Source: an uncultured Pelagibacteraceae bacterium (GTDB taxonomy: Bacteria > Pseudomonadota > Alphaproteobacteria > Pelagibacterales > AG-422-B15). From it: a stretch of DNA of 64,000 nt. Made by a program: the position numbers and the translations under genes. The stretch spans positions 24,395 through 88,394 of the forward strand of contig CABZHO010000002.1 in NCBI GenBank assembly GCA_902525595.1. Direction: 5' to 3'. The notes beneath the pieces are model-generated. The model did not search any database. It had not been told where the DNA came from and saw only the letters and a program-made list of their open reading frames with translations. Shown piece by piece: positions 1 through 64,000 of this stretch. Every line of letters starts with the position of its first letter. Position 1 is the first letter of the stretch.

Positions 1-2
1 AT

Positions 3-830
3 TACGCAATTTTTCCACACATCAATGTTGAAAAAAATGTTCAGTTTGGTTTAAGAAAACTTGGCTTAACAAACGATGAAATTATCAAAAGAGTTAAAGA
101 CGTTTTGTCGTTGGTTAAATTAGAAGGATATGAGGAACGCTATAGTAGCCAACTATCTGGAGGTCAAAGACAAAGAGTAGCATTGGCAAGGGCTTTAGTA
201 AGACAACCCAAGGTCTTATTGCTGGATGAACCACTTGGAGCATTAGACAAAAAGTTACGTGATGAAATGCAACTTGAATTAAGAACTCTACAAAAAGAGA
301 TTGGAATAACATTTGTATTTGTTACACATGATCAGCAAGAAGCCATTAGTATGTCTGATCGAGTCGCGGTGATGAGCGAAGGTAAAATCCAACAGATGTC
401 ATCCCCAAATGAATTATATAAAAACCCACAAAATATTTTTGTGAGTGACTTTATTGGTGAAACTAATTTTCTAAAAGCCAATACAGAGTTGAAAGATGGC
501 GAGTATATTAATGTAAACATTGAAAATCTTGGCTCCTTTAAAATAAAAAATAATCTCAATATAAGTGAAAATGCTTCAGAGGTTATTTGCAGTGTTCGTC
601 CTGAGACTATGATGATAGATACAGAAAAATCAGATTGGGATATTTGCTTAGAAGGCAAAATTAAGCAAACATCATATTTGGGAGAAATGACTAAATTTTA
701 TGTTGAAACAAAAGAGATAGAAAAAATTATAACTGTATCGTCACAATATTTTGACAATCAGTCTTTCCAAGATGGCAAATGCTTTATCAGCATAAACCCA
801 AACGATATTTCCTTACTGAATAAAAAATAG
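3..830 (+). CDS. ABC transporter ATP-binding subunit, PotA/polyamine-import type (5' end cut by window edge)
   Basis: Frame is open from nt 3. ABC signature LSGGQRQRVALARAL, Walker B LLLDEP, H-loop VTHDQ. C-terminal TOBE-like domain. Confidence 0.85.
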   Translation, partial: YAIFPHINVEKNVQFGLRKLGLTNDEIIKRVKDVLSLVKLEGYEERYSSQLSGGQRQRVALARALVRQPKVLLLDEPLGALDKKLRDEMQLELRTLQKEIGITFVFVTHDQQEAISMSDRVAVMSEGKIQQMSSPNELYKNPQNIFVSDFIGETNFLKANTELKDGEYINVNIENLGSFKIKNNLNISENASEVICSVRPETMMIDTEKSDWDICLEGKIKQTSYLGEMTKFYVETKEIEKIITVSSQYFDNQSFQDGKCFISINPNDISLLNKK

Positions 831-881
831 CCTGTCCTCAAGAGAGAACAAGCTATTTTAAATTAGTCAATTAGTAGTGTA

Positions 882-1970
882 TTAACCACCAGCTACCATT
901 TCAGCCCACTGAGCTTCCATGTAGTCTGTCACTTCGTCAGTTGGCATCACCGAGAACATTCCATTATTTAAATGTTCTATAGGATTTGAAGCAACGCCAC
1001 GTTCAGCTAATTCGTCAGCTGTAAGTGTGCTAAATCCGGCTTTATTACTGTGTCCATAACCCCACTCACTTAACAAGTAAGCAGATGTTTCAGCACTAGT
1101 AGCGCCATTTATCATCGCGTATGCTTTATCAAGGTCTGCACCTTTAACAATTGCTAGACCGCATGCCCAAGTCATAGTGCCATTAGAAGGCTGCATCATT
1201 TTAGCTCCTGCGCTCCATGCAATTTCGTTCCAGCCAAGTGCTACGTCTATTTCTTCGTTACCTAGCGCTTCTATCATTGAAGAAGTATCTCCAAAGAATG
1301 CACGAATTTGTCCATTGTCTCTCATTTCACGGAACTTATCGATACCTTGATCAATAGCAGCTTTAGTAAGTTGATCTTGCTCTCTGATATCAATTCCAAG
1401 ATGGTGCATCATTAAGAACAAAGAGTCAGCCGCAGAGTCTAATATACCGACTTTACCTTTCACTCGAGGATCCTCCATAAGAGCAAAACTTTCATTAGAA
1501 GCATCCATCCAATCAATTCTATCAGCCATGTAAAACAATGTTGTGTCGCCCCAATCTACAGGTGCAAAATAATGCTTTCCATCAACCATACCGCTTGGTA
1601 GATCTCTAACTTCAGGGAACATATCATCCCAGTTGTCAATTCTAGATGGATCAAGTGGTTCTAAAACGCCAGCTCTTACCCATCTCTTAATTTCTCCTTG
1701 GCATGGCCAGGCTAAATCAACCTCAAAACCAGCTTTTAGTTTTTGTAATCCTTCTTCAGCATCACCGAATATTGAATACTCAGGGGAACCGTGTTCTTCA
1801 GCATATGTACCAAACAGTCCATCATCATCGTAACCTCCCCAAAGGAATACAGATCCAGGCTCATCTGCAAAAACTTTTGTCGTACTTGTTACGCCTGCAA
1901 TAAAAACAAACGACAGCATCACGATTACAGTTTTTACAAAGAAATCCTTAATTTCATTGTATCTTCGCAT
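882..1970 (-). CDS. Periplasmic substrate-binding protein, PotD/PotF (polyamine) family
   Basis: 362 aa. N-terminal signal peptide (VIVMLSFVFIAGVTSTTKVFA). Length and overall similarity fit family-1 extracellular solute-binding proteins. It lies next to a PotA-like ATPase. Confidence 0.75.
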   Translation of the reverse strand: MRRYNEIKDFFVKTVIVMLSFVFIAGVTSTTKVFADEPGSVFLWGGYDDDGLFGTYAEEHGSPEYSIFGDAEEGLQKLKAGFEVDLAWPCQGEIKRWVRAGVLEPLDPSRIDNWDDMFPEVRDLPSGMVDGKHYFAPVDWGDTTLFYMADRIDWMDASNESFALMEDPRVKGKVGILDSAADSLFLMMHHLGIDIREQDQLTKAAIDQGIDKFREMRDNGQIRAFFGDTSSMIEALGNEEIDVALGWNEIAWSAGAKMMQPSNGTMTWACGLAIVKGADLDKAYAMINGATSAETSAYLLSEWGYGHSNKAGFSTLTADELAERGVASNPIEHLNNGMFSVMPTDEVTDYMEAQWAEMVAGG

Positions 1971-2041
1971 AATTAATTAATCCTTTTTTTTGTTTAAACG
2001 TGAAAATTGTACACCTATTATAGAAATATGGTCAATATATA

Positions 2042-3535
2042 TCAGTCAAAAATTGGCCGATTTTTAACATTATTAAGCCACGGATCGAGTATTTCGTAGT
2101 TGTACCCCCCTTGAAACACCAATTCATCGCAATAAGAGCGAGCAATAATTTGAATACCTGTTGGTACCCTATTTGAACTGAAACCCGATGGAACCGAAAG
2201 CACTGGTAGCTTTCCCAACATATTAAATGGATGAGACATGCACCATGCGAAGTCAGCGCATTCTTGTTTTTTTCCATTTATGACGACCTGGTCATTTACT
2301 ATATCAATATCAGCCTTGATTGCAGGTAAGGCATTTGTAGGACAGATAAATAAATCATATTTTTCCAATATTGGGCCAATTTCTTCATACATTTTACCAG
2401 TTACCATTGCGCTCTCCTCAACGCCATAACCCAAGTGAGCGCCAATTTGTTCGTGATAAATTTTTTTATTATTCCTTAGAGAGTCAATATGCATTGAAGT
2501 TACACCACTTAACATCTTTGTATAATCACTCAGCTGTTCTTTTTCTGAGTAAGAAAGCTCAGAAATTTCTTTATAAAAAGAATTCGCATAATGACTAAAA
2601 CAAACCGAATTTACTTCATCTTTTTTCCAATTAAGTTTGACCTCTGTGACCTGACACCCAAGACTTTTAAATTTTTTTAATGCTGCCAGAGTATTCTGTT
2701 CAACTTCTTTATCAATTTCAAAAAATCCTAAGTCCATCGAATAAGCAATCTTCCAATTTTTAATATTTTCGTAATTTAACGGTAATATTTTTTTTGGTCG
2801 TAGAGATGTTATATCTTTTTGGTTTGGCCCACACATAATGTTTTGCATCATGGCGGTATCAACTACTGTTCTTGTGAGCGGGCCTGTTACACAGTAAGGA
2901 TCATGATTGAATGGATAACTTTGAGCATTTCTTCCATGGGGCGGTTTGAATCCAACAACACCGCACGCGCCTGCTGGTATCCTTATTGAACCTCCAATAT
3001 CACTTCCAGTAGCTAACATGGCACAACCTGAAGCTAATGCAGCTGCACTGCCTCCACTTGATCCACCCGGTGTCATGTCTAAGTTCCAAGGGTTTCTTGT
3101 TACACCATTTAATTTTGAGTGACAAAAAGAAGTGAGAGAGAATTCAGGATTAGTTGTGCGACCGTGAAGTATCGCTCCAGAATTAACTATTGTTTCAACA
3201 TCAATATCTGTTTTCTGTGCGATATTTTCCTTGAGAAGCAAGCAACCATTACGGTTTGGCTGCCCTTTTATATTTACCTCATCTTTAATAGCCAGGGGTA
3301 TACCTTCAAGAGGCAAAACATCCTTATCATTAAAGAATTTTTTTTCTGACTCTTTTGCGAGCTTTAAGGATGTATCAAAATCAAGATAATTAAATGCATT
3401 TATCTCAGGATTAACTTTCTCTATTCTTTTAATTACAGCTGACATAACTTCAACTGGAGATAATTTTTTTTCTTTGTACTTCTTTAGTGTATCTGAAGCG
3501 GATAAATAACAAATTTCGATATCAGTATCATTCAT
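2042..3535 (-). CDS. Amidase-signature (AS) family amidase
   Basis: 497 aa. Canonical AS motif GGSSGGSAAALASG and the conserved GSDIGGSIRIPA block. Confidence 0.85.
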   Translation of the reverse strand: MNDTDIEICYLSASDTLKKYKEKKLSPVEVMSAVIKRIEKVNPEINAFNYLDFDTSLKLAKESEKKFFNDKDVLPLEGIPLAIKDEVNIKGQPNRNGCLLLKENIAQKTDIDVETIVNSGAILHGRTTNPEFSLTSFCHSKLNGVTRNPWNLDMTPGGSSGGSAAALASGCAMLATGSDIGGSIRIPAGACGVVGFKPPHGRNAQSYPFNHDPYCVTGPLTRTVVDTAMMQNIMCGPNQKDITSLRPKKILPLNYENIKNWKIAYSMDLGFFEIDKEVEQNTLAALKKFKSLGCQVTEVKLNWKKDEVNSVCFSHYANSFYKEISELSYSEKEQLSDYTKMLSGVTSMHIDSLRNNKKIYHEQIGAHLGYGVEESAMVTGKMYEEIGPILEKYDLFICPTNALPAIKADIDIVNDQVVINGKKQECADFAWCMSHPFNMLGKLPVLSVPSGFSSNRVPTGIQIIARSYCDELVFQGGYNYEILDPWLNNVKNRPIFD

Positions 3536-3587
3536 GATGATTTTTTATTTAAATTTAACAATTATTAAAATATATTGAAAATAATTT

Positions 3588-4682
3588 ATGATAAGTGAAA
3601 AAATTAAAAGTCTAATACAGAGTCAAGATCCACATGCGGGAATGGACCAACTTTTCTTTACAAATTCTGAGGTATTTCATGCAAGCTATGATGCGATTTT
3701 TAAAAAACAATGGATTTTTCTTACTCATCACTCATATTTTGATCAAAACGATGTCTTTACATACAACTTGAATAGAGGATTTATAGAGATAAAAAAAACA
3801 GATGATAATCAACTTTCAATTGCCGCTTCTGATCCAGAAATCCAGTGTCATATAAGGGTGTATGAGAGTTTAGTTTTTATCAATTTATCAAACTCTCCCT
3901 ATTCTTTTGATGAGTTCATCAAACCGCTTGAACCATATATTAAAATACATGGACTGAATGATGGCAAGATTGCTTTTCAAAAAGATTTTATTTTTAAAGC
4001 TTCACATTTGGCTACAATTCATAACTTTAAAGAATGTGCTCATTGCTGGGGAGGTGAATTTACACACAAAGATTATCTAAGTGTGCATGGTGAAGATTAT
4101 TGCAATTCTTATGGTGCGGGTGTTGGTTCAGGGATTGAAGCTCCTAAACTTACAAAACGTATTAAAGAGTGGACAGAAGAAACATTAAAGAGGGGTTTAT
4201 TTGTTGGGGAGTTCAGTGAACATGATTCAAAATATTTTAGAATCGCAGAACGAACACCTTTGCCTGATGGTATTGTATCAGAAACAATGGACGGTAGTTA
4301 TTCTTGCTCTAAATTGATGGGCGATTTTAAGAAAATTGGTGCCGACAATGGTTATACCGCAATTGGTTTTAGTCCATTCAATAGCTTTGTCGCAAATAAT
4401 GAATTTGTAATTCTTTTTTTATTCTCACCGATTAGTCAAAATAAAACAGTAGTGACACAATATTGGGTAACTCATAAAGATGCGGAAGTTGATGTTGATA
4501 AAATGATTTTTTTGTGGAACCAAACTTCTACTGAAGACTCACAGTTATGTGAAATGAATCAAAAGGGAATTGAAAGCAGGTCCTATCAACCTGGTAAATA
4601 TGGGAATTTGGAGACGAGCTTAGTTCAATATCAGAAATTTTACCTTAATCATTTACAGACACACCTGAACGACTTAGTCTAA
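3588..4682 (+). CDS. Ring-hydroxylating oxygenase alpha-subunit homolog lacking the Rieske [2Fe-2S] ligands
   Basis: 364 aa. The catalytic-domain block HNFKECAHCWGGEFTH resembles the NWK..EN..ECYHC...H motif of GbcA/Stc2-like oxygenases. The N-terminal 100 aa contain a single Cys, so no CxH...CxxH Rieske site is possible. Confidence 0.55.
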   Translation: MISEKIKSLIQSQDPHAGMDQLFFTNSEVFHASYDAIFKKQWIFLTHHSYFDQNDVFTYNLNRGFIEIKKTDDNQLSIAASDPEIQCHIRVYESLVFINLSNSPYSFDEFIKPLEPYIKIHGLNDGKIAFQKDFIFKASHLATIHNFKECAHCWGGEFTHKDYLSVHGEDYCNSYGAGVGSGIEAPKLTKRIKEWTEETLKRGLFVGEFSEHDSKYFRIAERTPLPDGIVSETMDGSYSCSKLMGDFKKIGADNGYTAIGFSPFNSFVANNEFVILFLFSPISQNKTVVTQYWVTHKDAEVDVDKMIFLWNQTSTEDSQLCEMNQKGIESRSYQPGKYGNLETSLVQYQKFYLNHLQTHLNDLV

Positions 4683-4700
4683 CTTTAATTCGATACCTAT

Positions 4701-6071
4701 ATGGAACCTGCAACACAATCAGAATTTGATGAAGTGCTTAATCGTCATCATAATATTCAATACGTAGACGCAATATTTACAGACCTTTGTGGTTATGTGA
4801 GGGGAAAAAGATTTCCAGTGTTAGAGGCAGATAAAATTTTTTCAGATGGTGTATTGTTACCGTTTTCAGCATTTTATTTGGATGTTCTTGGTGGCGTAAC
4901 AAACACGATGAATCTTGGTTGGACAGACGGAGATCCTGATGGTGTTTTAATACCCATTAAAAATTCCATTAAGCTCGTTCCTTGGGACAGTAAAGTTCTT
5001 CAAGTATTAATTTCTATGAGAAAAGATCAGGAAAAATGGGGTGTAATAGAAAATCCGGCGGAAGTTGATCCAAGAAATATTCTAGAAAAAGTAATGAATA
5101 AATTTAAAGGCACGGGTTTAAATCCAGTAGTAGCTTTTGAATTAGAGTTTTATTTGTTGGATAAGAAAAGAAATAAGGAAGGCAAGCCAGTTCCTGCATT
5201 AGGTGCGAGTAAAACTCATGTATATGGCATTCCTGATCTTGATATGTTTGGAGACTTATTTAATGAAATTAATGAAAACTGTAAAATCCAAGATATACCT
5301 GCAACAACAGCCTCAAGCGAATTTGCTGCGGGCCAATATGAAATTAATTTAAAGCATACTAGCGACCTGCTTAAAGCAGCGGATGATGCTGCAATGTTAA
5401 GAAGAATAATAAAAGAAACAACTGCGAAGCATGGATTTGAGGCAACATTTATGGCAAAGCCATTTCTTGAGGAGACGGGAAATGGAATGCACCTTCATAT
5501 TTCAGTATACGATGATGATGGAAAAAATATATTTGCAACCAAGAATCGTTACGGAAATGATAAGTTAAAAAATGCGTTAGCAGGTTTCCAAGAAACTTTT
5601 TATGACTCATTTCCAATATTTATTCCAAATAGAAATGGTTACAGAAGAATACAAACTAGAAATTTTGTTCCCGTTAATAAAAGTTGGTCTTGGAATCGAA
5701 GGGATGTTTCATTAAGAATACCTGCTGGATCAGATAGCGCAAAAAGAATAGAACATCGGGTAGCATCAGCTGATGCAAATCCATATCTCGTTTTAGCATG
5801 CATACTATCTGGACTTCACTATGGGCTTACAAAAAAATTATTACCAATAGACCAAGTAAGTTTTGATAATACTGAAGGTGCTGATAAGACTGCTGATCCT
5901 GAAATGCCAAAAAATATGGAGTCCGCATTAAATCGTTTTAAAGATTCAAAAATTTTATCAAAGTATTTAGGAAAAGAATATCTTGATTTATATGTATCCG
6001 CTAAAGAAGGTGAATTTGAACATATGGATAACAGTTTCATACCCTCAGAAGAATATGAGTTTTATTTATAG
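4701..6071 (+). CDS. Glutamine synthetase family protein (probable gamma-glutamyl-amine ligase, PuuA/GmaS-like)
   Basis: 456 aa. GS catalytic blocks FELEFYL, GNGMHLHISV, NRRDVSLRIP and RIEHRVASADANPYL. Confidence 0.8.
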   Translation: MEPATQSEFDEVLNRHHNIQYVDAIFTDLCGYVRGKRFPVLEADKIFSDGVLLPFSAFYLDVLGGVTNTMNLGWTDGDPDGVLIPIKNSIKLVPWDSKVLQVLISMRKDQEKWGVIENPAEVDPRNILEKVMNKFKGTGLNPVVAFELEFYLLDKKRNKEGKPVPALGASKTHVYGIPDLDMFGDLFNEINENCKIQDIPATTASSEFAAGQYEINLKHTSDLLKAADDAAMLRRIIKETTAKHGFEATFMAKPFLEETGNGMHLHISVYDDDGKNIFATKNRYGNDKLKNALAGFQETFYDSFPIFIPNRNGYRRIQTRNFVPVNKSWSWNRRDVSLRIPAGSDSAKRIEHRVASADANPYLVLACILSGLHYGLTKKLLPIDQVSFDNTEGADKTADPEMPKNMESALNRFKDSKILSKYLGKEYLDLYVSAKEGEFEHMDNSFIPSEEYEFYL

Positions 6072-6075
6072 ATTC

Positions 6076-6795
6076 ATGACCGATCTACTTTTCAATCAAG
6101 ATAGTTACTTAAAAGAAACAGAAGCCAGCATTATTGGTGTTGAAGAAAATATAATAAAATTGGATAGGACAATTTTTTATGCAGAGTCGGGTGGACAACC
6201 TGGAGATCAAGGTGAGATTGTTTTAAAAGATCAGGTTCTCAAAGTGATAGATACTAAAAAAGGATCAAAGCCAAATGAAATTTTGCACATTGTTGATGGT
6301 CTCATTGATCAAAGTTTAATTAATCAATCTGCTTTACTTAGGATTAATTGGGAACTTAGATATGCACATATGAAAATGCATTCTAGTTGCCACATTTTGT
6401 GCAGCTTAGTTGACGCCTTGATAACAGGTGCATCAGTTGGAAGTACTAAATCAAGAATTGATTTTGATGTTGATCCATCGATGCTTAATAAAGAAGAGTT
6501 AAATGAAAAGATTAGAGATATTATTAATAAAGACTATCCAATAATTATAAACCAAATTACAGGAGATGAGCTAAAATCTAATCCTCACTTAGCTAAAGGA
6601 GCGGCTGTTTCACCTCCAGTAATTGATAACAAAGTTCAAACAGTCCAAATAGGTGAGGGAAAAAACATTATTGATCTTCAGTGTTGTGGCGGTACACACT
6701 GCCAATCTACAAAAGAAATTGGACCACTTGAGATTGGAAAGATTGAAAATAAAGGTAAGAGAAACAGGCGAATTAATATAAGGTTTAATTCATGA
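6076..6795 (+). CDS. AlaX-like metal-dependent hydrolase (alanyl/threonyl-tRNA synthetase second additional domain)
   Basis: HxxxH (MHSSCH) and CxxxH (CGGTHC) zinc motifs. The ATG at 6076 lies 5 nt after the GS-like stop; the ORF-track start at 5983 overlaps the upstream gene. Confidence 0.7.
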   Translation: MTDLLFNQDSYLKETEASIIGVEENIIKLDRTIFYAESGGQPGDQGEIVLKDQVLKVIDTKKGSKPNEILHIVDGLIDQSLINQSALLRINWELRYAHMKMHSSCHILCSLVDALITGASVGSTKSRIDFDVDPSMLNKEELNEKIRDIINKDYPIIINQITGDELKSNPHLAKGAAVSPPVIDNKVQTVQIGEGKNIIDLQCCGGTHCQSTKEIGPLEIGKIENKGKRNRRINIRFNS

Positions 6796-7556
6796 CAGAT
6801 ATTTTAGTAAGTAAAGATGATGGACAAGTTGTAACGCTCACTCTTAATGATGCGCCAGCAAATTGTCTAACAATGGAAATGATGTCTGCAATAAAAATGG
6901 AGATTGATCGTGTTAATCAATCTAAAGATCACAAACTCGTTATATTTGAAAGTTCAAATGAAAAAATATTTTGTAGCGGACACAGTTTTAACGAAGTTCA
7001 AGAGATGATTAAAAATAATGACATGAAATCACAAGAACTTCTCTTTGCAGAGTGCTCTGAAATGTTAATGAAAATTAGAAAAAGTCCAAAAATTTTTGTT
7101 GCAAAAGTAAGAGGAATAGCAACCGCTGGTGGGTTTGGATTAGTAAGTATAATGGACTGTGTTTTTAGTTCAAAATCAGCAAGATTTGCACTTGGGGGTA
7201 TAAATTTTAATTTTGGATGTCATCAACCATCAGTTTCAGTAGCGCGTGCAACATCACCAAAAAATGTTATGGAATTACTAGTAAGCGGTCAGCCACTTAA
7301 TGCTCAGAGAGCACAAGAAGCTGGGCTCATAAATGAATACTTAGAAGATGATGCATTAGATAAAAGAGTAGAAACATTTTCCAAGCAAGTTTGCGACCAT
7401 ACTCCTGAAGTACTCGCTCTCACAAAAGAAACATTATATAAGCAGTCGTCAATGAACATTTCTGATGCCTATGACTTTGCAAGTAAAGCAATGGTTGAGA
7501 ACCTTCAAATGCCTGAAACTAAAAAGGGCATTGATACATTTTTAAATAAAAGTTAA
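6792..7556 (+). CDS. Enoyl-CoA hydratase/isomerase (crotonase) family protein
   Basis: 254 aa. Crotonase-fold blocks (FCSGHSF, ATAGGFGL). Overlaps the upstream gene by 4 nt. Confidence 0.75.
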   Translation: MTDILVSKDDGQVVTLTLNDAPANCLTMEMMSAIKMEIDRVNQSKDHKLVIFESSNEKIFCSGHSFNEVQEMIKNNDMKSQELLFAECSEMLMKIRKSPKIFVAKVRGIATAGGFGLVSIMDCVFSSKSARFALGGINFNFGCHQPSVSVARATSPKNVMELLVSGQPLNAQRAQEAGLINEYLEDDALDKRVETFSKQVCDHTPEVLALTKETLYKQSSMNISDAYDFASKAMVENLQMPETKKGIDTFLNKS

Positions 7557-8455
7557 CGCTGGATTGAGAATTTCTCTGGTTGGATCTCTTTTTTAAGAAC
7601 CGTTTCACGTCTAAGAATAAATATTGCAGATAAGATTATAAATCCAGCACCAACATAAGTATTCCACGCAGGTATTTCATTCCAAATCATATAACCAAAT
7701 ATTATTCCATAAATTAAGCTTAGGTATTTTAACGGTGTCACTAATGAGACTTCAGCGTGTTTAAACGCAGAAGTAAGTGCCAGGTTTCCAATTCCTCCAA
7801 AAATTCCAACAGCTGTTAATATCCCCAGATCAAACCAAGATACAGGCATCTTCCACCCTCCAAAAGGGATTGTAAATAAAGATGCAATAAATCCAAACAA
7901 AGTAAAATACCAAGCAATCAAATATGATGGTTCAGTCTCACTTAATAAACGAATCGAAATAGATACCATTGCAAAAAATACACAAAATAAAATTGGCAAA
8001 AACATATAAATACTAAATTCACTTGATGTGGGGTTAATTATAATCAAGACTCCAGTAAAACCAATTATGATTGCAATCCATCTTTTCACTCTTACGAGTT
8101 CGCCAAGTATAAATATTGATAGTAAAGTACTAAAGATTGGAGATGCAAAAGTTAAACTTACTGTTGTAGCTAGTGGTAAAAAATGAAGACTTGCGTAAAC
8201 ACAAAAAAGTGCTGCAGTTCCAGTAAATGCTCTTATAAACATTAAGCCAGGTTTACTAGTATAGAAAAAATTCCCCCATCGATCTTTTGGTACAACAAAA
8301 AAGAGTGGAATAAGTCCCCCAATCATACGAGCCGCAATTACCATTCCAATTGAATATTCAGCAGTTGTCCATTTAACAGCAATATCCATAATACTGAAAC
8401 CTGTGACGGCGATCAGCATATAGAATGCACCTAACTTAATATTATTTCTGTTCAT
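7553..8455 (-). CDS. EamA/DMT-family transporter
   Basis: About 10 predicted TM helices in a duplicated EamA-like layout. I prefer the ATG at 8455 (MNRNN...) to the TTG at 8491. Confidence 0.7.
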   Translation of the reverse strand: MNRNNIKLGAFYMLIAVTGFSIMDIAVKWTTAEYSIGMVIAARMIGGLIPLFFVVPKDRWGNFFYTSKPGLMFIRAFTGTAALFCVYASLHFLPLATTVSLTFASPIFSTLLSIFILGELVRVKRWIAIIIGFTGVLIIINPTSSEFSIYMFLPILFCVFFAMVSISIRLLSETEPSYLIAWYFTLFGFIASLFTIPFGGWKMPVSWFDLGILTAVGIFGGIGNLALTSAFKHAEVSLVTPLKYLSLIYGIIFGYMIWNEIPAWNTYVGAGFIILSAIFILRRETVLKKEIQPEKFSIQR

Positions 8456-8502
8456 ATAGATTTTATTAAAAATTAGATTATCATTAATCAAAATTGAAAC
8501 CT

Positions 8503-9237
8503 ATGAACATTTGGAGATATTTAATAGCAGCCTCACTTGGCAACATGATTGCTGGTCCGCTTGGGGCACTTGCATTCACTGCAGGAGCATATTTTCTTGG
8601 AAAGAAAACAAATTTCAGAAATCCAGGAGCAAATTTTAATAGTCAGCAAGGTGTTTATGCGCTTGGGCTAGTCGTGCTTTGTGCAAAATTAGCTAAAGCA
8701 GATGGTAGAGTAACTGATGATGAAATAAAAAAATTTAAAAAAATATTTAAAATTCCCCAGGAGAATATGAAGCAAGTTGGTGCCATATGGAAGGAAGCTG
8801 CTCAAACTAGTGCAGGTTTTGAACCTTACGCTCAACAATTAAGAGACACATTTTATCGATCTCCTCAAATGCTAGAACAAGTAATCTTGGGACTTTTTGA
8901 AATCGGATATGCAGATCACGAATTATCTCCACCAGAGTTAAAATATATTAAAAAAGTAAGCCAAATTTTTGGGCTCGATCAGCAAACATTCAACAGATTA
9001 AAAAATTCTCGACCTGAATTTGTAAAAGAGGATCCCTATAAAGTGCTCGGTGTATCTAAATCTCATACCACCACGGAAATAAAAAAAATATACAGAACCT
9101 TGGCTCGTAAAAATCACCCTGATATTGTGAGAGCAAAAGGAATAACTGATAAGAGTCTAATTCAAAAAGCTAAGGAGAATTTTCAACGTATTAACGATGC
9201 CTACGAACAAATATTAAAAATAAGAGGTGAAAAATAG
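8503..9237 (+). CDS. djlA: DjlA-like co-chaperone (N-terminal TM, TerB-like domain, C-terminal J domain)
   Basis: C-terminal J domain DPYKVLGVSKSHTTTEIKKIYRTLARKNHPD. Hydrophobic N-terminus. I prefer the ATG at 8503 to the TTG at 8494. Confidence 0.65.
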   Translation: MNIWRYLIAASLGNMIAGPLGALAFTAGAYFLGKKTNFRNPGANFNSQQGVYALGLVVLCAKLAKADGRVTDDEIKKFKKIFKIPQENMKQVGAIWKEAAQTSAGFEPYAQQLRDTFYRSPQMLEQVILGLFEIGYADHELSPPELKYIKKVSQIFGLDQQTFNRLKNSRPEFVKEDPYKVLGVSKSHTTTEIKKIYRTLARKNHPDIVRAKGITDKSLIQKAKENFQRINDAYEQILKIRGEK

Positions 9238-9296
9238 GCGTATTTCTTGACCTTAATTACCAGTTTTAAATTTTACCTTTCGCGCTATAATCAGTC

Positions 9297-9446
9297 ATGG
9301 AATTTTTAATATTCATTGCTCTTTGCGTTCTTATTTATATTGTTTATCTTGCTCGCCAAGATTTCAAAGATCATTCTGTGAGAATTGAGAGTCAAATGCA
9401 AAGAGTTACCGAAGTGGTAATCAAAACTCAAGATAAAGAAGAATAG
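9297..9446 (+). CDS. Hypothetical 49-aa single-pass membrane protein (below the ORF-track cutoff)
   Basis: ATG...TAG ORF, MEFLIFIALCVLIYIVYLARQDF..., with one TM helix. A perfect TATAAT (9286-9291) sits 5 nt before the ATG, so the transcript may be leaderless. No SD sequence. Confidence 0.3.
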   Translation: MEFLIFIALCVLIYIVYLARQDFKDHSVRIESQMQRVTEVVIKTQDKEE

Positions 9447-9636
9447 TTTATTTTTTTTTATTCCAATTATTTCTTTTTCTATTTCTAATTAGAGGCGGGT
9501 AAACCCCGCTTGAAATGAATATTTTTACAAATCGCCATTGCAAAAACCAAATCTTTTTTAATACATTTAACATTTATTTACCTAAAAAAATTAATTTTAA
9601 TTCATTAATTTCATAAATTCATTATAAATCACTTGT

Positions 9637-10242
9637 ATGAGCATAGATATTGAAGACTTTAACCATTGGATTGATGCGTGGACCTTCTTTTTTAACAAAG
9701 AAAAAAGTCTCGTTGAATTAGACCCAAATGCAGCTCTCGTTTCTTCAGTAGATAAAGAAGGAAAACCAAATGCAAGAGTTATATTGGTAAAGACCGTTTC
9801 TGAAGAGGGGTTTGTATTTTACACAAACTATGAGTCTCAAAAGGGTGAAGAATTATTTGCGAATTCAAAAGGCCATCTTACTTGGTATAGTAGGGCACAA
9901 GGGGTTTCAATTAGGGTTCAGGGCAAGGTGAAGAAAATTGACCCTAAATTGTCAGATGAATATTTTGCGTCAAGAGATCGAAATGCTCAGATATCAGCAA
10001 ATATTTCTAAGCAATCAAAAAATGTTGAAAGTAGGGAAATTCTTGATCAAGAATTTCAAAGTTTTGAAAAAAAATTTGAAGGTAGAGATATTCCAAGGCC
10101 AGCACACTGGGGTGGTGTAATGATTATGCCCGAAAAAGTAGAAATCTGGAAAAGTCGTGATGATTATAAAACACGGTTGCATGACAGAATAATATTTTCT
10201 TATTCTGAAAATAAATGGAACAAAAGTCGTCTATATCCTTAA
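9637..10242 (+). CDS. pdxH: Pyridoxamine 5'-phosphate oxidase
   Basis: 201 aa. Conserved PNARVILVK, FYTNYESQKG, WGG and RLHDR blocks, with a C-terminal ...RLYP. Confidence 0.85.
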   Translation: MSIDIEDFNHWIDAWTFFFNKEKSLVELDPNAALVSSVDKEGKPNARVILVKTVSEEGFVFYTNYESQKGEELFANSKGHLTWYSRAQGVSIRVQGKVKKIDPKLSDEYFASRDRNAQISANISKQSKNVESREILDQEFQSFEKKFEGRDIPRPAHWGGVMIMPEKVEIWKSRDDYKTRLHDRIIFSYSENKWNKSRLYP

Positions 10243-10727
10243 TGCAAAAAATCTTGATTTCTATCTTTATCATATTGCTCTCGACTGTATTAGTTTTTCC
10301 AAAAGATTTGCCTGTCCCACGATGGGTTTCACTTAAAGGAGATGCTAATTTACGTAAAGGTCCATCAACAGATGCGTCGATAATTTACCGTTATCAACTT
10401 AAAGGTTATCCAATGGAAATCATAAGAGATATTGATGGCTGGCGACAAGTTCGAGATCCTAAAGATGGTGTTACAGGCTGGATGTCACATATTCTTTTTT
10501 CAGGTAAAAGATATGCACTAATAAATAAATTTCCATACAGCTATGGCTACGACAAACCCAATAAGAATAAAATTCTTGTAAAAATAAAGCCATATGTTCA
10601 TGCAAAAATTAATGAGTGTGATTCCAGCTGGTGTAAAATTATAATTGTAAATGATAATAAAGAAGTAAAAGTTTGGATTGAAAAAAATAATTTACTTGGT
10701 GTGTATCCTCATGAAATTATCAATTAA
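10242..10727 (+). CDS. Secreted bacterial SH3-domain protein
   Basis: Signal peptide MQKILISIFIILLSTVLVFP. SH3-like block ANLRKGPSTDASIIYRYQLKGYPMEI..DGWRQV. TAATG overlap with the pdxH stop. Confidence 0.6.
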   Translation: MQKILISIFIILLSTVLVFPKDLPVPRWVSLKGDANLRKGPSTDASIIYRYQLKGYPMEIIRDIDGWRQVRDPKDGVTGWMSHILFSGKRYALINKFPYSYGYDKPNKNKILVKIKPYVHAKINECDSSWCKIIIVNDNKEVKVWIEKNNLLGVYPHEIIN

Positions 10728-10733
10728 TATTAA

Positions 10734-11138
10734 TTGGTGTTAAGAATAATATATATATCACTTTTACTTACCACATATGTTTCTGCCGATATAAAAATTA
10801 GAAAACAAAATGATTTGTATTGTTATGATGGTGACACATGCTATGTAACTTATAAAGGTAAAAATGATAAAGTTCGACTACTTGGGCTTGATACACCAGA
10901 AATTTCAAACCCAAAATGTGAGCAAGAATATGCCCTTGGTATTGACGCACGCAACTTTGTTAATAATTTAATTTCAGAAGGAGTTAGTATTAAATTTAAG
11001 ACTGAATACAATAGAGATTTTTTTGGTAGAATCTTATCTTATATAATTGTAGATGGAGAAAATGTTTCAAAAAAGATGGTCTCAAATGGGTTGGGAGTTA
11101 TATATGATAGAAGTAATAAGAAAGACTGGTGTGAATGA
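10734..11138 (+). CDS. Secreted thermonuclease (SNase) family nuclease
   Basis: YDGDT...VRLLGLDTPE...DFFGRIL...NGLG matches the staphylococcal-nuclease catalytic pattern. Signal peptide present. Start is TTG/GTG. Confidence 0.7.
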   Translation: MVLRIIYISLLLTTYVSADIKIRKQNDLYCYDGDTCYVTYKGKNDKVRLLGLDTPEISNPKCEQEYALGIDARNFVNNLISEGVSIKFKTEYNRDFFGRILSYIIVDGENVSKKMVSNGLGVIYDRSNKKDWCE

Positions 11139-11416
11139 GTGAGGACAACAAACCAGAACAAGACATAGGAAAACTCAGTTATCTGTTAAATCAAATTAAA
11201 GAGCCGATTGTTTGTATTAAGTGTTCTAATGAATTCATGATCGGCCAAACAGATGCAAAATCACTGCAAGATTATTCAAGAATCGATGTAGGTTTTACTA
11301 GCAGAGGTGTCCAATTATGGTGCCAAAGGCATAATATTAATATTTGTCATATTAATTTTAATGGCGAGAAACCCGAGGCTGACTTTAGATGTTTAGAAAA
11401 AAAAGAAAGTAAATGA
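11135..11416 (+). CDS. Hypothetical Cys/His-rich small protein
   Basis: 93 aa with CxxC (CIKC) plus WCQRH..C.H. Its start and stop each overlap the neighbouring gene by 4 nt. Confidence 0.5.
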   Translation: MSEDNKPEQDIGKLSYLLNQIKEPIVCIKCSNEFMIGQTDAKSLQDYSRIDVGFTSRGVQLWCQRHNINICHINFNGEKPEADFRCLEKKESK

Positions 11417-12837
11417 AATATATTTTTTGGGACTTAGAGACATCTACACTAAACGCAGCTTATGGGTCAATAATACAAGCTGCTGCAATTTGCACCGATG
11501 AGGATTTTAATGTTTTAGATCTATTCGATTTAAGAGGCCGTATGAAACGAGAATATCCTGTTCCTTCAGCGAAAGCCTTGTTAGTAAATGGTGTTTCAAT
11601 TGATCAATTAAAAAATCATGAAAACTCAAATTTTAGCCTGATTTCTCAAATGCAAAGTAAATTTCTATCATGGGGAGAGTCATTATTTATTGGATATAAT
11701 TCTATATCGTTTGATGATATGCACTTAAGACAATCTCTTTATCAATCAGCACTCCCACCATATATAACAAATACTAATGGCAATAAAAGAGGCGATGCTA
11801 TGAAGCTATTACACTCTGCTGCTGCGGTTTATCCAAATGCTTTTGTAAGACCTATTGATGATGAGTCAGGAAAAATAACATTTAGACTTGAAAAATTTGC
11901 CGCGGCAAATGGAATTGAACATTCAAAAGCCCATGACGCTCTATCAGATGTAGAAGCAACACTAGGAGTCTGTAAGCTTGTTAAAGAAAAATGTAATGAC
12001 GTATGGGTTAGCGCTTTACAAACAGCATCAAAACAAGATGTATATGAATACGTTAATAAAGATCAAGTTTTTTGCGCAAGCCGTTTTTTTCGAGGAAAAG
12101 AATATACACATGGCCTTGCATATTTAACAAAAGACCCATCATATGAAAATCATGTATACTGTTTTGATTTGACCATCGATCCAGATTATATTTTCGATTT
12201 AGATCGATCTGAATTAAAAAAATTATTTAAAGGAAAGAATAAATGTTTTCATATGATTAAGGCAAATGAACAGCCCATACTTCTAAATGAAGAATATTTA
12301 TATCGTTCAGAGGATTACAAAGATCTCACACCTGACATTGTTAATGAAAGAATGAAAAAAGTTAGGGGTAACAAAAATTTTATTGAAAAATTTACAAATT
12401 TACTTCTTGATAAAGGAGAAGATAGGGAATTAACTCTAGATCAATCCGAAAAATCTCTTGAAGAGCAGATATATAATGGGTTTCCAAGCTCTAAAGACAA
12501 TTATTTGATGTCAGACTTTCATGCTGCTGAGTGGGAAAAAAAATACGAAATAGCAGAAAAAATTTCTGATATTCGGTCAAGAGAATTTGCAAAAAGAGTA
12601 ATTTATAACGAAAAACCCGAATATTTACCCAAAAAAGAAATTCGTAGACGAGAGAAAGAAATTGCTGAAAAAATATTATCCATGGACAAATGCACATGGA
12701 ACACCATTCCAGCAGCAATGAATGAAATTGATAATTTAAGAGAAAGTGATGAAGAAATTGATATGAATCGCTTAGAAGAAATAGATGCTTATATTCAAGA
12801 ATTAGACGAATATCACAGAGCGAAATTAGATGGATAG
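11413..12837 (+). CDS. sbcB: Exodeoxyribonuclease I
   Basis: 474 aa. DEDDh motifs WDLETS, GYNSISFDD and HDALSDVEA. Size typical of ExoI. Confidence 0.8.
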   Translation: MKYIFWDLETSTLNAAYGSIIQAAAICTDEDFNVLDLFDLRGRMKREYPVPSAKALLVNGVSIDQLKNHENSNFSLISQMQSKFLSWGESLFIGYNSISFDDMHLRQSLYQSALPPYITNTNGNKRGDAMKLLHSAAAVYPNAFVRPIDDESGKITFRLEKFAAANGIEHSKAHDALSDVEATLGVCKLVKEKCNDVWVSALQTASKQDVYEYVNKDQVFCASRFFRGKEYTHGLAYLTKDPSYENHVYCFDLTIDPDYIFDLDRSELKKLFKGKNKCFHMIKANEQPILLNEEYLYRSEDYKDLTPDIVNERMKKVRGNKNFIEKFTNLLLDKGEDRELTLDQSEKSLEEQIYNGFPSSKDNYLMSDFHAAEWEKKYEIAEKISDIRSREFAKRVIYNEKPEYLPKKEIRRREKEIAEKILSMDKCTWNTIPAAMNEIDNLRESDEEIDMNRLEEIDAYIQELDEYHRAKLDG

Positions 12838-13825
12838 TATTTTGACAATAATTATATTTTTACTTGGTATAGCTATCGGGAGTCTAATTACATATTTTTT
12901 TACAACTAAAAGAAAAAATCACGATGAAGTAGATAACCTGTCTGATGTGAAGGATTTAGTAAAAGACTTAAGTAATAAAATATCAATTAAGGAGGGCAAA
13001 GACGAAGAGCGATATGATATGGTCAATCGATTAACTTCTGCATTCACTGGCGGCTCTAAATTACAAGGCGCAGCTGGAGAAATTTTGCTTATAAATATCT
13101 TACAACAATCAGGTTTAAGAGATGGAAAAGATTTCGATGTTCAAAAAAAATTTGATAATGAAATTGATGGAGAACTAAAAAGAAAATATCCAGATATTAT
13201 TTTACATTTACCTGACAACAGAGATATTGTGATTGATTCAAAAGTTTCTCTTAGTGCATGGCAAGACTACTGTAACTCTGAAGATCCTCTAATCAAACAA
13301 GACTCATATAAAAGGCATATTCAATCAATACGCAATCATATAAAAAAACTGAGCGATGCTAATTATCAAAAAATATATGAAATAAAAACATTGGATGCAG
13401 TCATTATGTTTATGCCTTACGAGAGTGCGTTTGATTCAATGCTTGATAAGGTTGAAGATATTATTCTTGAAGCAAATAAATATAAAATAATATTAGCAAG
13501 TCCGTCTACTTTAATATCGGTATTAAAAATTATTGATAGCATGTGGTCTATCAATGAGCGAAATAAGAACGCAGACTTAATAGCAGGAACAGCACTTGAA
13601 GTTTATGCTCAAGTAGAAAAAGTATACAGCGCATTTGAAAACGCAGGTTATGAGTTGACTAAATCTATGGGATCAATAGAAACGGCAAAAAGTAGATTGA
13701 GGGACGGAAAAGGTAGCCTAGTCTCCCGAGTTAAAAAAATGATTAAATTAGGTGGTTTGAGGCCAGATAAAGTGATTCCTGATACAGAAGAAATTTCATC
13801 CACAAAAATAAAAAAAATAAATTAA
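12830..13825 (+). CDS. rmuC: DNA recombination protein RmuC
   Basis: N-terminal TM helix. The conserved RmuC core (PDIILHLPDNRDIVIDSKVSL, MFMPYES) matches the family pattern. Confidence 0.8.
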   Translation: MDSILTIIIFLLGIAIGSLITYFFTTKRKNHDEVDNLSDVKDLVKDLSNKISIKEGKDEERYDMVNRLTSAFTGGSKLQGAAGEILLINILQQSGLRDGKDFDVQKKFDNEIDGELKRKYPDIILHLPDNRDIVIDSKVSLSAWQDYCNSEDPLIKQDSYKRHIQSIRNHIKKLSDANYQKIYEIKTLDAVIMFMPYESAFDSMLDKVEDIILEANKYKIILASPSTLISVLKIIDSMWSINERNKNADLIAGTALEVYAQVEKVYSAFENAGYELTKSMGSIETAKSRLRDGKGSLVSRVKKMIKLGGLRPDKVIPDTEEISSTKIKKIN

Positions 13826-13863
13826 TATCAGTACTTTAGAGGTTTATTGTTCTTTATTTAGCC

Positions 13864-13892
13864 TTGACTTTAAGCCTCCTCATACATAAATT
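13864..13892 (+). promoter_or_regulatory. Candidate sigma-70-type promoter of trxA
   Basis: TTGACT (13864-13869), 17-nt spacer, TAAATT (13887-13892). GAGGGAG SD sequence precedes the ATG at 13920. Confidence 0.3.
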
Positions 13893-13919
13893 ACAAACAA
13901 CTTAAGAGAGGGAGTCAAA

Positions 13920-14243
13920 ATGGCAACTATAAATATAACAGATGCATCTTTTGAAGAGGATGTTTTAAAATCAGATAAGCCAGTTGTGCTAGATTTTTGG
14001 GCACCATGGTGTGGCCCTTGCAAAATGATCGGTCCTTCACTTGAAGAAATTTCAGACGAGATGGCTGATAAAATCACTGTTGCAAAAATCAATATTGATG
14101 AAAATCCGACTACACCGACAAAGTTTGGCGTAAGAGGAATCCCAACTATGTTGGTTTTTAAAAATGGCGAAGCAGCAGCAACTAAAGTCGGAGCTGTATC
14201 AAAAACTGCAATCGTAGAGTGGATTGAAGATTCAATCGCTTAA
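13920..14243 (+). CDS. trxA: Thioredoxin
   Basis: 107 aa with WCGPC active site and a full-length thioredoxin pattern. Confidence 0.95.
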
Positions 14244-15526
14244 TTCATTGATAAAACTTTTCCAGCTAAATAGAGAGATCCACATATAAGAATTCTTACA
14301 TTCTTATAATTGCTGTTTATTGATTTAAGCGCATCTTTCACGGAATTAGCTTCATTTATATTTTTGTAGTATCTATTGAGTTTCGATCGCAATTCACTTG
14401 AGGAAATTGCATTCTCTTCGTCAGGTATAGTAATCACCGTGAGAGTATCAATATTTGTAAATTGACTAAGATAACTAATTGGATCTTTAGTATTAATCAT
14501 ACCTAGAATAACACATAATTTCTTCTGAGGAAGTTGGTTCAATGAGTTATTGAGATTTCTTGCAGCATCCTCATTATGAGAACCATCTAAATATAATTCA
14601 TTAGAGGGATCTAAAATAGATACCAACGGACCTTTAGTTATTTTTTCCATTCTTCCTGGAAAATTAATTTTGTTATGAAGACCTTTTGAAAAGAAGGAAT
14701 TCACATTAATTAGAGGTAGTTTAGATAGAGTTGCAATTGCAAGGCCTAAATTTTTTTTTTGAAAATTATTGTGTTTTTCTAAATTATTAAACTTTATTTC
14801 GTTTTGGCTATCTTCATAAACAAGAGAATTTTTATATTCTATTAAATTCCAATGTATTCCATGTGCAAAAACTGGAGCCTTTTTATATTCTGCTTGGTCT
14901 ATTAAGATTTCTTTTGCTTCTGGGTAAGGTTGATAACCAATAATTAATGGGACCTTGTTTTTTATAATGCCTGATTTCTCAAATGCAATCATCTCAACGC
15001 TATCGCCTAAAAAATCTTGATGATCCATGGAAACCGAAGAAATTATCGATATTTTTGGGGTTATTACATTACTGCTATCTAACCTTCCTCCTAAACCTAC
15101 TTCTAAGAGAGTAAAGTCCGCAGGGTTTTTGGATGCCATCTCAAAAAAAGCAGCTGTCGTAATCTCAAAGAATGTTATTGGATCATTTTGATTAATATCT
15201 TTTACTTTTTCTAAAACATTACAAAGAGCTTCATTTGAAACTTCTTTATCCATGAGCTGAAATCTTTCATTAAATCTAACGAGGTGTGGTGAGATATAGG
15301 CATTCGTTGAATAGTTACTAAACCTCAGTATTTCTTGTATAAACTTTAGTGTTGAAAATTTACCATTAGTACCAGCGATGTGTAATATGTTTTTTATTTT
15401 ATATTCAGGATTATCTAATTTTGTCAGTAAATTTTTTATTCTACCAAGTGAGAGATCAATTTTTTTTGGATGTAGAGATAGTAACTCGTTTAAAAGATTA
15501 TCAATTTGATTATTAGATATATTCAA
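14240..15526 (-). CDS. folC: Bifunctional folylpolyglutamate synthase/dihydrofolate synthase
   Basis: 428 aa. P-loop GTNGKFST. Mur-ligase family layout. Lies downstream of accD, as in other proteobacteria. Confidence 0.85.
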
Positions 15527-16381
15527 TTAGGCTACTCTCTTGAGTAAAAGAGAAATTATTTGTGAAAGTTTAGCTTTAATATCTTTTCTGTGCACAACTT
15601 GATCAATAAAGCCGTGTTCAAGTAGATACTCTGATCTCTGAAAGCCAGCAGGTAAGGTTTCACCCACAGTATTGGATATTACTCTTGGTCCCGCAAAGCA
15701 TATTAAGGCATTTGGTTCAGCTAAAGTTATTGAACCTAATGATCCAAAAGATGCTGTAACACCTCCACTAGTGGGGTTTGTATTGATAACAATGTACGGC
15801 AGTTTTGCATCCTTTACCATTTGGCACGCAATAGTTGTTTTTGGCAAGGATTGCAAAGATTGCTGGTTTTCATCCATTCTTGCTCCTCCCGAGCAAGTGA
15901 AAACGACTAAGGGAGATTGATTAGATACAGAATGTTCAGCTGCTTTAATCATAGCTTCGGCAGCAGATGCACCTACTGAACCGCCCATAAAATGGAAGTT
16001 CTGTGCCGCAATGGTTACATTCATATCATCAATCTTACCCGATCCAATTAGAAAGCAGTCATCCATGTCGGTTTTCGCCTTTGCATCATTAAATCGCTCT
16101 TTATAAGTTTTTAAAGCTTTGAAATTTAATGGGTCAGTAAATCCTGATGGATATTTTATTTCTTCGTATACTCCGCCATCGAATAGATATTTGAAACGCG
16201 TGCGTGGGTGAATCTGTAAATGTTCATCACAATTAGGGCAAACAAATAAGGTTTTTTCAAGATCACTTGAATATAGCATTGACTGGCATTGTGGACATTT
16301 TATCCAGGCATTTTCAGCAATATCTAAGCTTTTTTTCTTTTTAGGAAATACTTTCGAAATTGTTCTTGTTAGCCAGTTCAT
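15527..16381 (-). CDS. accD: Acetyl-CoA carboxylase carboxyltransferase beta subunit
   Basis: N-terminal Zn ribbon CPQC...CPNC. Carboxyltransferase domain with GGSVG/GGARM blocks. Confidence 0.9.
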   Translation of the reverse strand: MNWLTRTISKVFPKKKKSLDIAENAWIKCPQCQSMLYSSDLEKTLFVCPNCDEHLQIHPRTRFKYLFDGGVYEEIKYPSGFTDPLNFKALKTYKERFNDAKAKTDMDDCFLIGSGKIDDMNVTIAAQNFHFMGGSVGASAAEAMIKAAEHSVSNQSPLVVFTCSGGARMDENQQSLQSLPKTTIACQMVKDAKLPYIVINTNPTSGGVTASFGSLGSITLAEPNALICFAGPRVISNTVGETLPAGFQRSEYLLEHGFIDQVVHRKDIKAKLSQIISLLLKRVA

Positions 16382-17184
16382 GAATTTAAATTATCTTTTA
16401 GCTGTCTCACCATTGACCCAACATTTATGGCAGGATTAAGTTCCTTATTTATAGAATTTGATATTTCTCGACATAATGCAGATCCAACAACACACGCATC
16501 TGTTTTTTTAAAATCATTAATTGTGTCAGCAGTTATTCCAAACCCAATAATACATTTTTTTTCAGGAGATAATTTTTTGATTAATTGAAAGCGTTCAATG
16601 ATCTCATTTGAGCTAACTTTTAATTTCTGACCAGTAGTTGAAAGCATCGATATATAGTAAACAACATCATGGGCATCATTTAAAATTTTATTTAGCCTTT
16701 CCTCATTTGTTGTAGGACATAGCAACTGAATGAAAGTTATGCTATTTTTTTTACATTTATCAGAAAACTTTAAATTTAAAGGCCATGGCCAATCTACACA
16801 TATTATACCTGATACTTGGCTTTCACGACATTTCTCTAAAAATTTTTCTTCACCATATGACATAATTTTATTTTGATATGTCATTATTATTACATCAATT
16901 TCTGACTCATCTTTAAAATCTTTTATTATATCAAAGACATCATCTGTTCTTATGCCTCCTGATAAAGCCCTATAAGTGCTGTCCTGGATTGCCCCTCCAT
17001 CACCAATATTAGCTCCGTGACCTAAGCCACATTCAATAATATCAACCCCAGATTTTGCAATTTCACGAAAAATTTCAAGTGAAATGCTTTTATTAGGGTC
17101 ACCCCCAACAGTATATGTTAATAGTGCTGCTCTATTTTTTTTCTCTGCATTCACAAAAGATTTATATAATGTTTCTGAACTCAT
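16378..17184 (-). CDS. trpA: Tryptophan synthase alpha chain
   Basis: 268 aa. Position in the trpF-trpB-trpA array; TIM-barrel TrpA-like blocks. Confidence 0.8.
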   Translation of the reverse strand: MSSETLYKSFVNAEKKNRAALLTYTVGGDPNKSISLEIFREIAKSGVDIIECGLGHGANIGDGGAIQDSTYRALSGGIRTDDVFDIIKDFKDESEIDVIIMTYQNKIMSYGEEKFLEKCRESQVSGIICVDWPWPLNLKFSDKCKKNSITFIQLLCPTTNEERLNKILNDAHDVVYYISMLSTTGQKLKVSSNEIIERFQLIKKLSPEKKCIIGFGITADTINDFKKTDACVVGSALCREISNSINKELNPAINVGSMVRQLKDNLNS

Positions 17185-18413
17185 ATTTTGTAACCTAATC
17201 TTTCAGCGATAATTTTGGAGTCTTTCGCTGAATCACCACATGAGTCGACGACAATTATCGTATCTTTGCTTAGCGTAGGCGCTATCTTGATTGCTTCAGC
17301 AAATGCATGCGATGGTTCAAGAGAAGGACTGACAAAACCCTCATTTTTGCTTACCAATTGAAATGCTTCAATTGCCTCTTCATCAGTTGCAGAAGTATAT
17401 CTAGCTCTACCTGCTTCTTTTAAAAAACAGTGAAGTGGGCTGACACCGGGATAATCTAATCCAGCACTTATAGACTCAGTTTCTTCAATTTCTCCATCAT
17501 TATCTTGAATGACATATTGCGTTGCCCCATGAAGAACTCCTAGAGGGGAGTCATTTGTTAGCGGAGCAGCATGTTTTTTTGATCCCTCTGGACCTCCAGC
17601 TTCTACCCCAATCAGTTCAACATTGTCATAATCAATCCATTCATTCCAAAAACCTGCCGCAGAAGACCCACCACCAACGCAGTTGATTAATTTCATATCC
17701 TTTGGTACTTCACCAAATTCATCTATAACCTGTTTTTTCATTTCCCTTGAAATTTGAGCTGTCGACCAAGCACATATTTTTACAAATATAGTGGGACCAA
17801 CAGTACTGCCAACACACATGTGAGAATCTTCATTTTCACTTGTCCACCATCTCATACATTCGGATACTGCATCTACAAGGGTTTGGGAGCCAGAATTAAC
17901 TGGCACAATATCAGCACCATAACTTCTCATTGAAAATACATTAATCGATTGTCTTTCTATATCCTTTGCACCCATGAATATTTTGCATTTCAAATTAAAT
18001 TTAGCTGCGGCCATGCTTAGCATTTTTCCAGCGTACCCTGCACCTGTGTCTCCACCAATGTAAGTTTTTCCTAATCTTCTACAGATAAGACTATGGACTA
18101 CAGCATTATAAGCTTTATGAGCACCACCAGTAGCTTTTGATACAAGTTTGCAGTATATCTGAGCTCCCCCAAGATACTTTGTTAAATTTTCAAGTTTTAT
18201 AAATGGAGTAGGGGCACCAATAAAATTTTTAAAATAATAGTCTCTCTCTTTAATAAAAGTATCGTCTTGTCTTAATTTCTCAAATTCGTTTTCAAGTTCT
18301 TCAATTGGGTGGTTTAGACTCTCAGCAATCTGATTGCCACCAAACTTACCACCCCAGTATCCGTTTTCATCATGTTGATCAATTAAGGGAACACCTTTTT
18401 GTAATTGTATCAT
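17181..18413 (-). CDS. trpB: Tryptophan synthase beta chain
   Basis: 410 aa. PLP-lysine block TGGAHK, plus GAGYAG, GGGSSAAG and LIGVEAGG. Confidence 0.9.
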   Translation of the reverse strand: MIQLQKGVPLIDQHDENGYWGGKFGGNQIAESLNHPIEELENEFEKLRQDDTFIKERDYYFKNFIGAPTPFIKLENLTKYLGGAQIYCKLVSKATGGAHKAYNAVVHSLICRRLGKTYIGGDTGAGYAGKMLSMAAAKFNLKCKIFMGAKDIERQSINVFSMRSYGADIVPVNSGSQTLVDAVSECMRWWTSENEDSHMCVGSTVGPTIFVKICAWSTAQISREMKKQVIDEFGEVPKDMKLINCVGGGSSAAGFWNEWIDYDNVELIGVEAGGPEGSKKHAAPLTNDSPLGVLHGATQYVIQDNDGEIEETESISAGLDYPGVSPLHCFLKEAGRARYTSATDEEAIEAFQLVSKNEGFVSPSLEPSHAFAEAIKIAPTLSKDTIIVVDSCGDSAKDSKIIAERLGYKI

Positions 18414-19048
18414 AGAACACTTTTTGCTTTATTAATGAATTCAGTTATTAATCGTTTATCTTTTATACCTTCTGAATTCTCAACTCCAGAACTAACATCA
18501 AAATAATTAGTTTTTTTCATTAATATTGCTCTCTCAATATTATCAATATTTAGACCACCTGATAGAAAGAAATTTTTTTTGAGTGAAATTTCGCTAATTA
18601 TATCCCAATTGAATGTTTTTCCTGTTCCGCCTAGCAATCCAACTGTCGAACCTGAGTCTAATAAAATTGAGTCAATAAAATTGCTATAATCGTTAATTTT
18701 ATTTAGATCATTTAAAGATGAAATTCCAAAAGCTTTAATTACATTAAAACTATAATTTTCACTTACTTTTCTTGTAAATTCTATATTCTCATTTCCATGA
18801 AGTTGAATATTATTAAATCCTAATTTAGCTAATTCATCTAATTGTTTGAAGCTTGGATTAACTACAACAGCGACTGGTTTATCCTTGTCATCTATATTTG
18901 CTAAAATGTCTCTGCATTTGTCAATTGAAATATTTCGATGAGAATTTTCATAAAAAATAAATCCTAAATATTTGGCCCCAGCATGAATTGCATGATTTGC
19001 AATTTCAAAATCTTTGATACCGCAAATTTTTATATAAACATTACTCAC
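18410..19048 (-). CDS. trpF: Phosphoribosylanthranilate isomerase
   Basis: 212 aa starting IKICGI. TIM-barrel TrpF pattern. Overlaps trpB by 4 nt. Confidence 0.8.
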   Translation of the reverse strand: MSNVYIKICGIKDFEIANHAIHAGAKYLGFIFYENSHRNISIDKCRDILANIDDKDKPVAVVVNPSFKQLDELAKLGFNNIQLHGNENIEFTRKVSENYSFNVIKAFGISSLNDLNKINDYSNFIDSILLDSGSTVGLLGGTGKTFNWDIISEISLKKNFFLSGGLNIDNIERAILMKKTNYFDVSSGVENSEGIKDKRLITEFINKAKSVL

Positions 19049-19737
19049 ATTAATTCGTTGTAAAGATTTTGTGCTGCAGTTGATGGATCTTCAGAATGAG
19101 TGATGGGTCTTCCAACTACAATGACGTCTGCACCTTTTTCAATGGCATCTTTTGCGGATAAAGTTCTTTTTTGGTCATTGCTTTTATCGCTTTGCCCTCT
19201 AATACCAGGAGTAATTATTTTTAAATTTCCCTGAAAAGAACTTTTAATATTTTCAATTTCTTTAGGACTACACACGATGCCATCCATACCACACTCAAAT
19301 GCAAGTTCAGATAATATTTTAACCTCTTCTTTAATAGCACGATCTATCCCTATTTTATGCAACCCTTGATTGTCGAAACTAGTCAGCATTGTGACACCAA
19401 TTAAATTTGTTTTACTATTAAGCTCATTTTTAATTCTAACACAATTTTCTAACATTTCCGCTCCACCTGATATGTGTAATGTTGTATATAAAGGCTCAAA
19501 ATTCATTATATTTTTCAGAGATTTTTCAACTGTTGCGGGAATATCATAGAGCTTTAAGTCTATGAAAAGAGGAATATCATATTTTTTAATTTGCTCGATT
19601 CCCGAAAGACCACAAGATGTAAAAAATTCTAGACCTAATTTAATACCACCAATATATGGTGCAACTTTCTCAATAATTGATTTAGCATTTTCAAGATCGC
19701 TTGTATCGACCGCGCAATAAATAGGATTTTTATTCAA
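19045..19737 (-). CDS. pyrF: Orotidine 5'-phosphate decarboxylase
   Basis: 230 aa. Conserved DLKLYDIP and VVGRPI blocks. Confidence 0.85.
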   Translation of the reverse strand: MNKNPIYCAVDTSDLENAKSIIEKVAPYIGGIKLGLEFFTSCGLSGIEQIKKYDIPLFIDLKLYDIPATVEKSLKNIMNFEPLYTTLHISGGAEMLENCVRIKNELNSKTNLIGVTMLTSFDNQGLHKIGIDRAIKEEVKILSELAFECGMDGIVCSPKEIENIKSSFQGNLKIITPGIRGQSDKSNDQKRTLSAKDAIEKGADVIVVGRPITHSEDPSTAAQNLYNELM

Positions 19738-19745
19738 AACCGATT

Positions 19746-20072
19746 TTAATTTTGACTCTCTTCTGTTTCTATAACAATTGAACTTCCTTGGGAGTTCAAT
19801 TTATTTCTTAATTCTTTACCTGTTTTAAATCGAGGAATATACTTTTCTTCTACATGAACTGATTCACCTGTTCTAGGATTTCTACCTGTTCTTTCTTTTC
19901 TGTGCTGTACAGAAAAAGCTCCAAACCCCCTTAGTTCAACTCTTTTTCCCTCAGCAAGTGATTGAGTAATTTCATTAAAAATTGTATTAACTATTCGTTC
20001 AACATCTCTTACAAACAAGTGTGGGTTGGCGTCAGTTATATTTTGAATTAATTTGGATTTAATTAAACTCAT
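19746..20072 (-). CDS. ihfB: Integration host factor beta subunit (HU/IHF family)
   Basis: 108 aa. [10 protein letters not shown]...GRNPRTGE...PRFKTGK DNA-binding arms. Lies downstream of rpsA, as in alphaproteobacteria. Confidence 0.8.
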
Positions 20073-20127
20073 TAGTTTAATTATATGGTATTAGGTCTTA
20101 TTGTAAATAATTGAATCTAGAGAATAA

Positions 20128-21825
20128 TTATTCTTCTTTTTTCTCTCTACCTAAGGCTTTTCCTAGGATGGCTCCTAACGAAGCACCTGAGTCTTTTGAT
20201 CCATATTTTTCCATTGCTTCTTTTTCTATTTCTTCTTCCATTACTCTTATGGATAAAGAAACTTTATAATTTTCCTTATCAATATTAGTTATGGAAGCAT
20301 CTAGCTTATCATTTTTTGCCCATCTGTCTGGACGTGCGTCTGTTTTTCTAGCTGCAAGGTCAGATTTCTTAATGGTAGTAGTTGGTCCTTTTTCACTTAT
20401 TCTTACTTTGACACCAAAGTCTCCAATTTCAATAACATTACAAGTTACAATATCGCCTTTATTTTTGTCTTTAATTTCATCAAAAGGATTTCCATCAACC
20501 TCACGAAGAGAAAGAGCAACTTTTTCATTATCATTTGATATTATTTTTACTTTTAGTTTATCGCCAACTTTATACTTTTTAATCTCTTCTTTTGGTTCCA
20601 AATCCCATGATAAGTCTTTGCTAAACAATGCTCCATCAATATCACCTTCAAGATTGCAGAATATTATTCCGTCTTTTATATTTGATATTTGCGTATCCAG
20701 AACTTTACCAACAGGATTATTTTCATTAAATTTTTGCCATGGATTAGGTAATAACTGTTTTATGCCTAAGCTTAATCTTCTTTTTTCATGATCGATTTCT
20801 AAGATTTGACAATCAACTGACTGAGACCTTGCATATAGATTTCCAGGTTTAGAATTTTGTTTTTGGCTCCATGTCAACATATCCTTATGACACAAACCTT
20901 CAACACCATTTTCAATTTCGATGAAAATACCATAATCGGTAACATTTGTTACAACGCCTGTTACTTTATCATTTACATTAAATTTTTCTTTTACTTTGAG
21001 CCATGGGTCATCTTCAAGCTGTTTCATCCCAACTGATACTCTATTTTTTTCTGGATCAACTTTTATAATCTTAACCTTTACTTGTTGATCTATTTTTAAG
21101 ACTTCAGATGGATGAGCTATTCTTTTAAAGGTTATATCGCTACTGTGAAGTAAAGAATCATATCCTCCTAAATCAACAAAGGCACCATAGTCTGTAATAG
21201 CTTTAATTTTACCTTCAACAGTATCACCAAGCTTTAATTGAAGAAATCTTTCTTCTCTTACTTCCTTATGCATCTCTTCAAGAACTGCTCTACGACTCAC
21301 AACAATGTTTGATCTTTTTAAATCCATTTTTAAAATTTTGAATTTTTGAGGTACGTTTAATAAGTGGCTTATATCACGCATTGGCCTCGTATCAATTTGA
21401 GAGCCGGGCAGAAATGCAGTAACTCCAATTTCACATGATAGTCCACCTTTAACTTTTCCAGTAATTACACCTTCTACTAGTTCACCTGCTTCAAATGACT
21501 TTTCAATTTCACCCCAAATTTCTTTTGATTTAGCTTTTGATCTAGATAATATGCATTCACCATGGTGATTTTCTATTTTATCAAGATAGACATCAATTGT
21601 GTCACCAACTTCAAGCTCTTTCTGATCTTTCTGAAAAATAAATTCTCTTTTTGAAATTCTGCCTTCTACCTTTGCACCAATATCGACAATTACTGCATCA
21701 TCTTCAATCTCAGCTATTATTCCTTTGATAATAGATCCTTCTTTCAGATTTTTGGTACTTATAGATTCAGCTAGTAATGAGTCAAACTCTGAAGATTGAT
21801 TTTGATTTAAAGTCTCTTGACCCAT
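20128..21825 (-). CDS. rpsA: 30S ribosomal protein S1
   Basis: 565 aa with six S1 repeats. Confidence 0.95.
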   Translation of the reverse strand: MGQETLNQNQSSEFDSLLAESISTKNLKEGSIIKGIIAEIEDDAVIVDIGAKVEGRISKREFIFQKDQKELEVGDTIDVYLDKIENHHGECILSRSKAKSKEIWGEIEKSFEAGELVEGVITGKVKGGLSCEIGVTAFLPGSQIDTRPMRDISHLLNVPQKFKILKMDLKRSNIVVSRRAVLEEMHKEVREERFLQLKLGDTVEGKIKAITDYGAFVDLGGYDSLLHSSDITFKRIAHPSEVLKIDQQVKVKIIKVDPEKNRVSVGMKQLEDDPWLKVKEKFNVNDKVTGVVTNVTDYGIFIEIENGVEGLCHKDMLTWSQKQNSKPGNLYARSQSVDCQILEIDHEKRRLSLGIKQLLPNPWQKFNENNPVGKVLDTQISNIKDGIIFCNLEGDIDGALFSKDLSWDLEPKEEIKKYKVGDKLKVKIISNDNEKVALSLREVDGNPFDEIKDKNKGDIVTCNVIEIGDFGVKVRISEKGPTTTIKKSDLAARKTDARPDRWAKNDKLDASITNIDKENYKVSLSIRVMEEEIEKEAMEKYGSKDSGASLGAILGKALGREKKEE

Positions 21826-22453
21826 AAAAAATTATTTTCTTTAGTGCATTAAAAGACTGTTCTATATCAAGATAAGTTGTATCTAGCAACACCGAATTTT
21901 CCGCCGGTTTGAGTGGTGCCACTTTTCTGTTAAGATCCTTGTTATCTCTTTTTACGATGTCAGCAAAGACCTTATTAAAGCTTGATTTTTTGTCACTTTT
22001 GAGGATTTGCTTGTATCGTCTTTGAGCTCTTATTGATATGTCAGCCCAAACAAATATTTTAAAATCTGCATCAGGGAAGACTATTGTTCCAATGTCCCTA
22101 CCTTCTATGATGACATATTTGCTATTTTTTAAGTTTTTTTTGGGAAAAATTCTTTGAAATTTTAATAATGAATTTCTTACAAATGGTTTAGCAGCAATAT
22201 TAGACGATATTCTATCTATCTCAGAATTGAATAAATTCTTATTATTTAACTTATCTTCATTTAGTTCATTGATTATTTTTAAGATTTTTTTGGATTGACT
22301 AATTTTTATATTTTTTTTGATCATTTCAAAAGCAATTGCCCTATACAGCTTTCCACTGAATAGTATTGGTGCATGCAATTTTTTAGATAATTTTTTTGCA
22401 AGTGATGTTTTGCCTGATGAGGCTGGGCCATCAATAGCAATTATTTTATGCAT
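21782..22453 (-). CDS. cmk: Cytidylate kinase
   Basis: P-loop IAIDGPASSGKTS. Its tail overlaps the rpsA start by 44 nt. Confidence 0.85.
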   Translation of the reverse strand: MHKIIAIDGPASSGKTSLAKKLSKKLHAPILFSGKLYRAIAFEMIKKNIKISQSKKILKIINELNEDKLNNKNLFNSEIDRISSNIAAKPFVRNSLLKFQRIFPKKNLKNSKYVIIEGRDIGTIVFPDADFKIFVWADISIRAQRRYKQILKSDKKSSFNKVFADIVKRDNKDLNRKVAPLKPAENSVLLDTTYLDIEQSFNALKKIIFYGSRDFKSKSIFRV

Positions 22454-23735
22454 TTACGAGTAGTTCTTTTATATGCTTTTTAAAATCTGGATAGCTGATA
22501 GCAATACATTTTTCATTATCTAAGCTTATTTTATATTCATAAATAATACTTAGAATAGAAAAAGCCATTGCAATTCGGTGGTCGTTAAATGTTCTTATTT
22601 TTACTGATTTTTTTACAACATGTTTAGAGCCATGTATAATAATATTATTATTCTGAGTTATCACATTAAATCCTAATCTTTTAAGATTTTGTGTAATACT
22701 TTTTATCCTGTCGCTCTCTTTGTGCCTTAATTCATCCAATCCATTGAATTTAGTAACCCCTGTTGATTGTATAGCTGCAATTGCCAAAATAGGATATTCA
22801 TCTATTAGTAGGGAGGATAAACTTGCTTTTACAACAGTTCCCTTTAATTTACTGTATTCAGCTGAGATGCTACCAACCGTTTCACCACAAACCACTTTTT
22901 TATTTGATATTTTTATTTTACCACCCATTTTCTTCAAAACATTTATAAATTCAATTCTTGTTGGATTTAGTAAAATATTTTTCAGAGTAATTTTTGAGTT
23001 TCTAATTATTAAGGCGCCAACTATAAAAAATGCTGCACTGGATGGATCACATGCGACTTTCAAATCCCTTGGTTTAATTTCGTAAGGTCCATTTAATTCA
23101 ATAAGGGATCCATTTTTTCCTTTTTTTATTTTTTTAAATTTTAAATTAAGATATTTCATAAGTCTTTCGGTATGGTCTCTGGTGGGTCTTTTCTCTATTA
23201 TTGCAGTTTTTCCATGAATACTTAGTCCTGCAAGCATCAAAGCTGACTTAACCTGAGCCGACGCAGTTACCATTTCATGATTTAAAGGAAGTAAATTAGA
23301 GTCACCTTTTACCATTGCTGGAAAATAGTCTCCTCGAGTCAAACTAACCTCAGCTCCTATTTTTTTTAGATAATTAGTAACTCTTGACATTGACCTTTTG
23401 CTGAGTGACTTGTCACCAATAAACGTACAAACTATTGGATTTGTTGATACCGCTCCCAGCATGAGTCTTGCAGTGGTGCCACTGTTACCGCAGTCAAGAG
23501 CACCATTAGGTTGCATAAAACCTGAGGTACCATTACCCAGAACAATCCAATAATTTTTATATTTTTTTATACTTATACCTAGACTAATCAGAACATTGAT
23601 TGTTGATTTAATATCTTCTGATTCTAACAAGTTTGATATTTTAGTTTTTCCTGTACTCAAAGCTGCAAATATAAGCGCTCTGTGAGAAATTGACTTATCG
23701 CCAGGAATTTCGATTGAGCCTTGTAATTTTAACAC
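22446..23735 (-). CDS. aroA: 3-phosphoshikimate 1-carboxyvinyltransferase (EPSP synthase)
   Basis: 429 aa. PGDKSISHRA, GNSGTTARL and KESDR blocks. Confidence 0.9.
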   Translation of the reverse strand: MLKLQGSIEIPGDKSISHRALIFAALSTGKTKISNLLESEDIKSTINVLISLGISIKKYKNYWIVLGNGTSGFMQPNGALDCGNSGTTARLMLGAVSTNPIVCTFIGDKSLSKRSMSRVTNYLKKIGAEVSLTRGDYFPAMVKGDSNLLPLNHEMVTASAQVKSALMLAGLSIHGKTAIIEKRPTRDHTERLMKYLNLKFKKIKKGKNGSLIELNGPYEIKPRDLKVACDPSSAAFFIVGALIIRNSKITLKNILLNPTRIEFINVLKKMGGKIKISNKKVVCGETVGSISAEYSKLKGTVVKASLSSLLIDEYPILAIAAIQSTGVTKFNGLDELRHKESDRIKSITQNLKRLGFNVITQNNNIIIHGSKHVVKKSVKIRTFNDHRIAMAFSILSIIYEYKISLDNEKCIAISYPDFKKHIKELLVNA

Positions 23736-23832
23736 TTTTATATTGTCAATTTAGCTTGTATCGTTAATGTTATATATTATTGTTTATTATATATATATCA
23801 AATTCTTAACCTATAAAATCTAGAAATTAAAT

Positions 23833-24201
23833 ATGCCAAAAGCTGAGTGGGGGAAAAAAGTAATCTGTTCTAACTGTGGAGCAAAATTTTATGATTTAAA
23901 TAGAAAGTCTATGGTTTGTCCCAGTTGTGGAACAGAGTACGTAGAACCTTCTTTTCAAGAGGTAACAAGTAGTGCAAAACAAGTTTTCACAGATAATGTT
24001 GATAGTACAGCTGATGTTAATCTAGTTGGTAGTGATGCATCTGAGTCAATTGCAGAAGTTGAAGATCTTGTAATCGATGACGCTATAGACGACGAAACAA
24101 TAAGTCTTGAGGAAACTGAGACCGATGATGTATCAGTTATTCCAGATGAAGAGGATGAACTTGATATAACCGAATCTCCTGACGAAAATATGGAAGAATA
24201 A
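23833..24201 (+). CDS. TIGR02300-type zinc-ribbon protein with acidic tail (FYDLN family)
   Basis: CSNCGAKFYDLNR...CPSCG N-terminus followed by a D/E-rich C-terminus. Confidence 0.75.
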   Translation: MPKAEWGKKVICSNCGAKFYDLNRKSMVCPSCGTEYVEPSFQEVTSSAKQVFTDNVDSTADVNLVGSDASESIAEVEDLVIDDAIDDETISLEETETDDVSVIPDEEDELDITESPDENMEE

Positions 24202-24205
24202 TACT

Positions 24206-24281
24206 GGGGCTATAGCTCATCTGGGAGAGCGCGTCGCTGGCAGTGACGAGGTGGTCGGTTCGAGTCCGACTAGCTCCACCA
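24206..24281 (+). tRNA. tRNA-Ala (anticodon GGC)
   Basis: 76-nt cloverleaf folded by hand. Acceptor stem GGGGCTA/TAGCTCC with the G3:U70 identity pair. Anticodon loop CTGGCAG, T-loop GGTTCGAGTCC, encoded CCA. Confidence 0.9.
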
Positions 24282-25034
24282 CTAAAGTTTAAATGTGTCT
24301 CCCAGGTAGAATTTTCTGGCTTCTTTGTTTCCAAGTATTTTGTCGTTGTTCCCCTCTGCAATAATTTCTCCTGCGTGCATCACATAAGAATAATCGCATA
24401 TATCAAGAACTTCCCTGACATTATGATCAGTTATAAGGACACCAATATTTCTTTTCATAAGTTGTCTTATAAGTTTTTTAATATCATCAATACCTATTGG
24501 ATCAACTCCTGCAGTTGGCTCATCCATCAGTATTATGCTTGGATTTGAGCAAAGGCATCTTGCAATCTCTGTCCTCCTTCGCTCTCCTCCACTCAACATG
24601 TGAGGCATTGCTCTTCTTAAATGTGACAGCGAAAATTCTGTTAGTAATTCTTCTAAAATATTTTGCATCTGATTTTTTTGGTGTCCTTTTGTTTCTAAGA
24701 TAGATAATAGATTGTCTTCAACTGACATTCCTCTGAAAATAGATGGTTGTTGGGGTAAAAAGCCTAATCCGAGCCTTGCCCGTTTATAAATAGGTATAGT
24801 TGTAATGTTTTCATCATCTAAGAATATTTCTCCTCCATCACATTTTATAAGACCCATAATCATATAAAAAGTTGTTGTCTTTCCAGCTCCGTTTGGACCT
24901 AGCAAGCCTATAGTTTTTCCTCTTTCAAGCTCAATACTTACATCTCTAACAATTTGTTTACTAGATAGAGACTTACGGAGATTTTTTGCCTGAAGTCCCC
25001 TGTTAGACGAAATTAATTTTGGTAAACTGCTCAT
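24282..25034 (-). CDS. lptB: LPS export ABC transporter ATP-binding protein
   Basis: Walker A GPNGAGKTT, signature LSGGERRR, Walker B ILMDEP. Last gene of the kdsD-lptC-lptA-lptB array. Confidence 0.9.
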   Translation of the reverse strand: MSSLPKLISSNRGLQAKNLRKSLSSKQIVRDVSIELERGKTIGLLGPNGAGKTTTFYMIMGLIKCDGGEIFLDDENITTIPIYKRARLGLGFLPQQPSIFRGMSVEDNLLSILETKGHQKNQMQNILEELLTEFSLSHLRRAMPHMLSGGERRRTEIARCLCSNPSIILMDEPTAGVDPIGIDDIKKLIRQLMKRNIGVLITDHNVREVLDICDYSYVMHAGEIIAEGNNDKILGNKEARKFYLGDTFKL

Positions 25035-25480
25035 TCTTCACTGATTATTGTGGCTTCTAACCTATTTTCCGAATTGCCTTTTATTATACTAGTCGAGTTT
25101 TTAATATCTAGTATTAATTCCTCGCATTTAATTTTATTTCTACCCTGTGTAACATGCACATTACCTTTTAATTTTAGAATTTGTGAAGAAGGTAAGTACA
25201 ATGCATGATCACTATTTGTAGTCATATCATTATGATCAATTTTAACGTCTTCAAAACTTTCAATTTCATCAATCTGATCTCTATTTTTATTAAATTTAAC
25301 TACCATTTTGCCAGACCAAATTTTGAAAGTATCTTCCTCAGCGTAGACATTACCTATAAATATTGACTCATTTGCATTATCATCTATTTCAAGTCTATCT
25401 GATACAATATTAATCTCATTTGCAGAGACATGGATTTTAAGAAATAGAAATATAATTATGAATATGTATTTTTTTAACAT
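25031..25480 (-). CDS. lptA: LPS transport periplasmic protein LptA (OstA-like)
   Basis: 149 aa with a signal peptide. OstA-N-like beta-jellyroll pattern. Assignment rests partly on synteny. Confidence 0.7.
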   Translation of the reverse strand: MLKKYIFIIIFLFLKIHVSANEINIVSDRLEIDDNANESIFIGNVYAEEDTFKIWSGKMVVKFNKNRDQIDEIESFEDVKIDHNDMTTNSDHALYLPSSQILKLKGNVHVTQGRNKIKCEELILDIKNSTSIIKGNSENRLEATIISEE

Positions 25481-25990
25481 TTAGTTTTCAAAAATTATTT
25501 TTGTAATGACGTTACCTTCATAGACAATTTTACTAAAATTATCATTTATCACTGATCGATCAGCAATTATTAAATTGTCTTCTCTTTTATGTTCAATATT
25601 TGTCAAACTAACAATATCTTTTTTCATATCAAAAGTAGCTCTATCTGACTTAAAGCTTTCATTATTTTCTGTGTAGAACACTATATTATCTTTTAGTTGT
25701 ATAACATTTGTTGATTGAGAAAATATACCTGTATCCGCTTCTAAAAAAATCCATGCATTATTATCTGTCTTAAATTTACCTTCAACTTTTGTGAGTTCGA
25801 GATAGTCGTTAGACTGCAATCCCCTCTCAGCTTTAATTTCGTATATTTTATCATCCAGTCCCTTTTCAGTAAATCGAGGATTTTCAATTTCAATTAATTG
25901 ACTATTTTCTTCAGAGAAAGCAGAAGAAATAGAAGATAAAAATATAATCAAAAAAATAAAAAGCTTAATTGGCATGTCTAATGCAATCAT
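25481..25990 (-). CDS. lptC: LPS export system protein LptC
   Basis: 169 aa with an N-terminal TM anchor. Lies between kdsD and lptA. The start may instead be the internal Met at 25975. Confidence 0.6.
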   Translation of the reverse strand: MIALDMPIKLFIFLIIFLSSISSAFSEENSQLIEIENPRFTEKGLDDKIYEIKAERGLQSNDYLELTKVEGKFKTDNNAWIFLEADTGIFSQSTNVIQLKDNIVFYTENNESFKSDRATFDMKKDIVSLTNIEHKREDNLIIADRSVINDNFSKIVYEGNVITKIIFEN

Positions 25991-26930
25991 GAATATGTAT
26001 TACTCCTACAGGCGATTTTTTTGAGAAGTTATTTACAGCAAATAAAAATGTTATTTTGTTTTTATTCATGATTTGCAGAGCATCTGACATGAGTAAATTT
26101 TGATTAATTAGGATTGGCCTTATTGTCATAATATCGCTAGCTTTTAGTTTGAAAAATTTATTATTTAAATGTCTTCGAAGGTCTCCATCTGTAATTATTC
26201 CAATCAAATGATTTTGTTTATTTCTTACTCCAACGTGACCAAAAGATTTTTTTGTCATTTCGATAATGACAGATTTCATAGATGCTTCTTGAGTCACCAA
26301 AGGTATTTTATTCTTCGTGTGCATTATATCTTTTACTTGCAACATACTTAAGCCTAGAGCTCCACCTGGATGAATTTTTTTATATGCTGACATATTAAAT
26401 TTTTTTAACTTCATAAGGGCGACGCAAAGTGCGTCTCCAAGTACTAAGGCCATAGTTGTAGATGTGGTAGGAGCCAATCCAATTGAACATGCTTCACTAG
26501 CACTTGGTATCAAAAGCGTTATTGATGCATATTTCATTAATTCACTTTTGCTGTTGGCAGTAATTCCAATCACTGAAACTGAGTTTTTGGCCGTGAATTT
26601 AAGCAAATTACTAAGTTCATTACTGTTTCCAGAATTAGAAATAATTATGAGAGCGTCTTTTTTAGAAATGATACCTAAATCACCATGACTCATATCAGTT
26701 GGCGTGCAGTATTGCGACGGTGTGCCTGTAGAACTCATTGTACTTGAGATTTTGCTTGCAATATGACCTGATTTTCCAACGCCTGTTATAATAACTCTGC
26801 CTTTAACTTTGGATAAAAGTTTTACAGCTTTATCAAAATCATTATCAATAGACTTATAGAGCTTTTTAATGCCCACTAACTCTGTATCGATTACAAGTTT
26901 TCCGTCCTTTATAGTTGATCTGTTTTTCAT
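25965..26930 (-). CDS. kdsD: Arabinose-5-phosphate isomerase (KdsD/KpsF; SIS + CBS pair)
   Basis: SIS motif GVGKSGHIA and a C-terminal tandem CBS domain. Confidence 0.85.
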   Translation of the reverse strand: MKNRSTIKDGKLVIDTELVGIKKLYKSIDNDFDKAVKLLSKVKGRVIITGVGKSGHIASKISSTMSSTGTPSQYCTPTDMSHGDLGIISKKDALIIISNSGNSNELSNLLKFTAKNSVSVIGITANSKSELMKYASITLLIPSASEACSIGLAPTTSTTMALVLGDALCVALMKLKKFNMSAYKKIHPGGALGLSMLQVKDIMHTKNKIPLVTQEASMKSVIIEMTKKSFGHVGVRNKQNHLIGIITDGDLRRHLNNKFFKLKASDIMTIRPILINQNLLMSDALQIMNKNKITFLFAVNNFSKKSPVGVIHIHDCIRHAN

Positions 26931-26937
26931 ATTAAAT

Positions 26938-27549
26938 CTAGCTTGAGTGAGAAAAAATATCGTTATTCCATCCTTGAAGGTCTAGTTCTACTCTTGTTGG
27001 TAAGAAATTAATACAATCGTTCACTAGATTCTTCCTTCCTTGCCTTTCAAGGATCTCATCTAATTTTTCTTTAATTAAATGTAAGTGTAGTACATCTCCC
27101 GCAGCATAGTTTATTTGATCTTTTGATAAATTTGGATTTGACCAATCACTCGATTGTTGTTTTTTTGAAATATCAATATTCAGCAATTCTTTACATAAAT
27201 CCCTATAACCATGACCTTGAGAATAAGTTCTAGCTATTTTTGAACTTATCTTTGTACAATAAACATTTTTAATCATAACGCCTAAGTCATGTTTTATTGC
27301 AGCTAAGTCATGTCTGGCAAAGTGAAAAATAAATGTTTTATCACTATAAAGTAGTTTTTTAAGATTAGGTGCCTCATAGTTTTTATCAATAAATTGAACT
27401 AAGTGGCAATCACCTTCACCGTCATATAATTGTATTAAGCACAACGGATCTCGAGATGGTTGTAATCCCATCATTTCGCAATCTGCAGCTATCATATTTG
27501 CAAATTCAATATCAGCTTTTAAATCATTTTTATGTAAAATAGTTTGCAT
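26938..27549 (-). CDS. 3'-5' exonuclease, short RNase D-like (DEDDy)
   Basis: 203 aa. Motifs DCEMMGL, HFARHDL and YAAGDVLHL. Confidence 0.75.
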   Translation of the reverse strand: MQTILHKNDLKADIEFANMIAADCEMMGLQPSRDPLCLIQLYDGEGDCHLVQFIDKNYEAPNLKKLLYSDKTFIFHFARHDLAAIKHDLGVMIKNVYCTKISSKIARTYSQGHGYRDLCKELLNIDISKKQQSSDWSNPNLSKDQINYAAGDVLHLHLIKEKLDEILERQGRKNLVNDCINFLPTRVELDLQGWNNDIFSHSS

Positions 27550-27602
27550 TCTAAATAAAATATTCTATTTCAAAAAAGTACATAAAGGTATATTGAGCAA
27601 AT

Positions 27603-28502
27603 ATGAAGAAAAAAACGATTACACTAGTTGGCGGCTCAGGTTTTTTGGCCAAATACTGCATATCAGAACTCTTAAAATCAGGGCATCGACTAAGAATTTT
27701 GTGCCGTAACCCTCACCTTGCTGGAAAGATTAGAATGATGGGCTCGCCAGACCAATTAGATATTGTTAAAGGCGACATAAGTTCAAAGTCTCAATTAAAG
27801 CAATGTATTGATGGGTCGGATATTGTGATTAATTTTGTTGGTATACTTTTCGAAAGTGGTACCCAAACATTTGAAAAATGTCATTCTATAGGACCAAAAA
27901 ATATAGCTCAAATATGTACGGAATATCAAGTTAAACAATTCATTCATTTTTCTTCTATTGGGGCAGATAAAAATAGTGATTCAAAATACCAAGTTTCAAA
28001 AGGACTTGGAGAAGAAAATATTAGAGAAATTTTACCATCAGCAACAATACTTAGACCATCTATAGTTTTTGGTCCTGGGGATGGATTTTTTACAGTACAA
28101 TCAAAATTAGTAAAAAGTCTTCCAATTGTTCCATTATTTAGCAATAACAAATATCAATGTGTTTACGTAGCTGATATTGCAACTGCGTTAATCAAAATAA
28201 TTGAAGCTAATGATACTCAAGGTAAAACTTTTGAATTTGGGGGTCCTGATATTTTTACTCTAAAAGAAATTTATCAATTAATTTTAAAATCATTAAATAT
28301 AAAGCGTTTGATACTTCCGGTACCATTATCATTTGCAAATTTTGCTGCTTTAGTTATGAAGCCTTTGCCAAATCCATTAATTACATTTGATCAGGTTAAG
28401 CTTTTGAAAAAAGATAACGTCATTACATCTGAAGAACATACATTAGAGTCACTAGGTATTCAGCCTAAGTCAGCTAGAGATATCGTACCTACTTATTTAT
28501 AG
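27603..28502 (+). CDS. NAD(P)H-binding atypical SDR, NDUFA9/complex-I 39-kDa-like
   Basis: N-terminal GGSGFLAKY Rossmann motif. 299 aa, a family typical of alphaproteobacteria. Confidence 0.7.
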   Translation: MKKKTITLVGGSGFLAKYCISELLKSGHRLRILCRNPHLAGKIRMMGSPDQLDIVKGDISSKSQLKQCIDGSDIVINFVGILFESGTQTFEKCHSIGPKNIAQICTEYQVKQFIHFSSIGADKNSDSKYQVSKGLGEENIREILPSATILRPSIVFGPGDGFFTVQSKLVKSLPIVPLFSNNKYQCVYVADIATALIKIIEANDTQGKTFEFGGPDIFTLKEIYQLILKSLNIKRLILPVPLSFANFAALVMKPLPNPLITFDQVKLLKKDNVITSEEHTLESLGIQPKSARDIVPTYL

Positions 28503-28503
28503 A

Positions 28504-29316
28504 TCAAATGAAATATAAGAGGATTATTGATCCAAAGATTATCCGATAAATAACAAAAGGCTTCATTGAGTATTTTGTTAGCCAACTTAGTAGTAATGAT
28601 ATTGCGACATATGCGGTAACAAAAGCTATGAAAAAGCCTAGGACACTGTAGCTAATATTTTCATAGGATGAATTTTTTATGAGTTCTATGATTGGTATAG
28701 CGGAGGCAATAATTAAAACTGGAATTGAAAGTAACATAGAAAACTTTGCAGACCCAACTCTATCCAAGTTGAATAACCTTGCACTAGTATAAACAATACC
28801 TGCTCTACTTGTTCCAGGAATAATTGATAGAACTTGAAATAATCCAATTATTAACGATTGTTTAACGCTGAGATCTTCTAGTTTAACAGGATTATCATTT
28901 TTCTTGTTATCGGCAAAATATAGAACTAATCCAAAAAAGATTGTTGTAAATCCAATTATTTCAACTTTTCGAAATATTCCAGCCCATCCCAACAGAAAAA
29001 AAATTCCACCGATCAAAATTATTGGTAAAGAAGCAATTATTAAATTTCTATTTAAATTTTTTATTTCTACTTCTACTTCTCTTTCTTTATAAAAAGTCGA
29101 AGAGTATAGTAACAGGCTTACAACTTCTTTTTGGAAATATATGATTATGGCAAACAAAGTACCTAAATGAAGGCTAACATCTAAAAGTAAATTTTGCTCC
29201 ATTTCAAACAACTTACTTGCAACCAGCAAATGCCCAGAACTTGAAATAGGTAAAAATTCAGTAATTCCCTGAATTATTCCTAATAATAAAATAGGAAAAA
29301 AAGACATAAAATTCAA
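28504..29316 (-). CDS. uppP: Undecaprenyl-diphosphate phosphatase
   Basis: EFLPISSSGHL and PGTSRAG motifs; polytopic membrane protein. Confidence 0.85.
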   Translation of the reverse strand: MNFMSFFPILLLGIIQGITEFLPISSSGHLLVASKLFEMEQNLLLDVSLHLGTLFAIIIYFQKEVVSLLLYSSTFYKEREVEVEIKNLNRNLIIASLPIILIGGIFFLLGWAGIFRKVEIIGFTTIFFGLVLYFADNKKNDNPVKLEDLSVKQSLIIGLFQVLSIIPGTSRAGIVYTSARLFNLDRVGSAKFSMLLSIPVLIIASAIPIIELIKNSSYENISYSVLGFFIAFVTAYVAISLLLSWLTKYSMKPFVIYRIIFGSIILLYFI

Positions 29317-29363
29317 AAAAAAATAACGTTTTACGCCAAATAGGCAAGCAAAACTTATTATTA

Positions 29364-29454
29364 TGTCATAATGTATGACTATTATTATAATTTTATAATG
29401 ATATAAAAATTAATGTTTATTATTTTAAATCTGTATGTGTCATAATTAGTGACA
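29364..29454. promoter_or_regulatory. Candidate operator pair upstream of gltDB
   Basis: TGTCATAAT occurs twice (29364-29372, 29438-29446). The first copy lies in the palindrome GTCATA-ATG-TATGAC (29365-29379) and the second in TGTCA-N7-TGACA (29438-29454). Confidence 0.25.
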
Positions 29455-29465
29455 TAAATAAGTTT

Positions 29466-30905
29466 ATGCTAAAATTCACCAATTTACAACAGGAGTACCC
29501 TGAAAAGAGATTATCAAAGGAAAGAAAAAGAGACTTTCAAGAAATCTACGAGAACTTTATTAAAGACAGCGCAAAGGATCAATCAAGTCGATGTTCCCAA
29601 TGTGGTGTTCCTTATTGCACTGTTCATTGTCCATTACATAATCATATACCTGACTGGTTAAAATTAGCTGCAGAGGATCGTCTGCAGGAAGCTTACGAAA
29701 TTTCTTCAAGCACAAATAATATGCCTGAGATATGTGGTAGAATCTGCCCCCAAGATAGATTATGCGAAGGAAATTGTGTCATTGAACAGTCAGGACATGG
29801 CTCAGTAACAATTGGATCAGTTGAAAAATACTTAACTGATAATGCATTTGAAAAAGGTTGGATTACACCAATCAAAATTGAAAAAGAATTAGAAAAAAAT
29901 AGTAGCGTTGGAATAATTGGTGCCGGCCCTGCCGGCCTTGCTGCTGCTGAGGAATTGAGAAAAAAAGGTTACCAAGTTGATGTCTATGATCGCTATGACA
30001 GAGCTGGTGGATTACTCATTTATGGTATTCCAAATTTTAAATTAGAGAAAGACATTGTTCAAAGAAGAATGAAATATTTAGGTGACTCAGGAATCAATAT
30101 TCATTTAAATGTTGAAATTGGTAGAGATCTTCAATTTCAAGATCTGCAAAACAAACATGATGCTGTTCTAATTGCTACAGGAGTTTACAAAGCAAAAGAG
30201 ATAGGGCTCGGTGACAAAACAGATGACATCATTCCTGCTCTAGAATTTTTAATTGCATCTAATCGAAAAGGTTTAGGTGATCAGGTAAAATTATTTGACG
30301 ATGGTAATTTGAACGCGGAAAATAAAGATATAGTAGTTATTGGTGGCGGTGATACAGCAATGGACTGCGTTCGTACAGCAATTAGGCAAGAGGCAAACTC
30401 AGTCAAATGCTTGTATCGTAGAGACAAAGAAAATATGCCGGGCTCTGCAAGAGAAGTTAACAATGCAGAAGAGGAAGGTGTACAATTTTTGTGGCAATCG
30501 CTCCCAAAAAATATGAAACAATCTAACAAAAAATACAATCTTCAATGTGTAAAAATGAAATTAAGTGAACCTGACGCTGATGGTCGAAGAATACCTCAAC
30601 AAATAGAGGGATCAGATTTTAATTTAGAAGCTGATATGGTAATTGCCGCATTAGGTTTCTCACCTGAAGAACTACCAAAGTTATTTAATCTTAAAGAGTT
30701 ACCAGTCACCAAATGGGGCACAGTGAGAGTTGGGTTTAATACGATGATGACAGATATTGATGGTGTTTTTGCAGCCGGAGATATTGTAAGAGGTGCCTCC
30801 TTAGTTGTGTGGGGAATAAGGGATGGAAGGGATGTAGCTAATTCAATCCATAGTTATATCGAAGCAAAAAAATTATCAGAAATGAATAACGTAAAGGTCT
30901 CATGA
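29466..30905 (+). CDS. gltD: Glutamate synthase small subunit
   Basis: 479 aa. N-terminal Cys clusters, GAGPAGLAAA FAD/NAD motif, and AAGD near the C-terminus. Confidence 0.9.
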   Translation: MLKFTNLQQEYPEKRLSKERKRDFQEIYENFIKDSAKDQSSRCSQCGVPYCTVHCPLHNHIPDWLKLAAEDRLQEAYEISSSTNNMPEICGRICPQDRLCEGNCVIEQSGHGSVTIGSVEKYLTDNAFEKGWITPIKIEKELEKNSSVGIIGAGPAGLAAAEELRKKGYQVDVYDRYDRAGGLLIYGIPNFKLEKDIVQRRMKYLGDSGINIHLNVEIGRDLQFQDLQNKHDAVLIATGVYKAKEIGLGDKTDDIIPALEFLIASNRKGLGDQVKLFDDGNLNAENKDIVVIGGGDTAMDCVRTAIRQEANSVKCLYRRDKENMPGSAREVNNAEEEGVQFLWQSLPKNMKQSNKKYNLQCVKMKLSEPDADGRRIPQQIEGSDFNLEADMVIAALGFSPEELPKLFNLKELPVTKWGTVRVGFNTMMTDIDGVFAAGDIVRGASLVVWGIRDGRDVANSIHSYIEAKKLSEMNNVKVS

Positions 30906-33900
30906 GTAAAGAATTAACCAGATATAAAAAAAATAAAAATTTATTGGAAAATGCTCACCTTTATCACTCCAATCAAGAGCATGATGCATGTGGTGTTGGT
31001 TTCGTTGCCTCAGTTGACGGAAGGCAAAGAAGGGAGGTTGTGAAGGGAGGCATTGATGCCCTTAAAGCAGTTTGGCATAGAGGTGCTGTAGATGCGGATG
31101 GCAAAACAGGTGATGGAGCTGGAATATTGACTCAAATACCTGATAACTTCTTTGATGACGAAATTGCAAAAACGGGCCACGAAAAAAGAAAAGAACCTCT
31201 GGGAATAGGTATGATGTTTTTGCCTAGGAATGACTACGTTGCTCTTGAGAAATGTAGAACTATAATTGAGTCGGAACTTCTTGATCACGGATATTACATA
31301 TATGGCTGGAGGCAGGTACCAATAAACAACAGTGTAATTGGAGAAAAAGCAAATTCGACCAGGCCAGAAATTGAACAGGTAATGTTTGTCAATAACATTG
31401 AAAGAGGAAAAAATTTTGACTACTCGAAAGAGTTGTATCTCGTAAGACGTAGACTTGAAAAACGAATAGCTAAACAACAAATTAATGGCTTTTATGTTTG
31501 CTCGTTAAGTTTTGAGTCAATAATTTATAAAGGGCTTTTTTTAGCCGAACAGTTATCTATATTTTATCCTGATTTAGCTAATGAGAGTTTTGTATCTTCA
31601 TATGCAGTCTTTCATCAAAGATATTCAACAAACACGTTTCCTTCATGGGGATTAGCTCAACCATTTAGAATGTTAGCACACAATGGAGAGATAAATACAA
31701 TCTCAGGAAATACAAACTGGATGAGAAATCATCAAACTCGAATTGCTTCAGAAATTTTTGGTGATGATAGCGAACAGGTAAAGCCGATTATTGAAAAAAA
31801 TGTTTCTGACTCTGCCGCATTAGATGCTGCCTTTGAGCTCTATGTAAGAGCAGGGCGATCGGTTCCCCTTGTTAAAACTCTTTTAATGCCTGAGGCCTGG
31901 TCAAAAAGAAGCGAACTTATGCCAATCGAGCATAGAAATATGTATGAATTCTCAAATGCAATAGTTGAACCTTGGGATGGCCCTGCAGCAATAGCTGCAG
32001 TTGATGGCAATTGGATAATTGGTGGAATGGATAGAAATGGTCTTAGGCCAATGCGTTACTCAATATCCAGCGAGAATATAATATATGTTGGTTCTGAAAC
32101 TGGAATGGTAAGAGTAGACGAGTCGAAAATAATTGAAAAAGGTAGACTTGGTCCAGGGGATATAATTGGAGTTAATTTAAAAGATGGCAAAATTTACAGA
32201 GATAACGATTTAAAAAATTATTTAGCTTCTGAGTCTCCTTATGAAGACTATGTAAAAAAAATTATACGACTTGATAAGCGCGTAACAGTTTCAAGAGAAT
32301 CAACAGTCATTGAAGCTGATAAATTAAGAAAAAAAATGATTGCTGCGGGTTATACAATGGAAGAACTTGAATTAATACTTCACCCAATGGTTAGTGACGC
32401 TAAAGAGTCAACAGGAAGTATGGGAGATGATACACCAATTGCTGTTTTATCTGATAAATATCGACCGTTATCTCACTTCTTTAGACAGAAGTTTAGCCAA
32501 GTAACAAATCCCCCAATTGATAGTTTAAGAGAGCAAAGTCGAATGAGTTTGAAAACAAGGTTTGGTAATTTACAAGATATACTCTCTTCAAACCCGTATG
32601 AAGAAAATGTATTTGTAATTGACAGTCCTTTTATAACGAATGGTCTTTTTAAAAAAATATCTGTGCGCGGTAAAGAAACAACAACAATAATCGATTGCAC
32701 CGTTAATAAAAATGATTTTAATCTAAAAGAAGAAATCAAACGTATTCAATTTGAGTCAGAGACTGCTGTTTTGAGTGGTAAATCGCATATTATATTATCT
32801 GATACCAACGCAGACCACGATCGAATTTCGTTACCAATGATTTTAATTACTGCTGCAGTTCATACAGATTTAACACGCAAAGGCATAAGATCATTTGTCT
32901 CACTGCACATAAGGTCTGCTGAATGTCTTGATACTCACTATTTTGCAGTGCTTATAGGTGTTGGCGCAACAACTGTAAATCCGTATTTAGCATTGGATTG
33001 TATTTATGAACGTCAACAAAAGGGCCTATTTGGTGATATCTCATATGAAGAATGTGTTGGTCGTTATAAAAAAGCAATCGATCAAGGTTTGCTCAAAGTA
33101 ATGTCAAAACTTGGAATTTCTGTAATCAGTGCTTATCGAGGAGGTTTTAATTTTGAGGCAATTGGATTAAGTCGTTCAATGGTTAATGAGTATTTCCTAG
33201 GAGTACAAAGTCGTATGTCAGGTATAGGCTTGTCTGGTATTGAAAAGAAATTAACCGACCTTCATAAATATGCATACTCAGAGAATATTCAGACATTACC
33301 AATAGGAGGTATTTACCGTTATAGAAATGGTGGCGAAACCCATGCCTATGAAGGGAAATTAATACATCTTCTTCAAACAGCAGTTGCAGAAGACTCCTAT
33401 GAAATGTACAAAAAATATTCCAATTCAATGGCCAATTTTGCTCCAATTAATATTAGAGATCTTTTAGAATTCAAAGACAGTGACCAATCCGTTGAGTTAA
33501 GTGAGGTTGAATCGATAACTTCTATAAGAAAAAGATTTGGCACAGGAAGTATGTCACATGGTGCGCTTTCAAAAGAAGCTCATGAAACACTAGCAATAGC
33601 AATGAATCGTATCGGAGGAGCATCATGTTCTGGTGAAGGAGGTGAGTCAATTGAAAGATCTCGTCCTTTAGATAATGGTGACAGTGCTAATTCTAGAGTT
33701 AAGCAAGTGGCTTCAGCGAGATTTGGAGTCACAACAGAATACTTAAATAATTGCGAAGAAATAGAAATTAAAATTGCGCAGGGGGCTAAGCCTGGTGAAG
33801 GCGGCCAGCTTCCTGGTTTTAAAGTAACCACTGAAATTGCTAAGTTGAGACATTCGACAGAAGGCGTTACTTTAATTAGTCCACCACCTCACCATGATAT

Positions 33901-35422
33901 TTATTCAATAGAAGATCTTGCACAGCTTATTTACGACTTAAAACAGGCGAACCCTGATGCAAGGGTTTGTGTGAAGCTTGTAGCTTCATCGGGAATTGGG
34001 ACCATAGCAGCAGGTGTTGCAAAAGCTAAGGCAGATGTAATTTTGATTTCTGGTCATAATGGAGGAACTGGTGCAAGTCCTCAAACTAGTATCAAGTATG
34101 CAGGTATTCCCTGGGAGATGGGTTTAACAGAAGTAAATCAAGTTCTAACATTAAATGGATTGAGACAAAATGTTGTGTTGAGAACTGATGGAGGTATTAA
34201 AACAGGTCGTGATGTCGTTATCGCAGCAATTATGGGTGCTGAAGAATTTGGAGTTGGCACAACCTCCCTAGTAGCTATGGGATGTATTATGGTCAGACAA
34301 TGTCATTCTAATACTTGTCCCGTAGGTGTATGTACTCAAGATGAAGATCTTAGAGCTAGATTTTCGGGTAACCCAGAAAAAGTAGTAAATTTATTTAGCT
34401 TCATCGCTGAAGAGGTTAGAGAAATATTAGCTCAATTAGGCTTTAAGAGTTTAAGAGATATTATAGGTCGGACGGACCTCTTATATCAAATTTCAAGAGG
34501 GTCAACTCATTTAGATGATTTGGATTTAAATTCACTTTTAATTCAAGCTGAAAAGGATCCATACACTGAATATTTTAACCATTCTGAAATTAATGATGTT
34601 GGCGCTACACTTGATGAGAAAATTATTGAAGATGCATCTAAGTTTTTGCAAACTGGCCAAAAAACTGAATTAAATTACCCTATTAGAAATACAGATAGAG
34701 CTGTAGGTACAAGGTTATCTTCAACAATATATAGAACCTTTAAAAATAAAGAAGTAAAGAAAGAACACTTAACAATTAACCTGACAGGATCAGCAGGACA
34801 ATCTTTAGGGGCTTTTGCTATTAAGGGATTAAAGATTAATCTTTACGGTGACTCCAACGATTATGTTGGTAAAGGCTTATCTGGAGCGACTATTTCTATA
34901 AGGCCGCATAAAAACAGCAGTCTAATATCAAATGAAAATACTATTGTTGGTAATACCGTTTTATATGGCGCGACTTCTGGAGAACTGTATGCAGCTGGTC
35001 AAGCAGGCGAGCGATTTGCAGTTAGGAATTCAGGGGCAACAACTGTTGTAGAAGGTTGTGGCTCGAATGGCTGTGAGTATATGACTGGCGGGACGGTTGT
35101 CATACTGGGTAAAACAGGGGATAATTTTGGAGCAGGAATGACAGGGGGTATGGCTTTTATATATGATGAAGATCATAAATTTAGTCAAAGAGCAAATTCT
35201 GAAACATTACTTTTTGAAACTATCGCATCTGAATATTGGACAAATGAACTATACCAAATTATTGTTTCACATTATCAAAATACAGGAAGTATGCATGCCC
35301 AAGGCATACTAGATAACTGGGAAAGTGAGATACAAAAATTTATACACGTATGTCCAAAAGAAATAGCAAATATGCTTTCTCATCCGCTGGAATTCAAAAA
35401 CAAGTTAAAACAAATCAATTAG
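30902..35422 (+). CDS. gltB: Glutamate synthase large subunit
   Basis: 1506 aa. Ntn amidotransferase start HDACGVGF, plus FMN, 3Fe-4S and GXGXG domains. Confidence 0.95.
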   Translation: MSKELTRYKKNKNLLENAHLYHSNQEHDACGVGFVASVDGRQRREVVKGGIDALKAVWHRGAVDADGKTGDGAGILTQIPDNFFDDEIAKTGHEKRKEPLGIGMMFLPRNDYVALEKCRTIIESELLDHGYYIYGWRQVPINNSVIGEKANSTRPEIEQVMFVNNIERGKNFDYSKELYLVRRRLEKRIAKQQINGFYVCSLSFESIIYKGLFLAEQLSIFYPDLANESFVSSYAVFHQRYSTNTFPSWGLAQPFRMLAHNGEINTISGNTNWMRNHQTRIASEIFGDDSEQVKPIIEKNVSDSAALDAAFELYVRAGRSVPLVKTLLMPEAWSKRSELMPIEHRNMYEFSNAIVEPWDGPAAIAAVDGNWIIGGMDRNGLRPMRYSISSENIIYVGSETGMVRVDESKIIEKGRLGPGDIIGVNLKDGKIYRDNDLKNYLASESPYEDYVKKIIRLDKRVTVSRESTVIEADKLRKKMIAAGYTMEELELILHPMVSDAKESTGSMGDDTPIAVLSDKYRPLSHFFRQKFSQVTNPPIDSLREQSRMSLKTRFGNLQDILSSNPYEENVFVIDSPFITNGLFKKISVRGKETTTIIDCTVNKNDFNLKEEIKRIQFESETAVLSGKSHIILSDTNADHDRISLPMILITAAVHTDLTRKGIRSFVSLHIRSAECLDTHYFAVLIGVGATTVNPYLALDCIYERQQKGLFGDISYEECVGRYKKAIDQGLLKVMSKLGISVISAYRGGFNFEAIGLSRSMVNEYFLGVQSRMSGIGLSGIEKKLTDLHKYAYSENIQTLPIGGIYRYRNGGETHAYEGKLIHLLQTAVAEDSYEMYKKYSNSMANFAPINIRDLLEFKDSDQSVELSEVESITSIRKRFGTGSMSHGALSKEAHETLAIAMNRIGGASCSGEGGESIERSRPLDNGDSANSRVKQVASARFGVTTEYLNNCEEIEIKIAQGAKPGEGGQLPGFKVTTEIAKLRHSTEGVTLISPPPHHDIYSIEDLAQLIYDLKQANPDARVCVKLVASSGIGTIAAGVAKAKADVILISGHNGGTGASPQTSIKYAGIPWEMGLTEVNQVLTLNGLRQNVVLRTDGGIKTGRDVVIAAIMGAEEFGVGTTSLVAMGCIMVRQCHSNTCPVGVCTQDEDLRARFSGNPEKVVNLFSFIAEEVREILAQLGFKSLRDIIGRTDLLYQISRGSTHLDDLDLNSLLIQAEKDPYTEYFNHSEINDVGATLDEKIIEDASKFLQTGQKTELNYPIRNTDRAVGTRLSSTIYRTFKNKEVKKEHLTINLTGSAGQSLGAFAIKGLKINLYGDSNDYVGKGLSGATISIRPHKNSSLISNENTIVGNTVLYGATSGELYAAGQAGERFAVRNSGATTVVEGCGSNGCEYMTGGTVVILGKTGDNFGAGMTGGMAFIYDEDHKFSQRANSETLLFETIASEYWTNELYQIIVSHYQNTGSMHAQGILDNWESEIQKFIHVCPKEIANMLSHPLEFKNKLKQIN

Positions 35423-36528
35423 ATAAAACTCTTAGATTAAAAGAGCTCATTGTCGAAAATGGTTTTGATACTTTTGGCATTGTAAATACTGACACAGATT
35501 TAGACTTCAAAAAAGAATTAGATGAATTCTTAAAAAATAACCATCATGGTGATATGGATTGGATGAAAGAAAGATCGCATCTTAGGTCGAATCCAAATAT
35601 CTTATGGAATGAGGCTAAGTCAATAATTGTACTTGGTATGAATTATCATTATAAATGTAACTCCCTAGAACTTCTTCAAAAAAAAGACAAAGGTATTATT
35701 TCAGTCTATTCGAGAAATACTGATTATCATAAAGTCATAAAAAAAAAATTGAAGAAACTTTCTTTTGAAATATCTAAGCTATTAGATTGCAACTTTAAAT
35801 ACTTTGTTGACACCGCACCTGTAATGGAAAAACCAATTTCCATGAGAGGTGGCATTGGTTGGCAAGGCAAACATACAAATCTTGTATCAAAAAATTTTGG
35901 TTCATGGCTATTTCTCTCTTCAATTTTCATAGATAAAAAAATTAATAATACTCAAGCAGAAGTTAACCATTGTGGGTCGTGTAGCAGTTGTATCGATATC
36001 TGTCCAACATCAGCAATAATCGAGCCGTATAAATTAGATGCTACTAAGTGTATTTCATATCTGACGATTGAGTATAAAGGGGTCATTGACGAACGCTTTA
36101 GAAAGTTAATTGGTAATAGAATTTATGGATGTGATGACTGTTTAGCGGCATGTCCGTGGAATAAATTTGCAAAAAAATCTAAGGAAATTAATTTCCATCC
36201 AAAAAAAGAGTTTTTAAATCCTGATTTAGGTAATTTTCTAAACTTAAATGAAGAGGACTTTAAAAAAAAATTTTCTAAATCAAGTATTAAGAGGATTGGC
36301 AGAGACAGATTTATAAGAAATGTTTTGATCGCTGTTGGAAATAGCAAAAATAAAAAGTATTTAAAAGACGTAATCTTATTACTGGAGGATGAGTCCTTTA
36401 TCGTAAGAGGAATGGCAGTTTGGTCCTTAAAACAATTACTTGGATACCAAAAAATTGAGGATTATAAAAATAAATATTTTTCAAAAGAAAATAATAAGCA
36501 CGTAAAACAAGAATGGTTAAATTGTTAA
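35350..36528 (+). CDS. queG: Epoxyqueuosine reductase
   Basis: HGDMDWM, 4Fe-4S motifs CGSCSSCIDICP and CDDCLAACP, and C-terminal HEAT-like repeats. The only canonical start overlaps gltB by 73 nt. Confidence 0.8.
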   Translation: MSKRNSKYAFSSAGIQKQVKTNQLDKTLRLKELIVENGFDTFGIVNTDTDLDFKKELDEFLKNNHHGDMDWMKERSHLRSNPNILWNEAKSIIVLGMNYHYKCNSLELLQKKDKGIISVYSRNTDYHKVIKKKLKKLSFEISKLLDCNFKYFVDTAPVMEKPISMRGGIGWQGKHTNLVSKNFGSWLFLSSIFIDKKINNTQAEVNHCGSCSSCIDICPTSAIIEPYKLDATKCISYLTIEYKGVIDERFRKLIGNRIYGCDDCLAACPWNKFAKKSKEINFHPKKEFLNPDLGNFLNLNEEDFKKKFSKSSIKRIGRDRFIRNVLIAVGNSKNKKYLKDVILLLEDESFIVRGMAVWSLKQLLGYQKIEDYKNKYFSKENNKHVKQEWLNC

Positions 36529-36529
36529 G

Positions 36530-37378
36530 ATGATATTTATATTTGGATATGGTTATACAGCAAATTTTCTTTGTGAAAAAATTATAGATCAAAAAATATT
36601 TGCTACTTCACGTAGTAGTGAAAATAAAGAACAAGCTCATAAAAATATTTCAATAATTAGTCCACTGGAAACAGAATATATTCTTGAAAAATATACAGAT
36701 GAAATTTCTCATATTCTTATTTCAGTTCCTCCAGATAATGGTGGAGATATATTCTTAAGAACTGTAAGCTTTGATTTGACAAGGCTAAATCAACTTAAAT
36801 GGATTGGCTATCTCTCTGCAACAAGTGTTTATGGTGACCACCAGGGCCGATATGTCGACGAAAATTCTGAATTGCTCACTGTCTCTAAAAGAGGCAAAAA
36901 TCGAAAGTTAGCTGAAGACCAATGGCATAAGATTGCAAAGAATCAAAATCTACCTCTTCATATATTTCGGATTGCTGGAATATATGGCCCTGAAAGAAAC
37001 ATGCTTGAAAGAATTAAATCAGGAAATTATGTAAAAGTAATTAAGAAAGGGCATTTCTTCTCTAGAATCCATGTCAATGATTTGACAAATACGTTAATAG
37101 CATCAATGCATAAACCCAATCCAATAAGTGTATATAATATTGCTGATGACCACCCGTCATCCATTGACGAAGTAACTGATTATATTGCTAAGAATATTTC
37201 AATTACGGTTACTGAAGAAATAAATTATGAGGATTTTAGTAAAAAGGAACAAGCTGAAAGCTTTTTCTCTGAAAATAAAAAAGTAAATAACAAACTTATT
37301 AAAGAGGAGCTTGGAATCATTCTAGAGTATCCATCATATAAAGAAGGATATAATAAAATTATTAATCTGACTGATTAA
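36530..37378 (+). CDS. NAD-dependent epimerase/SDR-family protein
   Basis: 282 aa. IFGYGYTA Rossmann-like N-terminus and YG...K region. Confidence 0.55.
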   Translation: MIFIFGYGYTANFLCEKIIDQKIFATSRSSENKEQAHKNISIISPLETEYILEKYTDEISHILISVPPDNGGDIFLRTVSFDLTRLNQLKWIGYLSATSVYGDHQGRYVDENSELLTVSKRGKNRKLAEDQWHKIAKNQNLPLHIFRIAGIYGPERNMLERIKSGNYVKVIKKGHFFSRIHVNDLTNTLIASMHKPNPISVYNIADDHPSSIDEVTDYIAKNISITVTEEINYEDFSKKEQAESFFSENKKVNNKLIKEELGIILEYPSYKEGYNKIINLTD

Positions 37379-38265
37379 ATGCCTGTATTCGACTCAACTT
37401 GTAGCCTACTTATCGCTATACCCATGACAACAAGAATAACGCCAATTAATAATGAGAATTTTAGAGGTTCATTCATTAATACCCAGCCATAAAATATTCC
37501 AAATACTGGAATAAGGTAAGCAACTTGCATCATGAATGTTGTTCCAGCAGTTCTAATCAATACTTGTCTGAGACTGAATGCAAGACCAGTTGGAATTATG
37601 CCTAGGTAAAATAATGCAGTAATTGCAGTAATATTTATTTCATAATTTATTGGTTCAGCAAACAATAGCATAAGAGGAAGCAGCCAAATACTTCCCCATG
37701 CGAGAGTATTCATGGTTACCATATCAGATGGCAGGTTTGAAACTTTTCTTATAATTAAATTTGACACCACATACGAGCAACCTGCTAAGTAGATTGCAAG
37801 TGCACCAATAAAACTTGATAAATCTGTCACAAAAACTTGTACACCCACAGCAAATATAACGCCGGAAAATCCAATAATAGTTCCAATTATCTTTCTTAAA
37901 TTTAATTTTTCATTATCAGTGAAATAGTGTGCCAATATTAGGGCGAGGAAAGGGTTAGCAGACATTATAATTACTCCAATGTTACTTGGTAGTGTTAATA
38001 GCCCATAGGGAATAAGAGTGAATGGAATTGCGGCATTAAAGAGGCCAATAATAGCATATCTGTAAGTATTTTTTTGAAAAAATTGTAGACTTCCTGCTCG
38101 GTACAAGATGGCTAACAGAAGAACAGCCGCTCCAATAAAAGTTCTAAAAAATCCAATCTCTATTGGATTAAACATCAAATTACTAAATTTGATAGCTACA
38201 AAAGAACCTCCCCAAACAGCTCCAAGAAATATTAAGAGTGAATAGTTGTTAAAAGATGAATTCAT
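37375..38265 (-). CDS. EamA/DMT-family transporter
   Basis: 296 aa with about 10 TM helices. Confidence 0.7.
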   Translation of the reverse strand: MNSSFNNYSLLIFLGAVWGGSFVAIKFSNLMFNPIEIGFFRTFIGAAVLLLAILYRAGSLQFFQKNTYRYAIIGLFNAAIPFTLIPYGLLTLPSNIGVIIMSANPFLALILAHYFTDNEKLNLRKIIGTIIGFSGVIFAVGVQVFVTDLSSFIGALAIYLAGCSYVVSNLIIRKVSNLPSDMVTMNTLAWGSIWLLPLMLLFAEPINYEINITAITALFYLGIIPTGLAFSLRQVLIRTAGTTFMMQVAYLIPVFGIFYGWVLMNEPLKFSLLIGVILVVMGIAISRLQVESNTGI

Positions 38266-39011
38266 TTTATTAATTCATTAATATTTTCATATAGTGTATG
38301 TAAATCAGTCTCCCTTGACAGACTATGATCACCATCATTTATAATGATAAGTTTTTTATTTTTTGTTTCTAATAATTCAATAATCTTTTCAGATGTGCTA
38401 AAATGTACTACTTGATCTTTTCGTCCGTGTAGAAGTCTTACGGGGCATGAAATGTTTATTGGCCCTTTAAGAAGCATATTTTTCTTTCCATCCTCAAGAA
38501 ACTTATATGTAATGGTATAATCTTCGGAGTATTTATCCCAATTAATAACAATTTTACCTTCAGTCCTTATTTTTTCCTTCTGTTCATCACTTAGTCGTTC
38601 CCATTCACCTACAACGAAATCTGGAGCAGATGCTATGCCTACCAAACCATTTACATACAGAAAATTATTCATCGTTACAATTAACGATATCCATCCACCC
38701 ATACTCGAGCCAACAATAATATTTTTATTTGTTCTAAATTTTTCAAATATCTCACTTGCTTCGATAGTCCATTTGCTAATACCACCATCTTCAAATGCAC
38801 CTTTTGAAATACCATGGCCCGAATAGTCGAATCTTACAAAATTTAAATGATTGTCGATGCACCATTTACTTAGCGCCGTTGCTTTTGTTCCATCCATACT
38901 TGAACTGTACCCACCAAAAAAGAAAATGGTTATTTCAGAATTTAAATTATCTCTTGAATAGGCGATTTGCTCATTAAAAGAAGAATTGATGAAGTTTATT
39001 TTATCTTTCAT
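38262..39011 (-). CDS. Alpha/beta-hydrolase fold protein
   Basis: Nucleophile elbow GSSMGG, plus downstream D and H (DGDHSL). Confidence 0.7.
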   Translation of the reverse strand: MKDKINFINSSFNEQIAYSRDNLNSEITIFFFGGYSSSMDGTKATALSKWCIDNHLNFVRFDYSGHGISKGAFEDGGISKWTIEASEIFEKFRTNKNIIVGSSMGGWISLIVTMNNFLYVNGLVGIASAPDFVVGEWERLSDEQKEKIRTEGKIVINWDKYSEDYTITYKFLEDGKKNMLLKGPINISCPVRLLHGRKDQVVHFSTSEKIIELLETKNKKLIIINDGDHSLSRETDLHTLYENINELIK

Positions 39012-39051
39012 AATGATTTACTATTATTCATTTAACTATTAGAAATACTAT

Positions 39052-40191
39052 ATGCAATCAAAAATTTGTGTATTGCAAGTTATACCTAATCTTGATGTGA
39101 GTGGTGCTTCTCAAGGATGTATTGATATTGCAAATTTTTTATCTGAAAAAAAATATAGTTCTTATATTTTAACATCTGCAGGCGATAAGATCAGTGAGGT
39201 AAACAATTTTGAAGATAAGGTTTTTAATGCACCAGTTCACTCAAAAAATCCATTTATAATATTTTTAAACGTTTTAAAAATTATAAAACTTATTAAAAAG
39301 TTAAATATAAATATCGTACATACCAGAAGTAGAGCTCCTGCATGGAGTTCATATTTTGCATGTGTTATAACAGGTACTAAATTTGTTACTACGTTCCATG
39401 GTACATACAATTTTAATAATCCTATTAAGAAATATTATAATTCCATAATGTTGAAGACCAATGGAACAATTGCAATTTCTAATTTTATTAATAGACACAT
39501 CTGGGATCATTATCCAAAAAAAAATAATAACATAAAAACTATTGTCCGTGGTATCGATTTAGATTTTTTCAATCCTCATGAATGTAATCCAAATCAACAA
39601 GAAGTAATTATAAAAAAATTTAATATTGATAAGGGAGCAATTAAAATACTTCTTGCAGGAAGAATTACTGCTTGGAAAGGGCATATGTTGGTTCTTCAAG
39701 CATTTGCAAAGATAAAAGCTAACACTAAAAAGAAAATTGAGATTATTTTTGTTGGACCGGATGATAATGACAAACTCAAGAATGCTCTCAAAAAATTTGC
39801 CACTGAAAATAACTTAGCAAAATTAATTCATTTTGTTGGCTCTCGAAGTGATCTCAATAATTTTTATGGGTTAGTTGATTTTGTAGTTTCTGCATCAACA
39901 GATCCAGAGGCTTTTGGAAGAATAGCCGTAGAGGCCCAAGCTATGGGTAAATTTGTAATTGCCTCAAATCATGGCGGATCGACGGAGACTGTCATAAACG
40001 GCAAAACAGGGTATTTATTTGAAAACAATAACCCTGATGATTTATGCAATAAAATACTTGATGCCATTGATAAAGAGAAACATACATCAAAAGATACTTT
40101 GAAAGCATGTATTCAGCATGTGCAGAAAAAATACTCAAAGATAAAAATGTGCGAAGAGACACTTAATTTTTATAATGAAGTTTTAAATTAA
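39052..40191 (+). CDS. Glycosyltransferase family 4 (group 1)
   Basis: 379 aa. C-terminal EAFGRIAVEAQAMGKFVIASNHGG (E-x7-E type) motif. Confidence 0.75.
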   Translation: MQSKICVLQVIPNLDVSGASQGCIDIANFLSEKKYSSYILTSAGDKISEVNNFEDKVFNAPVHSKNPFIIFLNVLKIIKLIKKLNINIVHTRSRAPAWSSYFACVITGTKFVTTFHGTYNFNNPIKKYYNSIMLKTNGTIAISNFINRHIWDHYPKKNNNIKTIVRGIDLDFFNPHECNPNQQEVIIKKFNIDKGAIKILLAGRITAWKGHMLVLQAFAKIKANTKKKIEIIFVGPDDNDKLKNALKKFATENNLAKLIHFVGSRSDLNNFYGLVDFVVSASTDPEAFGRIAVEAQAMGKFVIASNHGGSTETVINGKTGYLFENNNPDDLCNKILDAIDKEKHTSKDTLKACIQHVQKKYSKIKMCEETLNFYNEVLN

Positions 40192-41115
40192 ATGGAAAGA
40201 AATATATTAGTTATTAAACATGGTTCATTTGGAGATATCATTCAGATAAATGGATGTCTCAAAGATATACGTCAAAATTACCTAAAAAATAAAATTTATA
40301 TTTTAACAACGCCAGCATTCAAAAATTACTTTGAAAAGTGTCCTTTTGTGGATGAAGTAATTTTGGATAAAAGAAAGTCACGATGGAATTTAATATATTT
40401 ATATCGATTAAGAAAATTAATTACTAATCATAAATTTGAAAGAGTCTTCGACCTACAGAATTCTAAAAGAACGGAGTTTTATAGAAAATACCTTTTGTCC
40501 TCGGAGTGGGTTTCATCAAGAACAATACTAAAATCAGGTGAAACAAAAAAAGAATTTGATAAGAAGAGTACTCTCGAAAGATTTAAAATACAATTACTCA
40601 GATCAAACATCAATATTGAGTTTGTCAATAAACCACCGGTCTCTTGGATGATTGATGACAATTTTAAAATTTCATCTCAGATTAAAAAAAACTATATAGT
40701 TATATTTCCATTCTGCTCTCCTAAGCACCAGCAAAAAATATGGCCTTACTATAATGAGCTTATTTTAAAATTAAAATCAAATTTTCCTGATTTAGATATT
40801 GTAATCGCTCCAGGACCAGGTGAAATAAATGCAGCAAAAAAATATAAAGTAAAACTATGTCTTCACAACAATAAGCCAACAAATTTTTTTCAATTATCAA
40901 AACTACTGATAGGTGCAAAATACGTAATATCAAATGACACTGGGCCAGCTCATTTAGCAGCACATATGGGATGTCATGGTTTAGTGTTATTTGGAAGTCA
41001 CACTACACCTAAAAAAGTAAGTATTGAAACAAGTCATTTTTCATCCATTTCGTCTAAAAATATCAATGATATTTCTGTTGAAGCAGTCTATAAGAAAATA
41101 GATTCTCATTTGTAG
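40192..41115 (+). CDS. Glycosyltransferase family 9 (heptosyltransferase-like)
   Basis: 307 aa. NDTGPAHLAA motif characteristic of GT9. Confidence 0.7.
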   Translation: MERNILVIKHGSFGDIIQINGCLKDIRQNYLKNKIYILTTPAFKNYFEKCPFVDEVILDKRKSRWNLIYLYRLRKLITNHKFERVFDLQNSKRTEFYRKYLLSSEWVSSRTILKSGETKKEFDKKSTLERFKIQLLRSNINIEFVNKPPVSWMIDDNFKISSQIKKNYIVIFPFCSPKHQQKIWPYYNELILKLKSNFPDLDIVIAPGPGEINAAKKYKVKLCLHNNKPTNFFQLSKLLIGAKYVISNDTGPAHLAAHMGCHGLVLFGSHTTPKKVSIETSHFSSISSKNINDISVEAVYKKIDSHL

Positions 41116-41140
41116 ATAGATGATATAATAATACCATTCA

Positions 41141-42877
41141 ATGAGTAACAACGAACCATTTATTAATACTTTAAGACATGATACAGCGCATGTATTAGCC
41201 ATGGCCGTGCAAGAAATTTTTCCAGATACACAAGTGACAATTGGCCCTGTAATAGAAAATGGTTTTTACTACGATTTTGATAGAAAAGAACCTTTTACTG
41301 ATAAAGACCTCGGTATAATTGAAAAGAAAATGAAAGAAATAGTCAATCGTGATGAGAAAACGTCATATAAAATAATCAGTAGGGAAGACGCCATTAAGCT
41401 CTTCACTGACAAAGGAGAGAATTACAAAGTTGAAATCATAAGAGATTTACCTGAAAGTGAAGAATTAAAAGTATATTATCACGGAGATTGGTTTGACCTT
41501 TGTAAAGGACCTCATCTAGACTCAACTGGAAAAATCGGAAAAGCCTTTAAATTGACTAAAGTAGCTGGAGCGTATTGGAGAGGAGACCCAAACAAACCAA
41601 TGCTTCAGAGAATCTATGGTACAGCCTGGGAGTCTCAAGAAGAATTAGATAATTATCTTAACTTATTAAAGGAAGCTGAAAAAAGAGATCACAGAAAACT
41701 TGGGAAAGAATTAGATTTATTTCATTTTCAAGAAGAAGCTCCTGGCTCCGTTTTTTGGCATGCCAAGGGTTGGACTTTATTTCGAACACTTATAGATTAC
41801 ATGCGTCAGAGACAAGAAGATGCTGGTTATGAAGAAATTAATACCCCAGACATAATGGACAGGTCTTTATGGGAAAAGTCGGGACATCTTGAAAAATTTG
41901 GAGACAATATGTTTACTACTGAGGCAAGAGAAGATCGAGTTTATGCTTTAAAACCTATGAATTGTCCTGGATGTGTTCAGGTATACAAACAAGGATTGAA
42001 AAGTTATAGAGATCTCCCTCTAAGAGTTGCAGAGTTTGGCAAAGTTCATCGTTACGAACCATCAGGAGCTCTTCATGGATTAATGAGAGTCAGGGCTTTT
42101 ACTCAAGATGATGCTCATATATTTTGTACTGAGGACCAAATTACAGAAGAGAGCAAGAAGGTCTGTGATTTAGTTTTAAGTATTTATAAAGATTTTGGAT
42201 TTGAAAACGTATCAATTAAATTTTCTGATCGTCCAGAAAAAAGAGTAGGTAATGACAAAGTGTGGAACAAATCTGAAGCTGCACTTCGTGAAGCAATGGA
42301 AGCTACGGGATTAGAATATTCATTAAATCCTGGCGAAGGGGCATTTTATGGACCAAAATTAGAATTTATACTTAAAGATGCAATTGGAAGAGAATGGCAG
42401 TGTGGAACATTACAAGTAGATCTTAATATGCCAGAGAGACTTGGGGGTCATTACGTTGCAGATGACGGACAAAAACATAATCCTGTCATGCTTCACAGAG
42501 CATTATTTGGTTCCTTGGAGAGATTTACAGGAATTTTAATTGAGCATTACGCAGGTAATTTGCCGTTATGGCTGTCTCCTATTCAAGCTGTAGTTGCACC
42601 TATTACATCAGAAATAAACGGTTATGCAGAAAGTGTATTTGAATCTCTCCGAAGTAAAGGAATAAGGGTAGAAAAAGATCTTCGAAATGAGAAGATTAGT
42701 TATAAAATTAGAGAAAATTCATTAAAAAAAATTCCTTATCAAATAATTCTTGGAAAAAAAGAAATGGAAGAGAATTCAATTACTTTAAGAGAATTTGGTA
42801 ATGATAAGCAAGAAAAAATAAAATTTGAAAATTTACATGATTTTTTTGAAAAAAAATGTAAGATGCCCTCTCATTAA
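41141..42877 (+). CDS. thrS: Threonine--tRNA ligase (no N-terminal TGS domain)
   Basis: 578 aa. Starts at the editing-domain block RHDTAHVLA; class II motifs and an anticodon-binding domain are present. Confidence 0.95.
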
Positions 42878-42895
42878 TGCAAAAAGGAGTTTAAC

Positions 42896-43444
42896 ATAGC
42901 ACTTCAAAAAAAAAATAATAGATCCTATCCATCAAATAAAGGTCCAAAGTTTCGCATTAACGAATTCATAAATTCCTCTACTGTAAGATTAATCGATGAA
43001 AAAGGTAATAACCTTGGTGTTGTAAACACTAGCGAAGCCATGCAAAAAGCAATTGATGTAGGGCTTGATCTTGTAGAAGTTTCACCACAAGTTGACCCAC
43101 CTGTTTGTAAAATTCTAGATTTTGGAAAATTTAAATATGAAGCTCAAAAGAAAGCCAGCACGTCTAAAAAAAAGCAAAAAGAAATAACTATAAAAGAAAT
43201 TAAGATGAGGCCTGGTATTGATGTGCATGATTATGATTTCAAAGTTAAAGCTGCTCAAAAGTTTATCGCTGCAGGTGATAAAGTAAAATTTACTATACGT
43301 TTTAAAGGTAGGGAGTTTGAACACCACGATATAGCTGAAAATCTAATGGAAAGGATCAGAGAGACAATGGGTACTGTGAGTAAAATTGAACAAGAACCAA
43401 AACTTGAGGGCCGCCAATTTACAATGATTTTCACTACAAATTAA
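42896..43444 (+). CDS. infC: Translation initiation factor IF-3, non-canonical ATA start
   Basis: The conserved N-domain ([14 protein letters not shown]) lies upstream of the first ATG (43040). The frame is closed at 42875-42877. The only plausible start is ATA at 42896, 6 nt after the AGGAG at 42885-42889. Confidence 0.85.
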
Positions 43445-43523
43445 GCATTTCAAAATAATCATTACCAATAATAAAAATCTTTTGATTTTTTTCTACCTAG
43501 ACGATATAACCCGTTCATTCATT

Positions 43524-43721
43524 ATGAGTAAACTCAAAACAAAAAAGGGTGCAAGCAAACGCTTCAGGCTAACAGCTTCTGGCAAAGTTAAATCATACCA
43601 AAGTGGTAAAAGGCATGGTATGATTAAAAGAACAAATAGCCAAATTAGAAATCAAAGAGGCTCAACCATATTGTCTGAACAAGACTCTCGAATTGTAAAA
43701 AAGTTTTTACCTTACGCGTAG
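43524..43721 (+). CDS. rpmI: 50S ribosomal protein L35
   Basis: [14 protein letters not shown]... is a canonical L35 N-terminus. The ORF-track start at 43482 is an upstream extension. Confidence 0.9.
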
Positions 43722-43738
43722 ATAGATAGGATAGAATA

Positions 43739-44095
43739 ATGGCTAGAGTAAAAAGAGGAGTAACTGCGCACGCAAGACATAAGAAAGTAATAAAGCAAGC
43801 TAAAGGTTACCGCGGTAGAAGAAAAAATACTTTTAAGGTTGCAAAACAAGCTGTAGAAAAATCAATGCAGTATGCTTATCGAGACCGAAGAGTAAAAAAA
43901 AGAGAGTTTAGATCACTTTGGAATCAGAGGATAAATGCTGGTGCAAGAATTCATGGTATTTCTTACTCTGTTTTCATGAATGGACTAAAGAAATTAAATA
44001 TTGATTTAGATCGTAAAATTCTTGCAGATCTCGCTATGAATGAACCTAGTTCTTTTGAGCACTTAGCGAAGCAAGTGCAGTCTTCAGCTAAATAA
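43739..44095 (+). CDS. rplT: 50S ribosomal protein L20
   Basis: [16 protein letters not shown]... is a canonical L20 sequence. Confidence 0.95.
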
Positions 44096-44161
44096 TTAGT
44101 ACCTAATACAAAAGCATATTCTTATTACAGAAAAAACTAAATCTGATATTGTTGATTTACG

Positions 44162-45232
44162 ATGATAGATTTTAATAAATTAGAAGCAGAAATTGCGGAA
44201 GCGAGAGATAAATTCATAAATATTGAAAGTATAAATGAATTTAAAATAAAATATCTTGGCAAGAAAGGAATCATTTCTCTTGAAATGAAAGAACTTGCGA
44301 ATCTTTCAGGCAATGAAAGAAAAAAACAAGCTGAAAAATTGAATAAAATAAAAGATACTATTTTAAAGACTATAGATACAAAAACTGAAGAATTTAATAA
44401 TATAGAATTAGATAAAAAACTTAATTCTGAAACACTAGATATTACTCTTTCAACATCAAACTCATCAGGTACGATTCATCCAATCAGCCAGGTCATTGAA
44501 GAAGTTATAGCTATATTTGGTGAACTTGATTTTTTTGTTGCGGAAGGTCCAGAAGTTGAAACAGATTACAATAATTTTACTGCCCTAAACACTAATGAAA
44601 ACCATCCCGCAAGACAAATGCATGATACCTTTTATGTAGAAACTATTACTGATGGTATGCCAAATGTATTAAGAACTCATACATCTCCTGTTCAGATTAG
44701 AAGTATGTTAAAGCAAAAACCACCTATTCGATTAATTGCTCCAGGTAAAACATTTAGATGCGATAACGACCAAACACATTCACCAATGTTTCACCAAGTT
44801 GAAGGCTTGGTTATAGATCAAGAAAGTAATATGAGTCATTTAAAAGGTTGCCTAGAAGTATTTTTGAAAACTTTTTTTGAGACTGATAAATTAAATATGA
44901 GATTTCGTCCAAGTCATTTTCCATTTACTGAGCCATCTGCAGAAGTAGATATTGGCTACACCAAAAAAGGTAGCCAACTTATTATTGGAGAAGGTGAGGA
45001 TTGGCTTGAAATATTAGGCTGTGGAATGGTACATCCTAATGTACTTGAAAACGTCAATATTAATTCAAATGATTATCAAGGATATGCTTTTGGCATGGGC
45101 ATTGAACGATTGGCAATGTTAAAATATGGCATTAGTGATTTGAGAACCTTTTTTGACAGCGATCTTAGGTGGAATAAACACTATGGTTTTTCTCCATTAA
45201 ATATTCCCTCATTAATTGGAGATTTAAGCTAA
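44162..45232 (+). CDS. pheS: Phenylalanine--tRNA ligase alpha subunit
   Basis: 356 aa. Class II motifs (FRCD...HSPMFHQVEG, GFAFGMGIERL). Confidence 0.95.
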   Translation: MIDFNKLEAEIAEARDKFINIESINEFKIKYLGKKGIISLEMKELANLSGNERKKQAEKLNKIKDTILKTIDTKTEEFNNIELDKKLNSETLDITLSTSNSSGTIHPISQVIEEVIAIFGELDFFVAEGPEVETDYNNFTALNTNENHPARQMHDTFYVETITDGMPNVLRTHTSPVQIRSMLKQKPPIRLIAPGKTFRCDNDQTHSPMFHQVEGLVIDQESNMSHLKGCLEVFLKTFFETDKLNMRFRPSHFPFTEPSAEVDIGYTKKGSQLIIGEGEDWLEILGCGMVHPNVLENVNINSNDYQGYAFGMGIERLAMLKYGISDLRTFFDSDLRWNKHYGFSPLNIPSLIGDLS

Positions 45233-47620
45233 ATGAAATTTAGCTACTCTTGGTTATTAGAACATCTAAAGACTAACGCTCAGCCTGAAGAGATAGAGGA
45301 AAAATTGACCACTATTGGTCTTGAGGTTGAAAATGTGCAGGATACAGGCAAAGTATACCAAAGTTTTATTGTTGGACAAGTTCTCGAAGAGAGAAAACAT
45401 CCCAATGCGGATAAATTAAGACTCTGCAAGGTTGATGTAGGAAAAGAAAAAGTTGATGTTGTGTGCGGTGCTCCAAATGTTGAAAAAGGAATGAAGGTTG
45501 TGTATGCACCTGTTGGCTCAATCATTCCAGTTAACCAAATGAAAATTAAGGCTACAAAAATTAGGGGTGTTGAATCGTTTGGCATGATGTGCTCAGAATA
45601 TGAACTTGGGATATCAAATGAACACGACGGAATAATTCATCTTAATAAAAACGAAAAAGTCGGAACTTCTTTTGCGAAGATATCAGGTCTTAATGATATT
45701 GTAATTGAAATTGGCATAACGCCTAACCGTCAAGACTGCCTTGGAGTAAACGGAATTGCTCGTGATCTCGCCGCTGCTGGTATGGGGGAACTAATTGATA
45801 AAAAGGTTATTAATGATAAAGGCTCTTTTAAATCGCCTATAAAAATTGAAATAAAAGACAAGCCCGCTTGCTCAGCTTTCGCTGGAAGATACTTTAGAAA
45901 TGTTAAAAATGTTGAAAGCCCTGACTGGCTGAAAAATAAGTTAAAATCAATAGGTTTAAGGCCAATATCGGCATTAGTTGATATAACTAATTTTGTAATG
46001 TTCGATCTTAATCGACCACTTCATGTATATGATGCAGATAAAATTAACGGCAAAATTATAGTTCGCTCAGCAAAGAATGGTGAAAGTTTTTTAGCTTTAG
46101 ATGAAAAAAAATATGAATTAAAAAATGGAATGTGTGCCATTACTGATGAAGCAAAAGTTCTTGGTCTCGGTGGGATCATGGGAGGAGAAAGTACAGGATG
46201 TGGGCTTGATACCGAGAATATTTTTCTCGAGTCCGCCTTATTTGACGAAGTTAATACAGCGAAGACTGGTAGAAATTTATCAATCTTAAGTGATGCAAGA
46301 TACCGTTTTGAAAGAGGCATTGATCCTAATTCAACATTAAAAGGGATAGATCTTGCAACTCAATTAATTTTAGAAATTTGTGGCGGTGAATGCAGTGAGG
46401 TTGAGATTGCGGGTAACATTAAGAAAAATCTAAATGAAATTTCTACCTCATGCTATTACCTGTCTAAAAGACTTGGTTTTGAAGTAAATGAAAAAGAAGT
46501 AATTGAGATTCTTAATTCTTTAGGGATTGAAACTAGTAAAAAAGAGAATTCCATTAAATGCAAAATACCATCTTGGAGACATGATATTCATGGTGAAGCA
46601 GATATAAGCGAAGAAATTATTAGAATTAAAGGTTACGAAAATATTCCTACAAAGAATATAAGATCAAAAAATAAAATTAATCAAAATATTTTAAACCGGT
46701 CTCAAAAAAATATAATTAAAGCAAGACGCTTTATCGCTTCAATTGGTTATGATGAACTTGTCACTTTCTCATTTACCGACGCAAAAAAATGTGATGCATT
46801 TGGTGATATAAATAAATTGAGAATTGTAAATCCTATTTCTGAAGACTTAAATATACTTAGGCCGAACCTATTGCCAAATCTTCTAAATGCAATAAAAAAA
46901 AATAAAACTAGAAACTTTGAGTCTTTTTCAATATTCGAAATTGGTAGTCAATACAAATCAACATCTCCAGAAGACCAATTGAATATTGCATGTGGCATAA
47001 AATCAGGAGAGAAATATACAAAATCATGGAAGAAAGAACAAAACGATTTTGATATATATGACGTTAAAGAGGATTTAATTTCTCTGATTGATTTTCTAAT
47101 GCCAAGTAATAAGAAAATTTCTGTTTCCAAAGATTGTCCGTCCTGGTACCATCCTGGTAGATCTGGCACAATATTGATAAATAAATCAATTAAAGCTGGA
47201 TATTTTGGAGAGCTGCATCCAAGGATTGCCAATAGTTTTAAGATAAAAAGTAAGGTAAATATTTTTGAACTATATTTAGATGAAATACCGAATTTAGAAA
47301 AAAAGACAACTAATAAACCGCCATTGAAACTCAGTGATTTTCAAGTTGTAACAAGAGACTTTGCCTTCATTATTGATAAGAAAATAAGTAGTGAAGAAGT
47401 AGTTAACGCTGCTTCTAAAGTAGATAAAGAAATAATTAGAAATGTAGAAATTTTTGACTTATTTGAAGACGAAAGTATAGGTCAGAACAAGAAGTCGATT
47501 GCTATTAAAGTTATCCTGCAATCAAATGAAAAAACATTAGATGAATCTGATATTTCTAAGATAAGTTCTAGTATAATTCAGTCAGTAGAGACTTCAACAT
47601 CCGGAACTGTAAGGTCTTAA
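45233..47620 (+). CDS. pheT: Phenylalanine--tRNA ligase beta subunit
   Basis: 795 aa with tRNA-binding, B3/B4, B5 and FDX-ACB domain order. Confidence 0.95.
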   Translation: MKFSYSWLLEHLKTNAQPEEIEEKLTTIGLEVENVQDTGKVYQSFIVGQVLEERKHPNADKLRLCKVDVGKEKVDVVCGAPNVEKGMKVVYAPVGSIIPVNQMKIKATKIRGVESFGMMCSEYELGISNEHDGIIHLNKNEKVGTSFAKISGLNDIVIEIGITPNRQDCLGVNGIARDLAAAGMGELIDKKVINDKGSFKSPIKIEIKDKPACSAFAGRYFRNVKNVESPDWLKNKLKSIGLRPISALVDITNFVMFDLNRPLHVYDADKINGKIIVRSAKNGESFLALDEKKYELKNGMCAITDEAKVLGLGGIMGGESTGCGLDTENIFLESALFDEVNTAKTGRNLSILSDARYRFERGIDPNSTLKGIDLATQLILEICGGECSEVEIAGNIKKNLNEISTSCYYLSKRLGFEVNEKEVIEILNSLGIETSKKENSIKCKIPSWRHDIHGEADISEEIIRIKGYENIPTKNIRSKNKINQNILNRSQKNIIKARRFIASIGYDELVTFSFTDAKKCDAFGDINKLRIVNPISEDLNILRPNLLPNLLNAIKKNKTRNFESFSIFEIGSQYKSTSPEDQLNIACGIKSGEKYTKSWKKEQNDFDIYDVKEDLISLIDFLMPSNKKISVSKDCPSWYHPGRSGTILINKSIKAGYFGELHPRIANSFKIKSKVNIFELYLDEIPNLEKKTTNKPPLKLSDFQVVTRDFAFIIDKKISSEEVVNAASKVDKEIIRNVEIFDLFEDESIGQNKKSIAIKVILQSNEKTLDESDISKISSSIIQSVETSTSGTVRS

Positions 47621-47630
47621 TTCTTAAATT

Positions 47631-49430
47631 ATGTCTGGTATTAAAAATATTAGAAATTTCTCTATTATCGCGCATATTGATCATGGAAAATCTACATTAG
47701 CGGACAGACTAATACAATTTTGTGGTGGACTCTCTGAACGTGAAATGAAGTCACAAGTACTTGACTCAATGGATATTGAAAGAGAACGTGGCATCACCAT
47801 TAAAGCGCAAACTGTACAACTAAAATATCGAGCTAAAGATGGTGAAGTTTATACTTTAAATATTATTGATACCCCAGGACATGTTGATTTTAGTTACGAG
47901 GTAAACCGGTCTCTTTCTGCTTGCGAAGGATCACTCTTAGTAGTCGATGCAAGTCAAGGTGTCGAAGCTCAAACGTTAGCAAATTTATACCAAGCTGTAG
48001 AAAATGATCATGTGATAATACCCGTATTAAATAAAATAGATTTACCTGCCTCTGATCCTGAAAGAGTTAAAAATCAAATAGAAGATATTTTAGGAATTGA
48101 TACAAGTAATGTGCTTGAAATTTCTGCAAAGTCAGGAATTGGTATCGAGGCTGTCTTAGAAACCATTGTAAAAGAATTACCTTCACCAATAGGTGATGAA
48201 AATAAACAATTAAAAGCAATGTTGGTTGATAGTTGGTATGATGCTTATTTGGGCGTGGTAATTTTAGTTCGTGTCATTGATGGAATTTTGAAAAAAGGGA
48301 TGGAGGTTCGTTTTCATCAAACAAATACTAAACATCTGATAGAAAGAATTGGCTGTTTTACTCCAAAAATGATTGATAACAAACAAATTAATACCGGAGA
48401 ATTAGGGTTTGTTACAGCGGCAATAAAAGAGGTAGCTCAAACTAAAGTAGGAGATACAATTTTACTAGCAAACGACAAACAAACTGATCCCCTTCCAGGT
48501 TTCAAGCCGAGTCAGCCTGTAGTATTTTGCGGTTTATTTCCAACAAATGCAGCGGACTTTAAATTTCTGAAAGACGCATTAGCAAAATTAAAACTTAATG
48601 ACTCAAGTTTTCATTTTGAGCAAGAAACCTCCGCTGCTCTTGGAATGGGTTTTAGATGTGGTTTCCTTGGATTATTACATCTAGAAATTATTGTAGAAAG
48701 ACTAGATCGTGAATTCAATTTAGATTTAATAACTACAGCCCCAAGTGTTATTTATAATTTAGTTTTAAATGAGGGTAGCTCACTTGAGTTGCACAACCCA
48801 GCAGATATGCCAGAAGTAATGAAGATTAAAAGTATTTCTGAGCCTTGGATTAAAGCAACAATAATTTGCCCTGAGGAATATCTTGGAAGCATTATTTCAC
48901 TTTGTGAAGATAAGAGAGGTAAGCAAACAGAGCTATCTTATTCCGGATCAAGAGTGATTTTAAATTATAAGTTACCATTGAATGAGATTGTTTTTGACTT
49001 TTATGATAGATTGAAATCAATCTCCAGTGGGTATGCAAGTTTTGATTATGAAATTGATGAATATATTGAAAGTGATTTAGTGCGATTAAGTATTCTTGTG
49101 AATGATGAGTCAGTTGATGCTTTATCAATAATCGTGCATCGAAGCTTTTCTGAAAAGAAGGGAAGAGCAGTCTGTGAAAAACTAAAAGAACTAATTCCCC
49201 GTCATCAGTTTCATATTCCAATTCAGGCAGCAATTGGTGGTAAAATTATTGCTCGTGAAACTGTAAGAGGATATCGTAAAAATGTTATCGATAGAATACA
49301 TGGTGGTGGAGCGACTGATCGAAAAAGAAAGTTACTGGATAAGCAGAAAAAAGGAAAACAAAGATTAAGAACTTATGGCAAGGTTGATATTCCTCAAGAA
49401 GCCTTCATAGCTGCTTTGAAAGTCGAATAG
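47631..49430 (+). CDS. lepA: Elongation factor 4
   Basis: 599 aa. G-domain [18 protein letters not shown] and the LepA-specific C-terminus. Confidence 0.95.
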
Positions 49431-49520
49431 GGAAAGGTGGCCGAGTGGTTGAAGGCGCACGCTTGGAAAGCGTGTATGCGGGTGACCGTATCGTGGGTTC
49501 GAATCCCATCCTTTCCGCCA
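49431..49520 (+). tRNA. tRNA-Ser (anticodon GGA)
   Basis: 90 nt, hand-folded. Acceptor stem GGAAAGG/CCTTTCC, anticodon loop TTGGAAA, long variable arm, T-loop GGTTCGAATCC, encoded CCA. Starts on the nucleotide after the lepA stop. Confidence 0.9.
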
Positions 49521-49637
49521 ATTATAAGATGCTTGATTATTTTCATGGCTTTAATCAAATTAAAATTACATTTCTTACAGAGAAATTGTCTAGAAAATTT
49601 AAGATACATAATATTTATAATAGGATAAATTAGTGGT

Positions 49638-50279
49638 ATGAGACTATATAGAAAAATAATTAGAGAGTTATTTAGAAGCAAAATAACAAAAAAATTCATT
49701 AATTCATCTCAGTATTGGGAAGATAGATATTATTACGGAGGTAATTCTGGAAGTGGATCATATTATAAGAATGCAGCTGAAAAGGCTGATTACCTAAATG
49801 CCAAAATAGATCAATTCGATATAGATACCATAGTAGACATTGGGTGTGGTGATGGTAATAATTTGAAACTCTTCAAGATTCAAAATTATTATGGTTTTGA
49901 TGTGAGTGAGACAATTATATTTCAAAATAAAAAAGAGTTTAAACAAGATCGGAGTAAACAATTTTTAATAATAGACAAAAATTTTGATGAAAAATTATCT
50001 AGTATTAGAAATCAAGAAAATATAAAAAAAATAATTTGTGTTAGCTTTGATGTTATCGGACATTTAGTAGAAGATGAGATCTATGATAATCATTTAAAAA
50101 GTTTTGATTTAGTAAAGCCTGATTATCTAATAATATCTAACTTTGATGTAGAAACAGAATATGATTTATCAGTTCCACATATTAAGGGACGAAATTATTC
50201 TAGAGACTTATTAAATAAAGGTTGGAAATTAGTTGATGTTCATCCCAAAAATAATGATCTGAAACTTTTTAAAAAGTAA
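49638..50279 (+). CDS. Class I SAM-dependent methyltransferase
   Basis: 213 aa with the [10 protein letters not shown] motif I. Very AT-rich coding sequence. Confidence 0.6.
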
Positions 50280-50285
50280 TTTTTT

Positions 50286-52322
50286 CTACTGACTTAAAAA
50301 ATCAATAACTTCTTCTCTTTTTTCTCTTCTTGCTTCATCAAGAGGCGTTGCACCCCATCGATCACGAACATTGAGAGGATGACCATGTGAAACTAAATAC
50401 TTAACTGCTTGCAAACTTCCCTCAGCAGCCGCAAGGTGTAAGGACGTTCGAGAGTCGTAATCTCCAGCATGAACAGGAACTCCTTTAGCAACCAATTGTC
50501 TTAAACCATTAACATCATTTTCAGCTGCAGCAAAAAGCAATTCGATTACCATTAATTCATTATCAAAGGATACCATTTCATCAGTTATTCCATCTGGCTC
50601 TGCTACCAAATGAATAGGCTCTGTATACTCAATGTCTAATTTGTTAAATTCGTCAATAATTTCTTGATGATCATTATTTCTTGCGTCAGAAATTGGATAG
50701 CCTCCCCATCGATCAGGAATTGGTTTTACTCCGTGGCTTAATAAAAACTTAACTACTTCTAATTGTCCCTCTGCAGAAGCTAAATGAAGAGGTGTTCTAA
50801 TATCATAATCACCAGCTTCTAAATCTCTTTGCTGACTTACAAGACGTTCAAGGGTTCTAACATCGCCATTACTGGCAGCCCAGATTGCTTCTCCACAACT
50901 ATTAGCTCGCCATCTTGCAATTGGAAGTTTGGGATCAATTCTGTCAGTATCAGTCATAGTTCCATCGAAAGCATGCACCAGATATTTTTGAGTAATTTTT
51001 CTTGCAACATCAATACCACGCACACTATTGCCAACTAAATCCAGTCTAGGAGAAAAAATACAGATCCCCATTAGCTGCGGTACTATAAGAAGTATTCCCC
51101 CACCGACACCACTTTTTGATGGCAAGCCAATTTCTTGAAAGAACTGACCGCTGCTATTATACATTCCTGCTGTTTGGACAACGGGAAGTACGTTACGAAC
51201 AGTTTTTTGGCTCATAACTCGATCTTGAGTAATTGGACAGACGCCACCATTGGCTAATGTTGCTGCGGCCATCGCAACATCTTTTCCTGTCATTTCTAAT
51301 GAGCAAATACTAAAGTAAACTTTCAAAGCATTTGTGACTGCAGGTTCTACGTAAAAATCATATTCATATTGACTGTCTTCATGAATATCATCGGGCAATA
51401 AAGACTCTGAGTAGGGAATATTACCTGTGGCCATTAGCAAGAAACCTGTTGCTATATTATTGTAGCCTTTGAAATTTTCTTGGCGAGCCATTGTCTTATT
51501 AAATCTAGGCAAGTTAACACCAGAAGTTTCGTCTTTATTCCAACCAATTATTCTTCCGAATTGCTCTCTTATGTACTGGAGCCGATCATTTGTTGAGTCT
51601 TTTGGGTTAATTAAACCAGTAGTCATTATTGCTCCTGCGTTTACCATTGGATTAAAGGGAACTTTGTTATTAGGTGACAAGCTACTACCTCCCATACCTT
51701 TTACCATAAGTGTGAGGTCATCAAACTGCCGACCAGAAGGTTCCACTCCCACATGTCGATTAACTTTTTCTAATCCAAGATTTTCAATTGCAAATGAATA
51801 ATTAAAAGGTTTACACATTGACTGAATTGAAAAATCTACATTCGTATCACCTCGTTGATAAATTTGTCCATCAGTAGTAACAACAGCAATTCCAAATTGT
51901 TCTGGATCCACTTCTGCGAGCGGTGGTATATAACGAGCTAAGTCACCTGATCTATTTGGAAGAACTTCATCATATATTTTATCCAAGTTTCGTGAAAAGT
52001 CCCTGAAGTCTGGCACTGCAAGCTCTCCTCGAAGAGCTTTTTCAGCAAGCAATCCACCTGTTCTTGTGAATGACATAAATTCTTCAAAATCTATTTGCTC
52101 ACCATGCTTTTCTAATTTCTCAAAGAGGCTTTTTAGACGATAGTCCAGAGAACTTAATCCTGCATCAAATAAAGCTTGTTTAAATTGAGTTTTATTAATT
52201 GTGTCTTGGCCATTTTCACACAATGAATAAAATAAGTTTGCCTCTCTTGGTGGACCTTGCGCTTTAAGCCTATCCAATTGGGAAACTGACTTTTCTTTTT
52301 TTATTTGTTCTACGTCACCCAT
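50286..52322 (-). CDS. Glutaminase with eukaryotic GLS-type architecture (EF-hand-like N-domain, glutaminase core, two ankyrin modules)
   Basis: 678 aa. Catalytic SxxK (QSMCKP), NPMVNAGAI, TLANGGVCPIT and GLPSKSGVGGGI. C-terminal DYD.RT.LHLA.AEG...VK.L...DRWG..P.DEA occurs twice. Confidence 0.85.
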   Translation of the reverse strand: MGDVEQIKKEKSVSQLDRLKAQGPPREANLFYSLCENGQDTINKTQFKQALFDAGLSSLDYRLKSLFEKLEKHGEQIDFEEFMSFTRTGGLLAEKALRGELAVPDFRDFSRNLDKIYDEVLPNRSGDLARYIPPLAEVDPEQFGIAVVTTDGQIYQRGDTNVDFSIQSMCKPFNYSFAIENLGLEKVNRHVGVEPSGRQFDDLTLMVKGMGGSSLSPNNKVPFNPMVNAGAIMTTGLINPKDSTNDRLQYIREQFGRIIGWNKDETSGVNLPRFNKTMARQENFKGYNNIATGFLLMATGNIPYSESLLPDDIHEDSQYEYDFYVEPAVTNALKVYFSICSLEMTGKDVAMAAATLANGGVCPITQDRVMSQKTVRNVLPVVQTAGMYNSSGQFFQEIGLPSKSGVGGGILLIVPQLMGICIFSPRLDLVGNSVRGIDVARKITQKYLVHAFDGTMTDTDRIDPKLPIARWRANSCGEAIWAASNGDVRTLERLVSQQRDLEAGDYDIRTPLHLASAEGQLEVVKFLLSHGVKPIPDRWGGYPISDARNNDHQEIIDEFNKLDIEYTEPIHLVAEPDGITDEMVSFDNELMVIELLFAAAENDVNGLRQLVAKGVPVHAGDYDSRTSLHLAAAEGSLQAVKYLVSHGHPLNVRDRWGATPLDEARREKREEVIDFLSQ

Positions 52323-52414
52323 AAATTCTTTGTTAAATAGTAAAAAATTATTAAATTTTTGTAGATTATTAGAACAAATATACGAAATATTTCAAGTATA
52401 TTCAAAAGGTTGAA

Positions 52415-52579
52415 CTAAAGACTGCCAGTTATCAGACCAATCATTCCAAGCAAGAGCCATAGGACCAGCATAGTACGCTCATTAAATCTACGCTTACTCT
52501 CAATTTTTTTTGTTTGCTTATAGATTACAGAGGATAACAGCAAGACAAGGATAATTAAGTACGCAATTGTAAACGCCAT
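52415..52579 (-). CDS. Hypothetical 54-aa two-TM protein (below the ORF-track cutoff)
   Basis: ATG...TAG ORF, MAFTIAYLIILVLLLSSVIYKQTKK...MLVLWLLLGMIGLITGSL. Two hydrophobic helices separated by a basic loop. No homology can be assessed. Confidence 0.3.
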   Translation of the reverse strand: MAFTIAYLIILVLLLSSVIYKQTKKIESKRRFNERTMLVLWLLLGMIGLITGSL

Positions 52580-52625
52580 ACAAATCATTCTAACAATTAA
52601 GGTGTGATTGTATATACTTATCCAA

Positions 52626-53825
52626 ATGAAAATGTTTAGACATTCCTCTACAGTATTAGTTATAGTTGGTGGCTGTATATTGCTGCTGGTTTCATTTGGT
52701 ATACGTCATTCCTCGGGCCTTTATCTCATTCCAATTTCAGAACACATTCAGACAGGTAGAGAGGTATTTGGATTTGCAATCGCTATTCAGTTTTTAATGA
52801 TAGGAATTGGATCGCCAATATTTGGAGCAATCGCAGACAAATATGGCTCATCAGTCGCCGGATTGTATGGAGTTATTTTCTTTCTGATTGGTCTATACAT
52901 GATGTCTCTTGTTGATGGAACTTTTTTATTAATTCTATCTCAAATTATTTTTGGCTTTGGTTGCGCAGGGTGCGGTACTGCAGTTATTTTGGGAGCAGTC
53001 GGTAAAGCAGTAACGGGTAAAAATCAAACCCTTGCACTTGGAGTGGTCATGGCTGCTGGCTCACTTGGACAGTTTTTAATTGTTCCATTAGCAGGAATAA
53101 TGATTGAATTGAGTGATTGGCAGAGATCAATTACTTATTTGTGTTTCATTTCACTAATTATGATTTTGTTTGCGGTCACCTTAACAACTAAATCATTTAA
53201 ATCAGGAAATGACGATAAAACTGCCCAATCGCTGTCCTCTGTTCTCAACGAAGCTTTTATAAATAAAAGTTACGTTCTTTTAACAGCTGGCTTTTTTGTT
53301 TGTGGTTTTCATGTTTCTTTTGTTGCCACACACCTACCAGCTTATCTTGACGATTTATCATTACCTCTATGGATTGGATCATGGTCATTGGCCCTGATTG
53401 GGTTATTTAATGTTTTTGGAACATTATACTTTGGCTATTTAGGTGATACTAAATCAAAGAAAAATTTGTTAGTTATTCTTTATTCATTAAGAGCACTACT
53501 TTTCTTAATTTTTATTTTCTTACCTAAAACTGAAGTTACTGTCCTTATTTTTGCTGCGCTACTAGGCATTCTTTGGCTTTCAACAGTACCTCTCACAAGT
53601 GGTATAATTTCCGTTATTTTTGGCTCTAAGTATATGTCTATGCTTTATGGATTTGCCTTTTTATCTCACCAAGTAGGGTCTTTTATGGGGTCATGGTTTG
53701 GAGGCCGACTTTATGATTTTTATGGGTCGTATGAAGTAATGTGGTGGGCATGCGTGTTCTTAGGATTTGCTTCTGCTGTCATGCATTTCCCAATAAATGA
53801 GAAACCAATAGCTAAAAAAATTTAA
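52626..53825 (+). CDS. MFS transporter
   Basis: About 12 TM helices. I prefer the ATG at 52626 (MKMFRH) to the TTG at 52608. Confidence 0.75.
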   Translation: MKMFRHSSTVLVIVGGCILLLVSFGIRHSSGLYLIPISEHIQTGREVFGFAIAIQFLMIGIGSPIFGAIADKYGSSVAGLYGVIFFLIGLYMMSLVDGTFLLILSQIIFGFGCAGCGTAVILGAVGKAVTGKNQTLALGVVMAAGSLGQFLIVPLAGIMIELSDWQRSITYLCFISLIMILFAVTLTTKSFKSGNDDKTAQSLSSVLNEAFINKSYVLLTAGFFVCGFHVSFVATHLPAYLDDLSLPLWIGSWSLALIGLFNVFGTLYFGYLGDTKSKKNLLVILYSLRALLFLIFIFLPKTEVTVLIFAALLGILWLSTVPLTSGIISVIFGSKYMSMLYGFAFLSHQVGSFMGSWFGGRLYDFYGSYEVMWWACVFLGFASAVMHFPINEKPIAKKI

Positions 53826-53865
53826 AGAACACTACTTATTATTTGAAAATACATTCAAAAATTAA

Positions 53866-53882
53866 TTATCCACTTATCCACA
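53866..53882 (+). promoter_or_regulatory. Two tandem DnaA-box-like motifs
   Basis: TTATCCACT (53866-53874) and TTATCCACA (53874-53882), compared with the consensus TTATNCACA. A nearly pure A/T stretch follows. Confidence 0.35.
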
Positions 53883-53946
53883 AAACAGTCTTATTTTTTT
53901 TATTAAAATAAATTTATTTTTTAGAATTATTTGATTAATATTTATG

Positions 53947-54057
53947 TATCGGACAAGCGAAGTTCCAAAGCCTTTCGGGGAGTTTGTACGGAGTAAAGCC
54001 GAGATTGCGGGGCGCGATAGAAACCTTTCGGGGAATTTGTGGCGCCCCGTTTTTTTT
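53947..54057 (+). ncRNA. Structured GC-rich 5' leader of the LysE-family gene (candidate riboswitch/attenuator, class unassigned)
   Basis: 57% GC (hand count, 53950-54049) against 15% for the preceding 100 nt. Contains a 20/21-nt direct repeat, the hairpin CGG[AGUAAAG]CCG, alternative pairings and a terminal intrinsic terminator. Confidence 0.5.
54008..54057 (+). terminator. Intrinsic terminator (expression platform) 35 nt upstream of the LysE-family start codon
   Basis: 8-bp G/C stem CGGGGCGC (54008-54015) / GCGCCCCG (54042-54049) with a 26-nt loop, followed by T8 (54050-54057). Confidence 0.75.
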
Positions 54058-54092
54058 GTTTTCCCCATAACTTAAATCTATTAAACAAAGTC

Positions 54093-54719
54093 ATGCTTTT
54101 TGATTTTACGTTACTATATCTATTTATACCTGTTTTTTTTGTTATCTCGATCACTCCTGGATTATGCATGACACTCGCTCTTACCATGGGTATTACGATT
54201 GGTGTCCGTAATACGATGAAAATGATGGTTGGAGAATTAGCTGGTGTCTTGATTGTTGCGGGAACAGCCGTTGTTGGAGGTGGAGCTATCATCAACTCAT
54301 TTCCAACAGCTTTTATCATATTTAAATATGGAGGAGGTTTATATTTGATGTATGTTGGCTATCAAATGATAAATTCTAAAGGAGCACTTGCACTGAATTT
54401 AGATGGCAGTCATTCATTTGAAATTAATTTTTTAAAGCTAGCCATGCAAGGGTTTATCACTGCTGTCGCCAATCCTAAAGGTTGGGCTTTTTTTATAGCA
54501 ATGGTTCCTGCCTTCATCAATTACGAATCTAATCTTGCTCCACAAATGTTTGCACTTGTGGTTATTATTTTAATAATTGAATTTATCTCTCTCATGATTT
54601 ATGCAACAGGGGGACAGGCTCTTGGTATTATTTTGAGAAAACAAAATAACATTCGATTAATTAATCGTATAGCTGGCCTGTTGATGGTTGGTGTTGGTAT
54701 TTGGCTTGCTTTGAGTTAA
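54093..54719 (+). CDS. LysE/RhtB-family amino-acid exporter
   Basis: 208 aa with six TM helices and the N-terminal ITPGLCM (TPGP-like) motif. The ATG at 54093 fits the family N-terminus; the GTG at 54039 lies inside the terminator. Confidence 0.8.
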   Translation: MLFDFTLLYLFIPVFFVISITPGLCMTLALTMGITIGVRNTMKMMVGELAGVLIVAGTAVVGGGAIINSFPTAFIIFKYGGGLYLMYVGYQMINSKGALALNLDGSHSFEINFLKLAMQGFITAVANPKGWAFFIAMVPAFINYESNLAPQMFALVVIILIIEFISLMIYATGGQALGIILRKQNNIRLINRIAGLLMVGVGIWLALS

Positions 54720-55441
54720 TTATTTTGAAATAGCAAACCTGGTCCTTGTTTAGTAATATTTAGTGGTTTTAGCATATGCCAAATTAGAGCTTGGTTTGAC
54801 GATATCACAGGTTTTTGTAAGATTTTTTCTGCTTTATCTATAATATTAAATGTTTTTAAATTTGTGCATGAAATAAAAATGGCATCGACATCATTTCGTC
54901 CAATGTCGATAATGGCCCTCAAACTGTCTTCTTCAGCGATTCTCGCAACTACTGTGTCGTCGGTCTCGTTGAAAGAAACTTGATCTTTAATTTTAAAACC
55001 ATCTTGGTGAAGATTTAGTCTCATAGCTTCAGTGACAGATTTTTCATAGGGAGAGACAAACGCAACATTGTGACAGTTAAGATTTATAAGAGCTTCCTTT
55101 GTTGCTTTAATTGGATCAGTAACTAATCTGGATTCCTGTTTACTTTTGATGAGTGTTTCAACTTGAGATGATCCAATTATAGTCGCACCAGAAGTGCATG
55201 CGTATCCAATACTGTCATACTTAATTTTAGGAAGAAGTTCAGAAGCTGTTGGTAAATCAATCTGCATTTGTGAGAGATTTTCGCTAGACACTATCTTATC
55301 GCATGGAATTCTAGAGTGATTGATTGATATATTTGATGGAAGAGTAGCTCTAATCTCTTGTTCTATGGTTTCGTCAGATTGAAGAATTATTAGTCCAAGT
55401 CGTGCATAATAATAATTTTCGTTATCTAGAACGAACTTCAT
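54716..55441 (-). CDS. Asp/Glu/hydantoin-racemase superfamily protein, maleate-isomerase-like (two catalytic Cys)
   Basis: 241 aa. YACTSG (Cys82) and ISCTNL (Cys192) sit at the positions of the catalytic cysteine pair. Confidence 0.7.
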   Translation of the reverse strand: MKFVLDNENYYYARLGLIILQSDETIEQEIRATLPSNISINHSRIPCDKIVSSENLSQMQIDLPTASELLPKIKYDSIGYACTSGATIIGSSQVETLIKSKQESRLVTDPIKATKEALINLNCHNVAFVSPYEKSVTEAMRLNLHQDGFKIKDQVSFNETDDTVVARIAEEDSLRAIIDIGRNDVDAIFISCTNLKTFNIIDKAEKILQKPVISSNQALIWHMLKPLNITKQGPGLLFQNN

Positions 55442-56961
55442 ATTTCTTGTCTTAACTCTTGAGCTTTTAATATTACTTTCCTTGTTTCTGATGGGTCAAT
55501 TACTGCGTCTATCTCAAGATGTGCAGCTGCTTCGATTGCCTTTCCTTTTTCATACAATTTATCTACAAGTGATTGATATAATTCTTCTTTCTGTTTTTCG
55601 TCAGTTATTTGCTCAAGTTCTTTTTTGAACCCTAATTTTACAGCACCTTCTAAGCCCATTGCACCAAATTCCCCAGTTGGCCATGACGCTGTATAAATGG
55701 GTTCATGCAAACTTCCTCCAACCATTGCTTGCGCACCTAACCCGTAACCTTTACGCAAAAAAATTGCTGTTAACGGAACTTTTAACTGAGACCCAATGAG
55801 AAATAAATTTGACATTCTTCTCACAGCACCTTCTGCCTCGCTATCTGGTCCAACCATAAATCCAGGAGTATCTACTAATGCCACAATAGGTAGATTGAAT
55901 TTACTACATAAATCAAAAAAGTATGATGCTTTATCTGCGGACTCGGAATCTATTGCTCCTCCAAGGTATTGGCTGTCATTGGCAATTAGTCCAAACGGTT
56001 TTCCCTCAATTCTTATAAAGCCTGTAATAATTCCTCGACCATATTCTTTTTTTAATTCTATATACTGGCCAATGTCAGAAATAATATTGATTATATCACG
56101 TACCGGGTAGGACCATCGTCTGTCCTTAGGCATAATATTTATCAGTTGGGATTGGTCTAAGACTTTCCATTCACTTTCGTTACCTTGAAAATAAGAAAGT
56201 ATTTTTTTTGCCATTTTGGTTGCTTCCTTTTCATCTTCAGCAATGACATCAATGACTCCATTTTTTTCCTGAATATTTGAGGGGCCAATTTCTTTTGGAC
56301 TAAATTTGCCAAGCCCTCCACCCTCAATCATCGCAGGACCCGCCATTCCGATCCATGAATTTTTTGTTGCAATTCTAATATCTGCTGATCCAAATAATGC
56401 AGCGTTCCCAGCAAAGCAAAAACCATTATTAACAGCAATTCGTAAACACTTACCTGAAAGACCCGCCCAATTCGCAAATGAAGGTACGTGTAATCCCGCA
56501 ACTGATGTCGTGACATCAGTATCGCCTGGTCTTCCTCCGCCGCCTTCAGTAAATATGACAATCGGAAGTCCATACTCACGTACTTTTTCACAAAGCCGGT
56601 CGAGTTTCATATGATGAAAGTAACCTTGTGTCCCTGCTAATACTGAATAATCATAAATAATACATGCAGCGTTAGCTTTTTTGTCTCCAACAATATCGCT
56701 ATTAATTTTGCAAAATCCAGTGATGATACCATCCGCAGCAGTATCTATTTGAAGGTCTTCATATTTTTTTCTACTTCTTTGTGCGGCAACTGCGAAAGCC
56801 CCGTATTCAAGAAATGACTGATCATCAACTAGATCACTTAAATTTTCCCGTGCAGATCTGAGACCTAATTGATGCCTTTTTTTTACTGCTTTATCCCGGC
56901 CTTCGTCGGTGGTTTTTTTTAGTCTATCAAGGAACTGTTCAAAAATTAAATTTTCACTCAT
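55438..56961 (-). CDS. Acyl-CoA carboxylase carboxyltransferase (beta) subunit family protein
   Basis: 507 aa with a duplicated crotonase-like CT domain (TEGGGGRPGD, VDTPGFMVGP). Confidence 0.85.
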   Translation of the reverse strand: MSENLIFEQFLDRLKKTTDEGRDKAVKKRHQLGLRSARENLSDLVDDQSFLEYGAFAVAAQRSRKKYEDLQIDTAADGIITGFCKINSDIVGDKKANAACIIYDYSVLAGTQGYFHHMKLDRLCEKVREYGLPIVIFTEGGGGRPGDTDVTTSVAGLHVPSFANWAGLSGKCLRIAVNNGFCFAGNAALFGSADIRIATKNSWIGMAGPAMIEGGGLGKFSPKEIGPSNIQEKNGVIDVIAEDEKEATKMAKKILSYFQGNESEWKVLDQSQLINIMPKDRRWSYPVRDIINIISDIGQYIELKKEYGRGIITGFIRIEGKPFGLIANDSQYLGGAIDSESADKASYFFDLCSKFNLPIVALVDTPGFMVGPDSEAEGAVRRMSNLFLIGSQLKVPLTAIFLRKGYGLGAQAMVGGSLHEPIYTASWPTGEFGAMGLEGAVKLGFKKELEQITDEKQKEELYQSLVDKLYEKGKAIEAAAHLEIDAVIDPSETRKVILKAQELRQEI

Positions 56962-56962
56962 T

Positions 56963-57490
56963 TTATAGCATGCGTTTTAGAATGGGATCTTTTTGGAATA
57001 TATGATGATACACAACTGCACCTAAATGAATAGTGAAAATAATTAAAAGAAAATATGCGGACAAGGCATGCATGACATGAAACTGATCAGCAAGATCGTA
57101 ATTAAAATAATCGATAGATTTTTGAAAAAAAATAAAGTTTACTTCTTCCCCAGAAAGTAAAAGTTTAAGAATACCACTGACAGTAATCGCTAATAACGTT
57201 ATATAAAAAAGCCAATGAGTTGCTTTGCCGGCAATGATCTGAAATTTGGATATACTGCTGCTTGATGGTTGCACATTATATGTTTTCCAAAGCAAACGTA
57301 ATAATGTGATGTAAAATATGCTTAAACCAATAATTATATGAATATTTTCTACAGTTAATTTAAATTCAGAAAATTCTAGATTATCTAAATACATCCCCAG
57401 AGGTAATTGGATAAGTAATATTAAGAATGTAAACCAGTGCAAAATGCGAGCAATCAAGCCATAAGCTGTATTGTCATTTTTTAGTTTCAT
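56963..57490 (-). CDS. Cytochrome b561 family protein (CybB-like)
   Basis: 175 aa with four TM helices. Conserved His in helices 1, 2 and 4 (ILHW, HIIIG, HLGAVVYHH). Confidence 0.75.
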   Translation of the reverse strand: MKLKNDNTAYGLIARILHWFTFLILLIQLPLGMYLDNLEFSEFKLTVENIHIIIGLSIFYITLLRLLWKTYNVQPSSSSISKFQIIAGKATHWLFYITLLAITVSGILKLLLSGEEVNFIFFQKSIDYFNYDLADQFHVMHALSAYFLLIIFTIHLGAVVYHHIFQKDPILKRML

Positions 57491-57506
57491 ATTATATAAT
57501 TAACCA

Positions 57507-57959
57507 GTGAAGTTCTTTTTACAAATAGTATCGATTTTTTTTTTCAGTTTCATTTTATTTGCAACCCTCGGTTATGCCGATGATCATGGTAAAATTATAA
57601 AAGAAAGAAAATCATTATTTAAGCAAAATTATAGTCACGCTAAGAGGATGTCATCAGAGATTGTTAAAGGAAATAATGAGAAGGTCATAGATCTTTCTGA
57701 AAAAATGGCTGCAAATTACGATAAGCTATTGGATCTTTTTCCAGAAAATTCAAAAACAGGCTATGATACCGAAGCCTTGCCTACTATTTGGCTTCAAAAG
57801 GATGAATTTAACAATTTAATGGTTTCCACGTCAAATAAGGCAAGAGAATTTGCACAACTTGCTGCATCTTTGACTGGTGATGAATTAAAAGAAGCTCAAA
57901 AAAATCTTATTTGGTCAAGTTGTAAAGCCTGTCATGATAGATTTCGAATGCCGCACTAA
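57507..57959 (+). CDS. Class II cytochrome c (cytochrome c'/c556-like)
   Basis: Signal peptide, four-helix-bundle length (150 aa) and C-terminal CKACH haem motif. GTG start. Confidence 0.75.
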   Translation: MKFFLQIVSIFFFSFILFATLGYADDHGKIIKERKSLFKQNYSHAKRMSSEIVKGNNEKVIDLSEKMAANYDKLLDLFPENSKTGYDTEALPTIWLQKDEFNNLMVSTSNKAREFAQLAASLTGDELKEAQKNLIWSSCKACHDRFRMPH

Positions 57960-58378
57960 GCAATAACTGTCATTGAGATTGTTCGTCTTATTCCCATGTC
58001 GTAATTTTTATATCTATGTTCAAATAGAAAAATCCCTTGCCATGTCCCAAGATCAAGTTTTTTGTCTTTTATAGGAACACCAAGACTTGTGTTTGTAAGT
58101 GCAGATTTTATGTGCGCTGGCATGTCATCAGGCCCTTCTTCATTATGATTATATTCACCATCTTCCGGAACCATTTTATCAAAATAATTTCCAATATCCT
58201 TTAAGACATTAGGATCTGCGTTTTCTTGAATGATGAGAGATGCTGAAGTGTGCTTAATAAATAGATTACAAAAACCTTTTGATATTCTATGTTTACTGAT
58301 CGCCTGATTAATAATTTCCGTAATATTATAGAGACCTTTACCCTCAACAGTTATTTCTAATTCTTTTTGAATTAACAT
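57956..58378 (-). CDS. YjbQ/UPF0047 family protein (secondary thiamine-phosphate synthase-like)
   Basis: 140 aa. HTSASLIIQENADP and GTWQGIFLFEHR blocks. Confidence 0.8.
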   Translation of the reverse strand: MLIQKELEITVEGKGLYNITEIINQAISKHRISKGFCNLFIKHTSASLIIQENADPNVLKDIGNYFDKMVPEDGEYNHNEEGPDDMPAHIKSALTNTSLGVPIKDKKLDLGTWQGIFLFEHRYKNYDMGIRRTISMTVIA

Positions 58379-58419
58379 TTTTTTATTTTTACCTATTATA
58401 TCGTTTAGAGTTTACACCA

Positions 58420-59883
58420 ATGGACAAAAATAAAGAAGTTATATCAGAAATAGGTTGGAACTTAAAAAAAAGCTACACAAAGCTTCCAAATATTTTATTT
58501 TCTGAACTTAAGCCTGACTTCATTAATAATCCTCGTGTTATCAAAGTTAATAACAAGTTAGCAGCTGAATTAGGATTAGACTTTTCAAAACTAACTGAGA
58601 GTCAAATATCAAATTTATTTGCTGGAAATGAACTGCCTCCACTTTCAAGGCCATTTTCACAATCGTATGCGGGTCATCAATTTGGACATTTTACAATTCT
58701 TGGAGATGGAAGAGCTCATATGCTTGGTGAACAGATGGCACCAGATGGACATATATATGATATTCAATTCAAAGGTTCAGGTAAAACACCTTTTTCTAGA
58801 GGGGCTGATGGAAAAGCAGCACTTGGACCAATGTTACGAGAGTATTTAATCAGTGAGGCGATGTATTATTTAAATATTCCAACCACAAGAAGTCTTGCTG
58901 TCATAGAAACGGGTGAAAAAGTCTATCGAGAAGTAGCTCTTAAAGGAGCTATATTAACCAGAGTTGCAAAAAGCCATATACGGTTTGGGACATTTCAGTT
59001 TTTGGCTGCTCATAAAGATTATGAGTCTATGTCTCAACTCTTGGACTACTCTATAGAGCGTCATTTCCAGATAAATAAAATAACCACGAATAAGGCTCTT
59101 GGATTTATTGAAGCAGTAATGGCAAGACAGATTGATTTAATTATACATTGGATGAGAGTTGGATTTATACATGGGGTTATGAATACAGATAACTCTACAA
59201 TATCCGGTGAAACAATTGACTATGGACCCTGTGCGTTTATGGATCAATACGATTTTAAAACAGTATTTAGTTCAATCGATGCTCAAGGGAGATACGCTTT
59301 TGGAAATCAACCATCAATCATCCAATGGAATTTAGTAAGACTGGCAGAGTGCTTATTACCATTGATTGATAATCAGGAAAAAGAAGCAATCAAGAAAGCT
59401 CAAGCTTCTATCAATAAATTTGGTGATATTTTTAATCACAAGTGGAAAGCAATGATGCTATCCAAACTTGGAATAGAAACTGAAAGCGTTGACGATGAGG
59501 AACTTATCAACACTTTGCTTTCATGGATGCAAGAAAAGAATGCAGATTATACGAATACTTTTTGTCACTTAATGGATCTTGATCATGCCAATGACGAAAT
59601 TTATGAAGACCAGAAGTTTTCTGAATGGAAGCATCATTGGCAAGAGAGAACAAAAAAATATCAACTAGATACAATTATGAAAAATATTAATCCAGTCATG
59701 ATACCAAGAAATCATTTGGTTGAAGAAGCATTATCTGAAGCTGAAACTAATCATAGGTTCGATAAATTTGAAAATCTTCTTACGTTATTATCGACACCTT
59801 ACATTCAGACAAACCTGAGAGAAGAGTTCGTTAAAACACCGAAAAAATCAGAAAATAAGTATCAAACTTTTTGTGGCACATAA
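58420..59883 (+). CDS. selO: Protein adenylyltransferase SelO (YdiU)
   Basis: 487 aa. YAGHQFGHF, GDGRA, MNTDN and IDYGP blocks. Confidence 0.9.
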   Translation: MDKNKEVISEIGWNLKKSYTKLPNILFSELKPDFINNPRVIKVNNKLAAELGLDFSKLTESQISNLFAGNELPPLSRPFSQSYAGHQFGHFTILGDGRAHMLGEQMAPDGHIYDIQFKGSGKTPFSRGADGKAALGPMLREYLISEAMYYLNIPTTRSLAVIETGEKVYREVALKGAILTRVAKSHIRFGTFQFLAAHKDYESMSQLLDYSIERHFQINKITTNKALGFIEAVMARQIDLIIHWMRVGFIHGVMNTDNSTISGETIDYGPCAFMDQYDFKTVFSSIDAQGRYAFGNQPSIIQWNLVRLAECLLPLIDNQEKEAIKKAQASINKFGDIFNHKWKAMMLSKLGIETESVDDEELINTLLSWMQEKNADYTNTFCHLMDLDHANDEIYEDQKFSEWKHHWQERTKKYQLDTIMKNINPVMIPRNHLVEEALSEAETNHRFDKFENLLTLLSTPYIQTNLREEFVKTPKKSENKYQTFCGT

Positions 59884-60639
59884 TCATATTTTAAGAGAAC
59901 GCTCTAAACGCCGTACTAAATATGAGACAATTAAAATAAGAACCAGGTATTCAAGAACAAGAAAAGTATAAATTTCTAAAGGCCGATACTGACTCACAAC
60001 TAGTTCATTAGCTTTACGTGTTAATTCATTTAAACCAATAATTGAGACTAATGAAGACATCTTTAGCATATAAACAAATTGATTCCCAAGCGCTGGCAAT
60101 ATTATTCTGATCGCTTGAGGCAGGGTAATCAAATAAAATACTTGAAAAAAACTTAATCCCATTGAGCTGCCTGCTTCTTTTTGACCTTTGGGTACAGCTT
60201 GAATACCTGATCTAAATATTTCAGCAATAAAAGGACTCTCACAAATGCTTAAAGCGATAATGCCTGCTACAAAAGCGGAAAAATTCAAATTAATTAATAC
60301 TGGGAGACCGTAATAAACCCAAAGTATCATTACCAGTACGGGAATTGAACGAAAGATTTCTGTGTATCCAATATTTAATCCTCGCAGTAATCTATTTTCT
60401 GAAATACTCGCAACAGAGACGATTAACCCGATTATTATTGCAAAAAATATAGCAATTAATGACAAGCTGATTGTGTATCCAAGGCCACTTAGCAGGAAAT
60501 CAATGTTGGTTAATCCCGTCTTATTATTTGGAAGTATGACATACCAACCCCATTGGTAGTTACTGGAACAGCTTGAAAGTAATAAAGATATTAAAACTAT
60601 ACTTAAAATTTTAAATCTTTTGATATTATTGAAAATCAT
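59884..60639 (-). CDS. Amino-acid ABC transporter permease (His/Glu/Gln/Arg/opine family)
   Basis: 251 aa. EAA-like loop QKEAGSSMGLSFFQVFYLITLPQA. Confidence 0.8.
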   Translation of the reverse strand: MIFNNIKRFKILSIVLISLLLSSCSSNYQWGWYVILPNNKTGLTNIDFLLSGLGYTISLSLIAIFFAIIIGLIVSVASISENRLLRGLNIGYTEIFRSIPVLVMILWVYYGLPVLINLNFSAFVAGIIALSICESPFIAEIFRSGIQAVPKGQKEAGSSMGLSFFQVFYLITLPQAIRIILPALGNQFVYMLKMSSLVSIIGLNELTRKANELVVSQYRPLEIYTFLVLEYLVLILIVSYLVRRLERSLKI

Positions 60640-60711
60640 AAAAACTATAATAGTTTAATTATTAATATATTAACGTATTATTTACTTTTTTAACACTTAG
60701 GGGACTTTTTC

Positions 60712-61476
60712 ATGATTTTAATTCGAACATTTCTTATCACTTTATTTTTAATTTTGCCTAGCTTAGCTAGCGCTTCAACTTTGGATGAAATAATGAAAAG
60801 TGGCACTTTGAAAGTGGGCACAACGGGAGATTTTCCTGGATGGAGTTTTATGAATCCTGAAACAAGTGAATATGAAGGTTACGATATTGATGTGGCCATG
60901 AAATTAGCTGAGGATATGGGAGTAGAAGTTGAGTTTGTTGCAACTGATTGGAAAAATCTTGTCTCAGGTGTAGTGGCTAATAAGTATCATATGACCTCAA
61001 GCGCTTCAATTACAGCTAAGCGAGCAATAACAGCTGGATATTCTAATTCTTATTACGGTACTGGAACGGTCGCAATGGTGCTGTCAAAAAATAAGGATAA
61101 AATTTCTTCTTGGGACCAAATTAATAATAGCAACTACAGTGTTGCTGTAACATTAGGCACAGTGTTTGAAAATGAAGCGACTAAATCATTTCCAGATGCA
61201 AAAATAATTGCTGTAGAGGCCCCTGCCAGAGAATATCAAGAAGTTTTGTCCGGAAGGGCTGACGTATCTTTAACCAGTAAGGTTGATGCGATGAAGCTTG
61301 TTCAATTATACCCAGAGCTATCAATTGTAAACTTGGATGAACCTAAAAACGCAAAACTGTTTGCAATTTTGCTACCAAGGGGTGATCAGGAGTGGATTAA
61401 CTTCGTGAATCACTGGATAGCAGATCAAAAAAATAAAGGTTTCTTTAATCAGACTGCTGCTAAATTTGGATTGTAA
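60712..61476 (+). CDS. Amino-acid ABC transporter substrate-binding protein (family 3)
   Basis: Signal peptide. GTTGDFPGWSF and YDIDVA blocks typical of polar amino-acid binding proteins. Confidence 0.8.
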   Translation: MILIRTFLITLFLILPSLASASTLDEIMKSGTLKVGTTGDFPGWSFMNPETSEYEGYDIDVAMKLAEDMGVEVEFVATDWKNLVSGVVANKYHMTSSASITAKRAITAGYSNSYYGTGTVAMVLSKNKDKISSWDQINNSNYSVAVTLGTVFENEATKSFPDAKIIAVEAPAREYQEVLSGRADVSLTSKVDAMKLVQLYPELSIVNLDEPKNAKLFAILLPRGDQEWINFVNHWIADQKNKGFFNQTAAKFGL

Positions 61477-62810
61477 ATATTATTTTCTCGATCAATTTGT
61501 TGTTTGCAAAACCATAAAACTAAAGCAGCAAATATATAATTGATCGTCAAAATGACCATGAACATGCCAATGAATGGAACTTTTAGATAGATTACTGAAA
61601 ACGTTAATGCAATCACTGGTAAAATAACCATTCTCATGAGATTGATCATCATCGAATATAAAGGTTTCTTCAAACCTTGTAACAGGGCTGAAGAAATGAA
61701 GAATATTGGATAACAGGGACCAGCAAATGCAGCAATCTTTAAATATGTGGATCCATAATAAATTATTTGTTCATCAGAGCTTAAAAAAGCCATGATGTAA
61801 TATGATCCAAAGAAAATAAAAACACCGCAAAAAATCATAAAGACCGATCCGTATAAGATTGACTTAAAATATGTGTCTCGAATTCTATTGAATTTTAATG
61901 CTCCAAAGTTTTGACCTACCAAGGAGAGAGTAGAAGCGTTCAATCCTAAAACGGGTAAAAGAAATAATTGCTCAAATCTTATGGCAGCTCCATATCCTCC
62001 AGCAGAGTAATCACCGTATGTTGAAACATAAAATAGCAATACAAATACCCCAAGGCCAATAAACATCATTGAACCTGTTGCAGGAATGGCTTGTTTGACA
62101 ATATCTTTTAAGAAGAGATATTTGGGTAAAAAATAGTCAGGGTGAATATATTTTTTTAAATCCGTCTTACTGACTTTATAAATGATATAAAGTAGGCCGT
62201 ATAATTGAGCAATAAGTGTTGCTAACGCTATACCGGATATACCCATAGCTGGTATTATCCAGAATCCATATATTAAAATTGGATTTAAAAACAAATTCAA
62301 AAAAAAGCTAACTATCAAAACATTTCTTAGAGATTTTGTGTCTCCCTTTGAAACTAAATAAGAATTTATGGTTAACTGTAAGAAAAATAGAATAGAGCCG
62401 TAAAATATAATATCCATATAGTCAGTTCCATAAGAAATGATTTCAGAGCCTGTATTTAGAAAAATTAATACTGGTTCGGTTACCCAAACGCCAATGACGG
62501 TAACGATTAATGAGAAAAAAACACAGACAATAATTGATTGGGCAAATAGCAAAGAGGCATTTTTGCTATCACCCTTTCCTAAAGCATTGGCAATTAAAGC
62601 AGTAACGCCTATGGATAGTCCCGTTGTTGCTCCAATAATAATAAAATAGATTGGAAAAGATTTGGCAATTGCTGTTATTGCTCCTGCGGAGATAAGACCT
62701 GCAAAATAAACGTCTACAATATTATAAAGTGTTTGAAAAAGTGTTCCAATACTTGAGGGTATGGCAATTTTTCGAATTAGTGATGAGATCTTATCTTCTG
62801 TTAGATTCAT
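61449..62810 (-). CDS. MATE-family efflux transporter
   Basis: 453 aa with 12 TM helices and a NorM-like N-terminus (IAIPSSIGTLFQTLYNIVDVYFAG). Confidence 0.85.
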   Translation of the reverse strand: MNLTEDKISSLIRKIAIPSSIGTLFQTLYNIVDVYFAGLISAGAITAIAKSFPIYFIIIGATTGLSIGVTALIANALGKGDSKNASLLFAQSIIVCVFFSLIVTVIGVWVTEPVLIFLNTGSEIISYGTDYMDIIFYGSILFFLQLTINSYLVSKGDTKSLRNVLIVSFFLNLFLNPILIYGFWIIPAMGISGIALATLIAQLYGLLYIIYKVSKTDLKKYIHPDYFLPKYLFLKDIVKQAIPATGSMMFIGLGVFVLLFYVSTYGDYSAGGYGAAIRFEQLFLLPVLGLNASTLSLVGQNFGALKFNRIRDTYFKSILYGSVFMIFCGVFIFFGSYYIMAFLSSDEQIIYYGSTYLKIAAFAGPCYPIFFISSALLQGLKKPLYSMMINLMRMVILPVIALTFSVIYLKVPFIGMFMVILTINYIFAALVLWFCKQQIDRENNIYNPNLAAV

Positions 62811-62895
62811 AATTGATAAAAAATAGTTCTATTTGTTTATTGTAAATTTTCAATTCTTTTATTTTTTAGAAAGAAATTCTGAGTAATATAGTTCA

Positions 62896-63810
62896 ATGTC
62901 ATTAATCGATAGATTATTAAATAGAAAATATAAACGTATTTTATCACTGGATGGAGGGGGCGTTCGCATTATATCCTCAGTGAGATTTCTTCATCATCTC
63001 GAGAAAAAAACTGGTAAAAATATATTTGAATTATTTGATTATTTCATTGGAGTCAGCGCTGGAGGTGCAACAGCCTTACTGATCACACTAAATCAATTGA
63101 ACGCTAAAAAGTTAGAAGATTTTTGGTCTCAAGAAAATCTCGAGAAGATTATGTACAGAACGTTTTGGGATAAAAGTACTTTTTTTCAAAATAAACCAAA
63201 ATATAAAGAGGATCAGAAGGTTGAAATATTCAAGCAGTATTTCAAAGGCTCTAAATTACAAGATGCACAGAAGCCAGTTTCTGTTCTGGCATACGACGTT
63301 GGCAAAAGAGCGCCTAGAATTATTTCAAGCTTCAACGATCAGCACCTATTATCTCGTAAAGTTGTTGCGGCTACTTCAGCAGCTCCGCTGTATTACCCAA
63401 CCGTAAACTTAGAAGATGATGCATGGCTTATTGATGGGGGCGTTGTTGCCAATAATCCTTGCTTAGTTGGTTATAATGAAGCTCGAAAATATTTTAATAC
63501 AGATCGAATAAAAGTTTTTAGTGTTGGTACGGGGTTGAATAAAAGAAAAATTGACGGTGAAGCATCAACAGAATGGGGAGCATTTGGATGGTTGAAAAAT
63601 GATATCATTGGTGTGCTCATGGAGTCACATCTGGACCATGAAATTTTAAGTGATATGCTCAAAGAAAACTATATGAGAGTGAACTCCTCAATTGGAGATG
63701 CAAATTTTATGATGGATGATTATTCGACTGAGAACATTGAAAAATTGAAAAAATTGGGTGACGACTGGTGGGAAAAATTTGGTGATGACAGTATTAAATT
63801 TTTTGAATAA
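62896..63810 (+). CDS. Patatin-like phospholipase
   Basis: Oxyanion DGGGVR, nucleophile GVSAGG (GxSxG) and catalytic DGG (IDGGVVANNP). Confidence 0.85.
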   Translation: MSLIDRLLNRKYKRILSLDGGGVRIISSVRFLHHLEKKTGKNIFELFDYFIGVSAGGATALLITLNQLNAKKLEDFWSQENLEKIMYRTFWDKSTFFQNKPKYKEDQKVEIFKQYFKGSKLQDAQKPVSVLAYDVGKRAPRIISSFNDQHLLSRKVVAATSAAPLYYPTVNLEDDAWLIDGGVVANNPCLVGYNEARKYFNTDRIKVFSVGTGLNKRKIDGEASTEWGAFGWLKNDIIGVLMESHLDHEILSDMLKENYMRVNSSIGDANFMMDDYSTENIEKLKKLGDDWWEKFGDDSIKFFE

Positions 63811-63922
63811 ATAAAAATTGCATTTTTTAAATAGATATGTATAAGTCCCTCTAAAGATTACGTCATTGTTCCTTTGAATGGACTTGAACGAAGTCTAAAT
63901 AATAACTAAAGGAATAAAGAAT

Positions 63923-64000
63923 ATGGCAACTGGTACTGTTAAATGGTTCAACCCAAAAAAAGGCTACGGATTTATCGCACCTGAAGAAGGTGACAAAGAT
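63923..64000 (+). CDS. Cold-shock protein CspA family (3' end cut by window edge)
   Basis: [26 protein letters not shown] with the RNP1 motif KGYGFI. Confidence 0.85.

Follow-up and report, generated by a model that had tools for sequence, protein, structure and literature searches.

Gene content of the locus

The window is a 64,000-nucleotide stretch of one contig from an uncultured Pelagibacteraceae bacterium, and our analysis concerns its left end, positions 1 to 7556. The six genes that an earlier note had described there were all recovered as open reading frames, and profile annotation with Pfam and NCBIfam placed each protein in a family:

3-830, plus strand: PotA-type ABC ATPase, C-terminal 275 residues (TIGR01187 potA, 286 bits on the fragment)
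882-1970, minus strand: periplasmic solute-binding protein, SBP_bac_8 (PF13416, 68 bits)
2042-3535, minus strand: amidase-signature enzyme (Amidase PF01425, 288 bits against a cut-off of 27)
3536-3587, no strand: AT-rich divergent control region of 52 nt with a conserved core
3588-4682, plus strand: Rieske-less homolog of the Stc2/GbcA-type oxygenase alpha subunit, 364 aa (Ring_hydroxyl_A PF00848 only)
4701-6071, plus strand: GS-family ligase of the PuuA type, a predicted gamma-glutamyl-amine synthetase (Gln-synt_C PF00120, 295 bits)
6076-6795, plus strand: AlaX-M-like editing-domain protein, 239 aa (tRNA_SAD / AlaXM-like, PF07973 and PF01411)
6792-7556, plus strand: crotonase-fold protein, ECHDC3 / PRK08139 type (ECH_1 PF00378, 111 bits)

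The divergent arrangement was confirmed, with the amidase and binding-protein operon on the minus strand and the ligase operon on the plus strand leaving a common 52-nt promoter region. In this spacer 33 columns are invariant across seven genomes in which the flanking proteins are only 59-79% identical, and matches to consensus promoters were no commoner in it than in shuffled sequence. On the plus strand, 18 nt separate the Rieske-less gene from the ligase gene, the AlaX-like gene begins 4 nt past the ligase stop, and its last four nucleotides (6792-6795) overlap the crotonase gene, as had been noted earlier. For the AlaX-like gene the ATG at 6076 is the most likely start, with the end at 6795, and the resulting 239 aa match its homologs in length.

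The ligase resembles PuuA

Identity of the ligase is 38-39% with E. coli PuuA, against 25% with GlnA and 26% with the TIGR03105-type ligase of the same genome. Alignment of the glutamine synthetase core residues (E129, E131, E212, E220, H269, H271, R321, R339, R344, E357 and R359 in E. coli GlnA numbering) showed that the metal, ATP and glutamate ligands are all kept in the ligase and its orthologs. The ammonium-site residues D50, S53, Y179 and E327 of GlnA are replaced by P, A, V and F, respectively, where P, V, V and Y stand in E. coli PuuA, and the adenylylation tyrosine is absent. The protein lies under every NCBIfam equivalog cut-off, and its best NCBIfam score is with the GlnA model (198 bits), as might be expected of an ordinary ammonia-assimilating glutamine synthetase with unrelated neighbours, the counter-reading that the earlier note had kept in view. 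However, this score is far under the GlnA cut-off of 429, the positions of the four ammonium-site replacements coincide with those in PuuA, and ligase orthologs are found in polyamine clusters. We regard an ammonia-assimilating enzyme as extremely improbable, since the residue pattern, as read from the alignment, already contradicts it; by the same residues the protein is predicted to be a PuuA-type gamma-glutamyl-amine ligase. The gamma-glutamylation logic proposed earlier is supported by the PuuA-like active site, by orthologs that adjoin PuuB-like flavoproteins and Spu/Pau-type polyamine genes, and by the divergent 52-nt promoter region that the ligase operon has in common with the amidase and binding-protein operon. 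Against the gamma-glutamylputrescine synthetase model NF045547 (GGputSyn) the ligase scored 177 bits with a cut-off of 650, which makes it a relative rather than a PuuA equivalog.

The amidase translation contains the GGSSGGS signature and the upstream KD lysine, and among solved chains it comes nearest to an aryl acylamidase and to GatA, a glutaminase subunit. Its gene was found in 43 of the 59 family genomes, adjoining the Rieske-less gene in every one, and is missing from G006 (98% complete) and L007; metagenome locus L071 pairs an amidase gene (59% identity) with a divergently oriented ligase gene (46% identity). Downstream of the amidase on the minus strand, the binding-protein gene is kept at the equivalent position in relatives (44-95% identity). 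Its earlier description as PotD/PotF-like stands in that the protein is a relative of PotF/PotD, the best PDB matches being Lmo0810 (4GL0) at E 1.1e-15, followed by PotF at E ~1e-15, but the relation is a distant one only, with 45 bits against the PotF model cut-off of 636.

The genes are probably one end of a larger amine island

The PotA-type ATPase gene closes a long plus-strand operon that starts upstream of the window. PotB and PotC are encoded immediately upstream of it, and the full-length PotA-type gene (L004:18143-19225) scores 375 bits against the potA cut-off of 356. Upstream on the same contig are genes for a BetI-like TetR protein, two amine-oxidase-like flavoproteins, a GcvT-like protein, an aminotransferase, a full-length GbcA-like Rieske oxygenase, a DAO-family protein and PotBCA, and farther upstream those for a GNAT protein, an MFS transporter, a second aminotransferase, an acyl-CoA dehydrogenase and a C26 hydrolase. 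The DAO protein (C2:21171-22265) is 30% identical to E. coli PuuB, and the C26 protein (C2:8280-8927) is 37% identical to PuuD, being PuuD-like at 135 bits, under the cut-off of 266. A homolog of PuuC with 49% identity is encoded beside topA on contig C16. All four Puu/Pau roles, namely ligase, FAD oxidase, aldehyde dehydrogenase and gamma-glutamyl hydrolase, are represented in the genome by homologs (30-49% identity), with the ligase, DAO and C26 genes scattered across ~22 kb of one contig and the aldehyde dehydrogenase gene on a separate contig.

The earlier statement that several expected parts are absent did not survive this extension, as the genome contains PuuB-, PuuC- and PuuD-like genes and a full-length Rieske paralogue. 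A Rieske centre, an oxidase and a class-I amidotransferase-type hydrolase are indeed lacking inside 1-7556, but they occur 7-20 kb upstream on the same contig, and their apparent absence comes from the position of the window edge. We consider it somewhat better than an even chance (about 0.55) that 1-7556 is the right-hand end of a ~27 kb island for amine (polyamine-type) uptake and catabolism, conserved in one Pelagibacterales family.

The gene order oxygenase homolog, ligase, crotonase is kept in that one family of Pelagibacterales (SAR11), at loci L005, L007, L009 and L089 as well as in genomes G002, G004, G006 and G008. A search of 241 genomes from the main Pelagibacterales family did not turn it up. 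Conservation as a unit, on which the earlier note had made its reading depend, was thus observed within a single family and not beyond it. SAR11 genomes are highly syntenic, and the downstream djlA and pdxH genes also hold their position in relatives, so conservation within the family is weak evidence of function. Outside Pelagibacterales, the flavoprotein-ligase link alone recurs, plus one amidase-ligase locus in a metagenome lineage. Outside the family, the DAO gene is immediately upstream of the ligase gene in L012, L013 and L052, while L065 brings together PotABC, a binding protein, an aminotransferase, two ligases and DAO, and the full-length oxygenase gene adjoins DAO in L071 and L072.

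A putative glutamate-tagging route

From the observed gene content, PuuA-type active site, family gene order and PuuB-, PuuC- and PuuD-like genes of the genome, a route can be proposed. A cationic amine would be imported via the Pot-like ABC system and joined by the ligase to the gamma-carboxyl of glutamate, which would serve as a tag. The tagged amine would then be oxidised by the PuuB-like flavoprotein and the PuuC-like aldehyde dehydrogenase, and the Stc2/GbcA-type oxygenase pair would also oxidise it, perhaps by hydroxylating the carbon next to the nitrogen and so splitting secondary or methylated amines. The PuuD-like C26 hydrolase, the amidase-signature enzyme or both would free the glutamate; GatA, a member of the amidase-signature family, hydrolyses the gamma-amide of glutamine.

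With the E. coli Puu system (PuuA, PuuB, PuuC, PuuD and PuuP) and the Pseudomonas Pau/Spu systems, the SAR11 set shares a ligase with the PuuA ammonium-site pattern, a DAO-family PuuB-like flavoprotein orthologously paired with the ligase, a C26 PuuD-like hydrolase, a PuuC-like aldehyde dehydrogenase, omega-aminotransferases and a Pot/Spu-type ABC importer. It differs in that identities are just 30-49%, the ligase falls under the GGputSyn cut-off, and the genes extend over ~27 kb with the aldehyde dehydrogenase elsewhere in the genome. It also has extra members: the amidase-signature enzyme, two Stc2/GbcA-type oxygenase homologs (one of them Rieske-less), two amine-oxidase-like flavoproteins and the GcvT-like protein.

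An oxygenase homolog without a Rieske centre

The earlier note had remarked that the oxygenase homolog has no Rieske centre, and this proved correct: the protein matches Ring_hydroxyl_A only, has no PF00355 match, and aligns to positions 151-417 of the GbcA model, its best NCBIfam match. Compared with full-length relatives, a clean deletion of ~45-49 residues takes out both CxH and CxxH in the whole clade. The 2-His-1-carboxylate residues for the mononuclear iron, H152, H160 and D317 of the SRPBCC-fold catalytic domain, and the bridging E149 are invariant in 51 sequences. The AF2 model (pLDDT 92) is closest in fold to 3N0Q and Stc2 (3VCA/4QUR), with TM 0.82-0.85 and ~0.6 for CntA, at 22-23% sequence identity to the solved chains, and it retains a confidently folded remnant of the N-terminal beta-domain. 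Its least confident part is the loop between the two His ligands, which is three residues longer in the main Rieske-less clade. This clade is monophyletic in the tree and sits on a long stem branch (1.24 changes per site), and purifying selection acts on the protein (dN/dS = 0.065). Most genomes carrying the Rieske-less gene have the full-length paralogue ~8 kb off. The Rieske centre was lost repeatedly in the Stc2/GbcA subfamily, in the G006 variant and in P0257, P0265 and P0279, the last three being ~28% identical and from unrelated high-GC bacteria; no Rieske-domain gene was called on the DNA covered around P0257 and P0279. Ring_hydroxyl_A-only clusters are also listed by the Atlas in phages and fungi, as leads only.

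The stachydrine demethylase Stc2, the glycine betaine monooxygenase GbcA and the carnitine oxygenase CntA are alpha3 Rieske monooxygenases. The SAR11 protein shares with them the iron triad and a glutamate three residues ahead of the first His; unlike them, it is without the entire cluster-binding part of the Rieske domain, and its His-His spacing is longer. In the AtdA/TdnQ, NpaA1 and Ipu systems, aryl or small alkyl amines are handled by a complete Rieske dioxygenase of two subunits plus reductase, or by a P450, whereas the oxygenase homolog next to the SAR11 ligase lacks the Rieske centre, falls in the branch of quaternary-ammonium demethylases and has neither a beta subunit nor a reductase nearby. 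The likeness to the aniline and 1-naphthylamine dioxygenase systems AtdA/TdnQ and NpaA1 (eLife 2024, PMC11335346) and to the Ipu isopropylamine pathway lies in a GS-like ligase gene that adjoins an oxygenase gene and in the scheme of putting glutamate on the amine as a tag, oxygenating the conjugate and then taking the glutamate off. The SAR11 island would be built around a known glutamate-tagging route for amines, and its odd member is an oxygenase relative minus its own iron-sulfur cluster.

The island contains no dedicated reductase or ferredoxin partner for the oxygenase; a small Fer2 ferredoxin is encoded elsewhere in the genome. A search for FNR-type reductase domains (PF00175) in five family genomes, four of which are at least 96% complete, gave no match, which counts against the proposed route, since even the full-length oxygenase has no evident source of electrons.

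As a paralogue of the full-length oxygenase of the island, the Rieske-less protein would have been neofunctionalised, with iron binding predicted as retained. Our preferred guess, a tentative one held at well short of even odds, is a mixed trimer in which the Rieske-less protein receives electrons from the Rieske centre of a full-length subunit. Such an alpha-prime subunit could have discarded its own [2Fe-2S] centre and be supplied in trans by the paralogue. We consider it rather unlikely that the protein is a working oxygenase of an undescribed kind, be it this trans-fed subunit or a reductant-independent iron enzyme, acting on gamma-glutamyl-tagged amines made by the ligase; if that were true, the Rieske-less proteins, including the G006 variant, P0257, P0265 and P0279, would represent a new functional class. 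A non-redox metal enzyme, a ligand-binding or regulatory SRPBCC protein, or an O2 user with substrate-derived electrons only would fit the missing Rieske ligands, the five genomes without an FNR-type reductase, and the Rieske-less relatives in unrelated high-GC bacteria, to which the Atlas clusters may be added as leads; the long stem and the insertion between the His ligands likewise point to a changed active site. This seems doubtful, however, given that the iron triad and the bridging glutamate are invariant, that the island nearly always also carries the full-length paralogue, ~8 kb off, and that the folded N-terminal beta-domain is kept, as a trimer interface would require. In CntA-type enzymes, the counterpart of E149 bridges to the Rieske histidine of the neighbouring subunit.

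The AlaX-like and crotonase genes are probably passengers

The AlaX-like translation has the HxxxH and CxxxH zinc motifs (PF07973, 42 bits). It resembles free-standing AlaX-M in its domain pair, both zinc motifs, a length of ~240 aa and its occurrence as a single copy, as in alphaproteobacterial homologs, but it falls short of the AlaXM equivalog cut-off (186 bits against 300), and in the SAR11 family its gene is found inside the operon only. This gene, the sole free-standing copy in these genomes, occurs in 43 of 59 family genomes, in genera g1 and g3, and is absent from two genera, g2 and g4; it was seen solely alongside the 456-aa form of the ligase, and G006 has it neither in the operon nor anywhere in the genome. 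The crotonase fold is supported by full-length matches to the best solved homologs, 3MYB and human ECHDC3 2VX2 (E 1e-35 to 1e-36), which represent the ECHDC3 / PRK08139 branch and share the SGH and LFC(S/H)TP motifs with the SAR11 protein; to our knowledge, no reaction has so far been assigned to this branch. At the catalytic Glu positions of E. coli PaaF (GxE and PE motifs), both sequence types of the family have G/Q and G/A/V, and the protein, without either glutamate of enoyl-CoA hydratase, is predicted not to be a canonical hydratase.

Both genes would be co-transcribed with the ligase gene, and the four plus-strand genes together with the amidase might form one dedicated route for a single amine or amide, in which specific steps on the gamma-glutamylated intermediate, or on its CoA or adenylate derivative, fall to the AlaX-fold and crotonase-fold enzymes. 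The tight coupling (gaps of 18 nt and 4 nt, overlap of 4 nt) is consistent with such a route, as are the constant company of crotonase and ligase in the family, the confinement of the AlaX-like gene to the operon and to the 456-aa ligase form, and dN/dS values of 0.037-0.065 for all these genes. Without the hydratase glutamates, the crotonase must do other chemistry, and as its gene was present at all the Rieske-less-carrying loci examined, a real role is conceivable. However, homologs of the two proteins are single-copy in 145 (AlaX-like) and 154 (ECHDC3-like) of 401 Alphaproteobacteria at 30-49% identity (34-49% for AlaX-like), as expected for vertically inherited general genes. Neither gene lies within 10 kb of the ligase gene at 20 loci from other alphaproteobacterial families, and both are absent from five metagenome loci of the ligase or full-length oxygenase. 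Moreover, the AlaX-like gene follows genus boundaries, which fits a single gain or loss, and the operon has no CoA ligase or CoA transferase. The dedicated route appears unlikely to us, and the inclusion of the two genes as pathway members in the earlier proposal was not supported. Both are widespread, and since no locus examined elsewhere had either of them next to the ligase gene, they are probably passengers, most likely general-purpose genes and not pathway steps. The FCSGHS motif of the crotonase resembles FSAGHD of methylmalonyl-CoA decarboxylase.

Gene content of the cluster and its upstream island

An earlier note, made from the sequence alone, had called positions 1-7556 an amine-catabolism-like cluster. 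The coordinates of all six genes that it named were reproduced by the ORF list, and their families were confirmed by Pfam and NCBIfam searches. The first base of the window is position 24395 of its contig (96.6 kb), and the cluster extends beyond this edge: in the 19 kb upstream (locus L004), a plus-strand run of genes ends in the same PotA gene as 3-830.

Genes of the upstream island and of the right-hand end inside the window
Upstream, L004, plus strand: two amine-oxidase/CrtI-like flavoproteins
Upstream, L004, plus strand: GcvT-like aminomethyltransferase
Upstream, L004, plus strand: omega-aminotransferase
Upstream, L004, plus strand: full-length GbcA-like Rieske oxygenase, 412 aa
Upstream, L004, plus strand: DAO-family flavoprotein
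Upstream, L004, plus strand: PotB and PotC
L004:5628-7246 (contig C2:11627-13245), minus strand: GNAT acetyltransferase and MFS transporter, flanked by the aminotransferase and the BetI-like regulator
Farther upstream of the plus-strand run: BetI-like TetR regulator
Farther upstream: second aminotransferase
Farther upstream: acyl-CoA dehydrogenase
Farther upstream: Peptidase_C26 protein, whose sole NCBIfam match is PuuD
3-830: PotA-type ATPase fragment
882-1970, minus strand: binding protein, distantly PotF/PotD-like
2042-3535, minus strand: amidase-signature enzyme
3588-4682: Rieske-less protein, with the ring-hydroxylating oxygenase catalytic domain only
4701-6071: glutamine synthetase (GS)-family protein, the ligase
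Start most likely ATG 6076: AlaX-M-like protein
6792-7556: crotonase-fold protein

Direct comparison with the E. coli K-12 proteins showed that the DAO flavoprotein is 30% identical to PuuB and the C26 hydrolase 37% identical to PuuD, and that contig C16 of the same genome encodes an aldehyde dehydrogenase 49% identical to PuuC. The pathway parts reported earlier as absent are thus missing inside the window but encoded in the genome, as PuuB-, PuuC- and PuuD-like genes and a full-length Rieske oxygenase. The GNAT and MFS genes in the island may form a side branch for polyamine acetylation and export.

The two adjacent flavoprotein genes and the following GcvT-like gene form a trio (L004:7989-12330, contig C2:13988-18329) that is found again alongside the DAO-ligase pair, at 30-45% identity, in distantly related Alphaproteobacteria (L012, L013, L051, L052, L063). 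To our knowledge, no described system matches this trio, which may act as a folate-linked demethylase or dealkylase of amines. We also considered a branch from cadaverine through glutaryl-CoA to crotonyl-CoA by the upstream acyl-CoA dehydrogenase and the crotonase, and rejected it as unsupported, because the match of the dehydrogenase to glutaryl-CoA dehydrogenase is weak (204 bits, cut-off 470) and the crotonase has no hydratase glutamates.

A predicted gamma-glutamyl-amine ligase and its putative route

Alignment of the ligase with E. coli GlnA and PuuA revealed that every GS metal, ATP and glutamate ligand is kept. However, GlnA residues D50, S53, Y179 and E327, which we take to be the GS ammonium site, are replaced by P, A, V and F, against P, V, V and Y in PuuA, and the ligase has no adenylylation tyrosine. 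Identity of the ligase is 38-39% with PuuA, 25% with GlnA and 26% with the TIGR03105-type ligase of the same genome, a protein that scores above its own cut-off (605 bits). Since the ammonium-site pattern is PuuA-like but all NCBIfam equivalog cut-offs are missed, we filed the protein as a predicted PuuA-type gamma-glutamyl-amine ligase, not PuuA itself.

The gene content, the active-site type of the ligase, the retention of the oxygenase iron site and the conservation pattern are established, and we infer from them a route of import, tagging, oxidation and glutamate release. A Pot-like system would import a cationic amine, which the ligase would join to glutamate; the conjugate would be oxidised by the DAO flavoprotein, the aldehyde dehydrogenase and the oxygenase pair, and the C26 hydrolase, the amidase or both would free the glutamate. 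The backbone of this pathway is of a known kind. SAR11 bacteria are dominant in the surface ocean, and amines of the polyamine type are a major source of labile nitrogen there. A published reconstruction for two cultured SAR11 strains concluded that the last enzyme of the gamma-glutamylation route is encoded in neither (PMC8437039). The Pelagibacterales family studied here (the first family) is a different SAR11 family and has homologs of all four Puu steps together with extra oxidative enzymes, and this full set points to niche differences between SAR11 families in the use of dissolved organic nitrogen.

An oxygenase homolog without a Rieske centre

A 51-sequence alignment showed that a deletion of ~45-49 residues takes out both cluster-binding motifs of the Rieske-less protein, while H152, H160, D317, N146 and E149 are invariant. 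E149 lies three residues ahead of the first His ligand, where CntA-type enzymes have the bridging carboxylate. The AlphaFold model (mean pLDDT 92) keeps a six-stranded N-terminal remnant, and its closest solved folds are 3N0Q and the stachydrine demethylase Stc2 (TM 0.82-0.85), followed by CntA. In the tree, the Rieske-less clade is monophyletic (100/100) and its stem is long (1.24 changes per site); a 3-residue insertion separates the His ligands further in this clade. With a dN/dS of 0.065, the gene is not decaying.

Genome G006 has a variant in the same operon position (L014:15487-16566, contig G006:C15, minus strand), a Rieske-less protein of 359 aa with 39% identity to the window protein. 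It is without the 3-residue insertion and has the iron-site loop spacing of the full-length type, and represents either an early Rieske-less branch or an independent loss. Searched exhaustively, 1.84 billion representatives yielded three more Rieske-less lineages (P0257, P0265 and P0279, ~28% identity), members of the GbcA/Stc2 subfamily in high-GC bacteria (L093, L094), so Rieske loss recurs in this subfamily. No GS-like gene lies near P0257 or P0279, whose contexts are both unrelated, and these two lineages therefore give no independent support for the oxygenase-ligase link. One of the three additional Rieske-less members overlaps the end of a gene for a 753-aa FAD oxidoreductase, which itself follows a PhyH-family gene. 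Atlas clusters with Ring_hydroxyl_A only are listed for phages and fungi too.

The full-length paralogue (contig C2:19801-21039) lies in the same island, ~8 kb away in most genomes that have the Rieske-less gene. Five first-family genomes (G000, G002, G004, G006 and G008) each encode two full-length Rieske oxygenases; in these genomes we found no FNR-type (PF00175) reductase domain and no reductase gene beside either oxygenase. Our guess is that the Rieske-less subunit sits in a mixed trimer with its full-length paralogue, an idea that fits both the retention of the bridging glutamate and the constant nearby paralogue. In the literature searched, we found no description of the present operon or of any bacterial oxygenase alpha subunit that has lost its Rieske centre; as far as that literature shows, a conserved Rieske-less oxygenase homolog beside such a ligase is undescribed. 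That an alpha subunit without a Rieske centre is conserved and under selection raises the question of its electron source, and the protein is a tractable target for enzymology, with 364 aa, a confident model and a defined partner set nearby.

Conservation within and outside the first family

Of the 59 first-family genomes, 51 had a match to the Rieske-less protein or to its full-length paralogue; another Pelagibacterales family, the main family, had no match to either (0/241 genomes). Eight first-family loci or genomes share a core order of binding protein and amidase (both minus), Rieske-less protein, ligase, AlaX and crotonase, from which the amidase and AlaX are each sometimes missing. Identity to the window copy ranges over 58-93% for the Rieske-less protein, 55-97% for the ligase and 41-94% for the crotonase. 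The amidase (43/59 genomes) is adjacent and divergent every time; AlaX, also in 43/59, always lies within the operon, but is missing from two genera and was found nowhere in G006 (98% complete). Synteny inside the family is weak functional evidence, because the unrelated downstream djlA and pdxH are syntenic too.

Comparison of window 4701-7556 with L005, L007, L014 and L021 separated the ligase and crotonase into two sequence types, with a ligase of 456 aa where AlaX is present and 449-450 aa where it is not. Against L005, the ligase and crotonase types diverge far more than their flanks (61% and 42% versus 79-90% identity), and G008 is a mosaic in which a type-A ligase and AlaX are joined to a type-B crotonase. 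This pattern looks like recombinational cassette exchange.

Outside the first family, the closest ligase relatives (37-48% identical) belong to Spu/Pau-like polyamine clusters or sit immediately 3' of a DAO gene orthologous to that of the island, often accompanied by the flavoprotein pair and GcvT. In metagenome loci L071 and L072 the full-length oxygenase adjoins the DAO gene as well as genes for agmatine deiminase, and in L071 an amidase (59% identical) is divergent from the ligase (46% identical). In 20 loci from other families, the Rieske-less protein, AlaX and the crotonase were all absent up to 10 kb from the ligase. The links can therefore be ranked by depth: DAO-ligase is broad; amidase-ligase and oxygenase-DAO are found in the first family and in L071 and L072 (the amidase in L071 only); and the association of Rieske-less protein, ligase and crotonase is confined to the first family.

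Among 401 sampled Alphaproteobacteria, AlaX-like proteins occur once per genome in 145 (34-49% identity) and the crotonase type in 154 (30-39%), and the two genes are near each other in only one genus of small genomes. The genes next to a distant crotonase homolog (P0221) are unrelated. The crotonase groups with human ECHDC3 (2VX2) and 3MYB, and its FCSGHS motif resembles FSAGHD of methylmalonyl-CoA decarboxylase. When the crotonase was aligned to PaaF and ScpB of E. coli, both hydratase glutamates proved to be absent, so the earlier assignment to the enoyl-CoA hydratase family holds for the fold but not as a label of activity. Purifying selection on AlaX (dN/dS 0.046) and on the crotonase (0.037) is strong. 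We regard the two as general genes that are packed into the operon; a role in the pathway, kept in consideration by the constant presence of the crotonase, seems unlikely.

Intergenic signals and a small ORF

A consensus scan was uninformative: it found 29 promoter-like sites, with 36 expected by chance, and 5 terminator-like sites, with 5 expected. In 20 marine metatranscriptome runs just 8-16% of the sampled sequence words occur, shares too small to count as evidence of expression. The 52-nt spacer between the two divergent start codons (3536-3587) has an AT-rich conserved core, ~TTTTATTTnAATTTA..AATTAnTAAAATATATT, with quasi-palindromic arms. Across genomes 33 of its columns are invariant, where the flanking proteins are just 59-79% identical, and the spacer may be an operator common to both operons. 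Between djlA and pdxH, a small ORF (~9297-9446) has a counterpart of 47-51 aa at the same spot in six loci (L005, L006, L007, L009, L010 and L089), and its position is thus conserved across the first family.

Follow-up and report, generated by a model that had tools for sequence, protein, structure and literature searches.

Gene and domain layout of the glutaminase locus

The gene analyzed here lies on the minus strand of a 64,000-nucleotide stretch of contig CABZHO010000002.1 (hereafter, the window) from an uncultured Pelagibacteraceae bacterium of the SAR11 order. It is a complete CDS at 50286..52322 (-), identified from the ORF list, Pfam and NCBIfam matches and dN/dS, with an ATG start and a stop codon at 50286-50288 (minus strand), and encodes a 678-aa GLS-type glutaminase. 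The open reading frame was already recognized in an earlier note on this DNA, and all peptides quoted there are present in the translation. The protein scores 266.8 bits against the NCBIfam family TIGR03814 'glutaminase A' (cut-off 255.4), and hence passes the equivalog whole-protein threshold. Comparison with the four closest relatives gives a dN/dS of 0.03-0.05 over the whole length; the gene is under purifying selection.

The domain layout of the protein has several characteristic features: (i) an N-terminal EF-hand-like helical domain (residues 24-120; 51963..52253, minus strand), defined by PF17959, the alignment with human kidney-type glutaminase (KGA) and model superposition, with the Pfam EF-hand_14 match at residues 28-104 (E 1.9e-6, 28.6 bits versus a curated cut-off of 23.7); (ii) a serine-beta-lactamase-like glutaminase core (residues 126-452; 50967..51947, minus strand), matched over exactly these residues by Pfam Glutaminase PF04960 (E 1.5e-88) and mapped residue by residue onto KGA; (iii) a first three-repeat ankyrin (ANK) module (residues 474-566; 50625..50903, minus strand), delimited by the end of the KGA alignment at query residue 567 and by model superposition; and (iv) a second, duplicated three-repeat ANK module (residues 590-678; 50289..50555, minus strand), recognized by comparison of the two modules and preceded by an ordered linker of 23 residues (567-589). 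Ankyrin families of Pfam match the protein with E-values from 1e-12 to 6e-21.

The tRNA-Ser(GGA) gene (49431..49520, plus strand; ARAGORN and Rfam) lies beside the 3' end of the glutaminase gene. The intergenic region upstream of the CDS (52323..52607, minus strand), outlined with the help of the blastn similarity limits in L001 and L002, is the presumed promoter location. A promoter and terminator scan gave 14 promoter-like sites versus 13.1 expected and 1 terminator versus 1.8 expected, and is uninformative since these counts are at chance level. Searches for regulatory RNAs with Rfam, using the gathering threshold for the window as a whole and a limit of E<=1 for 49400-52700, gave no match other than the tRNA.

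Comparison with human kidney-type glutaminase

The phmmer search against PDB sequences gave human KGA (chain 8gwr_B) as the best match (E 5e-96), with a single-stretch alignment of query residues 24-567 to KGA residues 137-647; the respective scores are 7e-90 for GLS2 and 9e-43 for E. coli YbaS, of which the core alone is matched. The N-terminal domain is 30% identical to KGA (residues 137-233 of the latter), the core 42.5%, and the linker together with the first ANK module 36%. The AlphaFold single-chain model (pLDDT 86, pTM 0.86) has 8gwr_B (TM 0.88 over 541 columns) and 5uqe_B as its best Foldseek matches and superposes on near-full-length KGA, including both the EF-hand-like domain and an ANK module. 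The human GLS peptides given in the earlier note agree with the PDB sequence, and its claim of a likeness spanning all three domains is borne out by Pfam, phmmer and structural comparison. Since this similarity is significant both statistically and structurally across all three domains, the SAR11 protein is a bacterial relative of the animal enzyme, as had been suggested.

The domain order is common to the SAR11 protein, human KGA (GLS; PDB 5UQE, 8GWR) and GLS2 (8SZL), as are the catalytic residues and the ANK motifs DYDxRTxLHxAxAEG and DRWxxTPxDEA. In contrast to KGA and GLS2, the SAR11 protein lacks a mitochondrial presequence and a long N-terminal extension, only 23 residues preceding its N-terminal domain; a bacterial protein would not be expected to have such a presequence. 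It differs from KGA by three core insertions (210-220, 264-269 and 309-328), and from both human enzymes by the extra ANK module and by a per-domain identity of only 30-43%. The catalytic core and its residues are also shared with E. coli GlsA/YbaS and GlsB/YneH (PDB 1U60) and B. subtilis YbgJ (1MKI); however, enzymes of this type consist of the core only, at about 310 aa, whereas the SAR11 protein has three further domains. The size contrast drawn in the earlier note holds, because E. coli GlsA and GlsB comprise 310 and 308 aa, respectively.

One point on the C-terminal region needs correction. The ANK region is real, but the peptide quoted for it, DYDSRTSLHLAAAEG...DRWGATPLDEA, comes from the second module, for which KGA has no equivalent. 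The positional counterpart of the single KGA/GLS2 module is the first one, with the motifs DYDIRTPLHLASAEG and DRWGGYPISDA and 41.6% identity to the KGA module (551-647); each of the two modules is about 42% identical to it. The two modules share 47% identity (E 3e-25), and both are found throughout the bacterial clade described below. The tandem ANK model fits continuous ANK solenoids poorly (TMq 0.38-0.45, rmsd 8-14 A), and the ANK-only model (pTM 0.58) contains two separate modules, not a single solenoid.

The catalytic and substrate residues Y131, S168, K171, N228, E282, Y336, Y388 and V406 correspond to Y249, S286, K289, N335, E381, Y414, Y466 and V484 of KGA, and in the alignment all eight positions are invariant in 20 of 20 bacterial-clade sequences. 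Judging from these residues, the protein would be a cytoplasmic L-glutaminase converting glutamine and water to glutamate and NH4+, presumably by the Ser168/Lys171/Tyr388 chemistry operating in GLS and GlsA. It would probably form the tetramer conserved among glutaminases. The activation-loop region (residues 197-222; 51657..51734, minus strand), recognized from the KGA alignment and low model confidence, carries an insertion of about 11 residues, and residues 198-222 are the sole long low-confidence segment of the model (pLDDT <50). The insertion and the predicted disorder, together with the presence of two protein-interaction-type ANK modules and an additional N-terminal domain, might suit a catalytically dead scaffold that has kept the fold and acts as a regulator or binding protein via its ANK and EF-hand-like domains. 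Such a role is highly improbable, however, given the invariance of the eight catalytic and substrate residues, the glutaminase A equivalog score above the cut-off, and the low dN/dS along the whole protein.

The residue equivalent to KGA F322, at the BPTES site, is T in the SAR11 protein. EF-hand loop 1 reads ENGQDTINKTQF, while the alignment has the canonical DxDxDGxVxxxD in L050-L053, P0121 and P0122; both EF-hand loops of the SAR11 protein are degenerate, and Ca2+ binding is therefore not expected from its sequence. In the activation loop of the mammalian enzyme, R317 and K320 bind phosphate (PMC13142944). These residues are replaced by Q199 and D202, respectively, whereas F318 is kept as F200; the position equivalent to K320 is D in 18 of the 20 bacterial-clade sequences. 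The filament interface of the mammalian enzyme is formed by F355, F373, F378, D412 and Q416 (PMC13142944), and only one of the five equivalents (L248, F274, A279, K334 and S338) is conserved. Since both the phosphate-binding and the filament residues are replaced, the enzyme would not be switched on by phosphate or by filament formation, unlike mammalian GAC, and the phosphate activation suggested earlier is not supported at the sequence level. Control is probably exerted via the flexible activation loop and the N-terminal and double-ANK domains. The more general suggestion that the extra domains imply regulation or oligomerization is plausible.

Distribution, phylogeny and origin

A homolog search returned 4101 matches, of which the best 120 are all 60-95% identical to the query and share its architecture. 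At least 58 species-level genomes encode the architecture, and 39 of these bear a Pelagibacter-type label; thousands of ocean metagenome proteins have it as well. Beyond SAR11, it was found in Prochlorococcus, Synechococcus, a Planctomycetota MAG, a Desulfobulbaceae MAG and other Pseudomonadota, and MAGs labelled 'Coxiellaceae' also carry the glutaminase gene. A search with the Filomicrobium homolog matched almost entirely metagenome proteins. The N-core-ANK-ANK layout is the same in 'glutaminase [Pelagibacterales bacterium SAG-MED29]' and other SAR11 entries (60-95% identical to the window protein) and in 'glutaminase A [Synechococcus sp. RSCCF101]' (WP_150882463.1), although the latter is only 39% identical. 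GLS-type glutaminases of giant viruses (GVMAG) and protists share the N-core-ANK layout with SAR11 at 30-38% identity, but mostly have one ANK module and form a separate clade. Two whole glutaminase units in tandem make up many long proteins that are protist-like or metagenomic, and some bacterial-clade variants are fused to a globin or HATPase_c_2 domain. Relatives of about 800 aa combine a canonical EF-hand loop with a globin-like domain.

The architecture, which the earlier note had regarded as unusual for a bacterium, is thus spread over several bacterial phyla, and NCBI already annotates this protein family as "glutaminase". Within this large family of already annotated bacterial proteins, the SAR11 protein is unexceptional, with modest extra interest. 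A literature search combining glutaminase, SAR11 and ankyrin gave no match, and the papers retrieved for Pelagibacter and glutaminase appeared unrelated, as judged by title; glutaminase is not mentioned in a preprint on 135 Pelagibacter genomes (bioRxiv 10.64898/2026.04.03.716430).

The phylogeny of the glutaminase core was reconstructed as a neighbor-joining (NJ) distance tree from 287 columns with 200 bootstraps, E. coli GlsA and GlsB being the only outgroup. GLS-type sequences are separated from the E. coli enzymes with a bootstrap of 100 and fall into a bacterial clade (94-100), which includes Pelagibacterales, Rhodospirillaceae and Filomicrobium, and a eukaryote-dominated clade (78) of vertebrate, rhizarian and giant-virus sequences with poor internal resolution. 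The SAR11 protein is inside the bacterial clade, beside the eukaryote-dominated one and not nested within it. Synechococcus WP_150882463.1 falls in the eukaryote-dominated clade, apart from SAR11, and thus bacteria and eukaryotes are not cleanly reciprocally monophyletic.

These observations bear on the inter-domain transfer raised in the earlier note, by which SAR11 would have recently acquired the gene from an animal or another eukaryote together with its kidney-type architecture. Such a transfer might be suspected because the closest PDB matches are human KGA and GLS2 rather than bacterial GlsA, the short ANK motifs are strikingly close to the human ones, and the double-ANK layout also occurs in a eukaryotic transcriptome protein (EukProt GEMP01011060). 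Nevertheless, we consider it extremely unlikely: the per-domain identity to KGA is only 30-43%, the protein belongs to the well-supported bacterial clade apart from vertebrate, rhizarian and giant-virus sequences, the family is present in several bacterial phyla and in two deep SAR11 subclades that share the suf-GLS-glnA locus, and the GC content of the gene (38%) is near that of the window (33%).

The opposite direction is the more credible of the two, yet still rather doubtful: the bacterial, partly alphaproteobacterial clade may represent the lineage that gave eukaryotes their mitochondrial GLS via the proto-mitochondrial endosymbiont. A bacterial origin of the multidomain architecture has reportedly been proposed already, by Pasquali and colleagues in 2017. 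The sister position of the clade with Pelagibacterales, Rhodospirillaceae and Filomicrobium relative to the eukaryote-dominated clade agrees with such an origin, and the canonical Ca2+-type EF-hand loop of its deep members, degenerate in animals, fits an older bacterial state. On the other hand, the bacterial clade mixes phyla and horizontal transfer is evident in it (Prochlorococcus, the 'Coxiellaceae' MAGs and the Desulfobulbaceae MAG), which makes the gene a poor marker of organismal descent; moreover, the direction of transfer is not derivable from the NJ tree, and giant viruses, which also bear the gene, could be vectors.

Genomic context and probable exchange at tRNA loci

The glutaminase gene is located between the suf operon and glnA in 29 SAR11 loci, and five more loci are truncated by contig ends. 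Divergence of the glutaminase correlates with that of GlnA in SAR11 (r=0.95). Most SAR11 keep the gene stably at this position, between the suf operon and glnA. Common occurrence and vertical inheritance of the three-domain architecture across alphaproteobacteria had been named in the earlier note as an outcome that would count against its proposal, and for the SAR11 order this outcome is largely borne out. Genes for Amt and glutamine synthetase (GS)-like proteins are neighbors of the glutaminase gene in L042, L043, L016 and L053. The recurrence of the gene beside glnA, GS-like and amt genes in other lineages suggests a physiological role in the glutamine/glutamate/ammonium balance.

The lineage of the window departs from this pattern: here, the gene is located at a tRNA-Ser hotspot and has been exchanged between divergent genomes. 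The distance from tRNA-Ser to the glutaminase stop codon is 765 nt in the window versus about 20 nt in L001, L002 and L003. Most of it is a 743-bp insertion (49525..50267, plus strand) that is absent from the otherwise syntenic L003, the blastn alignment breaking at window 49524/50268 and L003 5168/5166. A 213-aa ORF of this insertion (49638-50279) has weak similarity to SAM-methyltransferases (Pfam E 4e-5, below the curated cut-offs). Glutaminase copies that are 94-97% identical occur in three settings, represented by the window and L003, by L001 and L002, and by L045. Between L001 and the window, the glutaminases are 97% identical at the amino acid level while LepA is only 67% identical; LepA of L003 is 98% identical. 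Nucleotide similarity stops within about 15 nt and about 120 nt of the CDS borders; on the upstream side, L001 is similar up to window 52444 and L002 up to 52440, so that only about 120 nt of this region go along with the gene.

In L001 and L002, the gene is found between tRNA-Ser and a truncated tRNA-Ser copy (87-93% identity over 48-70 nt), with a spacing of 2354 and 2353 nt, respectively. Partial tRNA-Pro copies, 100% identical over 46-51 nt, bracket the gene in L005 and L007. On SAG contigs of Prochlorococcus, the gene is flanked by two partial copies of tRNA-Pro that are 100% identical and form part of a repeat array of this kind; these contigs were confirmed to be cyanobacterial by an ArsJ-associated GAPDH that is 83% identical to that of P. 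marinus. A tRNA-Glu gene adjoins the glutaminase gene in L045, L015 and L055, and no partial-tRNA repeats were found at these loci. The window and L003 have no distal partial-tRNA repeat. No tyrosine recombinase, integrase or other mobile-lifestyle genes were detected by Pfam in the ORFs flanking the gene by 4-6 kb per side in the window, L001, L004, L005, L007, L022 and L045. Among viruses, the scan for phage carriage found copies in giant-virus MAGs only (30-38% identity); phage-like contigs had no close copy.

Islands at tRNA-Pro(tgg) and partial-tRNA scars have been described in Prochlorococcus (bioRxiv 10.1101/2020.12.28.424599), and tRNA-linked mobile regions in Pelagibacter (PMC11876622). 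Similarly to the cargo of tycheposon-type tRNA-anchored islands of Prochlorococcus and co-occurring bacteria, the glutaminase gene adjoins a tRNA, and its partial-tRNA bracketing in L001, L002, L005 and L007 resembles integrated elements or their remnants. In contrast to such islands, no tyrosine recombinase or other hallmark gene was detected beside any copy, and the window copy lacks the distal repeat.

The tRNA-Ser(GGA) gene is likely an integration or recombination hotspot for the glutaminase copy of this lineage. We slightly favor a non-vertical history for this copy, in which a single-gene cassette arrived, or replaced a resident copy, at tRNA-Ser(GGA) via tRNA-targeting integrative elements or recombination, and the same route brought a related copy into the Prochlorococcus islands. 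The near-identical copies in three settings with similarity ending at the gene borders, the disparity between glutaminase and LepA in L001, the tRNA-Ser and tRNA-Pro bracketing, and the published islands and mobile regions all point in this direction. Against it stand the missing distal repeat in the window and L003, the repeat-free tRNA-Glu loci, and the lack of an integrase within the flanks sampled. Since the window has neither a partial-tRNA repeat nor a nearby recombinase, the case for mobility of its copy draws on other genomes. In addition, the lepA...tRNA-Ser-GLS order is common to the window and the distant L001, and thus homologous recombination at a conserved locus fits as well as site-specific integration.

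Taken as a whole, the protein is, with high confidence, a functional cytoplasmic GLS-type glutaminase of the bacterial double-ANK clade, probably controlled by means other than phosphate or filament formation, whose gene is a stable suf-glnA resident in most SAR11 and is exchanged at tRNA-Ser in the lineage of the window. More speculatively, it may be a niche-adaptive single-gene cassette moved by tRNA-targeting elements or recombination among abundant ocean oligotrophs (divergent SAR11, Prochlorococcus and 'Coxiellaceae'-labelled MAGs), in which the tandem ANK modules form an intramolecular pair replacing the inter-subunit ANK dimer of animals, yielding a phosphate-independent, differently regulated enzyme.

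The GLS-like architecture is not rare in bacteria, and its presence here bears no sign of animal gene flow. Exchange between SAR11 and Prochlorococcus at tRNA hotspots, across lineages and phyla, is clearly marked by this gene. The bacterial clade provides natural variants for the study of GLS regulation: replacements of K320 by D and of R317 by Q, duplication of the ANK module, canonical EF-hand loops in some members, and fusions to globin or HATPase_c_2. Such variants could show how the N-terminal and ANK domains act in the human enzymes, which are relevant to cancer. SAR11, probably the most abundant marine bacterial group, uses a "eukaryotic-type" glutaminase, usually encoded beside glnA, and not the short GlsA, and this use is relevant to models of glutamine, glutamate and ammonium cycling in nitrogen-poor oceans.

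Domain organization, active site and ankyrin duplication

The glutaminase open reading frame comprises 678 codons from an ATG start (50286-52322, reverse strand), and every peptide quoted in the earlier note was found in its translation. Pfam assigned Glutaminase PF04960 to residues 126-452 (E 1.5e-88), EF-hand_14 PF17959, a model built on the glutaminase N-terminal domain, to residues 28-104 (E 1.9e-6; 28.6 bits versus a 23.7-bit cut-off), and ankyrin families to two blocks in the C-terminal part. The protein also passed TIGR03814, the NCBIfam equivalog for glutaminase A (266.8 bits versus a cut-off of 255.4). Its top matches among PDB sequences were human kidney-type glutaminase (KGA) and the liver-type enzyme GLS2 (E 7e-90). 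A single continuous alignment joined residues 24-567 to KGA residues 137-647 (8gwr_B, E 5e-96), and E. coli YbaS aligned in the core alone (9e-43). Identity to KGA, whose 137-647 sequence was rebuilt from the printed PDB alignment and verified by its length of 511 and landmark residues, is 30% in the N-terminal domain, 42.5% in the core, and 36% in the linker and first ankyrin module. E. coli GlsA (310 aa) and GlsB (308 aa) have the short length of about 300 aa ascribed to ordinary bacterial enzymes. Taken together, the family matches, the PDB alignments and the GlsA sizes confirm the observation of the earlier note: the three-domain GLS-like architecture is far above chance, and homology to GLS is sound.

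All eight catalytic and substrate residues of KGA (Y249, S286, K289, N335, E381, Y414, Y466, and V484) are kept, as Y131, S168, K171, N228, E282, Y336, Y388, and V406, respectively, and are invariant in 20/20 bacterial-clade sequences. The dN/dS of the gene against its four closest relatives is 0.03-0.05. This conservation and selection make it almost certain that the protein is an active glutaminase. Phosphate activation, which had been listed among its possible modes of regulation, is contradicted at the residue level. In the mammalian mechanism, phosphate is bound by R317 and K320 of the activation loop, and filament contacts are made by F355, F373, F378, D412, and Q416 (PMC13142944, a 2026 review). 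F318 is kept, R317 is replaced by Q199, and K320 is replaced by D202, an aspartate shared by 18/20 bacterial-clade sequences; the filament positions read L, F, A, K, and S, with one of five conserved. Given these substitutions, the mammalian phosphate and filament switch is not expected. Relative to KGA, insertions occupy residues 210-220 (directly after the activation loop), 264-269, and 309-328.

The KGA alignment ends at residue 567, and a further 111 residues remain. Within these, positions 590-678 duplicate the three-repeat ankyrin module 474-566 (47% identity, E 3e-25), a real but secondary finding that had been missed. The human module is 41.6% and 42.7% identical to the two copies, which are 46.5% identical to each other. 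The ankyrin motif that had been compared with human GLS sits in the second copy, beyond the KGA-aligned part. The AlphaFold2 model of the full protein, built from an input alignment of 32 sequences, is of high confidence (mean pLDDT 86.2, pTM 0.86); its sole long disordered stretch is the activation-loop region, 198-222. The top Foldseek match is near-full-length KGA 8gwr_B (E 1.8e-36, target-normalised TM 0.88; rmsd 4.1 A over 541 columns on superposition), and 5uqe_B has a target-normalised TM of 0.85. When residues 465-678 were modelled separately, the modules were well formed (pLDDT 84; pTM 0.58). Continuous ankyrin solenoids of comparable length are a poor match to this model (TMq 0.38-0.45, rmsd 8-14 A), and the modules are therefore predicted to be two separate units with a linker between them rather than a single long stack.

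Distribution and phylogeny of the family

The protein is nothing out of the ordinary: it belongs to a GLS-type family that is widespread in bacteria, common in SAR11, and already annotated. A word-indexed search yielded 4101 proteins at E<=1e-20, the best 120 of which are 60-95% identical to it and share its Pfam content; several of the 90%-identity clusters contain 100-550 member sequences, and 'glutaminase [Pelagibacterales bacterium SAG-MED29]' and 'glutaminase [Candidatus Pelagibacter sp.]' are among the NCBI names of the matches. Scanning a single genome for each GTDB species with query-derived peptide patterns, an approach hence biased to close relatives, gave 58 true loci: 39 with Pelagibacteraceae, Pelagibacter or Pelagibacterales labels, 5 from 'uncultured Alphaproteobacteria', 5 from Prochlorococcus single-cell genomes, 3 from 'Coxiella' or 'Coxiellaceae' MAGs, 2 from Pseudomonadota or Proteobacteria MAGs, and one each from Rhodospirillaceae, Filomicrobium, Desulfobulbaceae, and a 72%-GC bacterium.

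An exhaustive search of 50%-identity representatives yielded 1577 clusters at E<=1e-30, and domain layouts of the top 150 representatives were scored with HMMs built from the SAR11 family. The N-core-ANK-ANK layout (EF-hand-like domain, core and two ankyrin modules) recurs in P0103, P0121, P0122, P0148, P0154 ('glutaminase A [Synechococcus sp. RSCCF101]', a complete genome), P0168, P0198, P0224 (named as a Planctomycetota MAG protein), and P0237 (named as a eukaryotic transcript). Many others have the KGA-like N-core-ANK layout. By source name, P0183 is a vertebrate GLS and P0194 a vertebrate GLS2, and the P0238 cluster contains a rhizarian (Mataza) sequence. Long proteins with two whole N-core-ANK units in tandem also occur, as in many of P0124-P0142 and other 1000-1300-aa representatives, and some representatives of ~620 aa have two cores only; these probably represent fusions of eukaryotic or metagenomic origin, or else tandem genes that were merged. 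Viral copies of the GLS type, at 30-38% identity to the window protein, were found on 48 contigs from IMG/VR (L062-L109), mostly giant-virus MAGs (GVMAG), and P0171, a 'Glutaminase [seawater metagenome]' encoded on a contig of 340 kb, may also be viral.

A neighbour-joining tree was computed from the cores of 72 sequences over 287 columns, with Kimura-corrected distances and 200 bootstraps; in it, every multidomain protein splits from E. coli GlsA/GlsB with bootstrap 100. The bacterial clade comprises P0122, then a high-GC group (L050-L053, P0121), then all SAR11-type proteins, with bootstraps of 100 and 94. The second clade (78) contains vertebrate, rhizarian, giant-virus-like, and most unnamed single-ANK sequences, together with Synechococcus RSCCF101. 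The window protein pairs with L045 (100) and next with the Prochlorococcus copy (100), outside the animal and other eukaryotic sequences; the proposed gene transfer from animals, or any recent eukaryote-to-bacterium transfer, is therefore unsupported. The direction of an ancient transfer is not given by this distance tree, because naming is limited and the second clade is poorly resolved. Pasquali et al., in JBC in 2017, reportedly proposed bacterial ancestors as the source of the multidomain architecture.

Genomic contexts and exchange between lineages

Inheritance of the glutaminase is vertical or horizontal by lineage, and the gene is a stable resident in most SAR11. Its dominant flank order is sufB-sufC-sufD-sufS-NifU-(FeS_assembly_P)-SufA, glutaminase, convergent glnA, and EamA, as judged from ORF families at 29 loci; 5 further loci are truncated by contig ends. 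This context spans both deep SAR11 glutaminase subclades (L012 and L047). At the 23 loci with all genes, pairwise identities of the glutaminase and the adjacent GlnA correlate strongly (Pearson 0.95), versus 0.39 for glutaminase and SufS and 0.45 for GlnA and SufS.

The subclade of the window departs from this pattern. Its glutaminases, 94-97% identical, occur in three genomic settings: pheT-lepA-tRNA-Ser-GLS-MFS-LysE in the window and L003 (Pelagibacteraceae AG-909-F08), a 25%-GC glycosyltransferase/methyltransferase island in L001 and L002, and glutathione peroxidase-GLS-tRNA-Glu-recJ-glpX in L045. DNA similarity to L001, L002, and L045 reaches only ~15 nt beyond the stop codon and no more than 120 nt ahead of the start. 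The window is SAR11-like and shares its downstream genes with L003; their DNA identity is 94.5% over pheT-lepA-tRNA-Ser, left of the tRNA, and 89.6% right of it. LepA is 98% identical in L003, and the LepA fragment of L001 is 67% identical despite a glutaminase 97% identical. The dS of the window glutaminase is nonetheless higher against L003 (0.84) than against L001 (0.51), which, with the drop in identity across the tRNA, suggests recombination at this locus.

In L001 (4700-8148) and L002 (1095-3525), the glutaminase forms a 2.35-kb single-gene unit reaching from an intact tRNA-Ser(GGA) to a truncated copy (3' 48-70 nt, 87-93% identical; start-to-start spacing 2354 and 2353 nt). In L001, another truncated copy follows 1 kb further along, and these repeats look like serial integration scars at a tRNA. 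No recombinase was found in any sampled flank, and neither the window nor L003 has a distal tRNA repeat. The window's own copy may therefore owe its place equally to site-specific integration or to homologous recombination at this lepA/tRNA-Ser locus. Between tRNA-Ser and the glutaminase, the window carries an insertion of 743 bp (49525-50267) that L003, otherwise syntenic, lacks; the forward-strand ORF of the insertion (49638-50279, 213 aa, with sub-threshold SAM-methyltransferase similarity only) is convergent with the glutaminase, the two stops lying 6 nt apart.

On their sequence, the Prochlorococcus contigs are truly cyanobacterial. An 'ArsJ-associated GAPDH' in the flank has 83% identity to a P. 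marinus protein from a contig of 1.07 Mb, and neighbours include DUF3764 and PstS-like genes. The glutaminase, 81% identical to the window's at the amino acid level, and a small ORF are bracketed by two 100%-identical partial copies (46-51 nt) of a nearby tRNA-Pro(tgg). These belong to arrays downstream of the intact tRNA in the single-cell contigs L005 (524-12955; two copies at 100%, a third at 91%) and L007 (759-11924; three at 100%), and the island also carries ArsJ-associated GAPDH and MFS, PstS-like proteins, PLD, Vsr, AIPR, T5orf172, and DUF3764. In Prochlorococcus islands, this same pattern has been described for integrative elements and what remains of them (bioRxiv 10.1101/2020.12.28.424599). 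No integrase was found in the 14 kb of sequence covered. Mobile regions linked to tRNAs have been reported in Pelagibacter (PMC11876622), and another gene family offers a precedent for exchange between Pelagibacter and Prochlorococcus. The tRNA-linked mobility, with exchange between SAR11 lineages and Prochlorococcus, is a real but secondary finding. The glutaminases of the 'Coxiella'/'Coxiellaceae' MAGs L016, L022, and L025 (GC 41-43%), 69-72% identical to the window's, nest within the SAR11 radiation and have flanks of much higher GC, so that either the gene was acquired horizontally from SAR11-like donors or the bins carry wrong labels.

Nitrogen neighbours and possible control of the glutaminase

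Linkage to glnA or an ammonium transporter gene is likewise a real but secondary finding. Besides the convergent glnA of the main SAR11 context (e.g., L012:8039-9445), an ammonium transporter and a GS-like gene adjoin the glutaminase in L042 (4812-5792 and 8172-9455), L043, L016 (3567-4808), and L053 (4500-5855), whose hosts are other Pseudomonadota and a high-GC bacterium. This neighbourhood, the intact active site and the short N-terminus, in which no export signal was found, suggest that the enzyme is cytoplasmic and works at the glutamine/glutamate/ammonium node. No canonical glnA stands beside the glutaminase in the window. The 456-aa ORF at 4701-6071 (forward strand) is 22-28% identical to the GlnA proteins flanking the gene in other SAR11 loci, which makes it a distant GS-family paralogue. 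No Rfam element other than the tRNA was detected in the window or the gene region, and a promoter and terminator scan near the gene gave nothing convincing.

Neither the window protein nor human GLS keeps an intact EF-hand-like loop: in each, both loops are degenerate. In L050-L053, P0121, and P0122, bacterial relatives that branch deeply, the first loop follows the canonical Ca2+-type pattern DxDxDGxVxxxD, which is degenerate in SAR11. Relatives of ~800 aa with an extra N-terminal extension include L050 (3205-5457; 750 aa), L051 (5566-8016), L052 (5581-8001), P0121, P0450, P0453, and P0458. Globin-like N-termini are present in P0450, P0453, and P0458 (precomputed PF01152) and, as a weak Protoglobin match (2e-5), in P0121; no globin family matched the extensions of L050-L052. 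P0122 (784 aa) carries a HATPase_c_2 (RsbW-like kinase) domain C-terminal to its N-core-ANK-ANK layout (E 2.7e-20). Judging from these motifs, relatives with a globin-like extension or a canonical loop may be gas- or Ca2+-sensing glutaminases. A glutaminase beside glutamine synthetase would run a futile cycle unless controlled, and the need for such control would give a reason both for the extra domains and for the sensor-like fusions in relatives.

Follow-up and report, generated by a model that had tools for sequence, protein, structure and literature searches.

The block between an MFS transporter gene and a LysE/RhtB-family exporter gene in the studied DNA is a real, conserved and so far undescribed RNA family of a familiar kind, a leader or a small RNA. 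In the window (the whole stretch of 64,000 nucleotides that was analysed) the conserved RNA extends over about 110 nt of the plus strand, from the presumed transcription start at position 53948 to the end of a U-tract at position 54057. The RNA is restricted to one clade but very abundant in the ocean, and it combines an unusually clean promoter architecture with an internal repeat that remains unexplained.

The element and its genomic surroundings

The MFS transporter gene (52626-53825, plus strand) is located upstream of the RNA in all four lineages in which the RNA was found, named W (the window type), A, B, and C. Its protein is loosely of the oxalate/formate or lactate-transporter type in NCBIfam, with scores below the family cut-offs. 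On the other side of the RNA, the exporter gene (54093-54719, plus strand; Pfam LysE PF01810, E = 5.5e-22) begins with an ATG placed 35 nt past the U-tract. In NCBIfam, the exporter protein is RhtB- and LeuE-like, with all scores under the family cut-offs.

The block at 53948-54057 (plus strand) is characterized by 57% G+C amid DNA of 14-21% G+C. Measured on the window, the G+C content is 0.57 for positions 53950-54049, compared with 0.14 for 53850-53949 and 0.21 for 53800-53899. Direct reading and measurement found the G+C-rich block, the 8-bp stem followed by U8, and the spacing to the exporter ATG exactly as they had been described in a first-pass annotation of this DNA. A covariance model built on 32 sequences recognizes a single copy of the element in the window, with 103.5 bits, and the next-best match (16 bits) is the opposite strand of the same hairpin. 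When folded as a whole, the region differs from shuffled sequences by z = -1.78, and 10 of 200 shuffles equal it. Because the fold beats shuffles only moderately, the reality of the element rests on its conservation and not on folding energy.

Lineages differ among themselves by indels of 1-2 nt, and G-U pairs, which are present in all helices of the RNA, would turn into C·A mismatches if the opposite strand were read. These two features identify the element as a non-coding RNA on the plus strand. A protein-coding reading of either strand was discarded for the same indels, together with substitutions that are G-U-compatible on the plus strand only. The short ORF at 53944-54075 opens before the point at which transcription presumably starts. 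Lineage B lacks its ATG, and the 1-2-nt indels shift its frame, so a leader-peptide attenuator was discarded as well.

Internal repeat and terminator hairpin

Two copies of a 21-nt direct repeat are incorporated in the RNA. The first copy, R1 (AAAGCCUUUCGGGGAGUUUGU, 53967-53987, plus strand), makes up the tip of the 5' hairpin and represents the most conserved segment of the element, with alignment columns A22-C27, G32-A36, and U38-U42 invariant. The second copy, R2 (GAAACCUUUCGGGGAAUUUGU, 54020-54040, plus strand), makes up the tip of the terminator hairpin; it is kept in all lineages and varies more than R1. The chance expectation for such a repeat is 0.01 matches per window, and two matches were obtained in none of 100 shuffles. 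The direct repeat reported at first pass, with its second copy in the terminator, is confirmed by these results, and the second copy is now assigned to the hairpin tip.

The terminator hairpin (54008-54049, plus strand) is comprised of an 8-bp G/C base stem, in which CGGGGCGC (54008-54015) pairs with GCGCCCCG (54042-54049), an imperfect middle helix, and R2 as its tip. It continues directly into the U8 tract (54050-54057, plus strand), which corresponds to U7-U9 in lineages W, A, and B, and to UUUCUAUUU in lineage C. In a window-wide scan for hairpins followed by a T-run, this terminator scored -25.6 kcal/mol and was the strongest in 64 kb. The strength of the terminator thus agrees with the initial description, according to which genes in this DNA otherwise lack terminators; the latter part does not hold entirely, as a second good terminator (-20.3 kcal/mol) ends near position 827 on the minus strand.

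Compensatory changes occur in the terminator stem. Lineage C has C-G at the pair 69:98, where the other three lineages have G-C, the pair 71:96 is found as A-U, U-A, G-C, and U-G, and several further pairs switch between G-U and Watson-Crick. Paired states account for 92.9% of the terminator cells, compared with 34-58% when partner columns were slid, and the observed covariation was reached by none of 500 shuffles. As judged from the aligned sequences, this is a genuine intrinsic (Rho-independent) terminator, with its stem maintained by compensatory changes. Conservation and compensatory stem changes together also support the original suggestion of a conserved, structured plus-strand RNA that ends in an intrinsic terminator.

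Structure of the 5' domain

In the preferred fold, here called fold (ii), the 5' domain (53949-54002, plus strand) is predicted to form a long irregular hairpin. The hairpin is closed by UCGG (53949-53952) pairing with CCGA (53999-54002), and near its tip CAAA pairs with UUUG (53966-53969 with 53983-53986) and CCU with GGG (53971-53973 with 53978-53980). Across the alignment, the corresponding pairings near the tip are CGAA:UUUG and CC(C/U):GGG. Fold (ii) was obtained independently as the minimum-energy fold for lineages W, A, and C. In the rival fold (i), a hairpin with a large asymmetric loop is closed by ACAAA:UUUGU and followed by a small variable hairpin. In the window, fold (i) can be drawn with GCGAA (53957-53961) pairing with UUUGU (53983-53987), in addition to the hairpin at 53989-54001, and it fits about equally.

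Since the 5' half is strongly conserved, the alignment has little power in this part, and support for the fold comes from the single variants L105, L019, L209, and L013. Four coordinated changes in L105 create a helix of 7 bp in fold (ii), where its relative L200 has 3 bp. An A-to-U change in L019 breaks fold (i) and adds a new pair in fold (ii), while L209 and L013 have U-A and A-U in place of the mismatches G·A and A·G beneath the tip. On the basis of these variants, we tentatively prefer fold (ii) over fold (i). In general, the 5' half, and R1 above all, is more conserved than the terminator.

The small hairpin CGG[AGUAAAG]CCG (53989-54001, plus strand) and the UCGG:CCGA closing helix of fold (ii) are mutually exclusive. 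At its fourth pair, the small hairpin has A-U in lineage A but C-G in lineage B; most variants of lineage A (CAGA, CAAA) disrupt the stem, and lineage C has other sequence in its place. Inspection by eye also led us to reject a local 5' hairpin CGGA:UCCG as a conserved feature, as it has 4 bp in lineage C and in the common W type, and 2 bp in lineage B. Hairpin loops differ between lineages, appearing as UUUC, CUUC, CCUC, UUCA, UUUA, and CUUG.

We have also addressed the question of alternative pairings. After removal of the terminator 3' arm, the RNAalifold consensus becomes cross-pairing between R1 and R2, which follows automatically from the presence of the repeat. According to this model, R1/R2 cross-pairing is the only candidate antiterminator. 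Truncated folds and the alignment disclosed no conserved helix that would rival the terminator arms, and no alternative fold comes near the stability of the terminator (about -25 kcal/mol). The small hairpin and the segments UAUCG (53947-53951) and CGAUA (54015-54019) are present as first annotated. The closing helix proposed to form between these two segments fails, as both of its G-C pairs occur in 6-9 of 37 distinct sequences and it performs no better than shuffled or slid controls. The CGGGG tracts, suggested in the same annotation to compete with one another, are invariant and therefore uninformative, and the competition attributed to them is not reflected in any conserved rival of the terminator arms.

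Promoter and upstream box

Conservation starts abruptly at AUCGGA, the first conserved base being A53948. A -10-like hexamer TAATAT (53936-53941, plus strand) is located 6 nt before this base. The pattern TAnnnT, starting at -12 from the equivalent of A53948, is shared by 40 of the 48 distinct upstream sequences available for the four lineages, which is by far the strongest positional peak. In lineage B, the hexamer is part of TGcTAATAT, an extended -10. The match to the promoter consensus is weak (7/12 by hand count), and so is the -35; because of the weak -35, a consensus promoter scan did not flag the site at 53936-53941.

A tandem direct repeat TTATCCAC-TTATCCACA (53866-53882, plus strand), found at -82 to -66, is presumed to be the regulatory site of the RNA promoter. 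The perfect box TTATCCACA at 53874-53882 is the sole one in the 64-kb window, and a copy with one mismatch precedes it at 53866-53874. The 9-mer TTATCCACA equals the DnaA-box consensus, and the box is a candidate DnaA site by this sequence match. The tandem arrangement is TTATCCAC-TTATCCACA in lineages W and B, TTTTCCAC-TTATCCACA in lineage A, and TTATCCACA-TATCCACA in lineage C. Throughout 431 kb of motif-bearing loci, each of the 62 perfect boxes (62/62) is the one upstream of the RNA. A replication origin at this locus was considered and rejected, with no GC-skew turn and no additional DnaA boxes nearby.

The distance between the end of the box and the 5' end of the RNA is 65±2 nt in all four lineages, across a spacer that is barely alignable (13-54% identity). 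Both the box and the -10 keep their distance to the RNA 5' end and not to the MFS stop codon, from which the RNA is separated by 93-428 nt, or more where insertions are present. Where insertions are found, and also in lineage B, the box travels with the RNA instead of the MFS stop codon. The fixed position of TAnnnT and the constant spacing of the box in all lineages point to the RNA having a promoter of its own. We conclude from these alignments that the box, promoter, RNA, and terminator probably act as one unit, with transcription predicted to start at about A53948.

Distribution and conservation

Searches with the covariance model and inspection of related loci disclosed 63 copies (53 + 10), 40 of them distinct, in the four Pelagibacteraceae lineages. 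All copies are positioned downstream of the same MFS gene and on the same strand. A LysE protein search of the genome collection retrieved 80 loci, the relatives being Pelagibacteraceae single-cell genomes. Among these 80 loci, the element precedes LysE solely in those of uncultured Pelagibacteraceae with a LysE identity of 83% or more. It was not found upstream of LysE homologues of 51-81% identity from SAR11 and other Pelagibacterales, Rhodospirillales, gamma-, and epsilonproteobacteria. The covariance model detected no copy in the more distant LysE-homologue loci or in the chance-match loci, and viral contigs gave no match to the element.

In addition, metagenomes were scanned with the R1 pattern AAAGCCNNNNGGGGANTTTGT. 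Among the matches listed, at least 120 in number, about 110 were due to chance and 10 were true copies, two of which belong to lineage C; a scan with this pattern cannot show absence of the element elsewhere. Many more copies were obtained through contigs retrieved with MFS and LysE homologues.

Identity of the RNA between lineages is 60-82%. In the MFS and LysE genes next to it, third codon positions reach 40-54%, and the intergenic spacer upstream reaches 13-54%. Because its identity exceeds that of both third codon positions and upstream DNA, the RNA is clearly under purifying selection. In the loci examined, the element is apparently confined to one SAR11 subclade. Conservation in homologous loci, implied in the first-pass annotation, is therefore found in four lineages and in the covariation of the terminator; it is limited to one subclade and does not include the proposed closing helix.

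Comparison with known RNAs

A search of the whole window at the gathering threshold against Rfam 15 (4227 models, with ykkC/guanidine, glycine, glutamine, lysine, and SAM included) reported two tRNAs only. In permissive Rfam searches of the element from lineages W, A, B, and C, the best match was suhB, with 18 bits compared with a gathering score of 41. The Rfam check thus recovered no family in the four lineages, in line with the first-pass annotation, which could not assign the element to a known class by eye.

The match to suhB/MmgR (RF00519) is weak and recurrent, with 11-18 bits in lineages W, A, and B and none in lineage C. What the two have in common is the format of an alphaproteobacterial RNA of ~80-110 nt, with a terminator followed by a long U-run. 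Membership in this family was rejected, since only a 4-bp hairpin and the U-run are aligned, while 38 core positions, among them the family-defining part, are skipped.

The guanidine-II class is built of two hairpins with ACGR tetraloops, and ANTAR targets carry hexaloops with A at position 1 and G at position 4. Loops of the element are variable, without ACGR or ANTAR hexaloops, and both guanidine-II (mini-ykkC) and ANTAR two-hairpin targets were rejected on these grounds. The element resembles guanidine-II mini-ykkC and HMP-PP thiS (PMC6478431) in its small simple hairpins and in conserved nucleotides in or near the terminator, and guanidine-II also in having two similar hairpins. The difference from both is that the second hairpin of the element is the terminator tip itself and not a terminator alternative.

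The most similar setting is that of the "rhtB element", which Meyer et al. (2009) described before a LysE-type gene in Candidatus Pelagibacter ubique HTCC1062 (PMC2704228). It is likewise a conserved SAR11 hairpin with a U-run of 6-9 nt directly before a LysE/RhtB-type translocator gene, and its authors left open whether it is a regulator or a conserved terminator (PMC2704228). However, it is a single bulged hairpin GAUAGUCCUU-[CUUAGCCAUCUUUAGCUCCCGG]-AAGGACUAUC, unrelated to the element in sequence and shape, and it precedes another LysE paralogue as well as proC and liv genes (PMC2704228). A search of the window for the rhtB-element pattern with up to 3 mismatches gave 0 matches. The survey of HIMB5 by Stav et al. 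(2019) lists no motif beside a LysE or MFS gene (PMC6429828).

Association with LysE and the arrangement in lineage C

In lineages W, A, and B, the RNA ends 29-36 nt before the LysE start. Inspection of this gap by eye, in very AT-rich DNA, revealed no LysE promoter conserved between lineages, so LysE transcription in these lineages would have to pass the terminator.

Lineage C (L105, L200, L209 = single-cell genome AH-287-F15, and ten contigs) retains the order of MFS gene, box, promoter, and RNA. The gene that follows the RNA is a convergent ORF of 87-99 aa. Substitutions in this ORF number 11 at first, 7 at second, and 24 at third codon positions, and its protein is conserved in three contexts, which together indicate that it is genuinely coding. 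The stop codon of the convergent gene sits in the former U-tract, and can be read as CUA within UUUCUAUUU on the RNA strand. The LysE gene of lineage C is ~5 kb away, beyond a 5-kb insertion, where it follows an alternative-oxidase gene at a distance of 6 nt and is not preceded by a copy of the element.

Two lineage C genomes share 93% identity in the RNA, against 78% over the whole MFS gene and 52% at its third positions. Box, promoter, and RNA are thus about 93% conserved in this lineage despite the separation from LysE. Lineage C is also abundant, with its MFS protein indexed in 257 blocks of the collection. The pattern indicates that in lineage C the RNA is conserved independently of the downstream gene. 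SAR11 genomes are known for streamlining, and in a streamlined genome a leader that has lost its gene is expected to decay. Retention of the RNA in lineage C is therefore not what would be predicted for a leader acting only in cis on LysE. The standard layout of a transcriptional riboswitch, as which the region was first annotated, is not maintained here, where LysE is 5 kb off and the next gene is convergent.

Possible roles of the element

SAR11 bacteria have very few protein regulators and are thought to lean heavily on RNA-based control. To our knowledge, only a handful of regulatory RNAs are known in this group. The element adds to them a well-delimited, strongly selected, and abundant SAR11 RNA with a defined promoter architecture, located beside transporter genes.

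We tentatively interpret the element as a lineage-specific terminated small RNA that doubles as a LysE leader, gating the gene by read-through in lineages W, A, and B, and we give this interpretation slightly less than an even chance. Transcription would be started at about A53948 by the -10 at 53936-53941 and the tandem TTATCCAC box at about -70 to -80. The transcript is predicted to fold into two long imperfect hairpins with tips that are copies of each other. The second hairpin and U8 would end most transcripts at about 54057, leaving an RNA of ~110 nt. LysE in W, A, and B would then be expressed only by polymerases that read through, coming either from the RNA promoter or from the MFS gene, and the element would in these lineages act as a gate (attenuator) on the exporter. 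Beyond this, the terminated RNA may play an independent part, most likely that of a regulator acting in trans, which is suggested by lineage C, where box, promoter, and RNA are kept after the link with LysE was lost.

Terminated leaders that also act in trans reportedly include the riboswitch-derived SreA/SreB of Listeria and the trp attenuator RNA rnTrpL of Sinorhizobium. They share with the element a short 5' leader and an intrinsic terminator before the regulated gene, and a second role of the released RNA is plausible here too. Compared with them, the element is a candidate dual-role RNA by analogy, and it is devoid of a leader peptide. RNA-RNA duplexes predicted with the start regions of LysE and MFS did not surpass those of shuffles, and no trans target emerged from these two regions. 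R1, the most conserved segment, is base-paired, which is unusual for the seed of a small RNA and counts against a trans-acting role.

A metabolite riboswitch of a new class is so far unsupported, and we consider it unlikely; the label is not yet merited. In such a riboswitch, the 5' hairpin, with or without the homologous terminator tip, would bind the exporter substrate or a related compound, termination would drop, and LysE would be made. When the 5' half of R1 is held away, its 3' half could pair with the 5' half of R2, forming an antiterminator of the 2:3 type in which the 5' arm of the terminator is looped. The succession of promoter, structured leader, strong terminator, and exporter ATG 29-36 nt further on, repeated in three lineages, corresponds to this scheme, as do the highly conserved nucleotides in and around internal loops of the 5' hairpin, the alternative pairings within the 5' domain, and the R1/R2 cross-pairing that emerges as the RNAalifold consensus without the terminator 3' arm. 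SAR11 is also known for its reliance on riboswitches, and a different hairpin with a U-run precedes another SAR11 LysE-type gene (PMC2704228). However, no known class is matched, and the element is found in one subclade only and is absent before LysE homologues at 65-81% identity. It has simple hairpins with variable loops and no multi-stem junction or pseudoknot. A conserved switch helix is lacking, the closing helix first put forward for this role having failed, and the terminator is far stabler than the alternatives. Lineage C, which retains the RNA with no downstream gene to regulate, is inconsistent in placement with such a switch. The tip sequences could instead be recognized by a protein or an RNA, with a regulator bound at R1 and R2 stabilizing or disrupting the terminator and the paired sites serving a dimer; we rate such a controlled attenuator as quite unlikely. 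It would account for tips kept alike in four lineages, when a terminator can do with any sequence, and for the exchange of the conserved G·A and A·G mismatches for Watson-Crick pairs (L209, L013), which is what a helical recognition surface should allow. On the other hand, the neighbourhood encodes no candidate RNA-binding protein, the defining loops of ANTAR and guanidine-II are absent, SAR11 has few regulators, and lineage C poses the same problem as for the riboswitch. As a general observation, a strong constitutive terminator placed directly before a gene that lacks a promoter commonly marks regulated attenuation; this leaves some probability to a switch controlled by a ligand or a protein, and counts against the small-RNA interpretation that we favour.

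Another explanation, that the element does nothing else than end MFS transcription and shield the neighbouring genes, while the 5' hairpin and the apparent promoter are functionless by-products, appears very unlikely to us. The RNA is found behind the MFS gene and on its strand in every case, it is placed between convergent genes in lineage C, and strong terminators are rare in the window, all as this explanation would have it. Nevertheless, the 5' half, particularly R1, is more conserved than the terminator, the spacing of the box and the -10 is fixed to the RNA 5' end and not to the MFS stop, and a mere terminator would silence LysE in W, A, and B. For lineage C taken by itself, the element could persist as a terminator of the MFS gene and an insulator between convergent genes, which counts against the small-RNA interpretation. 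A more elaborate possibility, to which we attach little probability, is a new class of riboswitch or attenuator built from a repeated hairpin. A ligand or factor would capture the 5' half of the first hairpin, and the freed 3' half would invade the terminator tip and cause read-through into the exporter, while the DnaA-box-type promoter would link metabolite export to the state of replication or growth.

Returning to the terminated small RNA that doubles as a LysE leader, its two proposed activities differ in their implications. Gating of LysE, if true, would bear on the release of metabolites by the most abundant heterotroph of the ocean. A trans-acting small RNA, if true, would be among the first candidates in the clade, as far as is known. 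The conserved tandem site similar to DnaA boxes offers a second, independent experimental lead.

Tandem repeat and spacer upstream of the RNA

The tandem DnaA-box-type repeat TTATCCAC-TTATCCACA, recognized by sequence match on the forward strand at window positions 53866-53882, precedes the conserved structured RNA at a constant distance, 65±2 nt upstream, in all four Pelagibacteraceae lineages that carry the RNA (W, the window type, and A, B and C). Perfect TTATCCACA has a single occurrence in the 64 kb, inside this tandem repeat, and all perfect boxes in 431 kb of related loci are copies of the same RNA-upstream site. No GC-skew turn was found near the tandem box, and for this reason it is probably a transcription-factor site rather than a replication origin.

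The spacer that separates the preceding MFS transporter gene from the RNA is 428 nt long in lineage B (positions 2437-2864 of the related locus L005), compared with 93-132 nt in the other lineages. It includes a conserved stretch, ATGAAAGAATATGGAATTCTTTATCTTGGGG..., which may be a short ORF or the remains of a gene. At this spacer, loci L004 and L015 carry an additional insertion of ~0.8 kb.

Interval between the RNA and the exporter gene

An extra hairpin, UUUGUGUC...GGAUACAAA, lies between the terminator and the ATG of the LysE/RhtB-family exporter gene (LysE) in lineage A (locus L011, 2967-3000), and its 3' side, AUCGGAUACAAA, repeats the 5' end of the RNA, AUCGGAACAACAAA. In lineage W it is the 5' strand of the RNA's first hairpin (its 5' domain) that recurs, as AACAAAGU, immediately upstream of the LysE ATG. 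Neither the extra hairpin nor the pre-ATG repeat was found in the terminator-LysE gap of lineage B.

Lineage C is characterized by an insertion of ~5 kb in the RNA-LysE interval (contigs L200, 3710-9345; L209, 3905-6206; and L233-L242). Its genes encode a small protein, a PLP-dependent enzyme (PALP), an ABC1 kinase-like protein, a photolyase-like FAD-binding protein and an alternative oxidase, the last ending 6 nt before the LysE start. The small protein is Cys-rich, 87-99 aa long, and gave no family match.

Neighbouring genes and other terminator-like hairpins

A convergent gene (54716-55441, reverse strand) overlaps the LysE stop codon by 4 nt in the window and adjoins LysE in every lineage, including C. 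Its product is similar to ectoine-utilisation protein EutA and to arylmalonate decarboxylase, of the Asp/Glu racemase superfamily, with a score of 136 bits, below the cut-off of 318. The MFS gene is adjoined by a 678-aa glutaminase (50286-52322, reverse strand), kept in many lineage W contigs. With an EF-hand_14 domain at the N terminus and ankyrin repeats at the C terminus, this glutaminase follows a domain order which we take to be that of animal kidney-type glutaminase, and which is, to our knowledge, unusual in bacteria.

A different SAR11 LysE-type gene, rhtB (SAR11_1362), is preceded by a conserved hairpin and U9 that end 2-3 nt upstream of the AUG (Meyer et al. 2009, PMC2704228, Additional file 8). 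An arrangement in which a terminator-like hairpin directly precedes a LysE-family gene may therefore recur in SAR11. Among terminator-like hairpins of the 64-kb window, the second rank is held by UAGCUUGUUCUCUCUUGAGGACAGGCUA followed by T6 (~770-827, reverse strand; -20.3 kcal/mol).
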